This document shows positions 1 through 64,000 of a stretch of 64,000 bases of DNA, one piece after another. The DNA comes from Ylistrum balloti (taxonomy: Eukaryota), in the NCBI RefSeq assembly GCF_031769215.1, contig NW_026781862.1:1054001-1118000 (forward strand). Direction: 5' to 3'. Each line of letters opens with the position of its first letter. The stretch's first letter is position 1. The notes beneath the pieces were generated by a model, which saw only the letters and a program-made list of their open reading frames with translations, was not told the DNA's origin and ran no database searches. The position numbers and the translations under genes were made by a program.

Positions 1-778
1 TGACAATATCCCAGCTGTCTGGACAATATCCCAGCTGTCTGGACAATAACCCAGCTGCCTGGACAATATTCCAGCTGCCTGGACAACATCCCAGCTGTCT
101 GGACAACATCCCAGTTGTCTGGACAATATCCCAGCTGCCTGGACAATATCCCAGCTGTCTGGACAATACATTTGTATCCCAGCAGTATAGACAATATCCC
201 AGCAGTATAGACAATATCCCAGCTGCCTGGACAATATCCCAGCTGTCTGGACAATACATATGTATCCCAGCAGGATAGACAATATCCCAGCAGTATAGAC
301 AATATCCAAGCAGTATAGACAATATCCCAGCTGCCTGGACAATATCCCAGCTGCCTGGACAATATCCCAGCTGTCTGGACTATACACATGTATCCCAGCA
401 GTATAGACAATATCCCAGCTGCCTGGACAATATCCCAGCTGCCTGGACAATATCCCAGCTGTCTGGACTATACACATGTATCCCAGCAGTATAGACAATA
501 TCCAAGCAGTATAGACAATATCCCAGCTGTCTGGACAATATCCATATGTATCCCAGCAGCCCAGCTGCCTGGACAATATCCCAGCTGTCTGGACAATATC
601 CCAGCTGTCTGGACAATATCCAAGCAGCCATGACAGTATCCCAGCTGTCTGGGCAGTACATTTGTATCCCAGCTGCCTGGACAATATCCCAGCTGTCTGG
701 ACAATATCCCAGCAGCCACAACAATATCCCAGCTGCCTGGATGATATCCCAGCAGCTGTGACAATATCCCAGCAACTT
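1..778. repeat. Minisatellite, about 20-bp unit (GGACAATATCCCAGCTGTCT), truncated by the window start
   Basis: Directly visible tandem array with variant units. Confidence 0.95.
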
Positions 779-3700
779 TAACAGGTTCCAGATAGCCTGT
801 ACAATATCTCAGGATTTTACAGACTAGATATCATACTTCTACCTTTTTCTATCTAACTTAACAGAAAGGAGGCCCCTATTTATATATCATTACAGTAAAC
901 AACCAATCTACTTGTTTTTGATGATCTTTATTTTGAACAATTTACAATCATCATTTATAAAATAATATAAAATCTTAACGGTGTTAAAACATATAGCAAA
1001 GTGTTAGTTTACACCATCATAGAACTTATATAAAATCAGGTAAGAATTCTTTGTTGATGAAGATGTTGTTATAAATAATATGTACAATGAAAACAGATAT
1101 GTTACACAGAGTACATCAAAAATGAAAAACTTTCTGGATATAACTGGAAGAATAACCATATTGACAATTAAGCACATGTCTCCTCCTCCCTCAGGACATG
1201 AAAGTGTAAGGAAGAGGCAAGATCTCCAAAGATTGCTTCCTCAAGAAAAATGACAATTCTACAAGGCAACATACAACTGACAAAAAGGTATTACACATGG
1301 ATTAGAAAAAGTGCTCATTTGTGACAACAATAAACTGCTGAACTTATTTGGAGAAATTCTAGAGATGTATCAGATCTAAGCTTTTAAATCATAAAGACCA
1401 TTTCAGAAGAAAAAAAATTTTTTTTAAATGATTCTTGAAGCAATGAGCCAGCAAAGTACCAGAAAAATGACAAATGGTACAAAATAGATACTGTATATGT
1501 TAGATAAATAGAAAATAACATGTGTTAGGAATAAAATATGTGTTCACCTAGATAGATTTTTTATCAAAATAATAAATCACGGCAATGTTTATTGTGTGCT
1601 TTATGATGTGATAAATGACACAAAATCTTCTCATTATAAGATGTATACACTGACTGGTGAAAATCTGACTTCTTTCTCCATGTTTAGATAAAACATAAGA
1701 TATGTATTTACGCTAACTTTAGATAGTCATAAAAAAAACATGTAAATTAACGTTACTGCTACTTAAGATCAAGTAATTAAAAAAGAAAAACGATACAAAA
1801 AAAACATACCCATGGTAGGGATGGATTATTTTGACATACAATGTTCTTCAGATTAACAAAAATTCAGCTATACATTATGGGTACGTGTAAATGTACAGAT
1901 CTCTTCTTTTTGTTCTCTACTTACATGTCTAGTGTCTAGTATTGTCAGATTTGTGTATGTAATGGTGTTATATCTAATAAAAATGGCTGAATTCAGTGTT
2001 ACAATATCATTAAATAAATAACAATTTCATTTTCAATAAAACCATGAATTAAGAAAAAGGTAAGATTAACCAGTGAGAGTATGGCATAGTTTCAATGGCT
2101 GGACTATATTCCTGTCCTGTGTGTCAAAATTTATCATCTTCAGGGAAGAAATACATAAATATATTTCTTAAACAAATTAGCAAAAAAATTTATTGGAAAA
2201 TAACTTTATGAAAGTAAAACTAAAATTGGGTTTGTAACAACCAATATATCAAACGTAGGTAAAACCGGTGTTACGTTCCTGTAAGTAACGGTGATTACAG
2301 GTGTTACGTTCCTGTAAGTAATGGTGATTCTTATAGGAGTTTTTAAGTCAAAGATTTATAAAAACATGAAAAAAATAGTTATATCCACATGACACAGTTA
2401 AAAGCAAAATTGTTTCTTCAGACTGAGAAAGACAAGGATAATATTTTAAAATTTAACAATGTAATGCTTACATCACATTACAATACATAAGAAATTACCT
2501 GTAATAATGCTTCTACTCCTATTCCTAACAACAAAGGTTGTCCAAACAGGACATTGATTCAGAGCAAGACATGACATGACATGACATGAATCTAATATAA
2601 CAGTATTAATCACCTTTCAAATTTCAGAGGTACACACTGACATCACAGCAGTAGTTACTGAATGAACAACAGTATCACAACTCTCTTTTGGAGGGAATGT
2701 CTATATCAATCATAGTTTATATCAAGTGTAAAAAAATATTGTAAAAAAGTAAAAACATACAATGTGTCATTCTGAAAGTGTATATACATATGTATAATTA
2801 TTTATATAGTCTTAGCCGATACTTTTCTGTATATACTGAGGTGACTGCGAACAGCTAATAAGGAATGTACTACTTGCTCAGTTTAGTCCAGTGACAAATT
2901 ACCTGTATAAGGATATCAATTTAATGTAAACTAATTACCTGCATAAAGCACACATATAAACAAATAAGAAAATAGTTTTGTTAACAAAAACAGATGTCTC
3001 CCTTATTTGACAAGAACATCATTTCCTGTTTTTATATTTTGACCATGTTTGTTCATCAAGAGACTCGTCAATGTTCTTTTCACCAAATTTACTTCTCCAA
3101 GTTACAATAAAATAGAAATCATGTAAAACAGTAAGATTGGACTTTGACCTCTGAACTTACAACACTGATGTGTAGTTTGACTTCCAAGTTTTATCAAATA
3201 TCTCAAACAGTTTTAAAGTCATGATCTGGCAAAACAAATCTCGAACAAGATGCACTTTTATTAAAAAAAACTGGCTATGAGGTGAATGACCTAATTTTTG
3301 AGCACACTGCCCCACTTGTAGATGATGCAGGTACAAACCCAGCTGTCTTTTGTGAAAATGATAACACACTCACAAACTGATTTATCTAGCACTGTATCTG
3401 TGTTGTATATCGCAAGCAACACTCCTTTTTTACCAAATAAAATCATGTTAAGTAATAAAATGAATTCATAAACAAATTAAACTATAAGAAGATATTCTAA
3501 TAGATGGATGAGGACAGATTTTCATAAAGTTTTTCAGATGTTCAATCTTTTAAGAGCATGACATCACAAAAATCTACATAACTGAACATCAACGGTAAAG
3601 AACTCAGATAGCAACTGCATATATACATTGTGACTAGATACATACCTTTTTCATTGTACCTTTAAAATGATCAATGAAATTGACTAATTAGAAATTGTGA

Positions 3701-3879
3701 TAAATGCATTGCTAGGCAGTTTTGTATTAAGATGACTGATGAGAAAAAAAAGACATTAAAATGTGATCTTCGAGTTGTGTAACAGTCTCCAATATTGGAA
3801 ATAATTTCTTTGTTTAGAAACTTAAAAATGACATCAATAGGCACATATAAATAGTCATTTTATTCCATTCAAGATCTTG

Positions 3880-4430
3880 AAATTTGAGTCATTTTGACCC
3901 TTTTGACCCCGCCCTCCTGCCCCTGGGGTCAGCCAGGATTAAGATGTGTATAGTGTTAAAATGTCAGTTTATACTAATAATTCTAACCAGGTTTAAACTA
4001 TTTCCAAAAGAAAATAACAAATTATGCTCTAGGATGTATTTTCCTACATAAACTATAGTGAATTTTACCTCATCCCACGGGTGAAATGTGAGACTCTGGG
4101 GTCATGAAATTTTCAATTTTGATAAAGATTCTGAAAGCTATTCCATCTATGAAAAGATTTTAATTCTACCATATCTGAGTATCAAGCAAAAGATTTTTGA
4201 AGTTTTAATCAATTTGACTCTTTTTGGTCCTGCCTTGTGTCCCCTTTGGGGTTGGGACTTTATAATTTACATTTTGTTTTGCCATTGGGCATGGAAGGTT
4301 TCTGCAAAATGACAAATTGAAAACGGATCAGGAGTTTTCCAGAAGAAAATGTTCTAAGTTAATGACACACAATGTATGACAAAAGATGAGTGCATTAGGT
4401 TACCATGAGACTTTGTCTCAAGTGACCTTC
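3880..4430. mobile_element. Older degenerate interspersed repeat, probably the same broad family as 40735-41252
   Basis: TTTTGACCC...GCCCC modules, a GTTTTCCAGAAGAAAATG block and terminal CTCAAGTGACCT. Boundaries approximate. Confidence 0.35.
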
Positions 4431-5044
4431 AGATAATCTTTATATTTGTTAATTAATGGGCATTTCTCATCAGTGACAATGTTTGGCTGATTAATAATTT
4501 TCTTATAATGTAAATCAATAAATCAAATAATTAGATTTCAAAAATGTAAAAAGAAAAAAAAAAAGAAAATAAAAACTTGACAAAAGAACAATGTCGTGAA
4601 TATTTCCTTAAACCACTGATTAGTGTCTGTATTCCAGTCATCATCTTCAGTAACACAACATTCCAAAACATGTTCTGAAAGCCTTATCCCTGAGTAGTAA
4701 CATATAATCATTAGGACACACTAAGAAAAACAGAATTTCTATTTCCTGTGAAATCGAATCCCTTTTTTCAGGGTCATATTTCATTAAATTTTTATACATC
4801 TTTACCATGATGCAAAAGAAATGTTCCTTGTCACTTTGTACAAAAATAAAATAAAAGAAAAATGAAAAAAAAAAAAAAATTTAATTAGTTTATGGTATGA
4901 AATTAATAAAGTGTCCTTTGCACTCTAATGTATTTCCCTTCCCCACTATGTTATGTGTGTGGTGCTCTATTGTGTGATGTTTGTGTTAAATCTTAACTTG
5001 TAATTGGTATTAATTTATTTTGTTATACCCTATATATTTTAACA

Positions 5045-8000
5045 CTAGAATGGCCCACTGTTAACATCATTGGATGCACTGTGTCCGTTTAACTGTGCAG
5101 CTACATCTTCTATTGGTCTGTAATGAAAGAAGTTTTCATCATCAGAGAAAATTATCTATCTACATGTTCTTAACTGTCATTTTAAAACAAATACAATGGT
5201 TTCTTTTTTTAAGATAAGGTAATAGGACAGTGTATTGAAACAACTTCCTCTTATAGATTTAAACACTTAACTGACTTTTTTGGGGGGGGGGGGGGGATAA
5301 AGAAAATAACTGAGTAGGTATGAGGAATGAGCAAAAATTTACTTTCATATTTAGGCCGACCTAGGAATTATTTCCCTTGATTCTTTTTTCAGTAGCCACA
5401 ACATCAGTTGTTTAATAATGAATGTGGAACCATATACTACAGGGTTGTATTTTTGGGGGAAAAATGAAAAACAAATGTTTTATGCATATTACTCACCCAG
5501 TAAAACTAAATTTCTTTTCTCCAAACACTCTCAGCATGAAACAAGATTCATCAACAACGAACGTGGAAGGAATGATAACATAGTGACCAGGCTCTAGTTC
5601 AAACCTCTGACTGACCTCACGGTAGTTGATGTACACCCCGGATTTACCACAGTCACGATGAAACCGGAAATGTTGGATGTTCAGCCTCACAGTTGGATCT
5701 TGCGTCTATCAGTGAGAGACATTTCACAGATTTAAAAAAATATATGAAATATTTCGCTTTGTTAAACTTTATACTAATTTCATAATCTGACCAAATGCCT
5801 TTTTTTAACTGGACTATGTACTCCCAAGGAATTCATCTGTGAATGACTACCACTACAGTGGAAATATCTACCCAGCTGTTGGATCTTATTTTCATTGTAT
5901 AAATAGATCATTAATTTTAGTTTCTCATTTTTTCCCTTTTTCTTACATTTATGAGTTATCTCGAAGTGTATATTATTATTGTGGACATACTTAATTTGGC
6001 ACAATCAAATTATGGCTTTTTGGTAAATTAGCATGATGATGAATTAGCACATCTATTATGATTGCTATATGAATTAGCACTATGATGAATTAGCGTATCT
6101 AATATGATTGCTATACAGATTAACACTGATGAATTAGCGTATCTATTATGATTGCTATATGAATTAGCACTATGATGAATTAGCGTATCTATTATAATTG
6201 CTATATAGATTAACACTATGATGAATTAACATATCTAATATGATTGCTATATGAATTAGCACTATGATGAATTAGCGTATCTATTATAATTGCTATATAG
6301 ATTAACACTATGATGAATTAGCACATCTATTATGATTGCTATATGAATTAGCACTATGATGAATTAGCATATCTATTATAATTGCTATATAAACAGCATT
6401 CAGAAATTGCAATTGATGCAATCATACATTAATGCAATACTTTCAAAGTAAAAAGCTCAAAAATAAGATTGCCACTAAAATATCCACATTACAGTATGTA
6501 AACTCATGTCATATTTAATAGTAACTTATGAAAAATAAGTAGTTTTGATGTTTCCTAACTGAGAACTGATGTCACAATCTCGCAGACTGCGAATGAAAGG
6601 GAAACATTGAATACAAATATATGAGTAAGGAGTCAAAATACAACACTTCAAAACTTATATGGAAAATTGAGTTCACAGCCAGATTTTAAAAGAATTTTTA
6701 GAATTCATCACTCAATGGACAGCCAGGAACATGTTGAGGCAGGTTCCCAATGTAGAAGAAAGTTTTGTTCATGTGATGTAACAATGTTACAATGTTCTCA
6801 TGTGAGAAACTCACGTGAGAACCTCATGTGAAAACCTCATTGAGATTCTTGTGCGAGATACTATCTATAAGAAATATAGATGAGCAAGCTGTTTTGTTTA
6901 ACTTTACCTTATAAAGGAAGAAGCCGATTTGGAGACTTTTAACCTTGACATTACGCTTGGATCTACGGTGTTCCTGCATCAGTGATATAAGAATCGTACA
7001 AAGTCCCTCCCTCTCCGGGTCATCCTTCATCTCATCAAAGTCATCTGTAACCAGGTCAATAAGCTAGAGTCCTACATAGCTATTATACGATGAAAAAAGT
7101 TGAAGGCTTCTATTCCATATAAACAGCCTTGGTTGACTTTTGCAATCAGATGTTATGTCACTTCAAATATAAAACTCAATCTGAAATTTTGTCATGACTG
7201 TTTAAAAATGACTATATATGTTTGTGACCTTACCTGGCTCTGACAAAGTGAGAACATATTGTGGGTTCCTGGAGAACATGACAAGATCATTTCTTGATCC
7301 TCCAGCAGTCCTACCCAGGACCCACTCCCCTTTCCTCATCTCTACATGGCCTGAAAAAACATGCCCAATTATCATACAACAACTTAAACTAACTTTTGTC
7401 TTGAAAAGACTATAAAGTATCAGCCAAACAGTTTCAACAAAATGTTAAACTTTTTGAAAAATTAATTGGTAAGATGACTCTAGAGACATAAGGAACAAAA
7501 TGTATCGTAATATATAACAGAGAGACAGAACCACCAATAACATGAATTATTGCAAGATATGGGGGTGCAAGAAAACAATATTGGGGAGGCATGTGGATCT
7601 GTAAGACCAATTCTAGGGAGACTTGTGGATCTGTAAGACCAATTCTAGAGAGACGTGTTGATCTGTAAGATCAATTCTAGAGAGACTTGTGGATCTGTAA
7701 GATCAGTTCTAGAGAGACGTGTGGATCTATAAGATCAATTCTAGAGAGACATGTTAATCTGTAAGACCAATTCTAGAGAGACGTGTGGATTTATAAGATC
7801 AATTCTAGAGAGACATGTTAATCTGTAAGACCAATTCTAGAGAGACGTGTGGATTTATAAGATCAATTCTAGAGAGACATGTTAATCTGTAAGATCAATT
7901 CTAGAGAGACATGTTAATCTGTAAGATCAATTCTAGAGAGACATGTTAATCTGTAAGACCAATTCTAGAGAGACGTGTGGATTTATAAGATCAATTCTAG

Positions 8001-11000
8001 AGCGACATGTTAATCTGTAAGACCAATTCTAGAGAGACGTGTGGATCTGTAAGATCAATTCTAGAGAGACATGTTAATCTGTAAGACCAATTCTAGAGAG
8101 ACGTGTTGATCTGTAAGACCAATTCTAGGGAGACTTGTGGATATGTAAGATCAATGTCTCAACAGCATATTTTCTAAAGATCTAGATGTGTAGATTGACA
8201 GGAATTCTGGGAAGACATTAGCATCAAAAAGATCAGTTCTGCAGAGTCGTAGATCTAAAGAATACATGCTGCTGAGACATGAAACTAAAAGCACCGATTG
8301 TACCCAACAATGACATTAATAGAAGACTCACAGTTATCAGCTCTTCCGTCTCCATCAAAGTCTGGCCCTGTTAGACATATTGTAACCTCTTGGAAATGTT
8401 TACAAAAATCTCTATATGACATCCAGAATTCACCATCATCCTTGAGCTGCAAGCCAATCTCCTTCTTTGTCTCATCATCCACCCAGTGCCAATTTATGTC
8501 ACTGAATCAATCAGTAAATAGCATTGTGTGTTAATAAGCCTAGATATCAATAAGGCATAGTAAGCCAAGATAGCATTATATGATAGTAAGCCAAGATAGC
8601 ATTATATGATAGTAAGCCTAGATATCATTGTATGATAGTAAGCCTAGATAGCAGCCATAGCAGGCCTAAAGCATTTATGATAGGCCTTAACAGCATTGTA
8701 TGATAGTAGGCCTATGTATCATTGTATGATAGTAGGCCTATATATCATTGTATGATAGCAGGCCTATATATCATTGTACGATAGTAGGCCTAGACAGCAT
8801 TTTAGGATAGTAGGCCTAGATAGCATTATATGATAGTAGGCCTAGATAGCATTGTATGATAGTAGGCCTAGATAGCATTGTATGATAGTAGGCCTAGATA
8901 GCATTGTATGTATGACTAGATAGCAAGCCTAGATAGCATAGTATTGTATGATAGTAGGCCTAGATATCAATAAGGCATAGTAAGCCTAGATAGCATTATA
9001 TGATAGTAGGCCTAGATAGCTAGGCCTAGATAGCATAGGCCTAGATAGCATTGTATGATAGTAAGCCAAGATAGCATTATATGATAGTAAGCCAAGATAG
9101 CATTATATGATAGTAAGCCTAGATATCAATAAGGCATAGTAAGCCAAGATAGCATTATATGATAGTAGGCCTAGATATCAATAAGGCCTAGTAAGCAAAG
9201 ACAGCATTATATGATAGTAGGCCTAGATATCATTGTATGATAGTAGGCCTAGATATCATATAGTAGGCCTAGCATATTGTAAGATAGTAAGATAGCATTG
9301 TATGATAGTAGGCCTAGATAGCATTGTATAGGATAGTAGGCCTAGATAGCATTGTATGATAGTAGGCCTAGATAGCATTGTATGATAGCCTAGATAGCCA
9401 AGATAGTAGGCCATTATTGTATGATAGTAGGCCCTATGATATCAATAAGGCCTAGATTATTGTATGATAGCAGGCCTAGATAGCATTGTATGATAGTAGG
9501 CCTAGATAGCATTGTATGATAGTAGGCCTAGATAGCATTGTATGATAGTAGGCCTAGATAGCATTGTATGATAGTAGGCCTAGATAGCATTATATGATAG
9601 TAGGCCTAGATAGCATTGTATGATAGTAGGCCTAGATAGCATTGTATGATAGTAGGCCTAGATAGCATTATATGATAGTAGGCCTAGATAGCATTGTATG
9701 ATAGTAGGCCTAGATAGTATTGTATGATAGTAGGCCTAGATAGCATTGTATGATAGTAGGCCTAGATAGCATTGTATGATAGTAGGCCTAGATAGCATTG
9801 TATGATAGTAGGCCTAGATAGCATTGTATGATAGTAGGCCTAGATAGCATTGTATGATAGTAGGCCTAGATAGCATTATATGATAGCATGCCTAGATAGC
9901 ATTGTTTGATAGTAGGCCTAGATAGCTTTGTATGATAGTAGGACTAGATAGCATTGTATGATAGTAGGCCTAGATAGCATTGTATGTTAACAAGCCTAGA
10001 TAGCAATGTATGATAGTAGGCCTAGATAGTATTGTATGATAGTAGGCCTAGATAGCATTGTATGATAGTAGGTCTAGAGAGCATTATATGATAGTAGGCC
10101 TAGATAGCATTATATGATAATAGGCCTAGATAGCATTGCATGACAGCAGGCCTAGATACCATTGTATGACAGCAGGCCTAGATAGCATTGTATGATAGCA
10201 TGCCTAGATAGCATTGTATGATAGCAGGCCTAGAAAGCATTTATGATAGTAGGCCTTAACAGCATTGTATGATAGTAGGCCTATGTATCATTGTATGATA
10301 GTAGGCCTATATATCATTGTATGATAGCAGGCCTATATATCATTGTACGATAGTAGGCCTAGACAGAATTTTAGGATAGTAGGCCTAGATAGCATTATAT
10401 GATAGTAGGCCTAGATAGCATTATATGATAGTAGGCCTAGATAGCATTGTATGATAGTAGGCCTAGATAGCATTGTATGATAGTAGGCCTAGATAGCATT
10501 GTATGATAGTAGGCCTAGATAGCATTATATGATAGCATGCCTAGATAGCATTGTTTGATAGTAGGCCTAGATAGCATTGTATGATAGTAGGCCTAGATAG
10601 CATTGTATGTTAACAAGCCTAGATAGCATTGTATGTTAACAAGCCTAGATAGCATTGTATGATAGTAGGCCTAGATAGCATTGTATGATAGTAGGCCTAG
10701 ATAGCATTGTATGATAGTAGGCCTAGATAACATTATATGATAGTAGGCCTAGATAACATTATATGATAATAGGCCTAGATATCAATTTAGGATATTAGGC
10801 CTAGATAGCATTGTATGATAGCAGGCCTAGATAGCATTGTATGTAGGCCTAGATAGCATTGTATGATAGTAGGCCTAGATTGTATGATAGTAGTAGGCCT
10901 AGATAGCATTGTATGATAGTAGGTCTAGATATCATTGTATGATAGCAGGCCTAAATAGCATTGTATGATAGCATGCCTAGATAGCATTGTATGATAGCAG

Positions 11001-14000
11001 GCCTAGATACCATTGTATGACAGCAGGCCTAGATAGCATTGTATGACAGTAGGCCTAGATAGCATTGTATGATAGTAGGCCTAGATAGCATTGTATGATA
11101 GTAGGCCTAGATAGTATTGTATGATAGTAGGCCTAGATAGCATTGTATGATAGTAGGCCTAGATAGCATTGTATGATAGTAGGCCTAGATAGCATTGTAT
11201 GATAGCATGCCTAGATAGTATTGTATGATAGCAGGCCTAGATAGCATTGTATGATAGTAGGCCTAGATAGCATTGTATGATAGTAGGCCTAGATAGCATT
11301 GTATGATAGTAGGCCTAGATAGTATTGTATGATAGTAGGCCTAGATAGCATTGTATGATAGTAGGCCTAGATAGCATTGTATGATAGTAGGCCTAGATAG
11401 CATTGTATGATAGTAAGCCTAGATATCATTGTATGATAGTAGGCCTAGATAGTATTGTATGATAGTAGGCCTAGATAGCATTGTATGATAGTAGGCCTAG
11501 ATAGTATTGTATGATAGTAGGCCTAGATAGCATTGTATGATAGTAGGCCTAGATAGCATTGTATGATAGTAAGCCTAGATATCATTGTATGATAGTAGGC
11601 CTATATATCATTGTATGATAGTAGGCCTAGATAGCATTGTATGATAGTAGGCCTAGATAGCATTGTATGATAGTAGGCCTAGATAGCATTATATGATAGT
11701 AGGCCTAGATAGCATTATGTTATATTATTGATATCTAGTGTCAGTACTATATAGATATTTACCTGTAGTGTCAGTATATTCTGAATAATATATAGTGACA
11801 ATAGAGAATAGTGCAGTGAATATCATCAGAAACAAACAATTGAAATCCAAAACATGAGATCATTTTGAAAGCCTTATGTACTTACTTGTCACTCCAGGAT
11901 CCCTTCCACTCATTGCTGTCTGCCCATGGATTTCTGATCCGTACCAATTTTTCCTCACCTTTCTCATGTTTTATCTGGTAAAATATATTAACAGATAAGT
12001 ATGGTTGTATACTGGGTAGTATGTTTATCCAAGACGACAAGTGGTCTCAGCTAACGAATTAGACTTTTGTCGTGTTTCTTCATTTCCAATGTCTGATGAT
12101 ACATGCAGTATACATACCTTCCTGATGTCTATGACTGTGTAAGCATGTCCAGACACCAGTCCATTAGGATCAGCTTTTGTACTTAATCTCCAATCTCCCT
12201 ATCACACAAAACACACATACATGGAACACTTAAAAAACATCAAGGTAACCATGTTTCTTCAACAGACATTTTAAAAATAATGATGTTTATGAATATACAC
12301 GTAGTGTTAATTTCATTACTTTTTACATTTTGAACTGTTTCTGACATAGATTTTGAAAAACAAAAATCAGATATGAATATTTTATTAACATTTTTATGTG
12401 AATATTCCATTTATGTACTGTTTAAAACTTTTTTTTAAATGCAGTTTTTTTTTCAACTTTTCAGATTGTGTAAAATCAGAAAATGTCAAACCTGAAATAA
12501 TTGGATAAAGTTTTTTGAAACTTTCAGGGTTTTTGAAATGCCAAGGTTAAAAGCCAGTGTTTCCCTGTTTTGTCCCATGTCTACAAGTGTGTGGTGTTAT
12601 TAATGGCAAATCTACAAATTAAGCTGGACTATGAGCAAAAGATCTTGTAAAATAGTCTTAAACTACATAGCAAAATTCATAAATGCCTCAGTAAGGCATT
12701 GCTATTTTATTCCAGTGTTCAGTTGTGTCAAACTGAACTCCAATCTACCATAGGTACTATTATCACAAAGCTATTTCTGTACAGTATGTAACCATGTGGT
12801 TCCTGTACTGACAACACTGACCTTCCTAGAGCATGCCACGAAAGCCTCAGACATGATTGCACGATCGATAAGTCGGTACAAGACTGGATCTTTGTTGATG
12901 ACCTCGTGGCGCTCTGCTAGACCCCCAGTCAGATCCACCAAGGCATTCATTGCTTGACCACCCTCTATAGCCTCGTAGGAACCGTGCAGTCTGCGGTAAC
13001 GCAACATACAAAATATACATGTGCTAAAAAAACTGAAGCATAGTAATATGAAACTAGCAAATGCCTATGAAACATGACTGTCTCTACTGCAATGAAAAAA
13101 CCGAATCTTATCAGGTGTAGACTCTAAAGTTAGAGTACTATGTGGTAAATATGAACCAAATCTATTGAGAGGTTCTCAAGATTTGACATTGATTCAGAAT
13201 GGCATAATACACAACATGACAGGATACAATGGAATGGAGGGACATGGTAACACTATTTGACCCATTAAATTGTGAGGTTATAAGCAGTGTTGCAAACTGC
13301 TTATCGAATAATATATTTGGTCATGGCCTTCAAAATCAAGGGTGACTGAGCATTTAAAATGGTCATCCTGTAAAAAGACCATATGATCAATTCTATTGTA
13401 AAGTTGTCACATCTGTATGTGTTAAATGATGTTCTATGTTAAATATGAACATTATTTTAACTATATATTAAACCCAAAAATTGAATTTGAAACATAGTAA
13501 ACACTGATCAAAGGTAAAGAAATATTGGGTAATTCTAGCATTTTTCAGAATCTGAACAGGTCATGAAATGGCCAATATCAAGAGAACATGACTTTATCAA
13601 AGTTGGCAACATTTTACATCTCTTAGACCATTGCATGTAAGTATTATGTGTAACATATGAATTGTATGTCCCAAATGAGGTTTCACACTGGAAACAGACA
13701 ACCATAGAGAAGGGAATAACAAGTGAATTTTGTTGTGAGGTTCTACATCATCCAAAGAGGTACACGTCCATTACATATGAAGACTTAGGTAATTGTGGGT
13801 GTGTCAGCACTTGTGTTATATATGATTAAGTCCAACATAGTTTTACAAAGGTTGTACAAAGGGACATAACTCTGTTATTGGGCATGATAAGCATGATGTA
13901 TGTGATACCTTGCCTGCCTCAGGATCTAGGTGTACATCATTTGCAAATTTTGGCTGTTGATTGTCAGTGGAAAATGTGAGATATATGACTGAGACAAGGT

Positions 14001-17000
14001 TACATACTGATACAGATATATCAATGGACAATTTGTCAATCTAATGTCTACTTCAGTGGAACGAGGCTAGCAATTTATACATAAAACAAATTATATTTCA
14101 TATAGAATGATAAAGGATATTTCATTGTTTCCTATTTAATATCATATTTATTTCACAAGTATGACAGAACATCTATAATTTTCATGTTTGTGTACAACGA
14201 TTGAAAAGTATAAATATATACTTTGTCATAAGAGTGAAAAATAAATGATATTTAATGGGAAACCATTATTTTTCAAAAAAAAAAAAATTTAAAGGAAAAA
14301 AAAAGATAAACACAAAATAAAAATAAACACAAAATTTCATTAACATGAGATGTTACACTTGACAACAACCAAATCATGAAAACCAGAAATGCACACAGGA
14401 ATTATTTGATGGAAAATTAACTTATTCAACTTGAGCTTCATTTGCATCTGAACAAGAAAGTCAGCAAATTTCAATGCAGTGACAAAAAAAGCACTGCTCT
14501 GGTTGGTCAAATCATTGAAAGTTTTATCATCACTGGAAAAGTTTTATCATCACTGGAAAGTTTTATCATCACTGGAAAAGTTTTATCATCACTGGAAAGT
14601 TTTATCATCACTGGAAAAGTTTTATCATCACTGGAAAGTTTTATCATCACTGGAAAGTTTTATCATCACTGGAAAAGTTTTATCATCACTGGAAAGTTTT
14701 ATCATCACTGGAAAAGTTTTATCATCACTGGAAAAGTTTTATCATCACTGGAAAAGTTTTATCATCACTGGAAAAGTTTGATCATCACTGGAAAAGTTTG
14801 ATCATCACTGGAAAAGTTTGATCATCACTGGAAAAGTTTGATCATCACTGGAAAAGTTTTTCACTGGAAAAGTTTTATCATCACTGGAAAAGTTTGATCA
14901 TCACTGGAAAAGTTTTATCATCACTGGAAAAGTTTGATCATCACTGGAAAAGTTTGATCATCACTGGAAAAGTTTGATCATCACTAATGATGATGACATC
15001 AGATTTTGTATACGATCACTGCCGTGATGATAAAAGTTTGTACCAAATTGATACATAATTTATATTCCTATATTTCACAGGCAAAAATGTAATTAGGAGC
15101 TTTACTTACTTGGCATAAGCTTTCTCTATGAGTGCCACCCAGAACTCTGTAGGATCTGTACACTGTGCATAGATCAACTTCCCATCAATGGTCGGTAACC
15201 GGTCATCCACATAAACATCCACGTACTGACCAAAGCGCCAGAAACGGAAGTGGACAATTCCTTTGTAGCCCTCCCCAAACAGAGGTTGGTCTCCAGGAAC
15301 AATCTAACAAGATCGTACTTTAAGAATATAACAAGTTCTTGTTGGAATTGCTGAAGAGTTATAATCAACACTAATAGTAAATTATGTCCCCTGTAATCAG
15401 TATACAGGAATTCATGAAGATAACAGGTGTTACGAAATAATATCACTTAAAACAACACTAAAGCAATTGTTCAGTTGTGACTTGATATTAAATCTATCAG
15501 CTGCATCTGTGTTACTGCTATTTTTAGTCTAAAATATTTCTTAAATCCTAATCCAGCTTGCAAACACCCTCATTTTAACATTTTGCTGTCAGGCCTGATG
15601 CCATCTCATTTAAAATTTGAAATTTACAGCATAAGACTCCCTCATGTACAATTTTGCAGCTCAAGATGGTTACAGCTGTGAGGTAAATATAGATATATGA
15701 TGGATACATAACATTGTAGGACAGTTATGATTAACTATGGTATCCTATCATCAGTGGCAGTGTATTTTTGTTAACCAATTAGCATATATTCAATCACATA
15801 TAAAAGAGAGTTACAAATTGTACTTTAGGGCATCTGAAAGTTGTAAGAGTGGTCCTGATTTCAGGCAAAATATGTCAATGCCATCTAGATCAGAAAAAGA
15901 AGATGGTGACCGTTCTTGAGTGTTAGGAAGTCTTCATTTCAACATTTTAACTTCCTACAGGGAACAGCAAGTATGATAAAAAAAGTTTTTTTATGGTGTT
16001 AATGATCACAAACCAATCCATTTATTGTAAAATAGCTATAAAGTCAATGGACAACTTACTTTCTTCATATAGTTTTCTCTTTGTGATACAGCAGCACAAG
16101 CTGATAGAAACCAGCAGTCTCCCAGGATACCTTGTTTGATATCATCACGGGTAACACCATCTTTTACCAGGTACGGTTCCTGCCACTCTCCAACAAGGTC
16201 CTGAAAAAAGATTGAAATGCTATAATGACAATCTAGTGCAATAGATACATATATAATGTGTAAACACTCTTTATCATCTACCTTGGTCACATATCACTTC
16301 ATTCATTAAAAGAAGATTCAGGAGACTGACAGTTCATACTATCATATCTACTGCTATATGCTAGCTAATAACCTGCCAACAGGAATATTGTAAGTAATGT
16401 AAAACACATCAGGGTTTCTTTCACTATTAACAGAACAAGAAACAAAAATGATTAATATAAGCCTCAAACTGCTTAATGTAGGATTCCTCTGCATTATGGA
16501 TGTTAACTGAATTACGGCAGATTAATCATGAAGTGCTAACACTTCATTGAATTTGTCCTTACCCTGTTGGCATTCATATGCTTAAAAATGCCAACTGAAA
16601 GCAATTCAATGATTAAGTACTCAAACTTCAGTCCCCAGCAATATCTTACTTTTTGTAAAATATGTTTAAATCAACTATGAGAAGCGAAGGTAATTTTATT
16701 TCTTTCATTAAAAAATCAAAACCAATCGACTCATCTTTACGTAATAACAACTTTATATGACAAAAAATAATGTGTCCTGAATTTGTCTAAAACCAATTAA
16801 TGTTAGTACCTTAGGTCTCTTCCACAGGATACCTGTGTCTGACCGGTCACTGTAGTAAAGGGCATTATGGTCAGCAGGGAAGTCCTGATCACAAAACAAC
16901 TCATCATTCCGAAGGCGACGGAGTTTTTTTTTTATATGCTTTGGATTCTGAAATAAAATGTGACATTGTTAATCTGACTAGCCTCTTTCCTACCAACTGA

Positions 17001-19072
17001 GAATTACATAGTTTTGAACTTTTCCTCTAATCATCATTACAGACCTAAGCTGCAGTAATCTAAATTTGAAATGGTAATTACTTGGTGTCTTTTATGCCAT
17101 AATAGAATTATCCACTTAGAATTACTAGCTTGGGTTTCAAACATAGTGTGAATCCCCACTTTAAGATATTTCTGTCCACTCTGATCTATGACAGCCACAT
17201 ATGCATGGCACAACCAAATCGTCATGACTGTAAATTTTGTTATCCTTGGGCAAGTCATATATTTTAGCAAGTTATTAAGAACTCCTTCTACTATTTATCA
17301 ACTTCCTTCATCATATGGAAGATAGTATCAATAAATTGGTGTGTAATTTACAGATTAGGTACTATAAACAAACAAAAAAGAAATGAATCTTGTGAAGAAG
17401 TATGGAGATGGTTTTAAGGCTTCTAGGATGTCTGAAATTGCCACGTCTGATAAGAGATTATTCTAGTCTGGATTTAATTTAAACAGCCAGCTTTAAGGAA
17501 GAGTGGTTAATAGATGGAATTGGAAAGTCAAGTCTGACGGAGCTGTGTCAAGTCTGATGGAGCTGTGTCGAGTCTGACAGAGCTGTGTCAAGTCTGAAGG
17601 AGCTGTGTCGAGTCTGACAGAGCTGTGTCAAGTCTGATGGAGCTGTGTCGTATCCGACGGAGCTGTGTCGAGTCTGTGTAGCTGTGATTTTCGGTAGATT
17701 TCTTCATTTATTGCAACAAGGTTATATGGAAGCTTTTGTACGTCAAATTTAGACATGTATCCAAGTGAATGCGAAACATGTCAGCAACTTGAAGCACAAA
17801 TAAATCATGAATCTGGGATGAGCTGTTCATGTTGTCTTCACTCTTGACCTACATTCTACCCTTTTTTTAGTGAGGACACAGTATACTTCTTATATCCACA
17901 GCAGTTCCAAGAAGAATTTACTAAACATCATCAATTGTGGAACATTGTGCCTCCACCCCCCGATGTTCTTTGTTCAATTTGTTTTTGATCCCAAAGAGTT
18001 GTTTGGTTTATAGCTTATATTTGGTAACCGGTAACACATTATATGCAAAAAAGAGAGGGTTTAAACAAAAAAAATGTTTATATATTGTATATTTGTATAT
18101 CAATTCTCACAACACTGTCAGATATTTTTCCAGTCTGGGCAGTCAGTCACAATACCTACATCCAGTAGATGTTGCTTTTGTTCAGCAGAATTTTAAGCCA
18201 ACTTATTCTATACCTGTTAGGTTATGAATTTGTAAATATGAGTGAGTCAAATGAACAAACGGGAATGAAAAAGTGTGTATGAATGGTTTTGTTAGTAAAA
18301 TATAATCATGACTATATAATGATTAAATAACTTATAAATATCTATGATATCACAGACGGAGAAGATTTATATAGGCTATGCCTGTTATCTCATCCATCTA
18401 ACATAAACTTTGTTAAAAATGAAATCAAAACATTGCAACTTTAATGATATCTAAATATATAGGCCATTTTTCTCAAAAAAAGTGTGAAAGACAAATAGGT
18501 ACCCTCTTGTTATTTAAGAAATTGGACACCAAGTAAGGGATCGACAGAAATGTTCTGCATATCAAAAAGAGAAAATGAAATACAACTTCATAGCAGTTAC
18601 AGTCAAGACATACATCTGTCTCTGATCAATGTAATTATAACAATGTATTTATTCAAAAGCTGTGCTCTTTTCAACATGGCCTGATTCACATTAAACCAAA
18701 TAGAAATGTATAAGGTGTTAGAATTACATTCTATGAAATAATATGCCGAGAATCGATTACTTGTATTAACAGAAACTTAACAATATGCAATGTATTCGGA
18801 CATGATTGAGAAAATTATTATTTGGTCACAGACTATTTACGCACAGAAATGCCAAGTTGACCGTCTCTGTATTCTTCCTCCGGAATATCGAAATTAGGAT
18901 CCTCAGAATTCTTTAGGGATAATTTGAAAGAGTCCGTGGGCAGAGTTGTTCTCTGAGTCGAGAACGCACTGATCGCTCTCCTCACGGGAACATGTCCGTT
19001 TAGGGGAATCCGCAACTGTGGTTCCGATTTAGTTCTCACAATTGTCTTGTGTTTACTTGGACTTGATCCCAT
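5045..19072 (-). CDS. Atypical calpain (CysPc protease core + domain III/CBSW, no penta-EF-hand), 581 aa, 12 coding exons
   Basis: Exons in transcription order: 19072-18845, 16947-16810, 16200-16060, 15303-15110, 12990-12822, 12198-12118, 11974-11886, 8501-8332, 7350-7234, 7044-6908, 5705-5497, 5117-5045. All introns are GT-AG with matching phases; total 1746 nt, stop TAG at 5045-5047. Catalytic triad motifs: [11 protein letters not shown] (Cys), [10 protein letters not shown] (His), RIRNPW (Asn). Other calpain motifs: [38 protein letters not shown]. Domain III motifs: GRTAGGS...[26 protein letters not shown]. Candidate AATAAA on the minus strand at 5014-5019. Confidence 0.95.
6033..6392. repeat. 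Minisatellite, about 46-bp unit (ATGATGAATTAGCACATCTATTATGATTGCTATATGAATTAGCACT), calpain intron
   Basis: Directly visible tandem array. Confidence 0.9.
7593..8156. repeat. Minisatellite, 32-bp unit (GTGTGGATCTGTAAGACCAATTCTAGAGAGAC), calpain intron
   Basis: CTGTAAGA recurs at 32-nt spacing (7631, 7663, ...). Confidence 0.95.
8538..11718. repeat. 3.2-kb satellite, 26-bp unit (GCATTGTATGATAGTAGGCCTAGATA), calpain intron 7
   Basis: GCATT recurs at 26-nt spacing (9483, 9509, ...); fills almost the whole intron. Confidence 0.97.
14520..14986. repeat. Minisatellite, 19-20-bp unit (GAAAAGTTTTATCATCACTG), calpain intron
   Basis: Directly visible tandem array. Confidence 0.95.
17530..17675. repeat. 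Short minisatellite, 20-bp unit (AGTCTGACGGAGCTGTGTCA)
   Basis: About 7 copies visible. Confidence 0.9.
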
Positions 19073-19090
19073 GTTTCTTTCCCATATCAA

Positions 19091-19405
19091 CCTTTTCCCT
19101 TCGGTGAAAACGACAGAAAATAAGGCCGATCAGTTTAACGGATATTAAAGTGTTCACTGTTGTTTACATCCGCAACCATTTTGTATCTAACAAGCACCTG
19201 TTGTAAAGCCGATTTTGATTGGCTGAATTTGGAAATAATAGTTTCTTAGTCTTGTGTACGCTTCTTTTAATAGTCATTTAATATCACAAAATAAAAACTT
19301 TATTTTCACGTCGACTCTCATTCATTAACTGGAAACAAGGTGAAATTGGCGGCGGTTGACGCGGAAGAGGACTGGGCCCAGAGCTAATATCTGAATATAT
19401 CCTAG
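19091..19405. promoter_or_regulatory. Putative bidirectional promoter / first exons shared by calpain (-) and membrane gene A (+)
   Basis: Head-to-head geometry and local CpG enrichment. Contains an ATTGG (CCAAT) box at about 19218-19222, GCGGAAG (ETS-like) at about 19361-19367, and a plus-strand donor GTAAAC at 19406. Transcription starts are not determined. Confidence 0.5.
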
Positions 19406-21108
19406 GTAAACAAAATACACAGCATTCCTTTGCTTCACCTGCATTTGGCTGGACTCACAGAAATATTTATACTGTGTCATAGACACTCAAATGCTTGTTT
19501 TTATTTCAATTTCAAATCATGGAAGTAAACATTTTGTACATGTGCTTCTCTAGATATGTTTTATTACATTTGCAAACTCTTTGTAGGTGTTTGTGGCGTA
19601 TTTGATATCAAAATGATGGAAAGCTAAGTCCAGATGATTTTATATATGACAAGACTAAATTAAAGATGCATACATGTTGGCAACGCATCAATCATTTCAT
19701 TGTTTACAGAATAATTTGTTTTATAGTTCGTGACAGAGTAGTTAAAAAAATGACAAAAGTACATGCAGATCCATAACAAACCATCTTTCTTGCCACAAAA
19801 AAGACCTATAATTACACCTCCCATTTTAAAAAATCATATAAATTCAAATGATTTTAAGTTATAGTTGAGCACTGTTCACAAAATTAGCACAATGTGATGT
19901 GTTAATTATGTCCTGATGTTCTTTGAAAATTAATAAAATGTTACATGTTATTATATAAGTCATGTTGTCCCTATAGAATGTACATCCTGTTGTCCTTATA
20001 AAATTATTCTATGTTACAAGTTATAGGCATTCTGTAGTATTTTGGAAATCTATGTTATGTTTTCTTTAACAACATCACATATCATTGACATAAAAATCTT
20101 CAGATACATTTCAAGTATTAAGGTCTACACTATGGTGTGGTTCTCTAAATTAAAGTTTCTTTATTTATTGTACAACAATTGCAAAGCAAATTATTTATAC
20201 TAATCACTCTTGTTGGCCTGGATGTCAGTATGTGAGGGAGAAAGTGTTGAACTCTGTTCCATTAAACACTGTGTAATGAAGTTTTGTTTTTAAAGCTTTG
20301 TATGTTATTTTAAAGTAAATGTAAAGAAATGAAATAACTGAAACAGGCCAAATGTTTACACAAAAGCATTTTGCTACCTGTAGATTATTGAGTATTTGGG
20401 GGTACATAATATCTCCTCAGTGTAAAAAGAAAAAAGTAGCGTGAAATGTTTGTATAACTTTATGTAATTATTAGAAAATTTCTTGATTAATGAATTTCAG
20501 TCTGGCTTACAGCCCAGACATTCAACAGTATACCAAATGATTGAAAATTTATCTGATAACCTTCGCAATGCTATCTATTACTGTAAAGCAAACTAACTAG
20601 CTTGATTAATCTGTCCCTATCCAAACAAGGCACAACAAATGATAAAGATATACATAACAGCAGGTGTTGATTATTTTCTCATGATGTTACACTCACAAGA
20701 GAAGATAACTCTGTGTAACTAAAAGATTAGATTGCCTTTGGCTATGTATTCTAGTTTCAAGATCATGACCTGAATCATTTAGAATGCATATATATAACTT
20801 GTCCAAGAAGTGATATACCATATACCTAGTAATATATACGCCTAACAGTATGAACAGCTTGTTAGCTGATTTAACCCTTGAATAGCCAGGAAGGATGCCA
20901 GATATGTAAGCTGATGCTATGGTTTGCCCTGTATAAGTTCACCATGACTTTGGGTCAGAATAAAACGTTGTCCCCTCATGAGCTTGATACAGGATAAATA
21001 AAGGTATTTGAGAGCAAAAGTAAAAATCTTCTTGCAGCAAAGTCATTTTAAATCTAGTATTTTTCAGTTTTGAGAAAGAGCTTGTAATGCTTTTATCAAA
21101 TTTCAGTT

Positions 21109-24100
21109 ATGGCTGACAAGTTTGACTATCTAAGAGGGGGAGCCTTTGTGGTGGCTTTCTTCCTTCTTGGAGTGTGGAGTCTGCCCTCCTGGCTGATAGC
21201 TGACACAGTATTCACAGCATTCTCTGGCATTGGACTTTACATTAGGCCTGAGATCACCATCCAACTTCAGGTATGAGAAAATCATATAACCATGAATTGT
21301 GGCACCTGTAGTTGACAGTTGTTTATGATCCTCACTGTTTTTTCCCTGATTCACCTCTGCTTTGATAGTCCACCATTGATGATGATGGGCTATTCAAATT
21401 CCCTTATGTCTGTGGTCCATTGTTTATCCATAAACAATCCTTGTTATCGCTAATGTGCCCATCTAATTTAGAATATGATAAGGAAAACAATATGGCCATT
21501 AGGTGGCCATCTTGGATATCAAAGTTGAAAATTGTTATCACAATTTTCTTGAGAAGTACTTGAAGGATAATTCTGAAACTTGATGTGTAGGTTTTCCACA
21601 ATCTCTTGTTGTGCATTTTTAACTTTGGAATGGATCAGAATGACAAAATTGCTGACTAGTAGCCATCTTGGATTTTGAGAGTTGAAGTTTGTTACTTCTA
21701 TTTTATTAAAGGGACGTCATGGTAAAAATGTTATTTTTTTATTGATTATGTATGTTTTATACACTTCTAGGTACATTTCTATGCTAACCTGATATTCACA
21801 GTCAATTTACAATCTCCAATTTGACCATTCAATTTATTTTGGAAACCCCTTGTAAATTTAGATCTGATAACATTACATGACAGTTTTGAAAATCATACAG
21901 TTCCTTTGTAAATGATAGCAGAGGGAAATGTAGTGACACCGTATGTAAACACCTGTTTTTCGACACCTGAATTTGTTTTGAATGAGTAGACATCTGCTTG
22001 ATAACTGAAATTTAATTCAGAATTACGAAAAATGTAATACTAATAGCATTGTTTCTCTGAAAGTTTCTCTCTAGCCATACACACATTATAAACAACATGC
22101 AAAGCTGTGACCAATGCAGCAGAATACATGTACCATCTTGATTGCTCTCTCATCTTATAAGTTACCATCTGCAATGGTAAGCTTCTCCAAGGAAATTCTG
22201 GGGGTTTTCCTGCTAATTTGGCCATCCTTTACTTTGTAGCTGACATCGTAACAAGTTATGCGACTGTTTCACATGGGAAGACATTTTTGTTACTGATGTG
22301 GTGTAATGTGAACATTCATATCCATAGATGACACAAAAATTTACATATACTGACAGTTGATCAACGGCATGAGATTTTCTTTTTATAACTTTTAGTTTTT
22401 ATGTGTATATTTCAGCAGAAACCATCTATCTTTGTTCATCAGCTGATAAACTTGTTACATGTGTATGTAGTAATAATAAAAACAACAGCCAAAAGATTTT
22501 TTTACTGTGACATGACTTTTAAAAGTATGGATTGGATCTTTCTCCGGTTTCATATGTACATTCCCCTTGGTCCTTATCTGTGCACTTTTGATTTTAGGAC
22601 TGAAAAAAAAAAAAATGGCTGAAAGATGTGTGCGACCATCTTTGATTTGGAAAATGAAAGTTTGTTGCTACTGTTTCTTGGGAAATAGTGAATAGATCTT
22701 TCTCAGATTTCAGTTCTCCTTGGTCCCAAGTTGTGCACTTGTGATTTTGGGATTTACAATACAAAAAAAAAAAAAAAACGATTGCAAGTGGCCATCTTGG
22801 ATTTAATATGTACAAATTATTACCGTTATTACCTATAGAGGATTTCAACTTTCTTGTAATTAAGAGCAAAAACAGAAAAATGAAGAGAAAGAAAAGGTAA
22901 AAGATCCATCATTTAAAGAACAAATAAAGATCAAACAAACATTGGCACCAAGATCTCTCTGTGATCTCATTTATCAATTTATTAATTTTCTTATTTATTG
23001 GAATAGAGTTTTTATTTTTTTTATCTTAATACATATCATACAGTATATGAATGTATTTGCATGCATAGTTTTGGTTCTTGCCAGGAAATTTTGAGCCTGT
23101 AAAACTATCTCAATATAGCACTCTATCCTTTCTGTTTTAGCTGTGTATCTGATAACTTACCTGTACTGTATATAATTTGCCTGGCTTAGTTGTGGTCTGT
23201 TGATATTGATGTTTACAAATTGCAGGTTCAGGAGAGATCCCTTAATCGACATGTGAAAAATTAAACAAAAAAAAGTTTACTACTGTCATGTAAAGTTTCA
23301 TTGTGTATGGTAATTGTTGAATTTTGTACATCGTATATCACTTTTGTTGTGTTTGCTTTTTAGTGTTATTGTAATCTCCCATTAATTTGTATAATATTGA
23401 CATGATAAACCCAATTTCTTTTTAACATTTAATCAAAATTTCCACCAAAATATAATTTTGAATGACAAAATCCATTTCATTTCTTTCTGCTTGTAGACCC
23501 AAGACCTGAAGATTGATGTTCTCCATTGTCACTTAAACAGAGTGTTTGGATCATTCTTGATTGGCTCAGCTGTAATATGGTGCATTTGTCGATCATCCAA
23601 AGACAGTACTGTTACAGCTGCAATGTTGTGGTCAAGAGTCATGGTATGTTGACTCTCTTAATATAAGCTTCTTCATAATATCAGACAATCAGGATATTAA
23701 ATATGTAACCTACTTTATGATTCTTGTCCTTGAGTTACCATGAGCCTGATTGTACCATGTGACACTTTATAATCCTTGTCCCTAAGTTACTATGAGCCTG
23801 ATTGTACCATGTGACACTTAATAATTCTTGTCCTTGAGTTACCATGAGCCTGATTGTACCATGTGACACTTTATAATCCTTGTCCCTAAGTTACTATGAG
23901 CCTGATTGTACCATGTGACACTTAATAATTCTTGTCCTTGAGTTACCATGAGCCTGATTGTACCATGTGACACTTTATAATCCTTGTCCCTGAGTTACCA
24001 TGAGCCTGATTGTACCATGTGACACTTTTTAATCCTTGTCCCTGAGTTACCATGAGCCTGATTGTACCATGTGACACTTAATCATTCTTGTCCTTGAGCT

Positions 24101-27100
24101 ACCATGAGCCTGATTGTACCATGTGACACTTTATAATCCTTGTCCCTGAGTTACCATGAGCCTGATTGTACCATGTGACACTTAATCATTCTTGTCCTTG
24201 AGCTACCATGAGCCTTATTGTACCATGTGACACTTTATAATCCTTGTCCCTGATTTACCATGAGCCTGATTGTAGTTTGTGACACTTTATAATTCTTGTC
24301 CCTGAGTTACCATGAGTCTGATTGTACCATGTGACACTTAATAATTCTTGTCCCTGAGTTACCAGGAGCCTGATTGTACCATGTGACACTTTATAATCCT
24401 TGACCTTGAGCTACCATGAGCCTGATTGTACCATGTGACACTTAATCATCCTTGACCTTGAGCTACCATGAGCCTGATTGTACCATGTGACACTTTATAA
24501 TCCTTGACCTTGAGTTACCATGAGCCTGATTGTACCATGTGACACTTAATAATTCTTGTCCTTGAGTTACCATGAGCCTGATTGTACCATGTGACACTTT
24601 ATAATCCTTGTCCCTGATTTACCATAAGCCTGATTGTACCATGTGACACTTTATAATCCTTGTCCCTGATTTACCATGAGCCTGATTGTACCATGTGACA
24701 CTTTATAATCCTTGTCCCTGATTTACCATGAGCCTGATTGTACCATGTGACACTTTATAATCCTTGTCCCTGATTTACCATGAGCCTGATTGTACCATGT
24801 GACACTTTATAATCCTTGTCCCTGATTTACCATCAGCCTGATTGTAGTGTGTGACACTTTATAATCCTTGTCCCTGATTTACCATTAGCCTGATTGTACC
24901 ATGTGACACTTTATAATCCTTGTCCCTGATTTACCATGAGGCTGATTGTACCATGTGACACTTTATAATCCTTGTCCCTGATTTACCATGTGCCTGATTG
25001 TACCATGTGACACTTTATAATCCTTGTCCCTGATTTACCATGTGCCTGATTGTACCATGTGACACTTTATAATCCTTGTCCCTGATTTACCATGTGCCTG
25101 ATTGTACCATGTGACACTTTATAATCCTTGTCCCTGATTTACCATTAGCCTGATTGTACCATGTGACACTTTATAATCCTTGTCCCTGATTTACCATGAG
25201 GCTGATTGTACCATGTGACACTTTATAATCCTTGTCCCTGATTTACCATGTGCCTGATTGTACCATGTGACACTTTATAATCCTTGTCCCTGATTTACCA
25301 TGAGCCTGATTGTAGTTTGTGACACTTTATAATTCTTGTCCCTGAGTTACCATGAGTCTGATTGTACCATGTGACACTTAATAATTCTTGTCCCTGAGTT
25401 ACCAGGAGCCTGATTGTACCATGTGACACTTTATAATCCTTGACCTTGAGCTACCATGAGCCTGATTGTACCATGTGACACTTAATCATCCTTGACCTTG
25501 AGCTACCATGAGCCTGATTGTACCATGTGACACTTTATAATCCTTGACCTTGAGTTACCATGAGCCTGATTGTACCATGTGACACTTAATAATTCTTGTC
25601 CTTGAGTTACCATGAGCCTGATTGTACCATGTGACACTTTATAATCCTTGTCCCTGATTTACCATGAGCCTGATTGTACCATGTGACACTTTATAATCCT
25701 TGTCCCTGATTTACCATGAGCCTGATTGTACCATGTGACACTTTATAATCCTTGTCCCTGATTTACCATGAGCCTGATTGTACCATGTGACACTTTATAA
25801 TCCTTGTCCCTGATTTACCATGAGCCTGATTGTACCATGTGACACTTTATAATCCTTGTCCCTGATTTACCATCAGCCTGATTGTAGTGTGTGACACTTT
25901 ATAATCCTTGTCCCTGATTTACCATTAGCCTGATTGTACCATGTGACACTTTATAATCCTTGTCCCTGATTTACCATGAGGCTGATTGTACCATGTGACA
26001 CTTTATAATCCTTGTCCCTGATTTACCATGTGCCTGATTGTACCATGTGACACTTTATAATCCTTGTCCCTGATTTACCATGTGCCTGATTGTACCATGT
26101 GACACTTTATAATCCTTGTCCCTGATTTACCATGTGCCTGATTGTACCATGTGACACTTTATAATCCTTGTCCCTGATTTACCATTAGCCTGATTGTACC
26201 ATGTGACACTTTATAATCCTTGTCCCTGATTTACCATGAGGCTGATTGTACCATGTGACACTTTATAATCCTTGTCCCTGATTTACCATGTGCCTGATTG
26301 TACCATGTGACACTTTATAATCCTTGTCCCTGATTTACCATGAGGCTGATTGTTGTTTGTGACATTCTATAATCCTTGTAATGATCAACTATAAGCCTGA
26401 TTGTAGTGTTTGACACTTTAAAATCCTTGTAATAAACTACCATGAGCCTAGTTGTAATACTTCATATTATCCAATTCTGCCTGTAAAGCTCCGGACATAA
26501 TGTAGTAATTTTATCAAGCTTATTGTTTCATGTATTCCCTTTTCTTAATTTCTTATTATTTTTTTGCCAACTTCATTTTGCAGGGTATAATATGCCTTCT
26601 TTCCATAGTAATTTCTGGGCATTTGGCAAATAGAAAACTTTTTACAGATAAGGTGAGTAAAACTTTGCAGATAAGTTATTGTCAGAGTTTTTGAATTTAG
26701 TGACGGTATAAAATTAAAAAGAATTTTAAGAGAATTCTATAAATAACTGATGTCTTCTTCATATAAACAAATGTTATCGTATAAACAAATACAAAGGAAT
26801 CAGACTCAAGACCTATGTAAAAAAGTTGATCTTCAGAATATCTCAGAATACCTTGGTCCTTAGTTGTGCCCTTTCCATTTTAAGGCTGATCCAAAAACAT
26901 GGCTAACAGATGACTATCTTCAATTTGTCAGTAAAAGATTATTATTCCTTTTTCTTCAAATTTCATAAAGTTAGGAGCAAAAAAAGGAAATAAGAGAAAA
27001 TAAGGGTGACAGATCTTTAAAAAGAACTAATAAAGATCAAAACATGTTTGGGGCCAAGATCCCTCAGGGCTTTCTATAATATTTAAATGGTGAGGCAGAA

Positions 27101-28911
27101 CTAGAAAAAGTTTAATATTCAAACTGTGAAGTAGAACTAGAAACATAGAAAAGGGCTTGAAGTATATGGTATGTTTGAGGTTGGATTGCTATTGCAGTGC
27201 CAGGACTAGAAATACAGTATTAATAAATGAGAATCATTACAGGACTGATAAACTATAAAAATAGGTTAGCATTGGAACTTATTTTATCTTGTTATAGATA
27301 ATATATTGGCCGAAGTAATCGCCAGACTAGATATTTACGTCACTTGAATAGTACCTGGCAATCAGTTGTTGTTTTCTGTAGGAATACCAATTACTTCAGT
27401 TATAAATGTGCTTTGGACTTAATCATAGCAATACAGTTCCAGACAAATTAAGTATCATTTTATTACAGCACTTATGGTTTGGAGTACTTGGTAACTCTCT
27501 GTGGTGGCTTGCAAATGCTGTACAGTTATTGAAGTCTCGACCCAAAGTCAGCAGAGGGCCTTATGCACAGTCAAGGGGAATAACTCTAGTGTGTAACTTG
27601 AACTTGTTGATGTTGACTCTTGTTTCCCTAGCTTTTATGGCATTCCCACTCATGACAACAGGTGTAAAGGTATGTTGGTTTCAAATTGTCTTGGTTTTAG
27701 GCAAATCACATGAATATATCTAAGCAGGACTCTCGATCTGCCAGATTTAGAGCCGATATTTGGCCCCTTTCCAAATGCAAAATAGTATCTTTTTTTCCCA
27801 ATTAGGCCCCAAATTTTCCCAATTCTAAGGAAAATGCGCTATTTTTCTCAATTCTAAGGGCCCCGGGCCCCAGTCCCAAAATGGGGTGTGAGAGCCCTGA
27901 TTTTGAATTAATACATGTGTTTACAGTTTTGTTATGCTGTTTCTTACATATCTATTGTTATTGGTTATTGATATTTACATGTAATAAACAAAAATTGTAG
28001 TTATCATGATCTATTTATTATGATGTTATACAGGGAAGAAAGCTGGACAAGTACCATCTACACACAGCCAGGTGTGCTGGGGCTCTTGCCATGGGCTTCA
28101 GCATTCTCATGTGGTTCGTGCCAAGATTTGTAAACAAACGTGATGTGAGGGCAGTGTTCAGTGGACAAGTCTTAGTAAGTGATATGATAGTAAATGCCCT
28201 GTCCTGCAATAAACCCCACCCATATTTTGAGTAATAGTTTTAAGTTGTGGTCCATAGATATTGAGGAAACAGATTTCATTGAGAAATAATTTGCAAAACA
28301 ATACATTTCCTTTCTAGGCACTTTTCTATCATGCTTGTCCTTCTAACTGATATTGATACTGGATTTAATGTATTTTTGGGAATGTTCACCTTATTTTCTA
28401 CAAAAAACATTGCAAACTTTTTGATGATGGTGCACTCAAATTCAAACACATAACCATGGAATTCACTTTGACAGATTGACAGAATGGTGAAATTTTACAT
28501 TGACGGATTCAGTATTTGTCATTGGTCAACAATAATAATGTACATAAACTGTAAAAGAAATATTTGTAGGAGAATTGCCAACTCTGTAGGGAGAGTCTCT
28601 ATCCCATGAAGATATCATGTGTAGCTGTTCCAATCTATAGATAATGATTTTTTTTTCTTACTTGTCAGACTGTTTTACTGGTGTACACAGCTAAAGCCTT
28701 TATGCAGTACACCTCTAAGATCCTTGGACGTGAAGAAATTCTTTTGTGGACAATGATGTACCTTCCTTTGTTACTCCTGCCAATGAATGGCTTGCTTCTG
28801 ACATACAGAAACGACACAGGAACTACCCCAGAGACAGGTTCTGAGATCTCAGAAACAGACAGTGGGGTAGATAAGGAAACTGTAGAGGAGGAGGCCAAGA
28901 AAGGGAGATAA
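21109..28911 (+). CDS. Uncharacterised multi-pass membrane protein A (320 aa; two tandem TP53I11-like 4-TM units)
   Basis: Exons 21109-21270 (MADKFDYLRGGAFVVAFFLLG...IADTVFTAFSGIGLYIRPEITIQLQ), 23497-23643, 26584-26652, 27469-27669, 28034-28174, 28669-28911. All introns are GT-AG and phase 0, with no internal stops. Exon-by-exon homology with gene B at 43119-48142. Probable non-coding first exon ends at 19405 (donor GTAAAC). Confidence 0.88.
23705..26450. repeat. 2.7-kb satellite, 52-bp unit (TTATAATCCTTGTCCCTGATTTACCATGAGCCTGATTGTACCATGTGACACT), gene A intron 2
   Basis: 52-nt periodicity (24661, 24713, ...), with a 1040-bp higher-order duplication. Confidence 0.97.
27725..27899. mobile_element. 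Small MITE-like element in gene A intron 4
   Basis: Termini CAGGACTCTC and GAGAGCCCTG (10-bp inverted repeat, 1 mismatch). GC-richer than the flanks. No clear TSD. Confidence 0.45.
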
Positions 28912-29789
28912 CTATGCAGGCTCCGTATTTTATAAAATGTATTGTGGTATAATTATTGGATAAAAGTCAGACCTGTTATCTATAAAGATCGCTCAAGACA
29001 CAGAGAATGTTTCTATAGGCAGGTAGTCTTTATGAAGAAGTCTGGTGGCTCAATATTATGTTGGAACCTAAAACAAATTACCTTAATAGACAGGTGTTCT
29101 TATTTCAATGTCCAAACCATTTTATGAGGGAGGATGGGGATATAGTGTTACACATTTCCATTTTTCTCATCATGTCCTTTTCCAAATCACGGTCATATTT
29201 TCATATCAACTCCATAGTAACTCCGCTTGAAGTTTTTTGAGTTATCAGTCCAAGTTAAAGGGTCAAAGGTCATATTTGATAATCTGTTGTTCAAACTCAT
29301 TAGAGAGTGATTACTATTCACAGAGAGCAGGGGTATTCATGTCTTACAAAGATGCTTTAGTTTGGATAAGAAATATTTTCATCATAACTATTTAATATCC
29401 CACGGAAATGTATTACATCAGTCCCACGGTAGCTATATAGGTATATCATTGTGGTGCTGTCAAGTATAACACATTTGTATGTCCTTTGTACAATTTATTC
29501 CCTATATTCAAGACACTTTTATAGAATGAGGGCTTTGTACAAGTCATTTTTAATAAATGTATGCATTAATAATTTGAAAGGGATACACTTGTATGCAAGC
29601 ATTATATCCATTGAAAAAGTGTTTTCTAATTTTATTTACTATGCATTTAATAATAAGTTAATTTTCGAAAAATTGATGAAAACTTGGATTAGGGTAGAAA
29701 AAAGGAGTTAGGTTCAAGTTCTGATATGGAACAGTTTGTGTATATTTGTAATCCATGTTCACAGTGTATGTGATAAAGACAACAACAGA

Positions 29790-30055
29790 ATTGTTTGTTG
29801 TATATAATGTTAGATGTTTGTGTATTTGACATCTTTGTGTATGTAATTAAAGACTTCACAGCGGTTTCTTGTACAATAAACAACCTGAATATTTGTGTGA
29901 ATGTGTTTTGGAAATCCCTTATCTTTGTGTTTGTAATTTAGAGACATCACAACTGTTTGTTGTACAATAAACAATCTGAATATTTGTGTGAGTGTGTTTT
30001 GGAAATCCCTGAACTTTGTGTTTGTAATTAAAGACAACACAATTTTTGTTGTACT
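29790..30055. repeat. Tandem repeat, about 91-bp unit, about 3 copies
   Basis: GTACAATAAACAA.CTGAATATTTGTGTG recurs at 29871 and 29962, plus partial copies. Confidence 0.8.
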
Positions 30056-30149
30056 ATAATCAAATTTCAACATGATGTTGAGAATTCTGCCCTTGATATA
30101 CTAGTCCCCAAATGTATGTTACTGTGTCACCTTCTTTTATTTAGTCATA

Positions 30150-30430
30150 TGTTATATCTACTTGTATACAAAGTTATGTCCCTTTGTTATGATGGAAGGG
30201 AGTACCTGTCAGGTACTTTTTGTCTTGTGTTATATCTACTTGTATACAAAGTTATGTCCCTTTGTTATAATGGTAGGGAGTACCTGTCGGGTACATTTTG
30301 TCTTGTGTTATATCTACTTGTATACAAAGTTATGTCCCTTTGTTATGATGGTAGGGAGTACATGTCGGGTACCTTTTTGTCTTGTGTTATATCTAGTTCT
30401 ATACAAAGTTATGTCCCTTTGTTACAGTGG
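30150..30430. repeat. Tandem repeat, 78-bp unit, about 3.5 copies
   Basis: GTTATATCTACTTGTATACAAAGTTATGTCCC recurs at 30151, 30229, ... Confidence 0.9.
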
Positions 30431-32753
30431 TACGGAGTGCATGGCCCCTACTGGTACTTTAGTCATGACTCCCTGTGTTAACCTGTTGCTCTACTTTCTT
30501 CCATAAATGTTCCTTTTCTTGTGGCACAACATATTCACTGTTTCAACATTGCCAAATTATAAACATTTTTTTCCAATGTATGTCAAAGTTTGGAGGTCTT
30601 CAGTTTACTCATAGTAATTTTATTGGGACGCAAATTATGTTTTTTATTGCTTTTAATATCTTGTCATCTGACTGACTGTAACCTCACCAAATGTTTCCTT
30701 GTAAGTGCAATATAATGCCATGTAATGTTGAAATATGTTTTTGATACAGTGCTGTGCACTTTAAAATAATTTAATCAGAGCTAGCTGTATCTTTCATTCT
30801 GTCAATTAATTACTGTACATTATATGTAATGTTTAGATTACCGTCACCCAGGGATGGTTAAACAGTGGGTTTTATATGTTATATAGGTGTTTGTAGATGC
30901 CAGAGCTACTGTATGTAATTCTGTAATAACACATTCACCCATAATTCTTTTGGTTATGGTGTAATTGACAATTTTACCAACAAAGAATTTGAATTTGAAG
31001 GCAAGTAAAATTAACAATTAGAAAATAGATAGTTGTCCAGCTCATGTAATTTTGTCTTCTAGTTAGCAGTAGTTGATAAACAATGCAGGTAGTAAGGTAA
31101 AAATATAATAAAAATGAAATAATGTCCATTGTATCTGTCTCATATGTTTTAATGTATTTTACCTGGAAGGGATTTAACTTTGATATGAACTTTTTATATC
31201 TGTCAATGCATTTAAAATGATATTTGTGAGATGTTGGCTTTAGACATCTATACTGAAAATTACTGACCAGAGACCTGTTCCATTTTTATACAATAACACA
31301 TGATTTTGTTCTGTTTGAGATTTTCTTATTTCTTGTTTTTTTACTTAGTTTTGTAATAACAATTAACTCTTTGTAGTAATAAACTGTTGATGTGATTGGC
31401 TTTTGTGATGTTCTGATTTACCAAAGCTTAATGTGACTAAATCATAGTAGGTTTACTGGTTCATTCGTCTGGCAATTATTTCATCATACACCCCTGATAC
31501 TGGAATCAGCTTGCCTGTCTGTCAGTAGAAAATATTTGTGTGGATAACTCCTCCTACACTACTGGATCGATTTCCGTAAAACTACACAGGAATGTTGGGG
31601 ACCATGTGTAAACCACATACTGAAGGTGTGATCTTATATTACACTGTAATACAGGTTATGTGTCTTATGATATTTAAGGTACACTAACAGAAAAAAACCC
31701 ACTAACGAATAAATTCTTCGTTTCCACCCCCCCCCCCCACCCGAGAAGGAAAATTGGAGTACAGGTGGTATTCAATTTTTCACGATACTAGTATTAATTG
31801 ATATAAAAAATGAACCGTCTATGTAATATATGTAATATGTCATCCACATTTTGTTTTGGATTTTTATGTAGTTGGTATTATAAAAATGTACGATTAGAAC
31901 GTAATGTCCGTGAGCATATTGACACAGATGTAGAATGTCTTAGTTTTCCCCATTGTAGGTAATTGGTTTCATAGGTAAACTTCCACTTGTTGACCTTAAA
32001 AACGGCTAATGTTCGAAATATTTTGACCTACATATGTATGTTACTTGTAGCTTTGACCAAGTGAGTTTCTGATTATACAAAACACACACACAAGTAAAAA
32101 CACCTTTCAATACAAATTTAGGGTTGGACACATTGGTGCTTAATAACGGAGACAGTTACAGTTATTTGCTTTGATAAAAGTTCATCGAATTTTCAACAAA
32201 ATCACGGTGATGCTAGTGTGTTCCTAGAAATAATGCGATGGGTAATTGTGAATGGACGTGTGATAACTAAACCATTTTCTCTCTGTGATCGTGTTACATG
32301 TAGTCATGTAATCTAGGAATTTACTAATGCCGTCTTTAGTCACGAGTCCAGTCCCTTCACGACCCAACAAAAAGAGGCCTTGGTGGCCATGATCTCCAAA
32401 AAACGATGGAATTCCATGAATTATTGTAGGATTTTTTTTCTACGCTTTTCTTCGCCCTCGATACGTTTTATCACATTCTGTAACGATTTGTTACGAAGTC
32501 AGCACGACCCTGGTCTGATTTCATCACGTTCTCTTACGATTATCACGATAGACTCGCACTTTCTGTCACGTTCCATAAGGCTCTCTGTCGATCTTCAACG
32601 TTCATCGAATTCTGTTGAAATTTAGAACGACTTAGGAATACAATTTTAGCAAGATTGCAAGACTCCTTATATTAGTGTTAGGTATCGTATTATGTCCCTA
32701 TATACCTGGACTGTATGTATTAACCGTCGTTAATCATGTTATCTTTAAATAAG

Positions 32754-32887
32754 ATGCCCTGAAGGTTAAGATAATTCATCCGGAGAATGATGATCTCGCC
32801 TTCCTATATACAACCATCGTGACGGACGGACAGGACGGAAACAGCGACACACCGTCGTCTAATGTGTGTGTTTTCGCGGGAAGACAG
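32754..32887 (+). pseudogene. Isolated inverted copy of racemase exon 3 from a diverged paralog
   Basis: Translates DALKVKIIHPENDDLAFLYTTIVTDGQDGNSDTPSSNVCVFAGRQ versus DALKAQLKLTHPDSDDLAFLYGTIITDGQDGQADIPSTHVCVFAEKQ (31/45 aligned residues identical by hand). The AG acceptor is retained, but the donor position reads CT. No companion exons found on this strand. Confidence 0.85.
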
Positions 32888-33477
32888 CTATTAACTCGTT
32901 GTAACACAAACCAGATTGAAAATATAGTGTATATAATAGCTGGTATATCTGATTCATGATTTAATCTTTATTGTATGTCATTTATAGTACCCCAGAATGT
33001 ATTTTTGAAAAATCCAAAAGTCACCTATGGTCTGTACTATGACCTATATGTATTTTATGATTCTTGTCATGGGTGTGAACCAGGGTGCACATCTTACCCC
33101 AAAACTTGTTCCCAAAAACCTAAAATAGATAATTGAGTTGGGTAAAACCCTATTAATTAAAGTCTGCCGCATGCTTTGAACTCGAATATCAAGCTAAGTA
33201 TTACACATATAAATAGTAATGAAAGTTTAACTGGGACATTTTTTATTACTGTGTCCATATGCTACATCGTGCATCAGAGCAATCTATGACTGTTTCTGTT
33301 TCTGTTTCTGTGTTGGAGACTGTTCCCGACAATTTTACAACCATGTACATAAACTTGCTTACATTCAATTCGCTTTACAAGCCCAATACATGTACCAAGC
33401 TCGTCTGTCAATACACTCATACTAATAACAAGATTTGTAAATCTCCGGAAACTTGTGATTGTCGCTAAACCGTTCAA

Positions 33478-34399
33478 GATGTCTCGCTGGAAGTGGTCTG
33501 TTAGATCAGAGATGTCTCGCTGGGAGTTGTCTGATAGATTAGAGATATCTCGCTGAGAGTTGTCTGATAGATAAGAGATGTCTCGCTTGGAGTTGTCTGA
33601 TAGATCAGAGATAACGCGCTGGGAGTGGTCTGATAGATCAGAGATGTCTCGCTGGGAGTGGTCTGATAGATCAGAGATGTCTCGCTTGGAGTGGTCTGAT
33701 AGATCAGAGATGTCTCGCTGGGAGTGATCTGATAGATCAGAGATGTCTCGCTGGGAGTGGTCTGATAGATAAGAGATGTCTCGCTGGGAGTGGTCGGATA
33801 GATCAGAGATGTCTCGCTGGGAGTGGTCTGATAGATCAGAGATGTCTCGCTGGGAGTGGTCTGATAGATCAGAGATGTCTCGCTGGGAGTTGTCTGATAG
33901 ATCAGAGATGTCTCGCTGGGAGTGGTCTGATAGATCAGAGATGTCTCGCTGGGAGTGGTCTGATAGATCAGAGATGTCTCGCTGGGAGTGGTCTGATAGA
34001 TCAGAGATGTCTCGCTGGGAGTGGTCTGATAGATCAGAGATGTCTCGCTGGGAGTGGTCTGATAGATCAGAGATGTCTCGCTGGGAGTGGTCTGATAGAT
34101 CAGAGATGTCTCGCTGGGAGTAGTCTGATAGATAAGAGATGTCTCGCTGGGAGTGGTCTGATAGATCAGAGATGTCTCGCTGGGAGTAGTCTGATAGATC
34201 AGAGATGTCTCGCTGGGAGTGGTCGGATAGATCAGAGATGTCTCGCTGGGAGTGGTCCGATAGATCAGAGATGTCTCCCTGGGAGTAATCTGATAGATCA
34301 GAGATAACGCGTTGGGAGTGGTCTGATAGATCAGAGATGTCTCGCTGGGAGTGGTCTGATAGATCAGAGATGTCTCGCTGGGAGTTGTCTGATAGATCA
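33478..34399. repeat. Minisatellite, 33-bp unit (GATAGATCAGAGATGTCTCGCTGGGAGTGGTCT), about 28 copies
   Basis: Directly visible; starts about 300 bp downstream of the racemase stop codon. Confidence 0.97.
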
Positions 34400-34706
34400 A
34401 TACGCTCTCTTTAATTTGGCATGTGATTCATTTTATATCATGTCCTAAAACTGTAAACAGACTTTGATCACCAAACATAATTGTCAAATTATCAGTCGGA
34501 CACTCATCTGCCAGCGAAATTAGAAAATGAATCCCTATAAATTAACTTCGGAAACAGCTTTACATGTCATGTACACAATGCAACTTTAACACAGTGTTAA
34601 GATTGATCATTTAACGATTTGTTATTTTGTGTTCCTTACGTTATCCTGTCAAACATCATAGCTCAGATTTATAAATCCCGGCACACTGCTGGGGACTTGG
34701 TATGAA

Positions 34707-37700
34707 TTACAAAAGGAAACCTCGCCCGATGACGTCATCCTCCTCTAAAGAAAATTCTGAAGAACCACAATAGTACCCATTTCCGGAAACTTCTACTATG
34801 ACCGCTTTATGTCCACCACACGTCACTTCCTGTACCGCTTTGGCCTTGAACTCGGATTTGATATGACTCCTGAAGCTCCTGGACTGGCCTAGTTTGACAT
34901 AACCTTTGTGGTGCAGAAGTGCCACCCTGGCGGTGGTACCGGATCCACACGGAGATCTGTCAAACTGAAAGAAATACGATGAAATTAGATGTTGTCGACT
35001 GTTTGAGGATTTGCCAAACTCCGTTTATTCGACTGGTAGGTTTTATTGATATTTATGATGCTCTTGACTTCAGTCAAAAGTGGTTTTAATTAGCCAAGAG
35101 ATGCTGCACGATGAAAGTAGTGGCACAAAGAAATCTTACCTGTTTTTCCGCAAACACACAAACATGTGTTGACGGGATATCTGCTTGTCCGTCCTGTCCG
35201 TCTGTAATAATGGTTCCATACAGAAAGGCCAAGTCGTCACTGTCCGGATGGGTTAGCTTGAGTTGTGCCTTTAGGGCGTCTGTAAGGAGGTTAATTGTTA
35301 AGAACACTACTTAATTAAAATACATGCAATACACTTAAAATCAACTTGTAATCAGGGGCGGATACAGGAATTTAAGTTAGGGGGGGGGGCGTTATAATTA
35401 ACTTACAATTGTCAAATTAGGCCCCCAGCGGGAGGGCAGAGCCCTCTGCCAGCGAAATTATGGAAAATGGTTTAAACAGGTTTAAACCTCCCAAAAAACC
35501 GTTAGGAAATGACTGGTTTTAGGGACTTGAGGAGGCGTTGTTTCGAAAAAATACATATATAGGAAAACTAAAAAAGTAAGGAGTAAGAAAAGCTACTAAT
35601 GAGCATGTCATTAGACATTATTAATAAGCGTTGTGATATATGTTTTTGTATTTGCACTTGTATTTGCGTCAATGTGCCTGGCTGCCTGTATGAAGTTATT
35701 AATGCTCTGTTATTTCTATAATATATACAAATGTAATACCCTTTAAACTTCTGGATAGACGGACAAATAAGGTGAATTTCACATAAGGAAACCGTTAACT
35801 TACGGAAAGCTATGAACACAACAAAGAAAAGACTTCAAAATTTGAATGACAAAGAAATGTCGTTTTTGGGCTATGTATTTCAAGAATTACATGTATTTTA
35901 AATTTTTAAATGCAACACACGCCAACACTAACACTCTTTATGTGCAAAGCCGGAAAAGTGTTACCAATTTGAACTAGAATTTGAAAATTCATGTCTTTTC
36001 TGGAGGTTCTCTAGGCAGTTAAAATTAGTTTGAAATTTTAACCTATTTCCCAAAATTTGCCACCGCTGCGCCAAAATACATGCCGGCCATTACGGGTGAT
36101 CGAATTTTCGTTAAAATGAAAGAAAATTGTTTTAAGAAATTTGTAGGCTTCAACAGCTGTTTTGTTGAATGCATTTTATAGTACACATGTTTCAATATAT
36201 CCAAACAGTTTTTAGTTCAAAATTGCAAAATGAAATTGTAATCGAAGATCGTTTCTTAAGTGCGCCATAACCGGTGACACAAGGCTACTACAAAAGTGTG
36301 TATATCATCCACCGCGGGGGCGATGGGAGGGATGCTGCAAGGCCTGCTTGTCTACAGTTCATGTGACAGTTAAAGAAATTATTTGGCATAAATACTTACT
36401 CTCGCCTTTTAAAAAAACACAATTTTCTTTTGAAACATATTCGAGATACTGTACCGTCGTTACAGTTTCATACTATGTCAACAATGACACATTTTGCTCT
36501 AATATGGCCTTCATTTTCGAAAGAGTTCCTATAATCGCGATAACTCTTTCTGTCGTTATGTGATCAACTATAATAAAGTTACTGTATACTTGAAAATTAG
36601 CCCAACTTAAGTCATCTATAGCTGTTTAGAACAGTGATAGTCATAACATAAGACCAAGACCATCCAGTATAATTCGTAACTCACCCTTACTCTGCCAATT
36701 TTAGGGGGGGCGTGCGCCCCCCACCCCCCCCTCAAAATCCGCCCCTGGTAATCAAAGGGAAATGTTTGTATGCCGGAGTTTTACATTTTTTATAAAAGAA
36801 GAAAGTGAAAAAATATCTGAATACTTCATATTGCGACATGATTTAAATTCATGACCTGTCCGGGAGAGGTATTGATCAACAAGTATCTACCTGACCTGTC
36901 ATATAATTGTATGTAATTATTCTGATAGGGTACGTGTCTTGTTTATCTAATCCTGCCTGGTATTTCACACTGTCTACAGCTCTCTTGTCGCTCATGGGTC
37001 TATGTCCGTGTAATTTCCTTTCTTTTGTGAGATTTATGAAAGAGTATCTGATAACTTCGCTTTTTCTACTTCTTAGTTTGTTCGCTGCTTTCCGGAAGAC
37101 CTCTTCCTTTCTCAAAGAAATATTCTTAGTTGTACTTAATATTTAGAAAGTAAATAAACCCTGTACCACACTTATCTATAATGAATTTTAAAATTTATAT
37201 CAACCACGATAAAATCGAACATCTATGCAACGTGCGCATGCGCACAGAAGTGCGATAGCTTATTTCGTCCAGTTTTCCTATCATACATACATCGTGCAGA
37301 TCTTATACACATTTTGTAACGTTGAGCGATTCTGCAACTGTATGTTTCATAGTCCCTGGTTACTAATGTACGTGATCTTTTGTTTCTTTGGTAACAGACA
37401 TGTACTTGTAATCTGTTTCCCCGGTAACACATATCCCTACTAACGCAACACACGTCCCTGGTAACACGCGTGTCTGGTAATATGTGCCCCTAGCAACCCA
37501 TTTTCCCTTCCTAGCAAATCATGGCCTGCTAACAGGTGTCCGTGGCAAGCATGGAAACGAGTGAGCTTGTTCTCTGGGAACACTTGTGAAATTTGCTTTT
37601 TCTTACATACTGCCTTGATTTTTTTCGATATGCATTTTTTGTTTACGGAAATCCCCAAAAAATGTACCGTGTATCCTTGGAATACTTGTTCCCCGTAGTA

Positions 37701-38622
37701 TCTGCCCTGGTGGCACGTATTCCAGGAGAAACTTTACCTGTCGTGGCCGCTGCTGCACGTCTGATGACGTCTGGGGCAACACCCTCCAATCGGAAGCTGT
37801 ACTGACAGTCAGGCACTAAGGCGAAGAAGGCACCTCCGTACACGATGTCAACTACCACATGACCATACCCGGGAACATCCACTGACACATCTAAACCACA
37901 GGGGTACTGATATAAACAAATTGATTGCTTTTGCAATTACTAGAATTTACCAAAGTCATTCTGCAGGAAGCGAATACTGCCCAGCTATCTACATTATCCT
38001 TGTACTGATACATACAAAATGTGCCAAGATAATCATATCAAACTTCTTATATACTTTGAACAACAATTGCTAGTAAATGTTATCAATATTTCTCCTATAA
38101 ATAGAATGTTTCTGAAGTGTTTACCTATATATCAATGACCACATTATTACCTGTTGCGAAGACGAAAGCCGGAACACTGTTAAATCGGACATATCCGGTC
38201 TTGCCATTCTTATACTCCACGAATGTCTCCACTAATCCACATGGACACTGGATCGCCACTCGAGTTTCTGGACTGGAAAGGTTCCGGACTAGTCCCGAAT
38301 CTACAGCGTACCGTCCAAGGGAGATAATCGCGTGACCACACATGGTACTATAACCTGCATTATGTATAAACATGATGGCCATGTCTGCCTCCTTGTTATC
38401 CGGCTCTACCAATACCGCACCAAACATGTCAAGATGGCCGCGAGGTTCGCTCATCAGCAACTTTCTGTAAGGATCGAGATGTTCCCGAGTGTAGCGGATT
38501 TTTTCAAGTAAAGTGTCTCCCCGAGGGGAGGGAAAACCGGACTCGATTACCCTCAACGGTTCTCCGCTCGTATGCATCTCCCTGGTCTTAATGACAACAT
38601 TGTTCGGTATTGGCTTCGCCAT
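34707..38622 (-). CDS. L3HYPDH: Proline racemase family protein (L3HYPDH/C14orf149-like scaffold with Cys95/Cys261 catalytic pair), 340 aa
   Basis: Exons 38622-38151, 37890-37738, 35279-35140, 34964-34707; GT-AG, phases 1/1/0, 1023 nt total. Family motifs: MHTSGEPLRV, EPRGHLDMFGA, YSTMCGH, QCPCGLV, DIVYGGAFFA, LAFLYGTI, DRSPCGSGTTARVA, GFLL-stop. The symbol is the nearest animal family name; the activity probably differs (see findings). Confidence 0.95.
35353..36747. mobile_element. Non-autonomous DNA transposon (MITE-like, probably with nested inserts) in racemase intron 2
   Basis: Terminal inverted repeats CAGGGGCGGAT (from 35353) and ATCCGCCCCTG (ending 36747), flanked by direct repeats GTAAT at 35348-35352 and 36748-36752. 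No transposase ORF. Confidence 0.75.
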
Positions 38623-38758
38623 TGCTCTCTGGAAAATCTACACACCTTTGTACTTTTCGTGACCTAAGTAAGGCGATAACCTATTAAAATCCTTGCAGTT
38701 GTTGTCGTATGTATGATAGCGTGACGATACATAGAAACGTGTAGAAGACAAGTAACAT

Positions 38759-38958
38759 AGCCGGGACACTGTTAAATCGGATTTTTTCGACCTTACAGTC
38801 CTTATACTCCACGAAAGTCTCCACTAGTCCACATGGACACTGGATTGCCACTCGAGTTTCCGGACTGGTCCCGAATCTATGGCATACCGTTCAAGGGAGA
38901 TAATTACGTGGTCACACATGTGACTGTAGCCTGCATTACGTGTAAACATGGTGGCTAT
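38759..38958 (-). pseudogene. Frameshifted partial duplicate of racemase exon 1
   Basis: Aligns directly with about 38168-38385. Translates ...NAGYSHMCDHVIISLERYAIDSGPV, then a 16-nt deletion (frameshift), then ETRVAIQCPCGLVETFVEYKDCKVEKIRFNSVPA. MCGH is changed to MCDH. Confidence 0.9.
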
Positions 38959-39789
38959 AAGTGGAATAGGATGTACTTCTTTCTCGAGTCCCTTCTATAT
39001 GTTCCTGTTCCATGCCCCGGCCCTTAAGAGATCCCCCTCAAAGGTAATCCCCCTATTGGGGCTACCCCCTCCCCCGAGGGATACTTCCTCGAGTGGCCTG
39101 CCCCTCAAGGGATTTATCAAATGTAGGAGGACCCAATGGGTGAGGATACCATGATACGGCTGATCGAATCACCGTCGATCTCGATAAGGAAGATTTTTAA
39201 TCGTTTTGTTTTGTACAGGTGGACAGGTACGTGGCCTGACTGCCAACTGTATAGACGACGTCATCAAATCGGAAATGAGAGAAGACTTCGAACGCGGCTT
39301 GTATGGGTTTTGCACGGACGAATCGATCACTAGTTGCCGCGAAGGTGCTGTGTGCGTCACTCGAAATACGACAAGAGAATGCCGAGTTTGTCCAAGACCG
39401 AACACGAGAGTGACGATCGATCTCTGTCCCAAAACATACATCGTCAGCATACCAAGGACCGTGACAATATCCAGCGCCGTAATTGTTGCCTACGAGATAC
39501 TGAGAAGGGTAAAAAATGAAACCCAAAGGACTGACCGTCAGAGAAAGAAAGACGAGAGGCATATCCAAGCGTCACGTCAGAGCCCTCTTGACCACTTTTT
39601 GTTATATTCTCAGGATCAAGGTACCAGGATCGAACATCAATCGAAGTTTCAGGGTCAAGGACAATATCATCTTTACGTACGTCCAAGAACATCAAGGATT
39701 TGGTTACTTTTATTGCAAGCGAAATGTGGAAAATGACGGAGTCAACACCACTCACCAGTTAAGCAAAAAGAAATAATTACGGACGAGGA

Positions 39790-40676
39790 TTTGGCAGAAA
39801 TATTGGCTAATTGCTTCGAAGACTAGCTCCTTCCCATCCCGTTAATTAAATTGTGAACTGTGAATTCACCTGGATAAGGCAGCAAACCTTCCATTTAAAT
39901 TACGAGAAATAAATACGAAAATTGACAGCATTAAGGAATCACCCAAGAAATATGAAAGTCCACTTTAAATGAGTTAATAACCTTTATAAGTGATATGTTT
40001 AAAGGAACGACGAAAAGGTCTTTGGAATAAAAGAAGCTTATACAGGTAAAAAAAATGATAATTCATGAATGTCACATGAAACGAAAAGAATTTCATGACG
40101 CTAAGAAAAGGTACACTATTTTAAAAAGTATTGCGAACCGTAAACACTAAACAAGAAAGGTAGATGGTACAGAAACGTGATCAACGCAAATTATTTAAAG
40201 TTTCATGAAGAACCTGTAAGAGAAACAAGGAAAATTTCTTGTATAAACCAAAATTGTTTTAGAACATCCTGAACAGAATCGATAAATCGAATGAAAACAC
40301 AAAGATGACTTCCAAATCGATGAACTGTATGAATGTTTTAGCAAATTGAATCTTCAAAACGGTGAACACGAAGTCTTCAGAAATACCGATTAGGAACGCC
40401 AGTATCTATGATATATAATGGTCCAATTATTCCCGAAGAAGTTGTAAACTCGATTCAAAAACTAGATAATAACAAAGCATGCGGTATAGACGATGTATAT
40501 AACGAATATATAATAATATAGAGGATATTATGCCTCTTACATTCGTTAAACTGTTTAACATTATACAAGATACTGGTTTAATACCGGAAAGTTGGAGTAC
40601 TGAGATAAATAAACCCATATGCAAAACAAAAACATAGATGAACCTAAAGAACTAGACAATTACAGAGCTATTACAC
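39790..40676 (+). mobile_element. Decayed non-LTR retrotransposon (LINE) ORF2 fragment
   Basis: 40420-40676 translates, with frameshifts and stops, to PIIPEEVVNSIQKLDNNKACGIDDVYNEYI / PLTFVKLFNIIQDTGLIPESWSTEINKPI / DNYRAIT. This matches the conserved pre-RT region of LINE ORF2 (KxxGxDG...LFN...G..P..W...PI...NYRxI). The upstream A-rich, Lys-rich sequence is assumed to belong to the same element, so the 5' boundary is approximate. Confidence 0.7.
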
Positions 40677-40734
40677 ATGTTTAATGAATGGATCAATATT
40701 TACATCGATTTTGAATACCAGGTTATACCAAATA

Positions 40735-41252
40735 TCCGACGAATTAATTTCAGGAAAGGTCATTCGAGGTCACATTGGACCCCGCTCTCCAGCCTCGAGG
40801 GCAGAGGCCCGTCGTTTATACCAAATTTAGTCCACTTCGCCAAAGAATGCTTCAAACAAAATCCAGTCTTTCCTGTAGGAAAAGTAGGATTTTAAAGAAT
40901 TTTCACTATATACCCCTATTTGGTCACAACCCCTACCGCTTCAGACGACCAAAACCCATCGTTTACACAAAATTGGTTCCCTTTCATCCAATGCAAGGAA
41001 ACTTCACACCAAATTTTGCCAAAATCCAGCCAAAACTTCCCCAGTGTGGCCCAGCTTTCAATCCCCTGGGCGTCGAGATCCACCCTTTATGCAAAATTTG
41101 TTTCTCGACCCCAAGGATGCTTCTGACCAAATTTGGTCAAAATCCGCTCAGTCCTCTATGACTAGTAGCGATTCTCAGGTAAAACATTGACGGACGACAG
41201 TCGCTGCTCTATAGCATAAACTTGCGGGTTCTTCGGACTAGATGAGCTAAAA
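40735..41252. mobile_element. Degenerate interspersed repeat (probable non-autonomous element)
   Basis: Internally repeated ACCAAATTT(A/G)G / CAAAATT modules, GGACGGACGAC near the end and a terminal GATGAGCTAAAA. These are motifs I associate with abundant bivalve non-autonomous repeats. It interrupts the LINE fragment. Family not assigned. Confidence 0.45.
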
Positions 41253-41425
41253 TAGCTCTTGTATACATTCAGAAAATCGGATAGACACTGTCATAAGCAG
41301 TAACATCACCGCGTGCACAACCCACATCAGCGTTGCTAATGAGCGAGCACCAGGGCTGCAAGTTGAAACCCTTGAAAACGAGATTAGGTAAGAAAACGTT
41401 TCCGTATCGCTCCTAAATGTTTTCT

Positions 41426-41540
41426 CTTCGACTTGTCATATAACGCACGTGCCACACTATTGTTTTTCTTCGACATGTCTTATAGCGCACGTACCCCACT
41501 TATCTTTACACTTCGACTTGTCATATAGCGCATGGACCCC
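41426..41540. repeat. Short degenerate tandem repeat, about 43-bp unit, 3 copies
   Basis: TTCGAC(T/A)TGTC.TATA.CGCA recurs at about 41428, 41469 and 41514. Confidence 0.65.
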
Positions 41541-43118
41541 AATAATGTTTTTAGATTACGTCCGTACCTATGATAATTTACATGTGTTGACGTATGGAGG
41601 ATAAGAAGGATACTGAACGCCACGCGATTTCTCGTCTCGTATCCACTCCATCCTCAGGTGACGCGCGCAGTTGATCAGAATATCTGTGATTATAGTATGG
41701 AATGAATCAATGTCTTGCTTTTGATTTATGTCGATGTCTAGATGCTTCCGTAGTATGTTGTCGACGGTGAGTTGGAACTATCTTAGATTATCAACATTGC
41801 AAGTTCTCAATTATCGTTCGACGGAGGTTTTGAAAACGCGGTGTCAAGGAACACTTGCACTCGGATTGTACATTCCAAAACTGCGTGGTCAGGCGCGGTA
41901 TATCTGTGTCGGGAATGGAACAGACTCTTCATGCCTGGATGCAGTCAATCATTTGGTCTTTCGTCAGAGAAGAGTAAAAGTGTAAAATAGTCCCGAACAC
42001 ATGTCAAATTTGTTGATTGGAATAAAGTTGTTTGAGGAGATTGGCTCATGAAATGGCGATTTTTCCCGTCGCGCAGAATACAAAATAGGCTGTGTATCAT
42101 ATTGGGCGTCAATAATATCAGCATAGAACCTGATGCAACCTCCAATGGGCTATGTGACTTTACTTTATTCCTTTACACCGGAGTGTAGACATATAGACCC
42201 CAATCAGAAAAGGAAGCGTAGAATTAACACGATGAATACACATACCGATGGTACAATTCGATTGTCTGGTATACTTTCTAAAGGGTAGCAAAGTTTTTGA
42301 TGGACTATGAATATTAGCCCACCGTTACCACAGCAAATGAAATTATAGTTCTTACCTAATGATGCTGGTGATGTATCACAATGTTTATAGATATGGTCAT
42401 GGAAACTCGGCACATCTAACCAGGAGACGAAGTTGGCAGCTTTATCGTACTCGTCGGCTTATACAAATTTAAAACGACGAATGTAAGAATGGACAAGATG
42501 ACATAATCAACTAAACTGTAAGCCCACACAATAGAAAATTTTTGATTTGACACTAATTCAAAACATCCGGTAATCGACAATCAACCATAAAAAGTATAAG
42601 TTATAAATTAACTTTTAGTCCATTTTATTCCATTGTAAATCTTTCACTTAGAGCCACTATGTCCACAGTCGTCGAGCTCTCTCTTTCGACATGAAATGTC
42701 AGACATGGAAAATACGATTCCTAAATTCTGCTGTCGATTGATTCCAAAGGATATTTGAAATTATTTCTTCTTAACTGTTAAAAAGTCGGTATGCCCAACA
42801 TCAAACTACCTTGGCATTCCTACCAGAGAAAATACGGTTTTCAAAACTGAAATGTCATAATAATAACATCGATGGGATCTGTGTGCAACATTGTATATCA
42901 AAAGTCGAGTAAGAATCGTTTATGGGCGATAAGGAAACGTGACTTGTCCCTGCTTAGTTTTGGCTTATATCTAACGAACGCACCTAGAGCTTGTCTAGTC
43001 GAACACTCCTGAGTGACCTCTATACGCGTCCTCCAGGTGGCGCATCATTGGGAAAGCGGCGCATTGTTTGAAATTTTCGGGTTGTATATTTTGAAAATTT
43101 TAAACTGAAAACCGAAAA

Positions 43119-46100
43119 ATGGTGCCTGTTTACGACGTGATACGAGCTTTAGCTCTTTTGGTGGGGTTTGGAGTTAGTCTTGGAGACAGGAAGACTGCCA
43201 TGTTTGCAGATATGGTATTCACCTCATGGCTCGGCGTTGGAGCAATCTTATTTCCACAATTTTTCATGGGTCAGCAGGTGCGTTGTTTTCGAAACGATTC
43301 TACATAATATTGTCACGTACTTAAATATTTTCAGTGTTATTAGTTGCGTGCGTTATTGCATTTCGCATTTGGTAGATATTGCCACTTGATCGACTTCAAA
43401 TGTTGCAATTAACCGTTTGACTTCATTTGAGATTTATGAGGACGTCGACTTATCATTTAACAAAAAGATTGGGAGAATAGGGACCGGTAGCCAGATTCAT
43501 GTCAGTAGCATGTTATTACTGATATGATAGTAAACTATGGAAGGCGCAGCTGTTTAGATTTGAGCACAAGGGTTTCTTACTCAATGTTGCGATGTTGTAT
43601 TCAATAAATGGTTCAGAGTCCGTATACAGTACAGCATAATATTTTATAGGCACATTGTAATACCTATAAAATATGTCAGAACCTCTAGTTTTGATTTTAA
43701 ATGTATTGATTTAGTCTGATATTTTGATGGAGTTATTGCCCTTGGTTTAAGAAATGGAGAGGGTCCACATGGGTTCATAATTATACTCAGAATTTCTCTG
43801 TACTGATGAGGATATGATAATATGTAGTTGTAAAGTAGTCACCTCTTAAAATGCCAATAACATCAAAATTTACATCCTATATGTGGTCGATTAAATAATA
43901 ATGAACTAATTGCTAAAGAAGTTTAACACACTGAAATTATAGCTTATGTAGTCAGAAATGAACTAATATGTTACCAAAGGTGCAGAAATTTAAAAACTGG
44001 TGTCAGATGAAGGTAATCATTTCCTAGTTGGTGACAATGTGAAGAAATAAGACATTTATTTATTGTGGTTTGGTGTATGTTCAATATGGTTTGGTTCCTA
44101 ATTGCTTTATATCCTACTAACAGATATGGTCATTGAAGGAAATCCGTGGCCAGTTAGGAATTACACAAAAGTGATGGGAAGTACAGTTCTTAAATGTCCC
44201 ACCTGTAGGGCAGATGTTTAGTGTGACAGGATGGCACTGTGGATTTAAAATTCACATTTTGTCAATAGGCCTTTACTAAGACCACAAAGAGAAATATTGA
44301 TATACATGTAACTAAAGTGATTCTGCTTGAAGATATGACCATGTCAGATGTATTGATGAAATAGTTCTTTGCAGATTGTTGGTAATGGATCTTTTGGCAA
44401 ATTACGATTTTTGAAGTATTTCTTTGTGATATTTTGACAAATGATTTTGTTTGTATTGCAGGTGTTCAGCGACAAGACTATCAAGGATCCTAATAACATC
44501 CTCATGTACCGTTTGTATGGTGTACATATTTTGGCTCCTATGGTAATGTGGTACTCTTGCAGAAAATCACGAGATGATAGTGTCATTGGAGCAATGCTGT
44601 GGTCCAGGACACTGGTAAAACTCTTTGATATATTTACTAAATCAGCTGATCACTATATATATGGTTTTGTAGTAAGGAATTTCCACTAAACTCTGGTTTT
44701 CAGTATTTAGAATGTTATGTAATCTTCATTTCAGTTTTTAGAACTGATTTTTTAAACTAAACAAAATTTCAATGTTAAATTTTCCTCGGTCATGTTCGTC
44801 CAAGTTAAATTCTACACTTAACAGTGGGTGTTGATATTAAGACTTGTCAATATTTACAGGGGCTGTTCCCACTGTTGATGGTAATGTTGCATGGACACTT
44901 TACCTACACCAAGACTTTCACTGACAGGGTAAGTATTTTTATCAAACTGAATGTAATGATAATACATTGTTTAGAAAGCATATTAAGTGTCATTAAATCA
45001 AGGGGATACTGCTAGCTATAATGATGATGACAATAATTTACATTGCCTTGCTAGATGGGACAGAGGAGGCTTGATATTGATATTACATTTGGGCTGTGTG
45101 ATGTCTACAACAATATCATGTTACACCTGTACACTTCTGCAAGGCAAGCAAACTGTAGACAAAGTCTAAATCAAGAAAGCACGTCTGTATTTATAAAACA
45201 GTAATCTGCTGTAAATACTGACTGTGGCAATCAGTTTGTAGTCGTATGATTGAAGTTGTATACAGGGTTTGCTTAATACAAATACAATAATAGATTGTGA
45301 GGATAACAGAAACACAAGTATGAAGCATTCTGTGATTCAAAGGATAATATACATTAAGCAGATCCACCTGATATTATATTGTATTATTGGTCAGATGTAT
45401 AGATTGTTAATTGTGCTTGTGCTACCAATAATTCATTAAAATGACTAAATGGTTTGGTTTTCATTTCATGACTGATAAAAAGCATTATAACCTTTAAACC
45501 TGTTAAAAGTTGCTCATTTTCTTTTTATTACAATATTCAGAAGTTTGCTCAATCATGTAATTAAAAACAACAAAAATCTTAAATAAAACAGGAGCAACCA
45601 ATCACTTATTATTACCATTATCATTTTGAGAGTATAAACAATACATTTCTACATTCGAGATGAAAGAGAATTTAGAAATCAATAAAGCTACATATTTAAT
45701 CGAGGTTTTGAAAGATTACAGAATGAACTTTGCCACTTTCAACTAAAATAGCGGTGGACACAACAGTGGTTGTCAACCATTGCTAGCTTGAAGCTGATAA
45801 TCTTTATCAATTTTTTCTCAAAAACTGCTATGATTTTGTGAAAAGTCTAATTTTAAGTATTGCAACGTTCACCCAAAATCAAATGCATGGGAAAAAGTTA
45901 CACAATCTAATCATTTAGTCACTTTAAATGTTATAACAAGATCTAAAGATAATGAAATGCAGTTGGGGAAAAAAGTTTGCCAAATGTGGTAATGTGTAAA
46001 TAAAAATGTTTTACATCTGACCCTGGTGTCAATAAATAAACTGACTCCGAGGTTTATTACAGAATAATGGTTTGTATGCAAATATAAATGAGCTTATTAT

Positions 46101-48142
46101 CAGGCATGGGAACGTGACTGGAGTGTTTAAGACATGAAGGCCTGTATATCCTTTTAAAGGTAACACATGAGAAACAGCTCCACCATTTTTTTGTAGGCCT
46201 CCTGTACATTTTTTTCCTTCACATACATATGTTTTAATACTGGTTCCAGTTTTATGTTTATGTTTTTTCTATTGTTTTGTAGAACATGTGGTTCTTCATT
46301 CTGTGTGTTGGCTGTATCATGGTGACCAATATTGTCCAGCTTGTGAGAACAAGACCTTCTGTTGGTAGACGAGAAATGAAAGGTCCTGTCAGTGTTATCT
46401 TACGACTTGACTTCCTGCTCCTTTTTATCATTGGGTTAGCGACAATGGCTTTCCCAAAGGTGACAATCGGGTCGTTTGTAAGTATTTAATGAAGCATAGT
46501 ACCATCAGTGCTCCAGATATGCTGCATATTTGCATATTTTACTCAGCAATATTGATTGAAGATACATTGACAAAATTTTGTCTATCAATACTTGTTGTAA
46601 GTAGGAGACAACCACCAATTAAGATTTTAGCTTCAAATTTGATTTTCTATGGATGGACAGTAGTTTTAATTTAGAATCACTTTGAATAACTGAATGGCCT
46701 TGCAGCATTTTCTGCATTGGTTATCAGATTAGATGAATATAACAAACAGCTTATAACTATGAAACCCTGTACTTTAGATGTGATCATATGATGTGCCAAA
46801 GAATCCTCTGGCAATATCATGTTCTGTGTTTTAAATTCACTAACAAGAGTGAAACCACATTATTTCACATCAAGTAAATCAGTTTTGGAGGTCAAGGGAC
46901 AATATATCAGAACAAAGAAACTCTAAATCCATATTGTGTCATACACAAATTATTAATTCATTTTATGCTATAATGTATCAAAATTAGCATAGACTCAGAA
47001 ACCTAATTTTTTCACAGTCATACACAAAAGATCAATTTGTTATATACTAAAATGTATCAAAACTAGCTCAGACCCAGAAACCTTTTTTTTCGCAGTCATA
47101 CACAATGGATTCATCCATTCTTTACTACAATGTATCAAAACTGGCAGAGAGCCAGAAAACAATTTATTTCACTGTTTCCTATGGTTTATTACTGAAATCT
47201 TTTTCCAGATACACGATCCCAAGAACTTTCAAGTCCACCAAGAGCGTGTGTCTGGTGCCATTGCATTCGGTCATATTTTTCTGGCCTGGTTTGCCCCAAG
47301 CTTTAGAGAAAATGAGGACAGAAGGAGGTTTTTTTGCATGCAGCTCACGGTAAATTAGACTTTTCCCACACTTTATGTACATCATACTGTTAAAGATTTG
47401 ATATATCCCAGTATGAATTTCTTTTATGATTGTGTATCCGCAGGGTTTATTCTTTATTTTCATATTGTGCTGTTAGTATGTCGTTTGAACTGTGTCAGTT
47501 TAATTAAATGTAAATTTAGACATTTGACGTGTGATGGGTTGGCGTCTCAAACAAAATTAACATATGGCAATCTGGTTCCTCGATTGACTTATTAAGTGGC
47601 AGTACAGCTTCTATTGTTGATAAGGATTGGGATAATATATGTAAAGAACTCAGGCTGTTTGTGTAACATTTGTTGATACTTTAACAATCAGAATGTTTTT
47701 TGGTTTTTACATACATTCACAATCAAAACAAGTATTTACCACATATTTGTCAACATCTGTTTATTAAATTTTGAAGAATTTTGGTAATGAAAAGTTCAAG
47801 GAAGTACAACTACAAAGCAATTCATGTTGTTTACTGTAAATATAATGTCCCCACTTATTCCTTTGTATACACTTTTCTTCATAACAGATTGAAATCAGTA
47901 TTGATCCTTTTCAGGAGAACGTGCTTGAATGTATTTTCTTTTATTTTCAGATAATACTCCTCACCCTTGGATGTGTGGCCTGTGCCTTCTATGATGGATC
48001 AATCAATGCAGAGACGGTACGATTGTTTCTGGGTTGCTGCTTAACCGGCATTTTACCTGCTGCAGGACTGTACTACTTGGCAGAGGATTCTTCTTCCTCC
48101 ATAACCTCTAAAACATACTTCACAAGATCAAAGGCATCGTAA
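43119..48142 (+). CDS. Uncharacterised multi-pass membrane protein B (302 aa; paralog of A)
   Basis: Exons 43119-43277, 44462-44614, 44860-44928, 46283-46477, 47209-47349, 47951-48142. All introns are GT-AG and phase 0. About nine hydrophobic segments. Shares motifs with A, e.g. AMLWSR and MAFP. Confidence 0.9.
46972..47175. repeat. Degenerate tandem repeat, about 78-bp unit, about 3 copies, gene B intron 4
   Basis: AATGTATCAAAA.T.GC...GA..CAGAAA recurs three times. Confidence 0.65.
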
Positions 48143-50888
48143 TATGACTACAACAGTTCACAACATGTAAAACAGGATGTATCTCAAGCTTCCTCTGTAT
48201 ATCCTCAAGTTGTTAAAGACCTTGTTTGGTATTGAGTTTAAAGTAAAATGTTTTTCTAGAGACAGATGATATTCTGATGAATTTATTGTTGTGTATGAAA
48301 GTCTTGCCTTCACTTCAGATATAAATCATATTATGATCTTCAAAAGTCATTACTTATTTTGATATAGGTAATTTGCTTTAGAAAAATAGAGGTTGAAGCC
48401 TGTTACAAGATTTCTACGCAGTGGGGAGAAAATAATCATTTTGCTATTTTAAATAGCATTGATAAGAATAGGCAGCATTCAATGTACTACAAGTGCAATT
48501 TTTATACTTTTAAGTCAAGTGGATGAGTTTTTGTATAGAAATGTGTAAAAGAGAATTAATGAAGGAATGAACTGAAGGTGAAATGCAGATTAAATGACAC
48601 CTACTGTGTATGGATGTTACCATTGTTTTAAGACTAGACTGTCAGGTACAAATGTAAAATATATTGACACAAGTATATATTTTTCAAGTTACAATGATTT
48701 CATTTTTTGATACAAATTTCTTTGCACAAAAATCATGTTTTAAAAGTATGATTGGTAATTGTATGTAATTTGATGTCAAGCTATTTCTGATTCATCCAAG
48801 ATGTAATGTCACTTTTGAATGGTCATGTTTCACTGGAGAGTATTTGCAGAGGTATATCTATGATATATTGTCTGCTGCAAATTGTTAATATGATGAATGA
48901 CCTCATGTCTTGGCCCAAAAGATTATTGAATCTTAAATGTTATCAGTGTCACAAATCCTGGATAGAGTGACAAAGAATGGAAAGTGGATAGCTTTACTGT
49001 TTGAAAACAGAAGTGATTACAATATTTAAATAGCTTCATATTTAATATACCATCATGAAGTTTTTAAAACTGGCTTATCCCTCAAAATACTTATGTTTGT
49101 ATTTTGGCATTTTATCACATATTTTTTCTTACCCGTGAATGAGATTTATTTTACAATCTGTTAGACATTTTACTTTGTAATATTACCACACTCCGTGTAC
49201 TTTATGTGACAAGTGCTGCTACTAATATTGGCAAAATAATCGAAACATTTAGCTTGATGATTTATAATATCAAATATTTTTTATGTACATTTGTAGTTTC
49301 ATATAATAATCCTTTGAAGTTTGATTTTACTGCTGGTCAAATATATTTCTTTGCTATTGTGTAATTTTTCTTTGTCCATAAACAGTTTTAAACATTATTC
49401 CTACAGAAAGTCTAATGACCATGGATGTTCATGTGTCTGTGATCTGTTTGCAGTTATGAATAAGGGCAGTGATTTTTTCCTCTGCTTGATTTTCACAACA
49501 ACCTGTGTGTGGAAACTGAATACATGAAAAGGTAGTAACATTCCTTTGTGAAAATTGTGGAAATACTCCTGTGTTTATTTTAGTAAAGCATGCTTATTTG
49601 GCTAGGAAGTGTCTTTCCTGCAGTATAAGGCATAAGAAATAAACCAAAATTTTGATGCATCAGAATTATTGATATTGAGGTAACATGTATTTTCCTGTAA
49701 TACATTTTTTTCAGTTAAAAAAGTACATTGTCATTGGCAGCAGAATCATTGTCCCTTAATTAACCTCACTCTTTATGTATCAGGTATAACAATCGTTTTT
49801 GTGACATTTATGTTTATTTGAGAGAGATAACATATTTGTATTTGAAGACTACCTGTTGCAATAAAGGAGTTTTTTTTAACTTGTGACTTTTTTTATATAT
49901 ATATCCAGGTAAGAAACACTTACCACATTAGGATATTAAGAGGTATTAATAAATCACCCAAAATGAATATGTTGACAACTTGACATGTTCTGGTCATTGT
50001 GAAATCCAGTGATTGACAAAATAATTTACAATGGGTTCTTTACCACCAGGAAATTATTTAGATCAAACAATGTTATCAATGTTAATACCCGGCCTCCTAC
50101 CTCATAACACAATTTAAACAAAATCGTAATTCTGTCAACTACACAAATTGCAGAAAGGGAATAGAGCGTTGGATGAGAACCTTTGTACATTTATAAGAGA
50201 TGTTTATTTGGTATTTAAAAAAAATTCAACTCCCTTTCAAACAATCTAGCTAGAAAACAAGTCTTGCCTTACTAAGGAATTAATGTAGTACTGTTATTTA
50301 AACTCTGCCTGCTACTACCCCAGTCAGACAATATTTCAACAATTATACTGACCATATATATCTGACCGATCTTGTAAACTTCTACAGTCTGATAACAAGA
50401 CATGATTAAGCTAGGCCAGTTGTTTTTAGCCAATCATTCCTGCAGACCATGGGTTTAGTGACAATAATCTACTAAGATAGCGGGATGTTGGAGAGGAAAT
50501 AGAATGGGAGAGATTGAGACAAAACTATCAAATCATATGTAAAAAGCAACGTTTTAGCGATTCTAATAGGATAAGATATGTTTATGACAACTACTGTAAC
50601 ACAAGAGGTCGCCGATCTGTCGAATTATTATCTGACCTTATTGTAAGGATATCGCCAAGTAAACTTCAAACATCGATGAAGTAGGTTGACGGCCGCAAAT
50701 ATTGTTCGAACCACGAATTTCAAATTAACAGTCAATGTCCAGAGTTTGGGGTTCAGAAACCCAAGAAACTGTGTTCACGTTTGGTACTAGGTCATTAAAT
50801 TAACCATGGAAATCCATAACGGCAGCTACAAAAATAATGGGACTTTCTCTTTGCTCATGAAGGTTTATTCAGTTAATTTTTGTGACAA

Positions 50889-51626
50889 CTACTTTATCGA
50901 ATGAGGAGCACGCCCTTTTTTCTTGGCTTCATTATGAAGTATTTTTCTTACTGTGGTATTGATACAAAACTGCTGCTGACGGAACGCTGCCATTTTGTCG
51001 CTGGGACTAGAGTCGAGATACACGCAGTGATCAGGGGACTCCTTCCCTAGAAATTCCATGACCAGTGACAAATCTGAGCTTCCGTACAGCTTGGTCATTT
51101 TTTCTCTACTTTGGTTGATTAGGTAGGAGAGACGACCGACGAATTCCCGGTAAGAACTGGACGTGCGAGTGCGTCCCGCCATTGTTGCCCGGAACATAGA
51201 ACCTTTATCTAACTGGGGATTAACGGCAACCTTTGGAGGTCGCGTCTGGAGGTAAGAAGCCGAAACCATTCTGCCGCTTGGCGACAACGGCGGCAGGTGA
51301 CTGACGGAACTTCCACTTGGAAGCTTGCTGTAACTCTCGGACATAGAAGGTATGGCGACCCGATATATGTTGGAGATGTCCTGCAAGCGCTGCTCCATCT
51401 GTCTGGACATTTCTTTCTCCTCTTGTTGAACCCGTTTTATTTTCGAGTTTCGTCGTTTTATCTCCCTCAGAGAGATGTCGGGCGATGGCGGAGGAAGCTG
51501 TGTAATATTGTACACATTCTCCGTATCCATGGCCCTCTTTTCAGCAAGGGCCTTCGCGTCGAAGAAGACAATTTCCTCATTCGTCTTTTTGCCCTTTTCA
51601 GGCCAGTATCGCCCGGTATCTTCCAT
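50889..51626 (-). CDS. Uncharacterised 245-aa protein, single coding exon (MEDTGRYW...APHSIK)
   Basis: 738-nt stop-free, non-repetitive ORF in AT-rich DNA. A polypyrimidine tract and AG acceptor at 51635-51636 lie 8 nt before the ATG. Contains a charged, coiled-coil-like stretch (REIKRRNSKIKRVQQEEKEMSRQMEQRLQD) and a Pro/Ser-rich middle. No family recognised; upstream exon not established. Confidence 0.75.
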   Translation of the reverse strand: MEDTGRYWPEKGKKTNEEIVFFDAKALAEKRAMDTENVYNITQLPPPSPDISLREIKRRNSKIKRVQQEEKEMSRQMEQRLQDISNIYRVAIPSMSESYSKLPSGSSVSHLPPLSPSGRMVSASYLQTRPPKVAVNPQLDKGSMFRATMAGRTRTSSSYREFVGRLSYLINQSREKMTKLYGSSDLSLVMEFLGKESPDHCVYLDSSPSDKMAAFRQQQFCINTTVRKILHNEAKKKGRAPHSIK

Positions 51627-51744
51627 TGCAACTCCTAGAAATAACACAATTTAACATGATGCACCTTGTCTATATGTTGCAAAGCAATATGCGACATAAC
51701 GTTTCTCTGTTTTTTGTACTCCACCGTTATACAATGTCCGTCTT

Positions 51745-52215
51745 TGACACTATACTTTCCCGTTACACAATGTTCATCTGCTGTTTAGCAATGTTCGTCT
51801 GTGACATTATACTTTCCCGTTACACAATATTCGCCTGTGACATTATACTTTCCCGTTACACAATATTCGCCTGTGACATTATACTTTCCCGTTACACAAT
51901 ATTCGCCCGTGACATTATACTATCCCGTTACACAATGTTCGCCTGTGACATTATACTGTCCCGTCACACAATATTCGCCTGTGACATTATTCTTTCCCGT
52001 TACACAATATTCGCCTGTAACATTATACTTTCCCGTTACACAATATTCGCCTGTGACATTATACTTTCCCGGTACACAATATTCGCCTGTGACATTATAC
52101 TTTCCCGGTACACAATATTCGCCTGTAACATTATACTTTCCCGTTACACAATGTTCGCCTGTGACATTATACTTTGCCGTTACACAATATTCGCCTGTGA
52201 CATTATACTTTCCCG
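51745..52215. repeat. Minisatellite, 36-bp unit (GTGACATTATACTTTCCCGTTACACAATATTCGCCT)
   Basis: Directly visible, about 13 copies. Confidence 0.95.
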
Positions 52216-53359
52216 ACAGACTATGGTTGTCTATGTCATTGTAATTGTCTCGTTACATTGTCCGACATTTCTTTCACTTTTTGCTACATTGCTATTCATT
52301 TATTACGACCAATATCTCCCTCCTTGTTCCTCCTTGTTCTCCTCTAAATTACACATTTGATTTAGACCTGTTAATGATCGAGATAATTTCACCATTACAC
52401 CACTGGCCCGCTTTCCGCGGTTTTACACATTCTCACAGCCTTCCCCTCCTTTACTATCCATAACATACCTGGCAGCAAGCCTAGACTCGTCTGGACGTCA
52501 CCGTCTGTAATACTATGGCAACTTCACAGCGGAGACTTAAACTCAGGACATGGTCGTTAGTTGAAGAAAAATGGTCTCATCGATCTTGGTTACCAGGGCC
52601 AGTCAAATAATTACGATGACGTCATAGAATCCATACCTTTGTGACGTCATAATCAGCGTGCTATCCGATTAAAACAATGATATTCCTTTCCCAAGTCTAC
52701 ACCAAAATTTAAATTTCAGGATATTTGTTATTCCTTTTTTTCTCATTGCAGGAAATTTTACAAACAGAATGCTATTGTTACAAATCCTGGTGCTATGTTG
52801 AACTGACGAAACATGGAGTAATGCAGAGTATAGCATAATTGTTTCGAATATCGTTTCCAATGATTGATGTTGATTATTACAATGAACGCGGCATCAAAAT
52901 ATTCCTAGAGTTCACTCCTTGTACATTTTGCCTTAGAATTCGATCATCAAATACCACATATGCCGTATATTTGTATAATCATGTAGAGTACATGCTGGAC
53001 TACGGCTTATCAAACATCTTTAGCTATCAGATGTAGAAAAGTTAGTGAACAACCTCCCGACTACATATTACATAAATTACATGAGCTATTGTAGTATCCA
53101 CTTAGGAAATCAGTAAGTATGAGTAGTTACGTGTTCCAGTATAGGTTTGTTTGAATCGGTACTCATTGTAACAATATGTCATTGTTATGTACAAGTTCTA
53201 GTCGATATATGTCAGTAATTAGTACTACTGTAATAGTCAAACATTTATGTGATCATATTTCAAGCGTCTATGCCATGCTCGATGTAGCAATAAACGTATT
53301 GTAGCAGCAGCAGCAGACTCTACGTTGTTACTGAAGGCCTTAATGCCGCGTCATCTTGA

Positions 53360-54372
53360 TACACTCATGAGTGGTATAGTTTGAGTCGTTACGTGTTCCA
53401 GTATAGATTTGTTTGAATCGGTACTCATGAGTGGGTTAGTTTGAGTCGTTACGTGTTCCAGTATAGATTTGTTTGAATCGGTACTCATGAGTGGGTTAGT
53501 TTGGGTCGTTGCTGTTCTAGTGCAGATTTGTTTGAATCGGTACTCATGAGTGGGTTAGTTTGGGTGTTACTGTTCTAGTGAAAATTTGTTTGAATCGGCA
53601 CTCATGAGTGGGTTAGTTTGGGTGTTACTGTTCTAGTGAAAATTTGTTTGAATCGGCACTCATGAGTGGGTTAGTTTGGGTGGGTACTGTTCTAGTGAAA
53701 ATTTGTTCGAATCGGTACTCATGAGTGGGTTAGTTTGGGTCGTTGCTGTTCTAGTGCATATTTGTTTGAATCGGTACTCATGAGTGGCTTAGTTTGGGTC
53801 GTTGCTGTTCTAGTGCATATTTGTTTGAATCGGTACTCATGAGTGGGTTAGTTTGGGTCGTTGCTGTTCTAGTGCAGATTTGTTTGAATCGGTACTCATG
53901 AGTGGGTTAGTTTGGGTGGGTACTGTTCTAGTGAAAATTTGTTTGAATCGGCACTCATGAGTGGGTTAGTTTGAGTCGTTGCTGTTCTAGTGCAGATTTG
54001 TTTGAATCGGTACTCATGAGTGGATTAGTTTGAGTCGTTGCTGTTCTAGTGCATATTTGTTTGAATCGGTACTCATGAGTGGGTTAGTTTGAGTCGTTAC
54101 GTGTTCCAGTATAGATTTGTTTGAATCGGTACTCATGAGTGTGTTAGTTTGGGTCGTTGCTGTTCTAGTGCAGATTTGTTTGAATCGGTACTCATGAGTG
54201 TGTTAGTTTGGGTCGTTGCTGTTCTAGTGCAGTATAGATTTGTTTGAATCGGTACTCATGAGTGTGTTAGTTTGGGTCGTTGCTGTTCTAGTGCAGATTT
54301 GTTTGAATCGGTACTCATGAGTGGGTTAGATTGGGCCGTTACTGTTTTAGTGAAAATTTGTTTGAATCGGTC
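53360..54372. repeat. Minisatellite, 58-60-bp unit (TACTCATGAGTGGGTTAGTTTGGGTCGTTGCTGTTCTAGTGCAGATTTGTTTGAATCGG)
   Basis: About 17 copies; a solo partial unit lies at about 53123-53168. Confidence 0.95.
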
Positions 54373-57300
54373 ATGAGAAGGTCAGTTTGAGTGGACTTCA
54401 TGAATAGATTAAATAAATACGTTCTTTGTGCTCCAAAGTAGGTTTCTTCGCATCTGATAATTGCTTAGTATGTTCCTCGCACATCTAAGAGCCTGTCACA
54501 TCATTGATTTAGATAATATCCCTTCGATACTCTAATATTCAGTCATGTTTTATCACATAACCACCCAGGTATCCCATCATATGAGTTAGGTTTTAGACCA
54601 TAAGTGAAATATAATTTAACGGTTCCCAAATGTTTCTATTGTGACGTCACAACTCTATGGCGTCGCAAGCATTATGACGTGAAAAAAAGATGATTAGAGA
54701 GAATATCGCCATTTAAAATTTGTAACAGTCTAATAACTGCTTTCGAGAATGTTTTCATTTGCGATCAACTGAATGTTACATTCGTTTCCATTACATATAC
54801 GATTTATGAAAATAGTCACGATTTTTTAAGATTAAATGATTTTTATTCACGGTGTTTCGTTTATCGTCGTTCGCCATCAGTCGACCGCCAACATTGTAAG
54901 CCTTTCACATCTTTCACCTCACAAGATCCTTAATTGTAAATTAATTCAGATCTACCTGAAATGATCCAGAGACGGCCCTGGTCACGTGTTGCTATTTTTC
55001 GGGTAAGTCTTAAATCTGATATATGACAACCATAGTCATCATCTTGAAAGCCACAGTTTAAACTTCTTAGTTCCACTGGTGTCATTGGACTAAAATTCTC
55101 GGGGACGGTAAGGGACAGATATTGACAAAGTCGTTATAATTATTTTCGTCTGCAACAAAAAAATTGATATGGCAACCACGACGACCATTTTGGAAGATGA
55201 CTATTTTGGATGTGTTATTTTGAACGATTTCCATCAGTGGGGTCCCCAGATGTCCGGTCGCGTGATGAAATAAGTGACAATGTTGAGAAGCTGTATATTG
55301 AATTGTTTCAATAATTTGATAAGTGTTTCAATGTACCAGCTTTTATTGTAGTAATTAAGAGGTGCTCAGTAAAATGGAAGTTTATGTAAAATCTGTTTAT
55401 GAACGGATTGTTTTTTATTAGATAGCACGTAAGTCCCACCCCCTCATAAAAAAGGAAAAACCTAACACAAGTGAAGCGGGCTGCGGAATTTGCGTTCTGT
55501 CTTTGTAACGTGTCTTTCATCCTCCTTAAAACACATCCCTTTAGCCTTGGTGTTGTGCCCAGCTAAAGACATTCGACGTTCGACAATGATAGAAATGACA
55601 AATAAATTCAAATTATAAACCAAAACCAGTTTCTATCATACAAGTTTCTCACTTACTTTTGTATACCAATACGAACACAACTTCTACAGCACTATCATCG
55701 AATGCCTTTTAAAATCACTTTTCGTCCATGGTGCGTCCGTTCCACCAATAAAGAATGATTTTTGTTACCGCTGTTTCTGCCAATTACTACTCCAGCGATC
55801 TGCTCGAATCTTTATGGACACGTTCAGTATTCGTCCTAATTGTACATTTCGAACGTCATTGGCTATTCAAGATGGATATCAGCCACAATTTTGAAATTTA
55901 ATGTATGTTACCGCTATTTCCGAAGATTATTGACGTGTTCAGTTAAGATCTTTGTTATGCATTCAAGACGATCTTTAGCTGCCATTTTGAATTTTAACAT
56001 TTAAAGTTTGTTACTGATATTCATTAAGAACTAATGATGTGATCTGTTTTTTTTTATACTATGAACATTCATATTATGGGGCCATATTGGATATCTAAAT
56101 TGGCTGCCACCAGCATTTTCAACATTGACACGTAAAGTGTGTTTCTGCAATGTATGCATAGCAGTGAAAAAGATGTTCATGATTGGTCCTAGATTTGCAT
56201 GCTACATTTTGAGCATCATAAGATATTCAAGATGGCTGAAAATGGTCATTTTGAATTTGGGTATTCAAAGGAATTTTATTGTATTTTATTAAGAACTGTG
56301 AAAGAGTTCTTGAAACTAAGGGATAAGTATGGGTATTTATTGTGCCTGCCGTGTAATCATTGGATATTCTAGATGTCCACTACCAGTCATTTAGAGTTGA
56401 ATTATGCTCTAGATGCCATGGTTACATTACATTTAAAATTTTTGAAACAAAGCATCAGGAAATTTTGAATATTGTACCACAAAAATCCATTAATGACAAA
56501 ATCGTAATTACATTTAAAAGGAAAGAGAACATGGATTTTATGTTCAAGGATGACGATCACGTGATCAAGATTTATCTCTGATTTTGTTTTAAGAAAATAA
56601 AGGGAAAATTATACTGGATGTTAAGTATTAAATCTGTTACTGACAAGAAATCAAGTTGGTAGAAATGAAGGACAGGTCTGTCTTTATCACAGGAGACAGG
56701 CTGAATTACGATCTCAGTGCATCCAACAATGCATCACCTTTTAGACTTGTTTAACTAATCTAGAAGATTCAGACTTCTGGGTGTTTAGAAATATACAGTC
56801 TAAAACAAATTGCATCATATCAATATTTTGACACGTGTAAAATGTAGTTTATCTGTATCAGGACATCAAGACATGCATATGCATAGTTTATACTGTGTAA
56901 AAATATCTGGGTCAAAGTATTTGAATTAAAGGTGCTACCCACAAAAAACAGTATAACAATCAAAGGAATTTTATTTTCTCATATAAATATTTCATATAAA
57001 CTGACAGAAAGTCTATACATCTTTGTACTCACCTGGTAAATTCACTGTTATTGCAGGTGTGTGCTTTTCTAATACTAAAGTATGATGTGTTGGATTTTTT
57101 ATTTAGCACAAAAGCCCAATTTTATTTTTACATTTCTTAGAAAACAAAAACAAAGTTAGGAATATACAATATGGCTTTTTCCCTCCTGTTTACTTTCATG
57201 TTATCAAACCCCCATAAACGTCACGCAAGATTTATTCTTTATAATGAAAAAGTAAAAACAATGTAGTGAGATAGACTATCTAAGCAGTCACAGAATTTAT

Positions 57301-59608
57301 AATCTTTCTCCTGTAAATATCAAACCAAATAAACTGAAACTTATAGAAGATCAGAAAAGATTTATAAACTACACTGTGAGGTAGTGTGACATTGTAACAT
57401 CATTATTAACGCTGTGAAGACAGAAATTATTCATTAATTACAAGAAATGTAAAATATATTAACAATTACAAAACTCTGCAATTTTTTTTTCAGAAGTACA
57501 ACTTGAAATAATCCAAACTGGATTGGAAGCTATATATAAATGATATACACAGTTTGTTAAATGTCACACCAAACAAAATTAAATCCAGACAAATATCCAT
57601 CCAATATATTTAGCAGGACAAAAAATTCAAAAGTACAAACATTAAACAAAGTGCAACATCAAATCTAGAATAATATAAAAAAAATTACAAAAATAAAAAT
57701 GAATTTTGAATTAAGAAAACCTAGAGGACCAAGTGGCCATATCAATCACCTGCTTTGTAAATGTCATGGACATCAAGAGGTCAAGGCCAAATTAATGGCA
57801 AGTGAACCAAAACTGAAAGTTAAGTATCTTAAGAATCTTTTTATCTTAGTGACTTACAAAGGTAGTCAAGATATAATTTCTTTAAATAAATCCTAAACTT
57901 CTGATAAAAGAAATACATGTACATCATGTAGTATCTTACGAGGTTTTTAACACTTCAATGAATCTTGAAACAATGGAGGAAAGTACCCTACTAACATTTC
58001 ATATAGAGTTTCATATTACAGAGTATGATGCTTTGTTCACTGAAGCAGAAAATAATTAAAAAATACTTAAACTTCATTGACCTGTGCAAATCTCATACAA
58101 TCATACAAAGCTGGTTTGTGCTGATATAATAAATTAACCAGATGAAGAGTTGATTAAGTAATGGAAATCGTTCAATTGTTTCATTGAAAACTATTGTTCA
58201 TTTAGAACTGGACGGATTGAAGTATTATTAAGCTAATTAGTGTTTAGCACCTTGAATTAAAAATGCTATCTGATTTTTATCATGTGTATCTCAGTTCATC
58301 TTATTCCTTAAGACAACATACAACATCCATTTTAAGTACTAGAAACTATGGTGTTTCAAGCAAAATGTTTGATTCCATATGTACGAATATAAATACATGT
58401 CTTCTCTCACAATTAAATAACAAAGTCTCCCTCTCACACACATTGAATATTTAAACCTGTCTACAATATTGTACAGAAAATAAGGTTGAAATCAGATGCA
58501 TTATTTACAAAGACTGATGATAAACTTGGAATTAATCACTCATCAGTGTGAAATCATCAAATAAACCATTTTTAATGTCTGTAGTCAGCCGTCAAACTTG
58601 ATTGTGCGATACAGAATAGGATATTCTAACTAAGGTAGAACTAATATGACTACAGTTCTAATATCACTAAACTGAACAAAAATATGTCTCAAACATCAAA
58701 CATAGATGTGTTGATGTTATGATTGTAAATAGGCTGTGATAATTACAAAGTGATTGTGTAAGTTAGATAAAGCACTGGGGTTATATTTGGTTGATATCCT
58801 TCTGTGGGCTGGCGAGCTTTAACATCATGACACTACATATTTAAGGTATCATCAACATTTGTGAGTTAAAGCCAGTGGTATCAAAGTCATATTAACAGTT
58901 ATCATGTTAAAAAAAAAAACTCATCGAAGATAAACTTTGTCAATCTTCTTGATAATTCACAACACGACATAAAAAAAAAAACAAACATGAAAATTAGCAC
59001 CTACAATTTTTTACAGTACTTATCCAGCATATACCCATAATATCATTCAGCAGAATTATATATTTTAATTCACTGTTCAGTAATAAGCCCATGCCCTAAC
59101 TTTGAATAAGAAGTATCAAACTGTTGATCCCTAGGCTTAATGCACGATAACTACAGTGATTTGTGGATTTCTATCGAATTGGATAGAAAATTTAACTTAA
59201 TCAAAAAGATCTGTATAAAATTGAATTTGCTGTTTTGAACAATACCGGTGAATTAAGACTTCAATTATTCATTTTTCTGATATACCCTTGATATAAGTAA
59301 TGAATTCCAAACAGAAGATATGCCTTAGGTTTTTACAGAAACATTTTCAACATATTCAGGATTTTCAGTTTTAAATGATTCTGAAGTAGGAGTTCAAATT
59401 TTGATGGTAAAATTTTAACAGAGAAATCCTTCAAAACAGAACCAACATGTGTATGTAACATTGGTGCCAAATATAACTGGCAATTTGTTAATCCAGTGGC
59501 AATGTTGATATCATTATAATGTTGATTCTATTGAAATGTTCATCCTATTACAATATTGATCCGATGTAGATGGTATTGTGAATCGGCGTCAAAATACATG
59601 TACCACAG

Positions 59609-59850
59609 TGGTGAAGTGAACTGCAGGTCATGGCCATGGTAAAGTGAAGCCCCCTGCCTCACCCTGAATTTCCCTACCCAACACATATATTTTTGTTATT
59701 TGTGTGTTTTTATGATAGAATCAGGGCATTTAGAAAAAGAATTGGTGCCAAAAATTTAACTAGTAAGAAAATAGTGTAATGCTTCACTTTACCATGGTCA
59801 TGGTGAATGAACCCCCTATAATGGTGAAATGAACAGCGTTTACTTCACCA
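59609..59850. mobile_element. Nested inverted-repeat element (MITE relic or hairpin) downstream of the WD40 stop
   Basis: 59629-59650 CATGGCCATGGTAAAGTGAAGC pairs with 59781-59802 (21/22). 59609-59621 pairs with 59838-59850 (12/13). Confidence 0.5.
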
Positions 59851-60343
59851 TGGGCTTCACGTTATCATACTACATCAGCTGCAACATTGATCATGTTATA
59901 ATGTTGTTCATATTAAAATAATGTTCATCATGTGTGTGATCCTATGACAATCTCTATAAATAGACATTGCTTTAATGATACCATGAAAAACTCACATGTT
60001 TATATGTTAAAACCTGAGACACATTAAATAATGAAAACTTAATATCAAATACAGTATCTGATAACAACATCCAGCTTTGACATTTTATCTATACTTTATC
60101 TTCTAATATTACATCTTTTAAATGTTAAAATATTTTTCTTTTTATCTTTTTTGCTCATAACGTAGCCATGTATGTTTTAAATTTTCAACATTTTTTCCAC
60201 AGCTTGATTTTAATCTGCATAAGCAAGCTGTGAAAGAAGTAAACAAATATTGGAATTTTCTAAAAGATTTCCCTACATCTATCTACAATTAAATGGCAAC
60301 TTCATAAGAATAAATAGAAGCATATTGATATAAGGGATTTGAT

Positions 60344-62746
60344 TTAGCTTTTCTTTTCCCCTCGGAGAAGGTAGATATTGTGGCTGCTGCCAATGGCAAT
60401 CTTTGGGTGATGACCCTGTCGGTCATTGTCCATACAGTATACACCCTGGGGAAGCTCCACAAACTGACCAGTTGTCTGAAAGGATAAAAAAGTCAAGGTC
60501 AAGAACAAATACATACATTTCATGGTCAAACATTGACAATAAGTAATGAGGTTATATATCAAATATAAAAAAAAAATCAATTTTCTATTTATAGTAATGT
60601 GACATTGGCCTTTGACATTCCTATATGAATAGCAACCCCCAGCAAAACACTCAGTGGGAGCAATGTTTCAGTTTGGTGGACTCAAGGCCTTCAAGTTATT
60701 GTAGAAACTAATTTTCAATTAATTGATTTTATAGTAATAGTAACTGTGACATTTTTACTTGAAAGTCAATTCCAAACTTTGATGTATTCACATTATGGCA
60801 TGTAAACCTGTTTGGATGACAACACATCAAACAGCTAACCTGACTACAGACAAAGAGATAACTACATACATATCACCTTTTCATGTGACATAAAAACCTC
60901 TGAAGGTCAAATATATCAAGGTCAAACAGAAGGGAAATGTTTAAAGGGAGGTAATGCCATATTCAAACAGTTCATTAAAACTTTAAAATTAAGAATAAAG
61001 GCTGTGGTTGTAAATAATAAACCTTCACTTTATAATATTTTAACCTTACTTACATTAAGTGTCCCACGGTCAATCACTCGGGCCATATGCATGTAGGAAC
61101 CACCAGCAATAATACTGTCCTTTCCTAGCCATTGACAGCAGTATACCTGTAACAATAGTCAAGTATCATTAAAAAGCAGTTAGCTGTGAAAAAACCCAGA
61201 GGGCTAGATTAATATGTTGATCCTTAAACAGATTAACATGTTGACACTTAAATAAATTAACATGTTGACACTTAAACAGATTAACACATTCATACTTAAA
61301 TAGATTAACATGTTGACACTTAACTAGATTAACATGTTGTCACTTGACTAGATTAACATGTTGACACTTAACTAGATTAACATGTTGACACCTGACTAGA
61401 TTAACATGTTGTCACTTGACTAGATTAACATGTTGACACTTAACTAGATTTACAAGTTTGCACTTAATTAAATTAACACATTGTCACTTAAATAGACAAT
61501 CATGTTGACACTTAAATAGATTAACATGTTAACACCTAACTTATATTATTATATTGATGCTTACCAGACTAGCATTTAATGGTTCTGGAGGCACATCTTT
61601 GATAAGCAGTCCTGAAGAGAAGTCCCAAATCTGAAATTCATCAAATGTTTGTTTTTGGTGGATTAAAAACTACCAGCCCTTAATTGGCGAAAGATAATTC
61701 AAATTTCTTACACACTTGTTATGAAAGTTTTAAAACAGTTTAAGAAAAGAAATGTGTCAATCCTGACAGAGAAATACATGTAATTTAACATTAACACACA
61801 AGATGGTATTGCTGGAAGGCCAATCTCAAGTGCATTTCAATGATAAAGATAGTTTAATGTACTGAACCAAAACACTTTACAATAACTGAGACGAAATTAT
61901 TTCTTTCAATCTAACTTATTTTGCATCACTGAGGCAAAATAAATCTAACAGAAGAAAGGAACAGGGAACAAAGGAACAATTATCTCTTATTCGTCTAGAC
62001 GTCTGGATCCTGTAAAATTTTACACTGCAAAGTACTCAGCCATAATTTTGCTCCCTAGCTGATGATACAACCAACTTCATAATGGAGATTTATCATCCTG
62101 GATACTGTCATGAATAAAATTAAAATTCCTGGATGAATGTACAGGTACATCTTATAATGTAAGATATTTTGTCCTGTATTAGGCCCAGATTTAGGGCCAA
62201 CACATAACCTATGAGTCAAAGTGAAGGGGTGGGCTTATTCTGATAAACAAATTGTTGATGATTCTACTTATCAGCCATACATTCTGGTCACCAAGTATTT
62301 GCTTATTGTTGGATGATAAGGTACATATAATTATATACACACCTGTAAAACTTTATCATTCCGCCAGGATCCTGTAAGGATGTGATTGTGTTCGGTGTCA
62401 ATTTCAAGGGAATCCCCACAAATATGTGGGCCATGGAAATGTCTGTAAACAACAAATATTCTAAGCTTTAGTCTCTGTAAATTAGGTTTGATAAATTTAA
62501 CATTTTTTGGTGTTTTCTTTTTTATAAATGCCTTTATTTGATCCCAAATTTTCAGCTCACAACAGCAAATGCTTCCCTGACTGATATAAACCCAATATTA
62601 CCTACCCTAATCTACAGACACGCACCTGATTGATATTAACCCAATATTACTTACCCTAATCTATAGACACCTGATTAATATTTACCTGGTGTTACCTGGC
62701 CTTATTTCACTTACCTGACAGCATGCCTTTCCCTATCATCCCAGAA
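60344..62746 (-). CDS. WD40-repeat protein, 3' part only (last five exons)
   Basis: Exons 62746-62715 (FWDDRERHAV), 62442-62343 (HFHGPHICGDSLEIDTEHNHILTGSWRNDKVLQ), 61630-61565 (IWDFSSGLLIKDV...), 61146-61054 (VYCCQWLGKDSIIAGGS...RVID), 60475-60344 (stop). GT-AG with consistent phases. WD dipeptides and ILTGS/IAGGS strand patterns. The 5' exons appear to lie beyond the window end. Confidence 0.85.
61208..61535. repeat. Minisatellite, 24-bp unit (TTAACATGTTGACACTTAAATAGA), WD40 intron
   Basis: 24-nt periodicity (61233, 61257, ...). Confidence 0.9.
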
Positions 62747-63504
62747 CTGTAGAAAAGAAGGAAAAAAGTGAGTACATCTACCAATACTATTTTCATTACA
62801 AGAGGCTCAAGGGGTCTAATTATTGCTTTCCTGGCATTCAAAGCCATTTACAAATACATTAACATCTCACATTATCGATATTCAAAGTGGGCAATTTATC
62901 CAATTAGTTTAAACTAACTTTGAAACCTGGTAGGCTGAACATTATTTCAACTTTGATTCATTTTTGGCAGAAAAGTTTCAAGCTTTTGATCTTAATTTGG
63001 TAAAGGTCATTTCTATTTTTAAAATGGATTCATCACAGAAGCATTCAAAGTTTTTGATAAATTTGATTCTAGTAACCTTGAATATAAATATGTATCAAGA
63101 TCATTTCCATGTCAAAACTATATTCAGATTCATCCTAGTAAACTACTAGCCAAATATCATGTTGCTTGGATTTTGGATTAATCAGAAATATTTTGAAGTT
63201 TTCAGCTAATTTAACTTCTGTGACCTTTAATATTGGCCAAAGTAACTTCTTTTAGCAAAATATGTATGACTTTATCTCAGGAATCAACCAGCCATTATAA
63301 AAACAAAGTGACTCTTCCTGATGATTATTGAGAAGAAATCATTTCAGTAGAAAAATTGAAGCCGGATGGATGCTATGTGCTGCACCATGGCATGAGCTTA
63401 TTTGATGCCCTTTTGGTCCAGGTAAGCTAAACTTTCAACACCTCCTGGTATATGGTGTACGTTAAAATACCAGAGTGAAAATATTGTACTGCTTTCTCAG
63501 CCCC

Positions 63505-64000
63505 CAATGAGAGATACAGTATTATCTACCTGTATCATTTTCTCAGACTCCAGGTGACAGATACAGTAATATTTTCCTGTACTGTGACACCTAAGCCCCA
63601 AGTGAGAGATACAGTGATATTTATCTGTATCACTTTCTCTAAAACCCTTGTTGATAGATACAGAAATATTTACCTGTACTCGTCCCAGCCCCCAGTGACA
63701 GATACAGAAATATTTACCTGTACTGTAGTGATAGATACAGAAATATTTACCTGTACTGTGTCGTCCCAGCCCCCAGTGATAGATACAGCAATATTTACCT
63801 GTACTGTGTCGTCCCAGCCCCCAATGATAGATACAGAAATATTTACCTGTACTGTGTCGTCCCAGCCCCCAGTGATAGATATAGAAATATTTACCTGTAC
63901 TGTGTCGTCCCAGCCCCCAGTGATAGATACAGAAACATTTACCTGTACTGTGTCGTCCCAGCCCCCAGTGATAAATACAGAAATATTTACCTGTACTGTG
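63505..64000. repeat. Minisatellite, 48-bp unit (GATAGATACAGAAATATTTACCTGTACTGTGTCGTCCCAGCCCCCAGT), runs off the window end
   Basis: 48-nt periodicity (63730, 63778, ...), more degenerate at the 5' side. Confidence 0.9.

Follow-up and report, generated by a model that had tools for sequence, protein, structure and literature searches.

On the minus strand of the window (the whole 64,000-nucleotide stretch of Ylistrum balloti DNA that was analysed), a four-exon gene running from 38622 to 34707 encodes a 340 amino acid protein related to the animal L3HYPDH proteins, which we refer to below as the scallop paralogue. The spliced coding sequence is 1023 nt long and gives 340 amino acids plus a stop codon, all of its exon borders are GT..AG, and an in-frame TAG lies five codons 5' of the ATG; the gene is thus the intact, intron-containing one that a preliminary description of this DNA took it to be. 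Its product is 100% identical over all 340 amino acids to the NCBI model P0165, named [quoted passage not shown], so the scallop paralogue is not new as a gene, and automated annotation has labelled it a dehydratase, as had been anticipated. The features of the locus are as follows.

38151–38622, minus strand: exon 1, amino acids 1–157 plus 1 nt, with DMFG (Phe67), STMCGH (Cys95) and CPCG (Cys126/Cys128); Pfam PF05544 match of 146.8 bits; aligns to residues 36–190 of 7QPO
37738–37890, minus strand: exon 2, amino acids 158–208, with YGGAFFAL including Phe180; Pfam PF05544 match
35140–35279, minus strand: exon 3, amino acids 209–255, with FLYGT (Tyr229) and CVFAEK (Phe251)
34707–34964, minus strand: exon 4, amino acids 256–340 plus stop, with DRSPCGSGTTARVA carrying Cys261, Ser263 and Thr265
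38422–38424, minus strand: Phe67 codon TTT, site 1; Tyr in dehydratases, Phe in proline racemases
38338–38340, minus strand: Cys95 codon TGT, first catalytic cysteine, in STMCGH; invariant in a 50-sequence alignment
37823–37825, minus strand: Phe180 codon TTC; the column is the ligand-binding Tyr192 in human L3HYPDH (PMC9309405) and Phe in TcPRAC and AsProR
35152–35154, minus strand: Phe251 codon TTT, site 5; Asp257 lies six residues downstream
34947–34949, minus strand: Cys261 codon TGT, second catalytic position, in DRSPCGSGTTARVA; Thr in characterised dehydratases
34935–34937, minus strand: Thr265 codon, in exon 4; Val in dehydratases
38747–38958, minus strand: incomplete copy of exon 1, 3' half only (amino acids 81–156), degenerate and frameshifted, 68–73% identical, with MCDH for MCGH; immediately upstream of the start codon
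32753–32890, plus strand (opposite to the gene): solitary exon-3-like fragment, 65% amino acid identity

The two cysteine codons carry much of what follows. The spliced translation bears out the earlier reading of Cys95 in STMCGH (TGT, 38340–38338), and the codon at 34949–34947 in DRSPCGSGTTARVA is indeed TGT (Cys261) and not ACN (Thr). Scaffold JAUZWB010001297.1 of GCA_031769215.1 matches the window letter for letter over 9,916 bases and carries a gene call with exactly the same limits. Contigs of run X1, whose coverage of introns marks it as a DNA run, span exon 4 (record 1, 34780–35183), and neither cysteine codon is among their listed differences, two of the four mismatches of record 1 not being itemised. 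Cys261 is also encoded by TGT in both close paralogues and is found in every scallop relative, which rules out a sequencing slip.

Degenerate gene fragments adjoin the scallop paralogue (further exons around the exon-3-like fragment at 32753–32890 were looked for and none found), and the gene might itself be a decaying or unexpressed duplicate whose odd residues reflect relaxed constraint. We give this hardly any credence: the reading frame is unbroken, the exons have canonical splice sites, every invariant family residue is retained in the 50-sequence alignment, and the same substitutions arise independently in clams and mussels. The dN/dS values of 0.13–0.37 against two paralogues, at dS 0.2–0.7, also indicate constraint, and the gene is under purifying selection.

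The protein is a member of the proline racemase superfamily; exons 1, 2 and 4 match Pfam PF05544 (Pro_racemase) with 146.8, 33.2 and 82.2 bits, respectively, against a gathering cut-off of 27. In Foldseek an AF2 model (pLDDT 93.3) matches 6R76 with a TM score of 0.93 and 1W61 with one of about 0.9, and the two-domain fold with its MCGH and DRSPxGxG motifs is present in model and sequence. The PRAC signature DRSPCGxGxxAxxA, with its Cys/Cys pair, fits the protein as the preliminary description had it. The closest solved relative is human L3HYPDH (7QPO; E 2e-114, about 50% identity), with which the scallop paralogue shares its fold (TM 0.87–0.93), its clade, the first cysteine, Met94, His97, the CPCG cysteines, Tyr229, Phe251, DRSP and Ser263, and from which it differs in having Cys261 for Thr, Phe67 for Tyr76, Phe180 for Tyr192 and Thr265 for Val. 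Of the NCBIfam models, the dehydratase one, NF045511, fits it best (321 bits, cut-off 540), ahead of the ProR model NF010576 (266 bits, cut-off 556). An auto-annotated Cys/Thr fish L3HYPDH also stays below the NF045511 cut-off, at 363 bits, because that model is built for prokaryotes; no animal protein tested reaches the NCBIfam equivalog cut-offs, which therefore do not discriminate here.

The columns that distinguish the solved enzymes read as follows, in the order scallop paralogue / human L3HYPDH / T. litoralis dehydratase / AsProR / TlProR / TcPRAC.

Position 67: F / Y / Y / F / F / F
Position 180: F / Y / Y / F / Y / F
Position 261: C / T / T / C / C / C
Position 265: T / V / V / T / S / T

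The Cys261 column is Thr in both 7QPO, whose DRSPTGSG motif the preliminary description gave correctly, and 6R76, so the dehydratase-type Cys/Thr pair (Thr273 in the human enzyme) is absent. Both dehydratase pocket tyrosines (human Tyr76 and Tyr192, the latter among the residues that bind ligand (PMC9309405)) are replaced, by Phe67 and Phe180, and it is the combination of Phe67, Phe180 and Thr265 on top of Cys/Cys that sets the scallop paralogue apart. The changes from Tyr to Phe at 180 and from Val to Thr at 265 had escaped the preliminary description and are the more telling ones. It had pointed to Phe at both specificity positions, ligand sites 1 and 5 of the Goytia/Watanabe scheme; both are present, but only site 1 discriminates. 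Phe67 is racemase-like, and Phe at site 1 may be confined to ProR and ProR-like enzymes (PMC4364671), whereas Phe251 at site 5 is uninformative and was dropped as a specificity marker, since the same residue occupies that column in human L3HYPDH and the T. litoralis dehydratase.

With TcPRAC (1W61) and Acetoanaerobium sticklandii ProR (7PB3) the scallop paralogue thus has in common the Cys/Cys pair, the PRAC signature, Thr265 and the Phe67/Phe180/Phe251 triad shared by these two strict racemases, but it is only 31–35% identical to them and lies outside the ProR clade (a 100/100 split). The rest of its pocket is dehydratase-like: STMCGH stands where the racemases have LNMCGH, FLYGT takes the place of their 227–231 loop, and residue 263 is Ser, not Thr; of the ProR pocket motifs LNMCGH, the site 4 loop and GTGT, none is present, and only the final Thr of its GSGT matches. 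The T. litoralis bifunctional ProR/HypE enzyme (6J7C, ~32% identity) likewise has Cys/Cys and Phe at site 1, but the phenylalanines of the scallop protein at column 180 and site 5 are Tyr and Trp there; the 6J7C pocket takes Pro, 4-Hyp and 3-Hyp, so a single pocket for all three is possible. We note that function in this superfamily does not follow from the catalytic pair alone, as enzymes with Ser/Cys are epimerases and those with Ser/Thr dehydratases (PMC4113996).

The Cys/Cys pair speaks for a 4-hydroxyproline 2-epimerase, and column 180 is Phe in the solved 4-Hyp epimerases as well (GGNWFF). Nevertheless this assignment is highly improbable, as the Val/Ser at site 1, His at site 4 and Cys/Tyr at site 5 that typify HypE enzymes (PMC4364671) are absent, the three NCBIfam 4HypE models give at most 221 bits (221, 136 and 134) against cut-offs of at least 376 (376, 450 and 442), and no PDB relatives are more distant from the scallop paralogue than the solved 4HypEs.

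Alignment and phylogeny place the gene among animal L3HYPDH genes, as had been proposed; in the maximum likelihood tree the mollusc L3HYPDH clade has support of 99/99 and the scallop clade within it 100/100, and the ProR-like sequences form the outgroup, split from the L3HYPDH clade at 100/100. Since the scallop paralogue nests deep within the mollusc clade, its likeness to TcPRAC and AsProR is convergent. Horizontal transfer from a bacterial ProR was considered and rejected on the introns, the species-tree order within Mollusca and the identity of 33–35% to ProR-like proteins. The Cys/Cys state, earlier expected in a few invertebrate homologues, proved much wider: it is usual in molluscs and occurs in amphioxus, one sea cucumber and all six of the elasmobranchs (sharks and rays) sampled. 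Phe67, Phe180 and Thr265 together on Cys/Cys were seen, among the animal sequences sampled, in only a few bivalve copies.

In a 192-sequence tree all gains of Phe67 (eight), Thr265 (eight) and Phe180 (three) occurred where position 261 is Cys, a state that accounts for 35% of the tree length (p = 2e-4, 2e-4 and 0.04, respectively, by a rough test combining parsimony with a branch-length binomial, on sequences picked by similarity to F/C-type queries). Phe67 is found in none of 143 Cys/Thr sequences. A stricter independent-pairs test, applied to Cys261 with Phe67 and to Phe67 with Thr265, did not reach significance for want of enough informative pairs. Within the Ylistrum genome, the sister paralogue P0172 differs from P0165 at exactly F180Y and F251Y, a difference which suggests that substrates are split between the two copies, and P0178 is a Y/C/Y/C copy of the ancestral mollusc type.

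The 120 top relatives include no Cys/Thr copy from Ylistrum, so that clearing 3-Hyp may still fall to some copy, and the scallop paralogue could have retained the ability to dehydrate trans-3-hydroxy-L-proline; its place in the L3HYPDH clade, its best NCBIfam model and the epimerase/dehydratase promiscuity documented in vitro for the superfamily are in keeping with this. We consider it quite improbable, since the characterised type-I dehydratases are all Cys/Thr and the equivalents of Tyr192 and Tyr76 are both substituted here; if any scallop copy keeps that role, P0178 is the likelier holder.

Our tentatively favoured reading, which we would put at somewhat short of an even chance, is that the scallop paralogue is a functional, lineage-specific L3HYPDH paralogue remodelled into a two-base stereo-inverting enzyme that most likely prefers proline. 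Cys95 and Cys261 would face each other across the bound imino acid, one taking the alpha-proton and the other giving a proton back from the opposite side, so that C-alpha would be inverted by cofactor-independent 1,1-proton transfer in place of water elimination. With two Tyr hydroxyls lost and the Phe67/Phe180/Phe251 triad in place, unsubstituted proline would be the likeliest preferred substrate, and residual 3- or 4-hydroxyproline epimerase activity may persist.

Changing Thr273 of human L3HYPDH to Cys yields 3-Hyp epimerase activity, according to Visser 2012 as quoted in PMC3958920, and the scallop paralogue, on the same scaffold and with Cys at the second position, could be the natural counterpart of that T273C mutant: a trans-3-hydroxy-L-proline 2-epimerase interconverting trans-3-hydroxy-L-proline and cis-3-hydroxy-D-proline, its substrate coming from collagen-like proteins and not being proline. 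Its 50–57% identity to true dehydratases and its retention of STMCGH, FLYGT and Ser263 from their pocket fit such an activity, which is the natural reading for the ancestral Y/C/Y/C type (e.g. P0178). For the scallop paralogue itself we regard it as rather unlikely. It carries three extra pocket changes that the mutant, as quoted there, lacks; the hydroxyls of both pocket tyrosines (67 and 180) are gone, and it has Phe at site 5, where the W241F change in TlProR cut 3-Hyp activity 430-fold. P0172, with Tyr180 kept and Tyr251, looks the better hydroxyproline candidate.

A broader version of the favoured proline racemase reading, possible but on the doubtful side, is that bivalve duplicates of L3HYPDH, an enzyme of collagen salvage, have repeatedly become genuine proline racemases, independently in scallops, venerid clams and mussels, by way of Thr to Cys and then Tyr67Phe, Tyr180Phe and Val265Thr, and that these enzymes provide the animals' endogenous D-proline. 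P0165 and P0172, the latter with Tyr180/Tyr251, would then be a freshly split proline/hydroxyproline pair.

To our knowledge the known eukaryotic proline racemases are the trypanosome enzymes. In the searchable literature we found no animal-encoded proline racemase or hydroxyproline epimerase, no characterised proline racemase or 3-Hyp epimerase from a mollusc or any other animal, and no assay in print for an animal protein of the Cys/Cys type. D-proline is on record from a land snail and from polychaetes; should the scallop paralogue racemise proline, an animal source of D-proline would be known for the first time. Dozens of Cys/Cys proteins from molluscs, amphioxus, a sea cucumber, sharks and rays have been named "dehydratase" automatically after the Cys/Thr human enzyme, and that name may be wrong for all of them. 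The scallop paralogue, if the favoured reading is true, would be a clean natural case in which a dehydratase has become a racemase again by way of four identifiable residues, its paralogues sampling the intermediate states.

The window gene lies on the minus strand, and its four exons, all with canonical GT..AG borders, splice into a coding sequence of 1023 nt (340 codons plus stop):

38622-38151, minus strand, exon 1
37890-37738, minus strand, exon 2
35279-35140, minus strand, exon 3
34964-34707, minus strand, exon 4

The introns are 260, 2458 and 175 nt long, a TAG stands in frame five codons 5' of the ATG, and the window contains no runs of N. The preliminary description had pointed to Cys95 in STMCGH (TGT, 38340-38338), Cys261 in DRSPCGSGTTARVA (TGT, 34949-34947), Phe67, Phe251 and Asp257, and all of these are present where it placed them. 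Searches with exon pieces of the protein led to P0165, 'trans-L-3-hydroxyproline dehydratase-like [Ylistrum balloti]', which is identical to the spliced product at all 340 residues; scaffold JAUZWB010001297.1 (GCA_031769215.1) is identical to the window over 9,916 bases, and the gene is called there with the same limits. The gene thus already carries a dehydratase label, as had been predicted of automated annotation.

The following features lie within or beside the gene:

38747-38958, minus strand, degenerate, incomplete copy of exon 1 (3' half), directly upstream of the start codon
35348-36747, 1.4-kb insertion in intron 2 with perfect 11-nt terminal inverted repeats CAGGGGCGGAT
33477-34399, 33-nt satellite (28 copies, 94% matches), just downstream of the gene
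32753-32890, plus strand (opposite to the gene), lone exon-3-like fragment (65% amino acid and 73% nucleotide identity)

The exon 1 copy, which is frameshifted, shares 78% DNA identity with 38167-38382 and has MCDH where the gene has MCGH. The satellite yields long spurious ORFs on both strands. No companion exons were detected near the exon-3-like fragment, which probably remains from a further copy. The only public sequencing run found to contain the stretch, X1, is classed as DNA, since its contigs run through introns; one of them lacks the intron 2 insertion and joins 35347 to 36748, and the insertion, which has GTAAT on both flanks, resembles a non-autonomous DNA transposon whose presence is polymorphic. 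In exon 1 a second set of X1 contigs, at partial depth, shows about ten differences within 38269-38557, none of which touches the Cys95 codon; since contigs were placed at 90% likeness, this set is probably the paralogue P0172 or another allele.

Taken singly, exons 1, 2 and 4 all hit the Pfam family Pro_racemase, and the best solved-structure match of the protein is human L3HYPDH (7QPO, E 2e-114), followed by the Thermococcus litoralis dehydratase (6R76) and then the proline racemases AsProR (7PB3), TlProR (6J7C) and TcPRAC (1W61). The AlphaFold model (50-sequence alignment as input, mean pLDDT 93.3) superposes on 6R76 with a TM of 0.93 and on 1W61 with about 0.90. In a maximum likelihood tree of 50 sequences the gene nests among molluscs (clade support 99/99) and, within them, among scallops (100/100). 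Scallop subclade A holds Mizuhopecten, Argopecten and Ylistrum P0178, all of the Tyr/Cys/Tyr/Cys/Val type; subclade B (100/99) holds Argopecten P0170 and Ylistrum P0167, P0165 and P0172, all four with Phe67, Cys261 and Thr265. By descent the gene belongs to the L3HYPDH lineage of the proline racemase superfamily, in line with the earlier L3HYPDH-like assignment.

Active-site residues by column (numbering of the window gene protein), read from alignments to solved structures; entries for other relatives come from further comparisons
67 (site 1): Phe in the window gene, AsProR, TlProR and TcPRAC; Tyr in human L3HYPDH and the T. litoralis dehydratase
180: Phe in the window gene, AsProR, TcPRAC and 4-Hyp epimerases; Tyr in human L3HYPDH, the T. 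litoralis dehydratase and TlProR
251 (site 5): Phe in the window gene, human L3HYPDH, the T. litoralis dehydratase, AsProR and TcPRAC; Trp in TlProR; Tyr in P0172
261: Cys in the window gene, AsProR, TlProR and TcPRAC; Thr in human L3HYPDH and the T. litoralis dehydratase
263: Ser in the window gene and human L3HYPDH; Thr in the T. litoralis dehydratase, AsProR, TlProR and TcPRAC
265: Thr in the window gene, AsProR and TcPRAC; Val in human L3HYPDH and the T. litoralis dehydratase; Ser in TlProR

The window gene shows four informative shifts from the dehydratase state (Phe67, Phe180, Cys261 and Thr265), all four towards the racemases. Elsewhere its pocket resembles that of the dehydratases, with STMCGH (not LNMCGH), the FLYGT loop and Ser263. 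Of the two phenylalanines previously taken as specificity markers, Phe67 is indeed racemase-like, being shared with all three racemases and Tyr in both dehydratases, and Phe at site 1 is perhaps exclusive to ProR(-like) enzymes (PMC4364671); Phe251 does not discriminate racemases from type-I dehydratases, because both dehydratases have it too. The ligand-binding residues of human L3HYPDH include Tyr192 (PMC9309405). Lacking the Cys/Thr pair and the pocket tyrosines, the gene does not qualify at residue level as a type-I dehydratase, and it does not belong to the ProR subfamily. With ProR-like sequences it shares only 33-35% identity, and a fully supported split sets these apart from the animal clade, so its racemase-like residues are, judged from the tree, convergent, neither inherited nor transferred from a racemase. 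The protein is best described as a member of the dehydratase lineage with a convergently racemase-like site.

The proline-racemase-superfamily fold is intact, both catalytic positions are cysteines, and the gene is under selective constraint. In the proposed mechanism an L- or D-imino acid would be bound between the two domains, one thiolate would remove the alpha-proton and the opposite thiol would reprotonate from the other face, giving stereo-inversion where the Cys/Thr enzymes carry out syn-elimination of water. The pocket has two hydroxyl groups fewer than those of the dehydratases, and since its Phe67/Phe180/Phe251 triad is that of strict proline racemases, proline is tentatively ranked as the first candidate substrate. 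Within the superfamily, where Ser/Cys enzymes epimerise and Ser/Thr enzymes dehydrate, function is not set by the catalytic pair alone (PMC4113996). Epimerisation of trans-3-hydroxy-L-proline, ranked second, seems somewhat unlikely. In its favour, the human enzyme with Thr changed to Cys is credited with 3-Hyp epimerase activity in a passage of PMC3958920 quoting Visser 2012; against it, in TlProR the site 5 change W241F lowered kcat/Km for 3-Hyp 430-fold and left proline unaffected (PMC4364671). Retained dehydratase activity, in third place, is more doubtful still, the window gene having Cys for the Thr of the dehydratase pair. Epimerisation of 4-hydroxyproline is improbable; the 4-hydroxyproline epimerases, though they share Phe180, are the most distant of the solved structures. 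That the gene is a non-functional copy is least credible of all, given the constraint seen among the paralogues.

The coding sequences of P0172 (the sister paralogue) and P0167, rebuilt from their loci on scaffold JAUZWB010000158.1 (L001 10001-12746 and L002 10001-14249, separated by about 14 kb, oppositely oriented and close to the scaffold end), share the exon plan 472/153/140/258 with the window gene. Pairwise dN/dS is 0.27-0.37 for the window gene and P0172 (dS about 0.2) and 0.13-0.18 for the window gene and P0167, and all three genes are under purifying selection. Two of the 39 residue differences from P0172 fall at pocket positions 180 and 251, which are Phe/Phe in the window gene and Tyr/Tyr in P0172. 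Tyr at site 5 is found in many hydroxyproline epimerases (PMC4364671), and these differences are what would be expected of a proline/hydroxyproline split between the two recent paralogues.

Relatives were sampled as 189 near-full-length sequences among the closest to two queries, plus three ProR-like outgroups. The second position is Thr in 143, of which 141 show the complete Tyr67/Cys95/Tyr180/Thr261/Val265 pattern, and Cys in 47. The Cys/Cys pair is the rule in sampled bivalves and most sampled gastropods and also occurs in two amphioxus proteins and a sea cucumber. It is not unusual in the animal L3HYPDH clade and extends beyond the few invertebrate homologues that had been mentioned as perhaps already described. 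Much rarer is the full Phe67/Phe180/Cys261/Thr265 combination, found among sampled members of the animal clade only in the window gene, in a Ruditapes protein and in P0167, with three of the four residues present in a Mytilus protein. No characterised animal Cys/Cys member was found in the papers searched, and Visser 2012 could already cover sequences of this kind.

Cys stands at the second position in each of the six sampled elasmobranch L3HYPDH orthologues (P0336, P0290, P0314, P0329, P0344 and P0320, from sharks, rays, a skate and a sawfish), and individual checks of bony fishes and amphibians gave Thr; from these residues, the elasmobranch 'dehydratase' may be an epimerase. Column 261 is Cys in Haliotis asinina (P0175) and Thr in Haliotis cracherodii (P0174), sequences otherwise very close (branch lengths 0.08 and 0.06), reflecting either a recent dyad switch or unsampled paralogues.

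Traces of D-proline have been detected in a land snail, polychaetes are reported to contain it, and an enantiomer method has been validated with bivalve samples; these reports do not tie the window gene to D-proline. For the family, a parsimony count was made on a FastTree built from all 192 sequences after the trait columns had been taken out. It placed on Cys261 branches (35% of tree length) 8/8 gains of Phe67, 8/8 of Thr265 (binomial p 2e-4 each) and 3/3 of Phe180 (p 0.04), in a rough test on sequences sampled by similarity to F/C-type queries. A stricter independent-pairs test of the residue correlations, of low power, was not significant. Qualitatively the pattern in the sequences is clear: with the second cysteine in place, the pocket tyrosines are free, or driven, to turn to phenylalanine.
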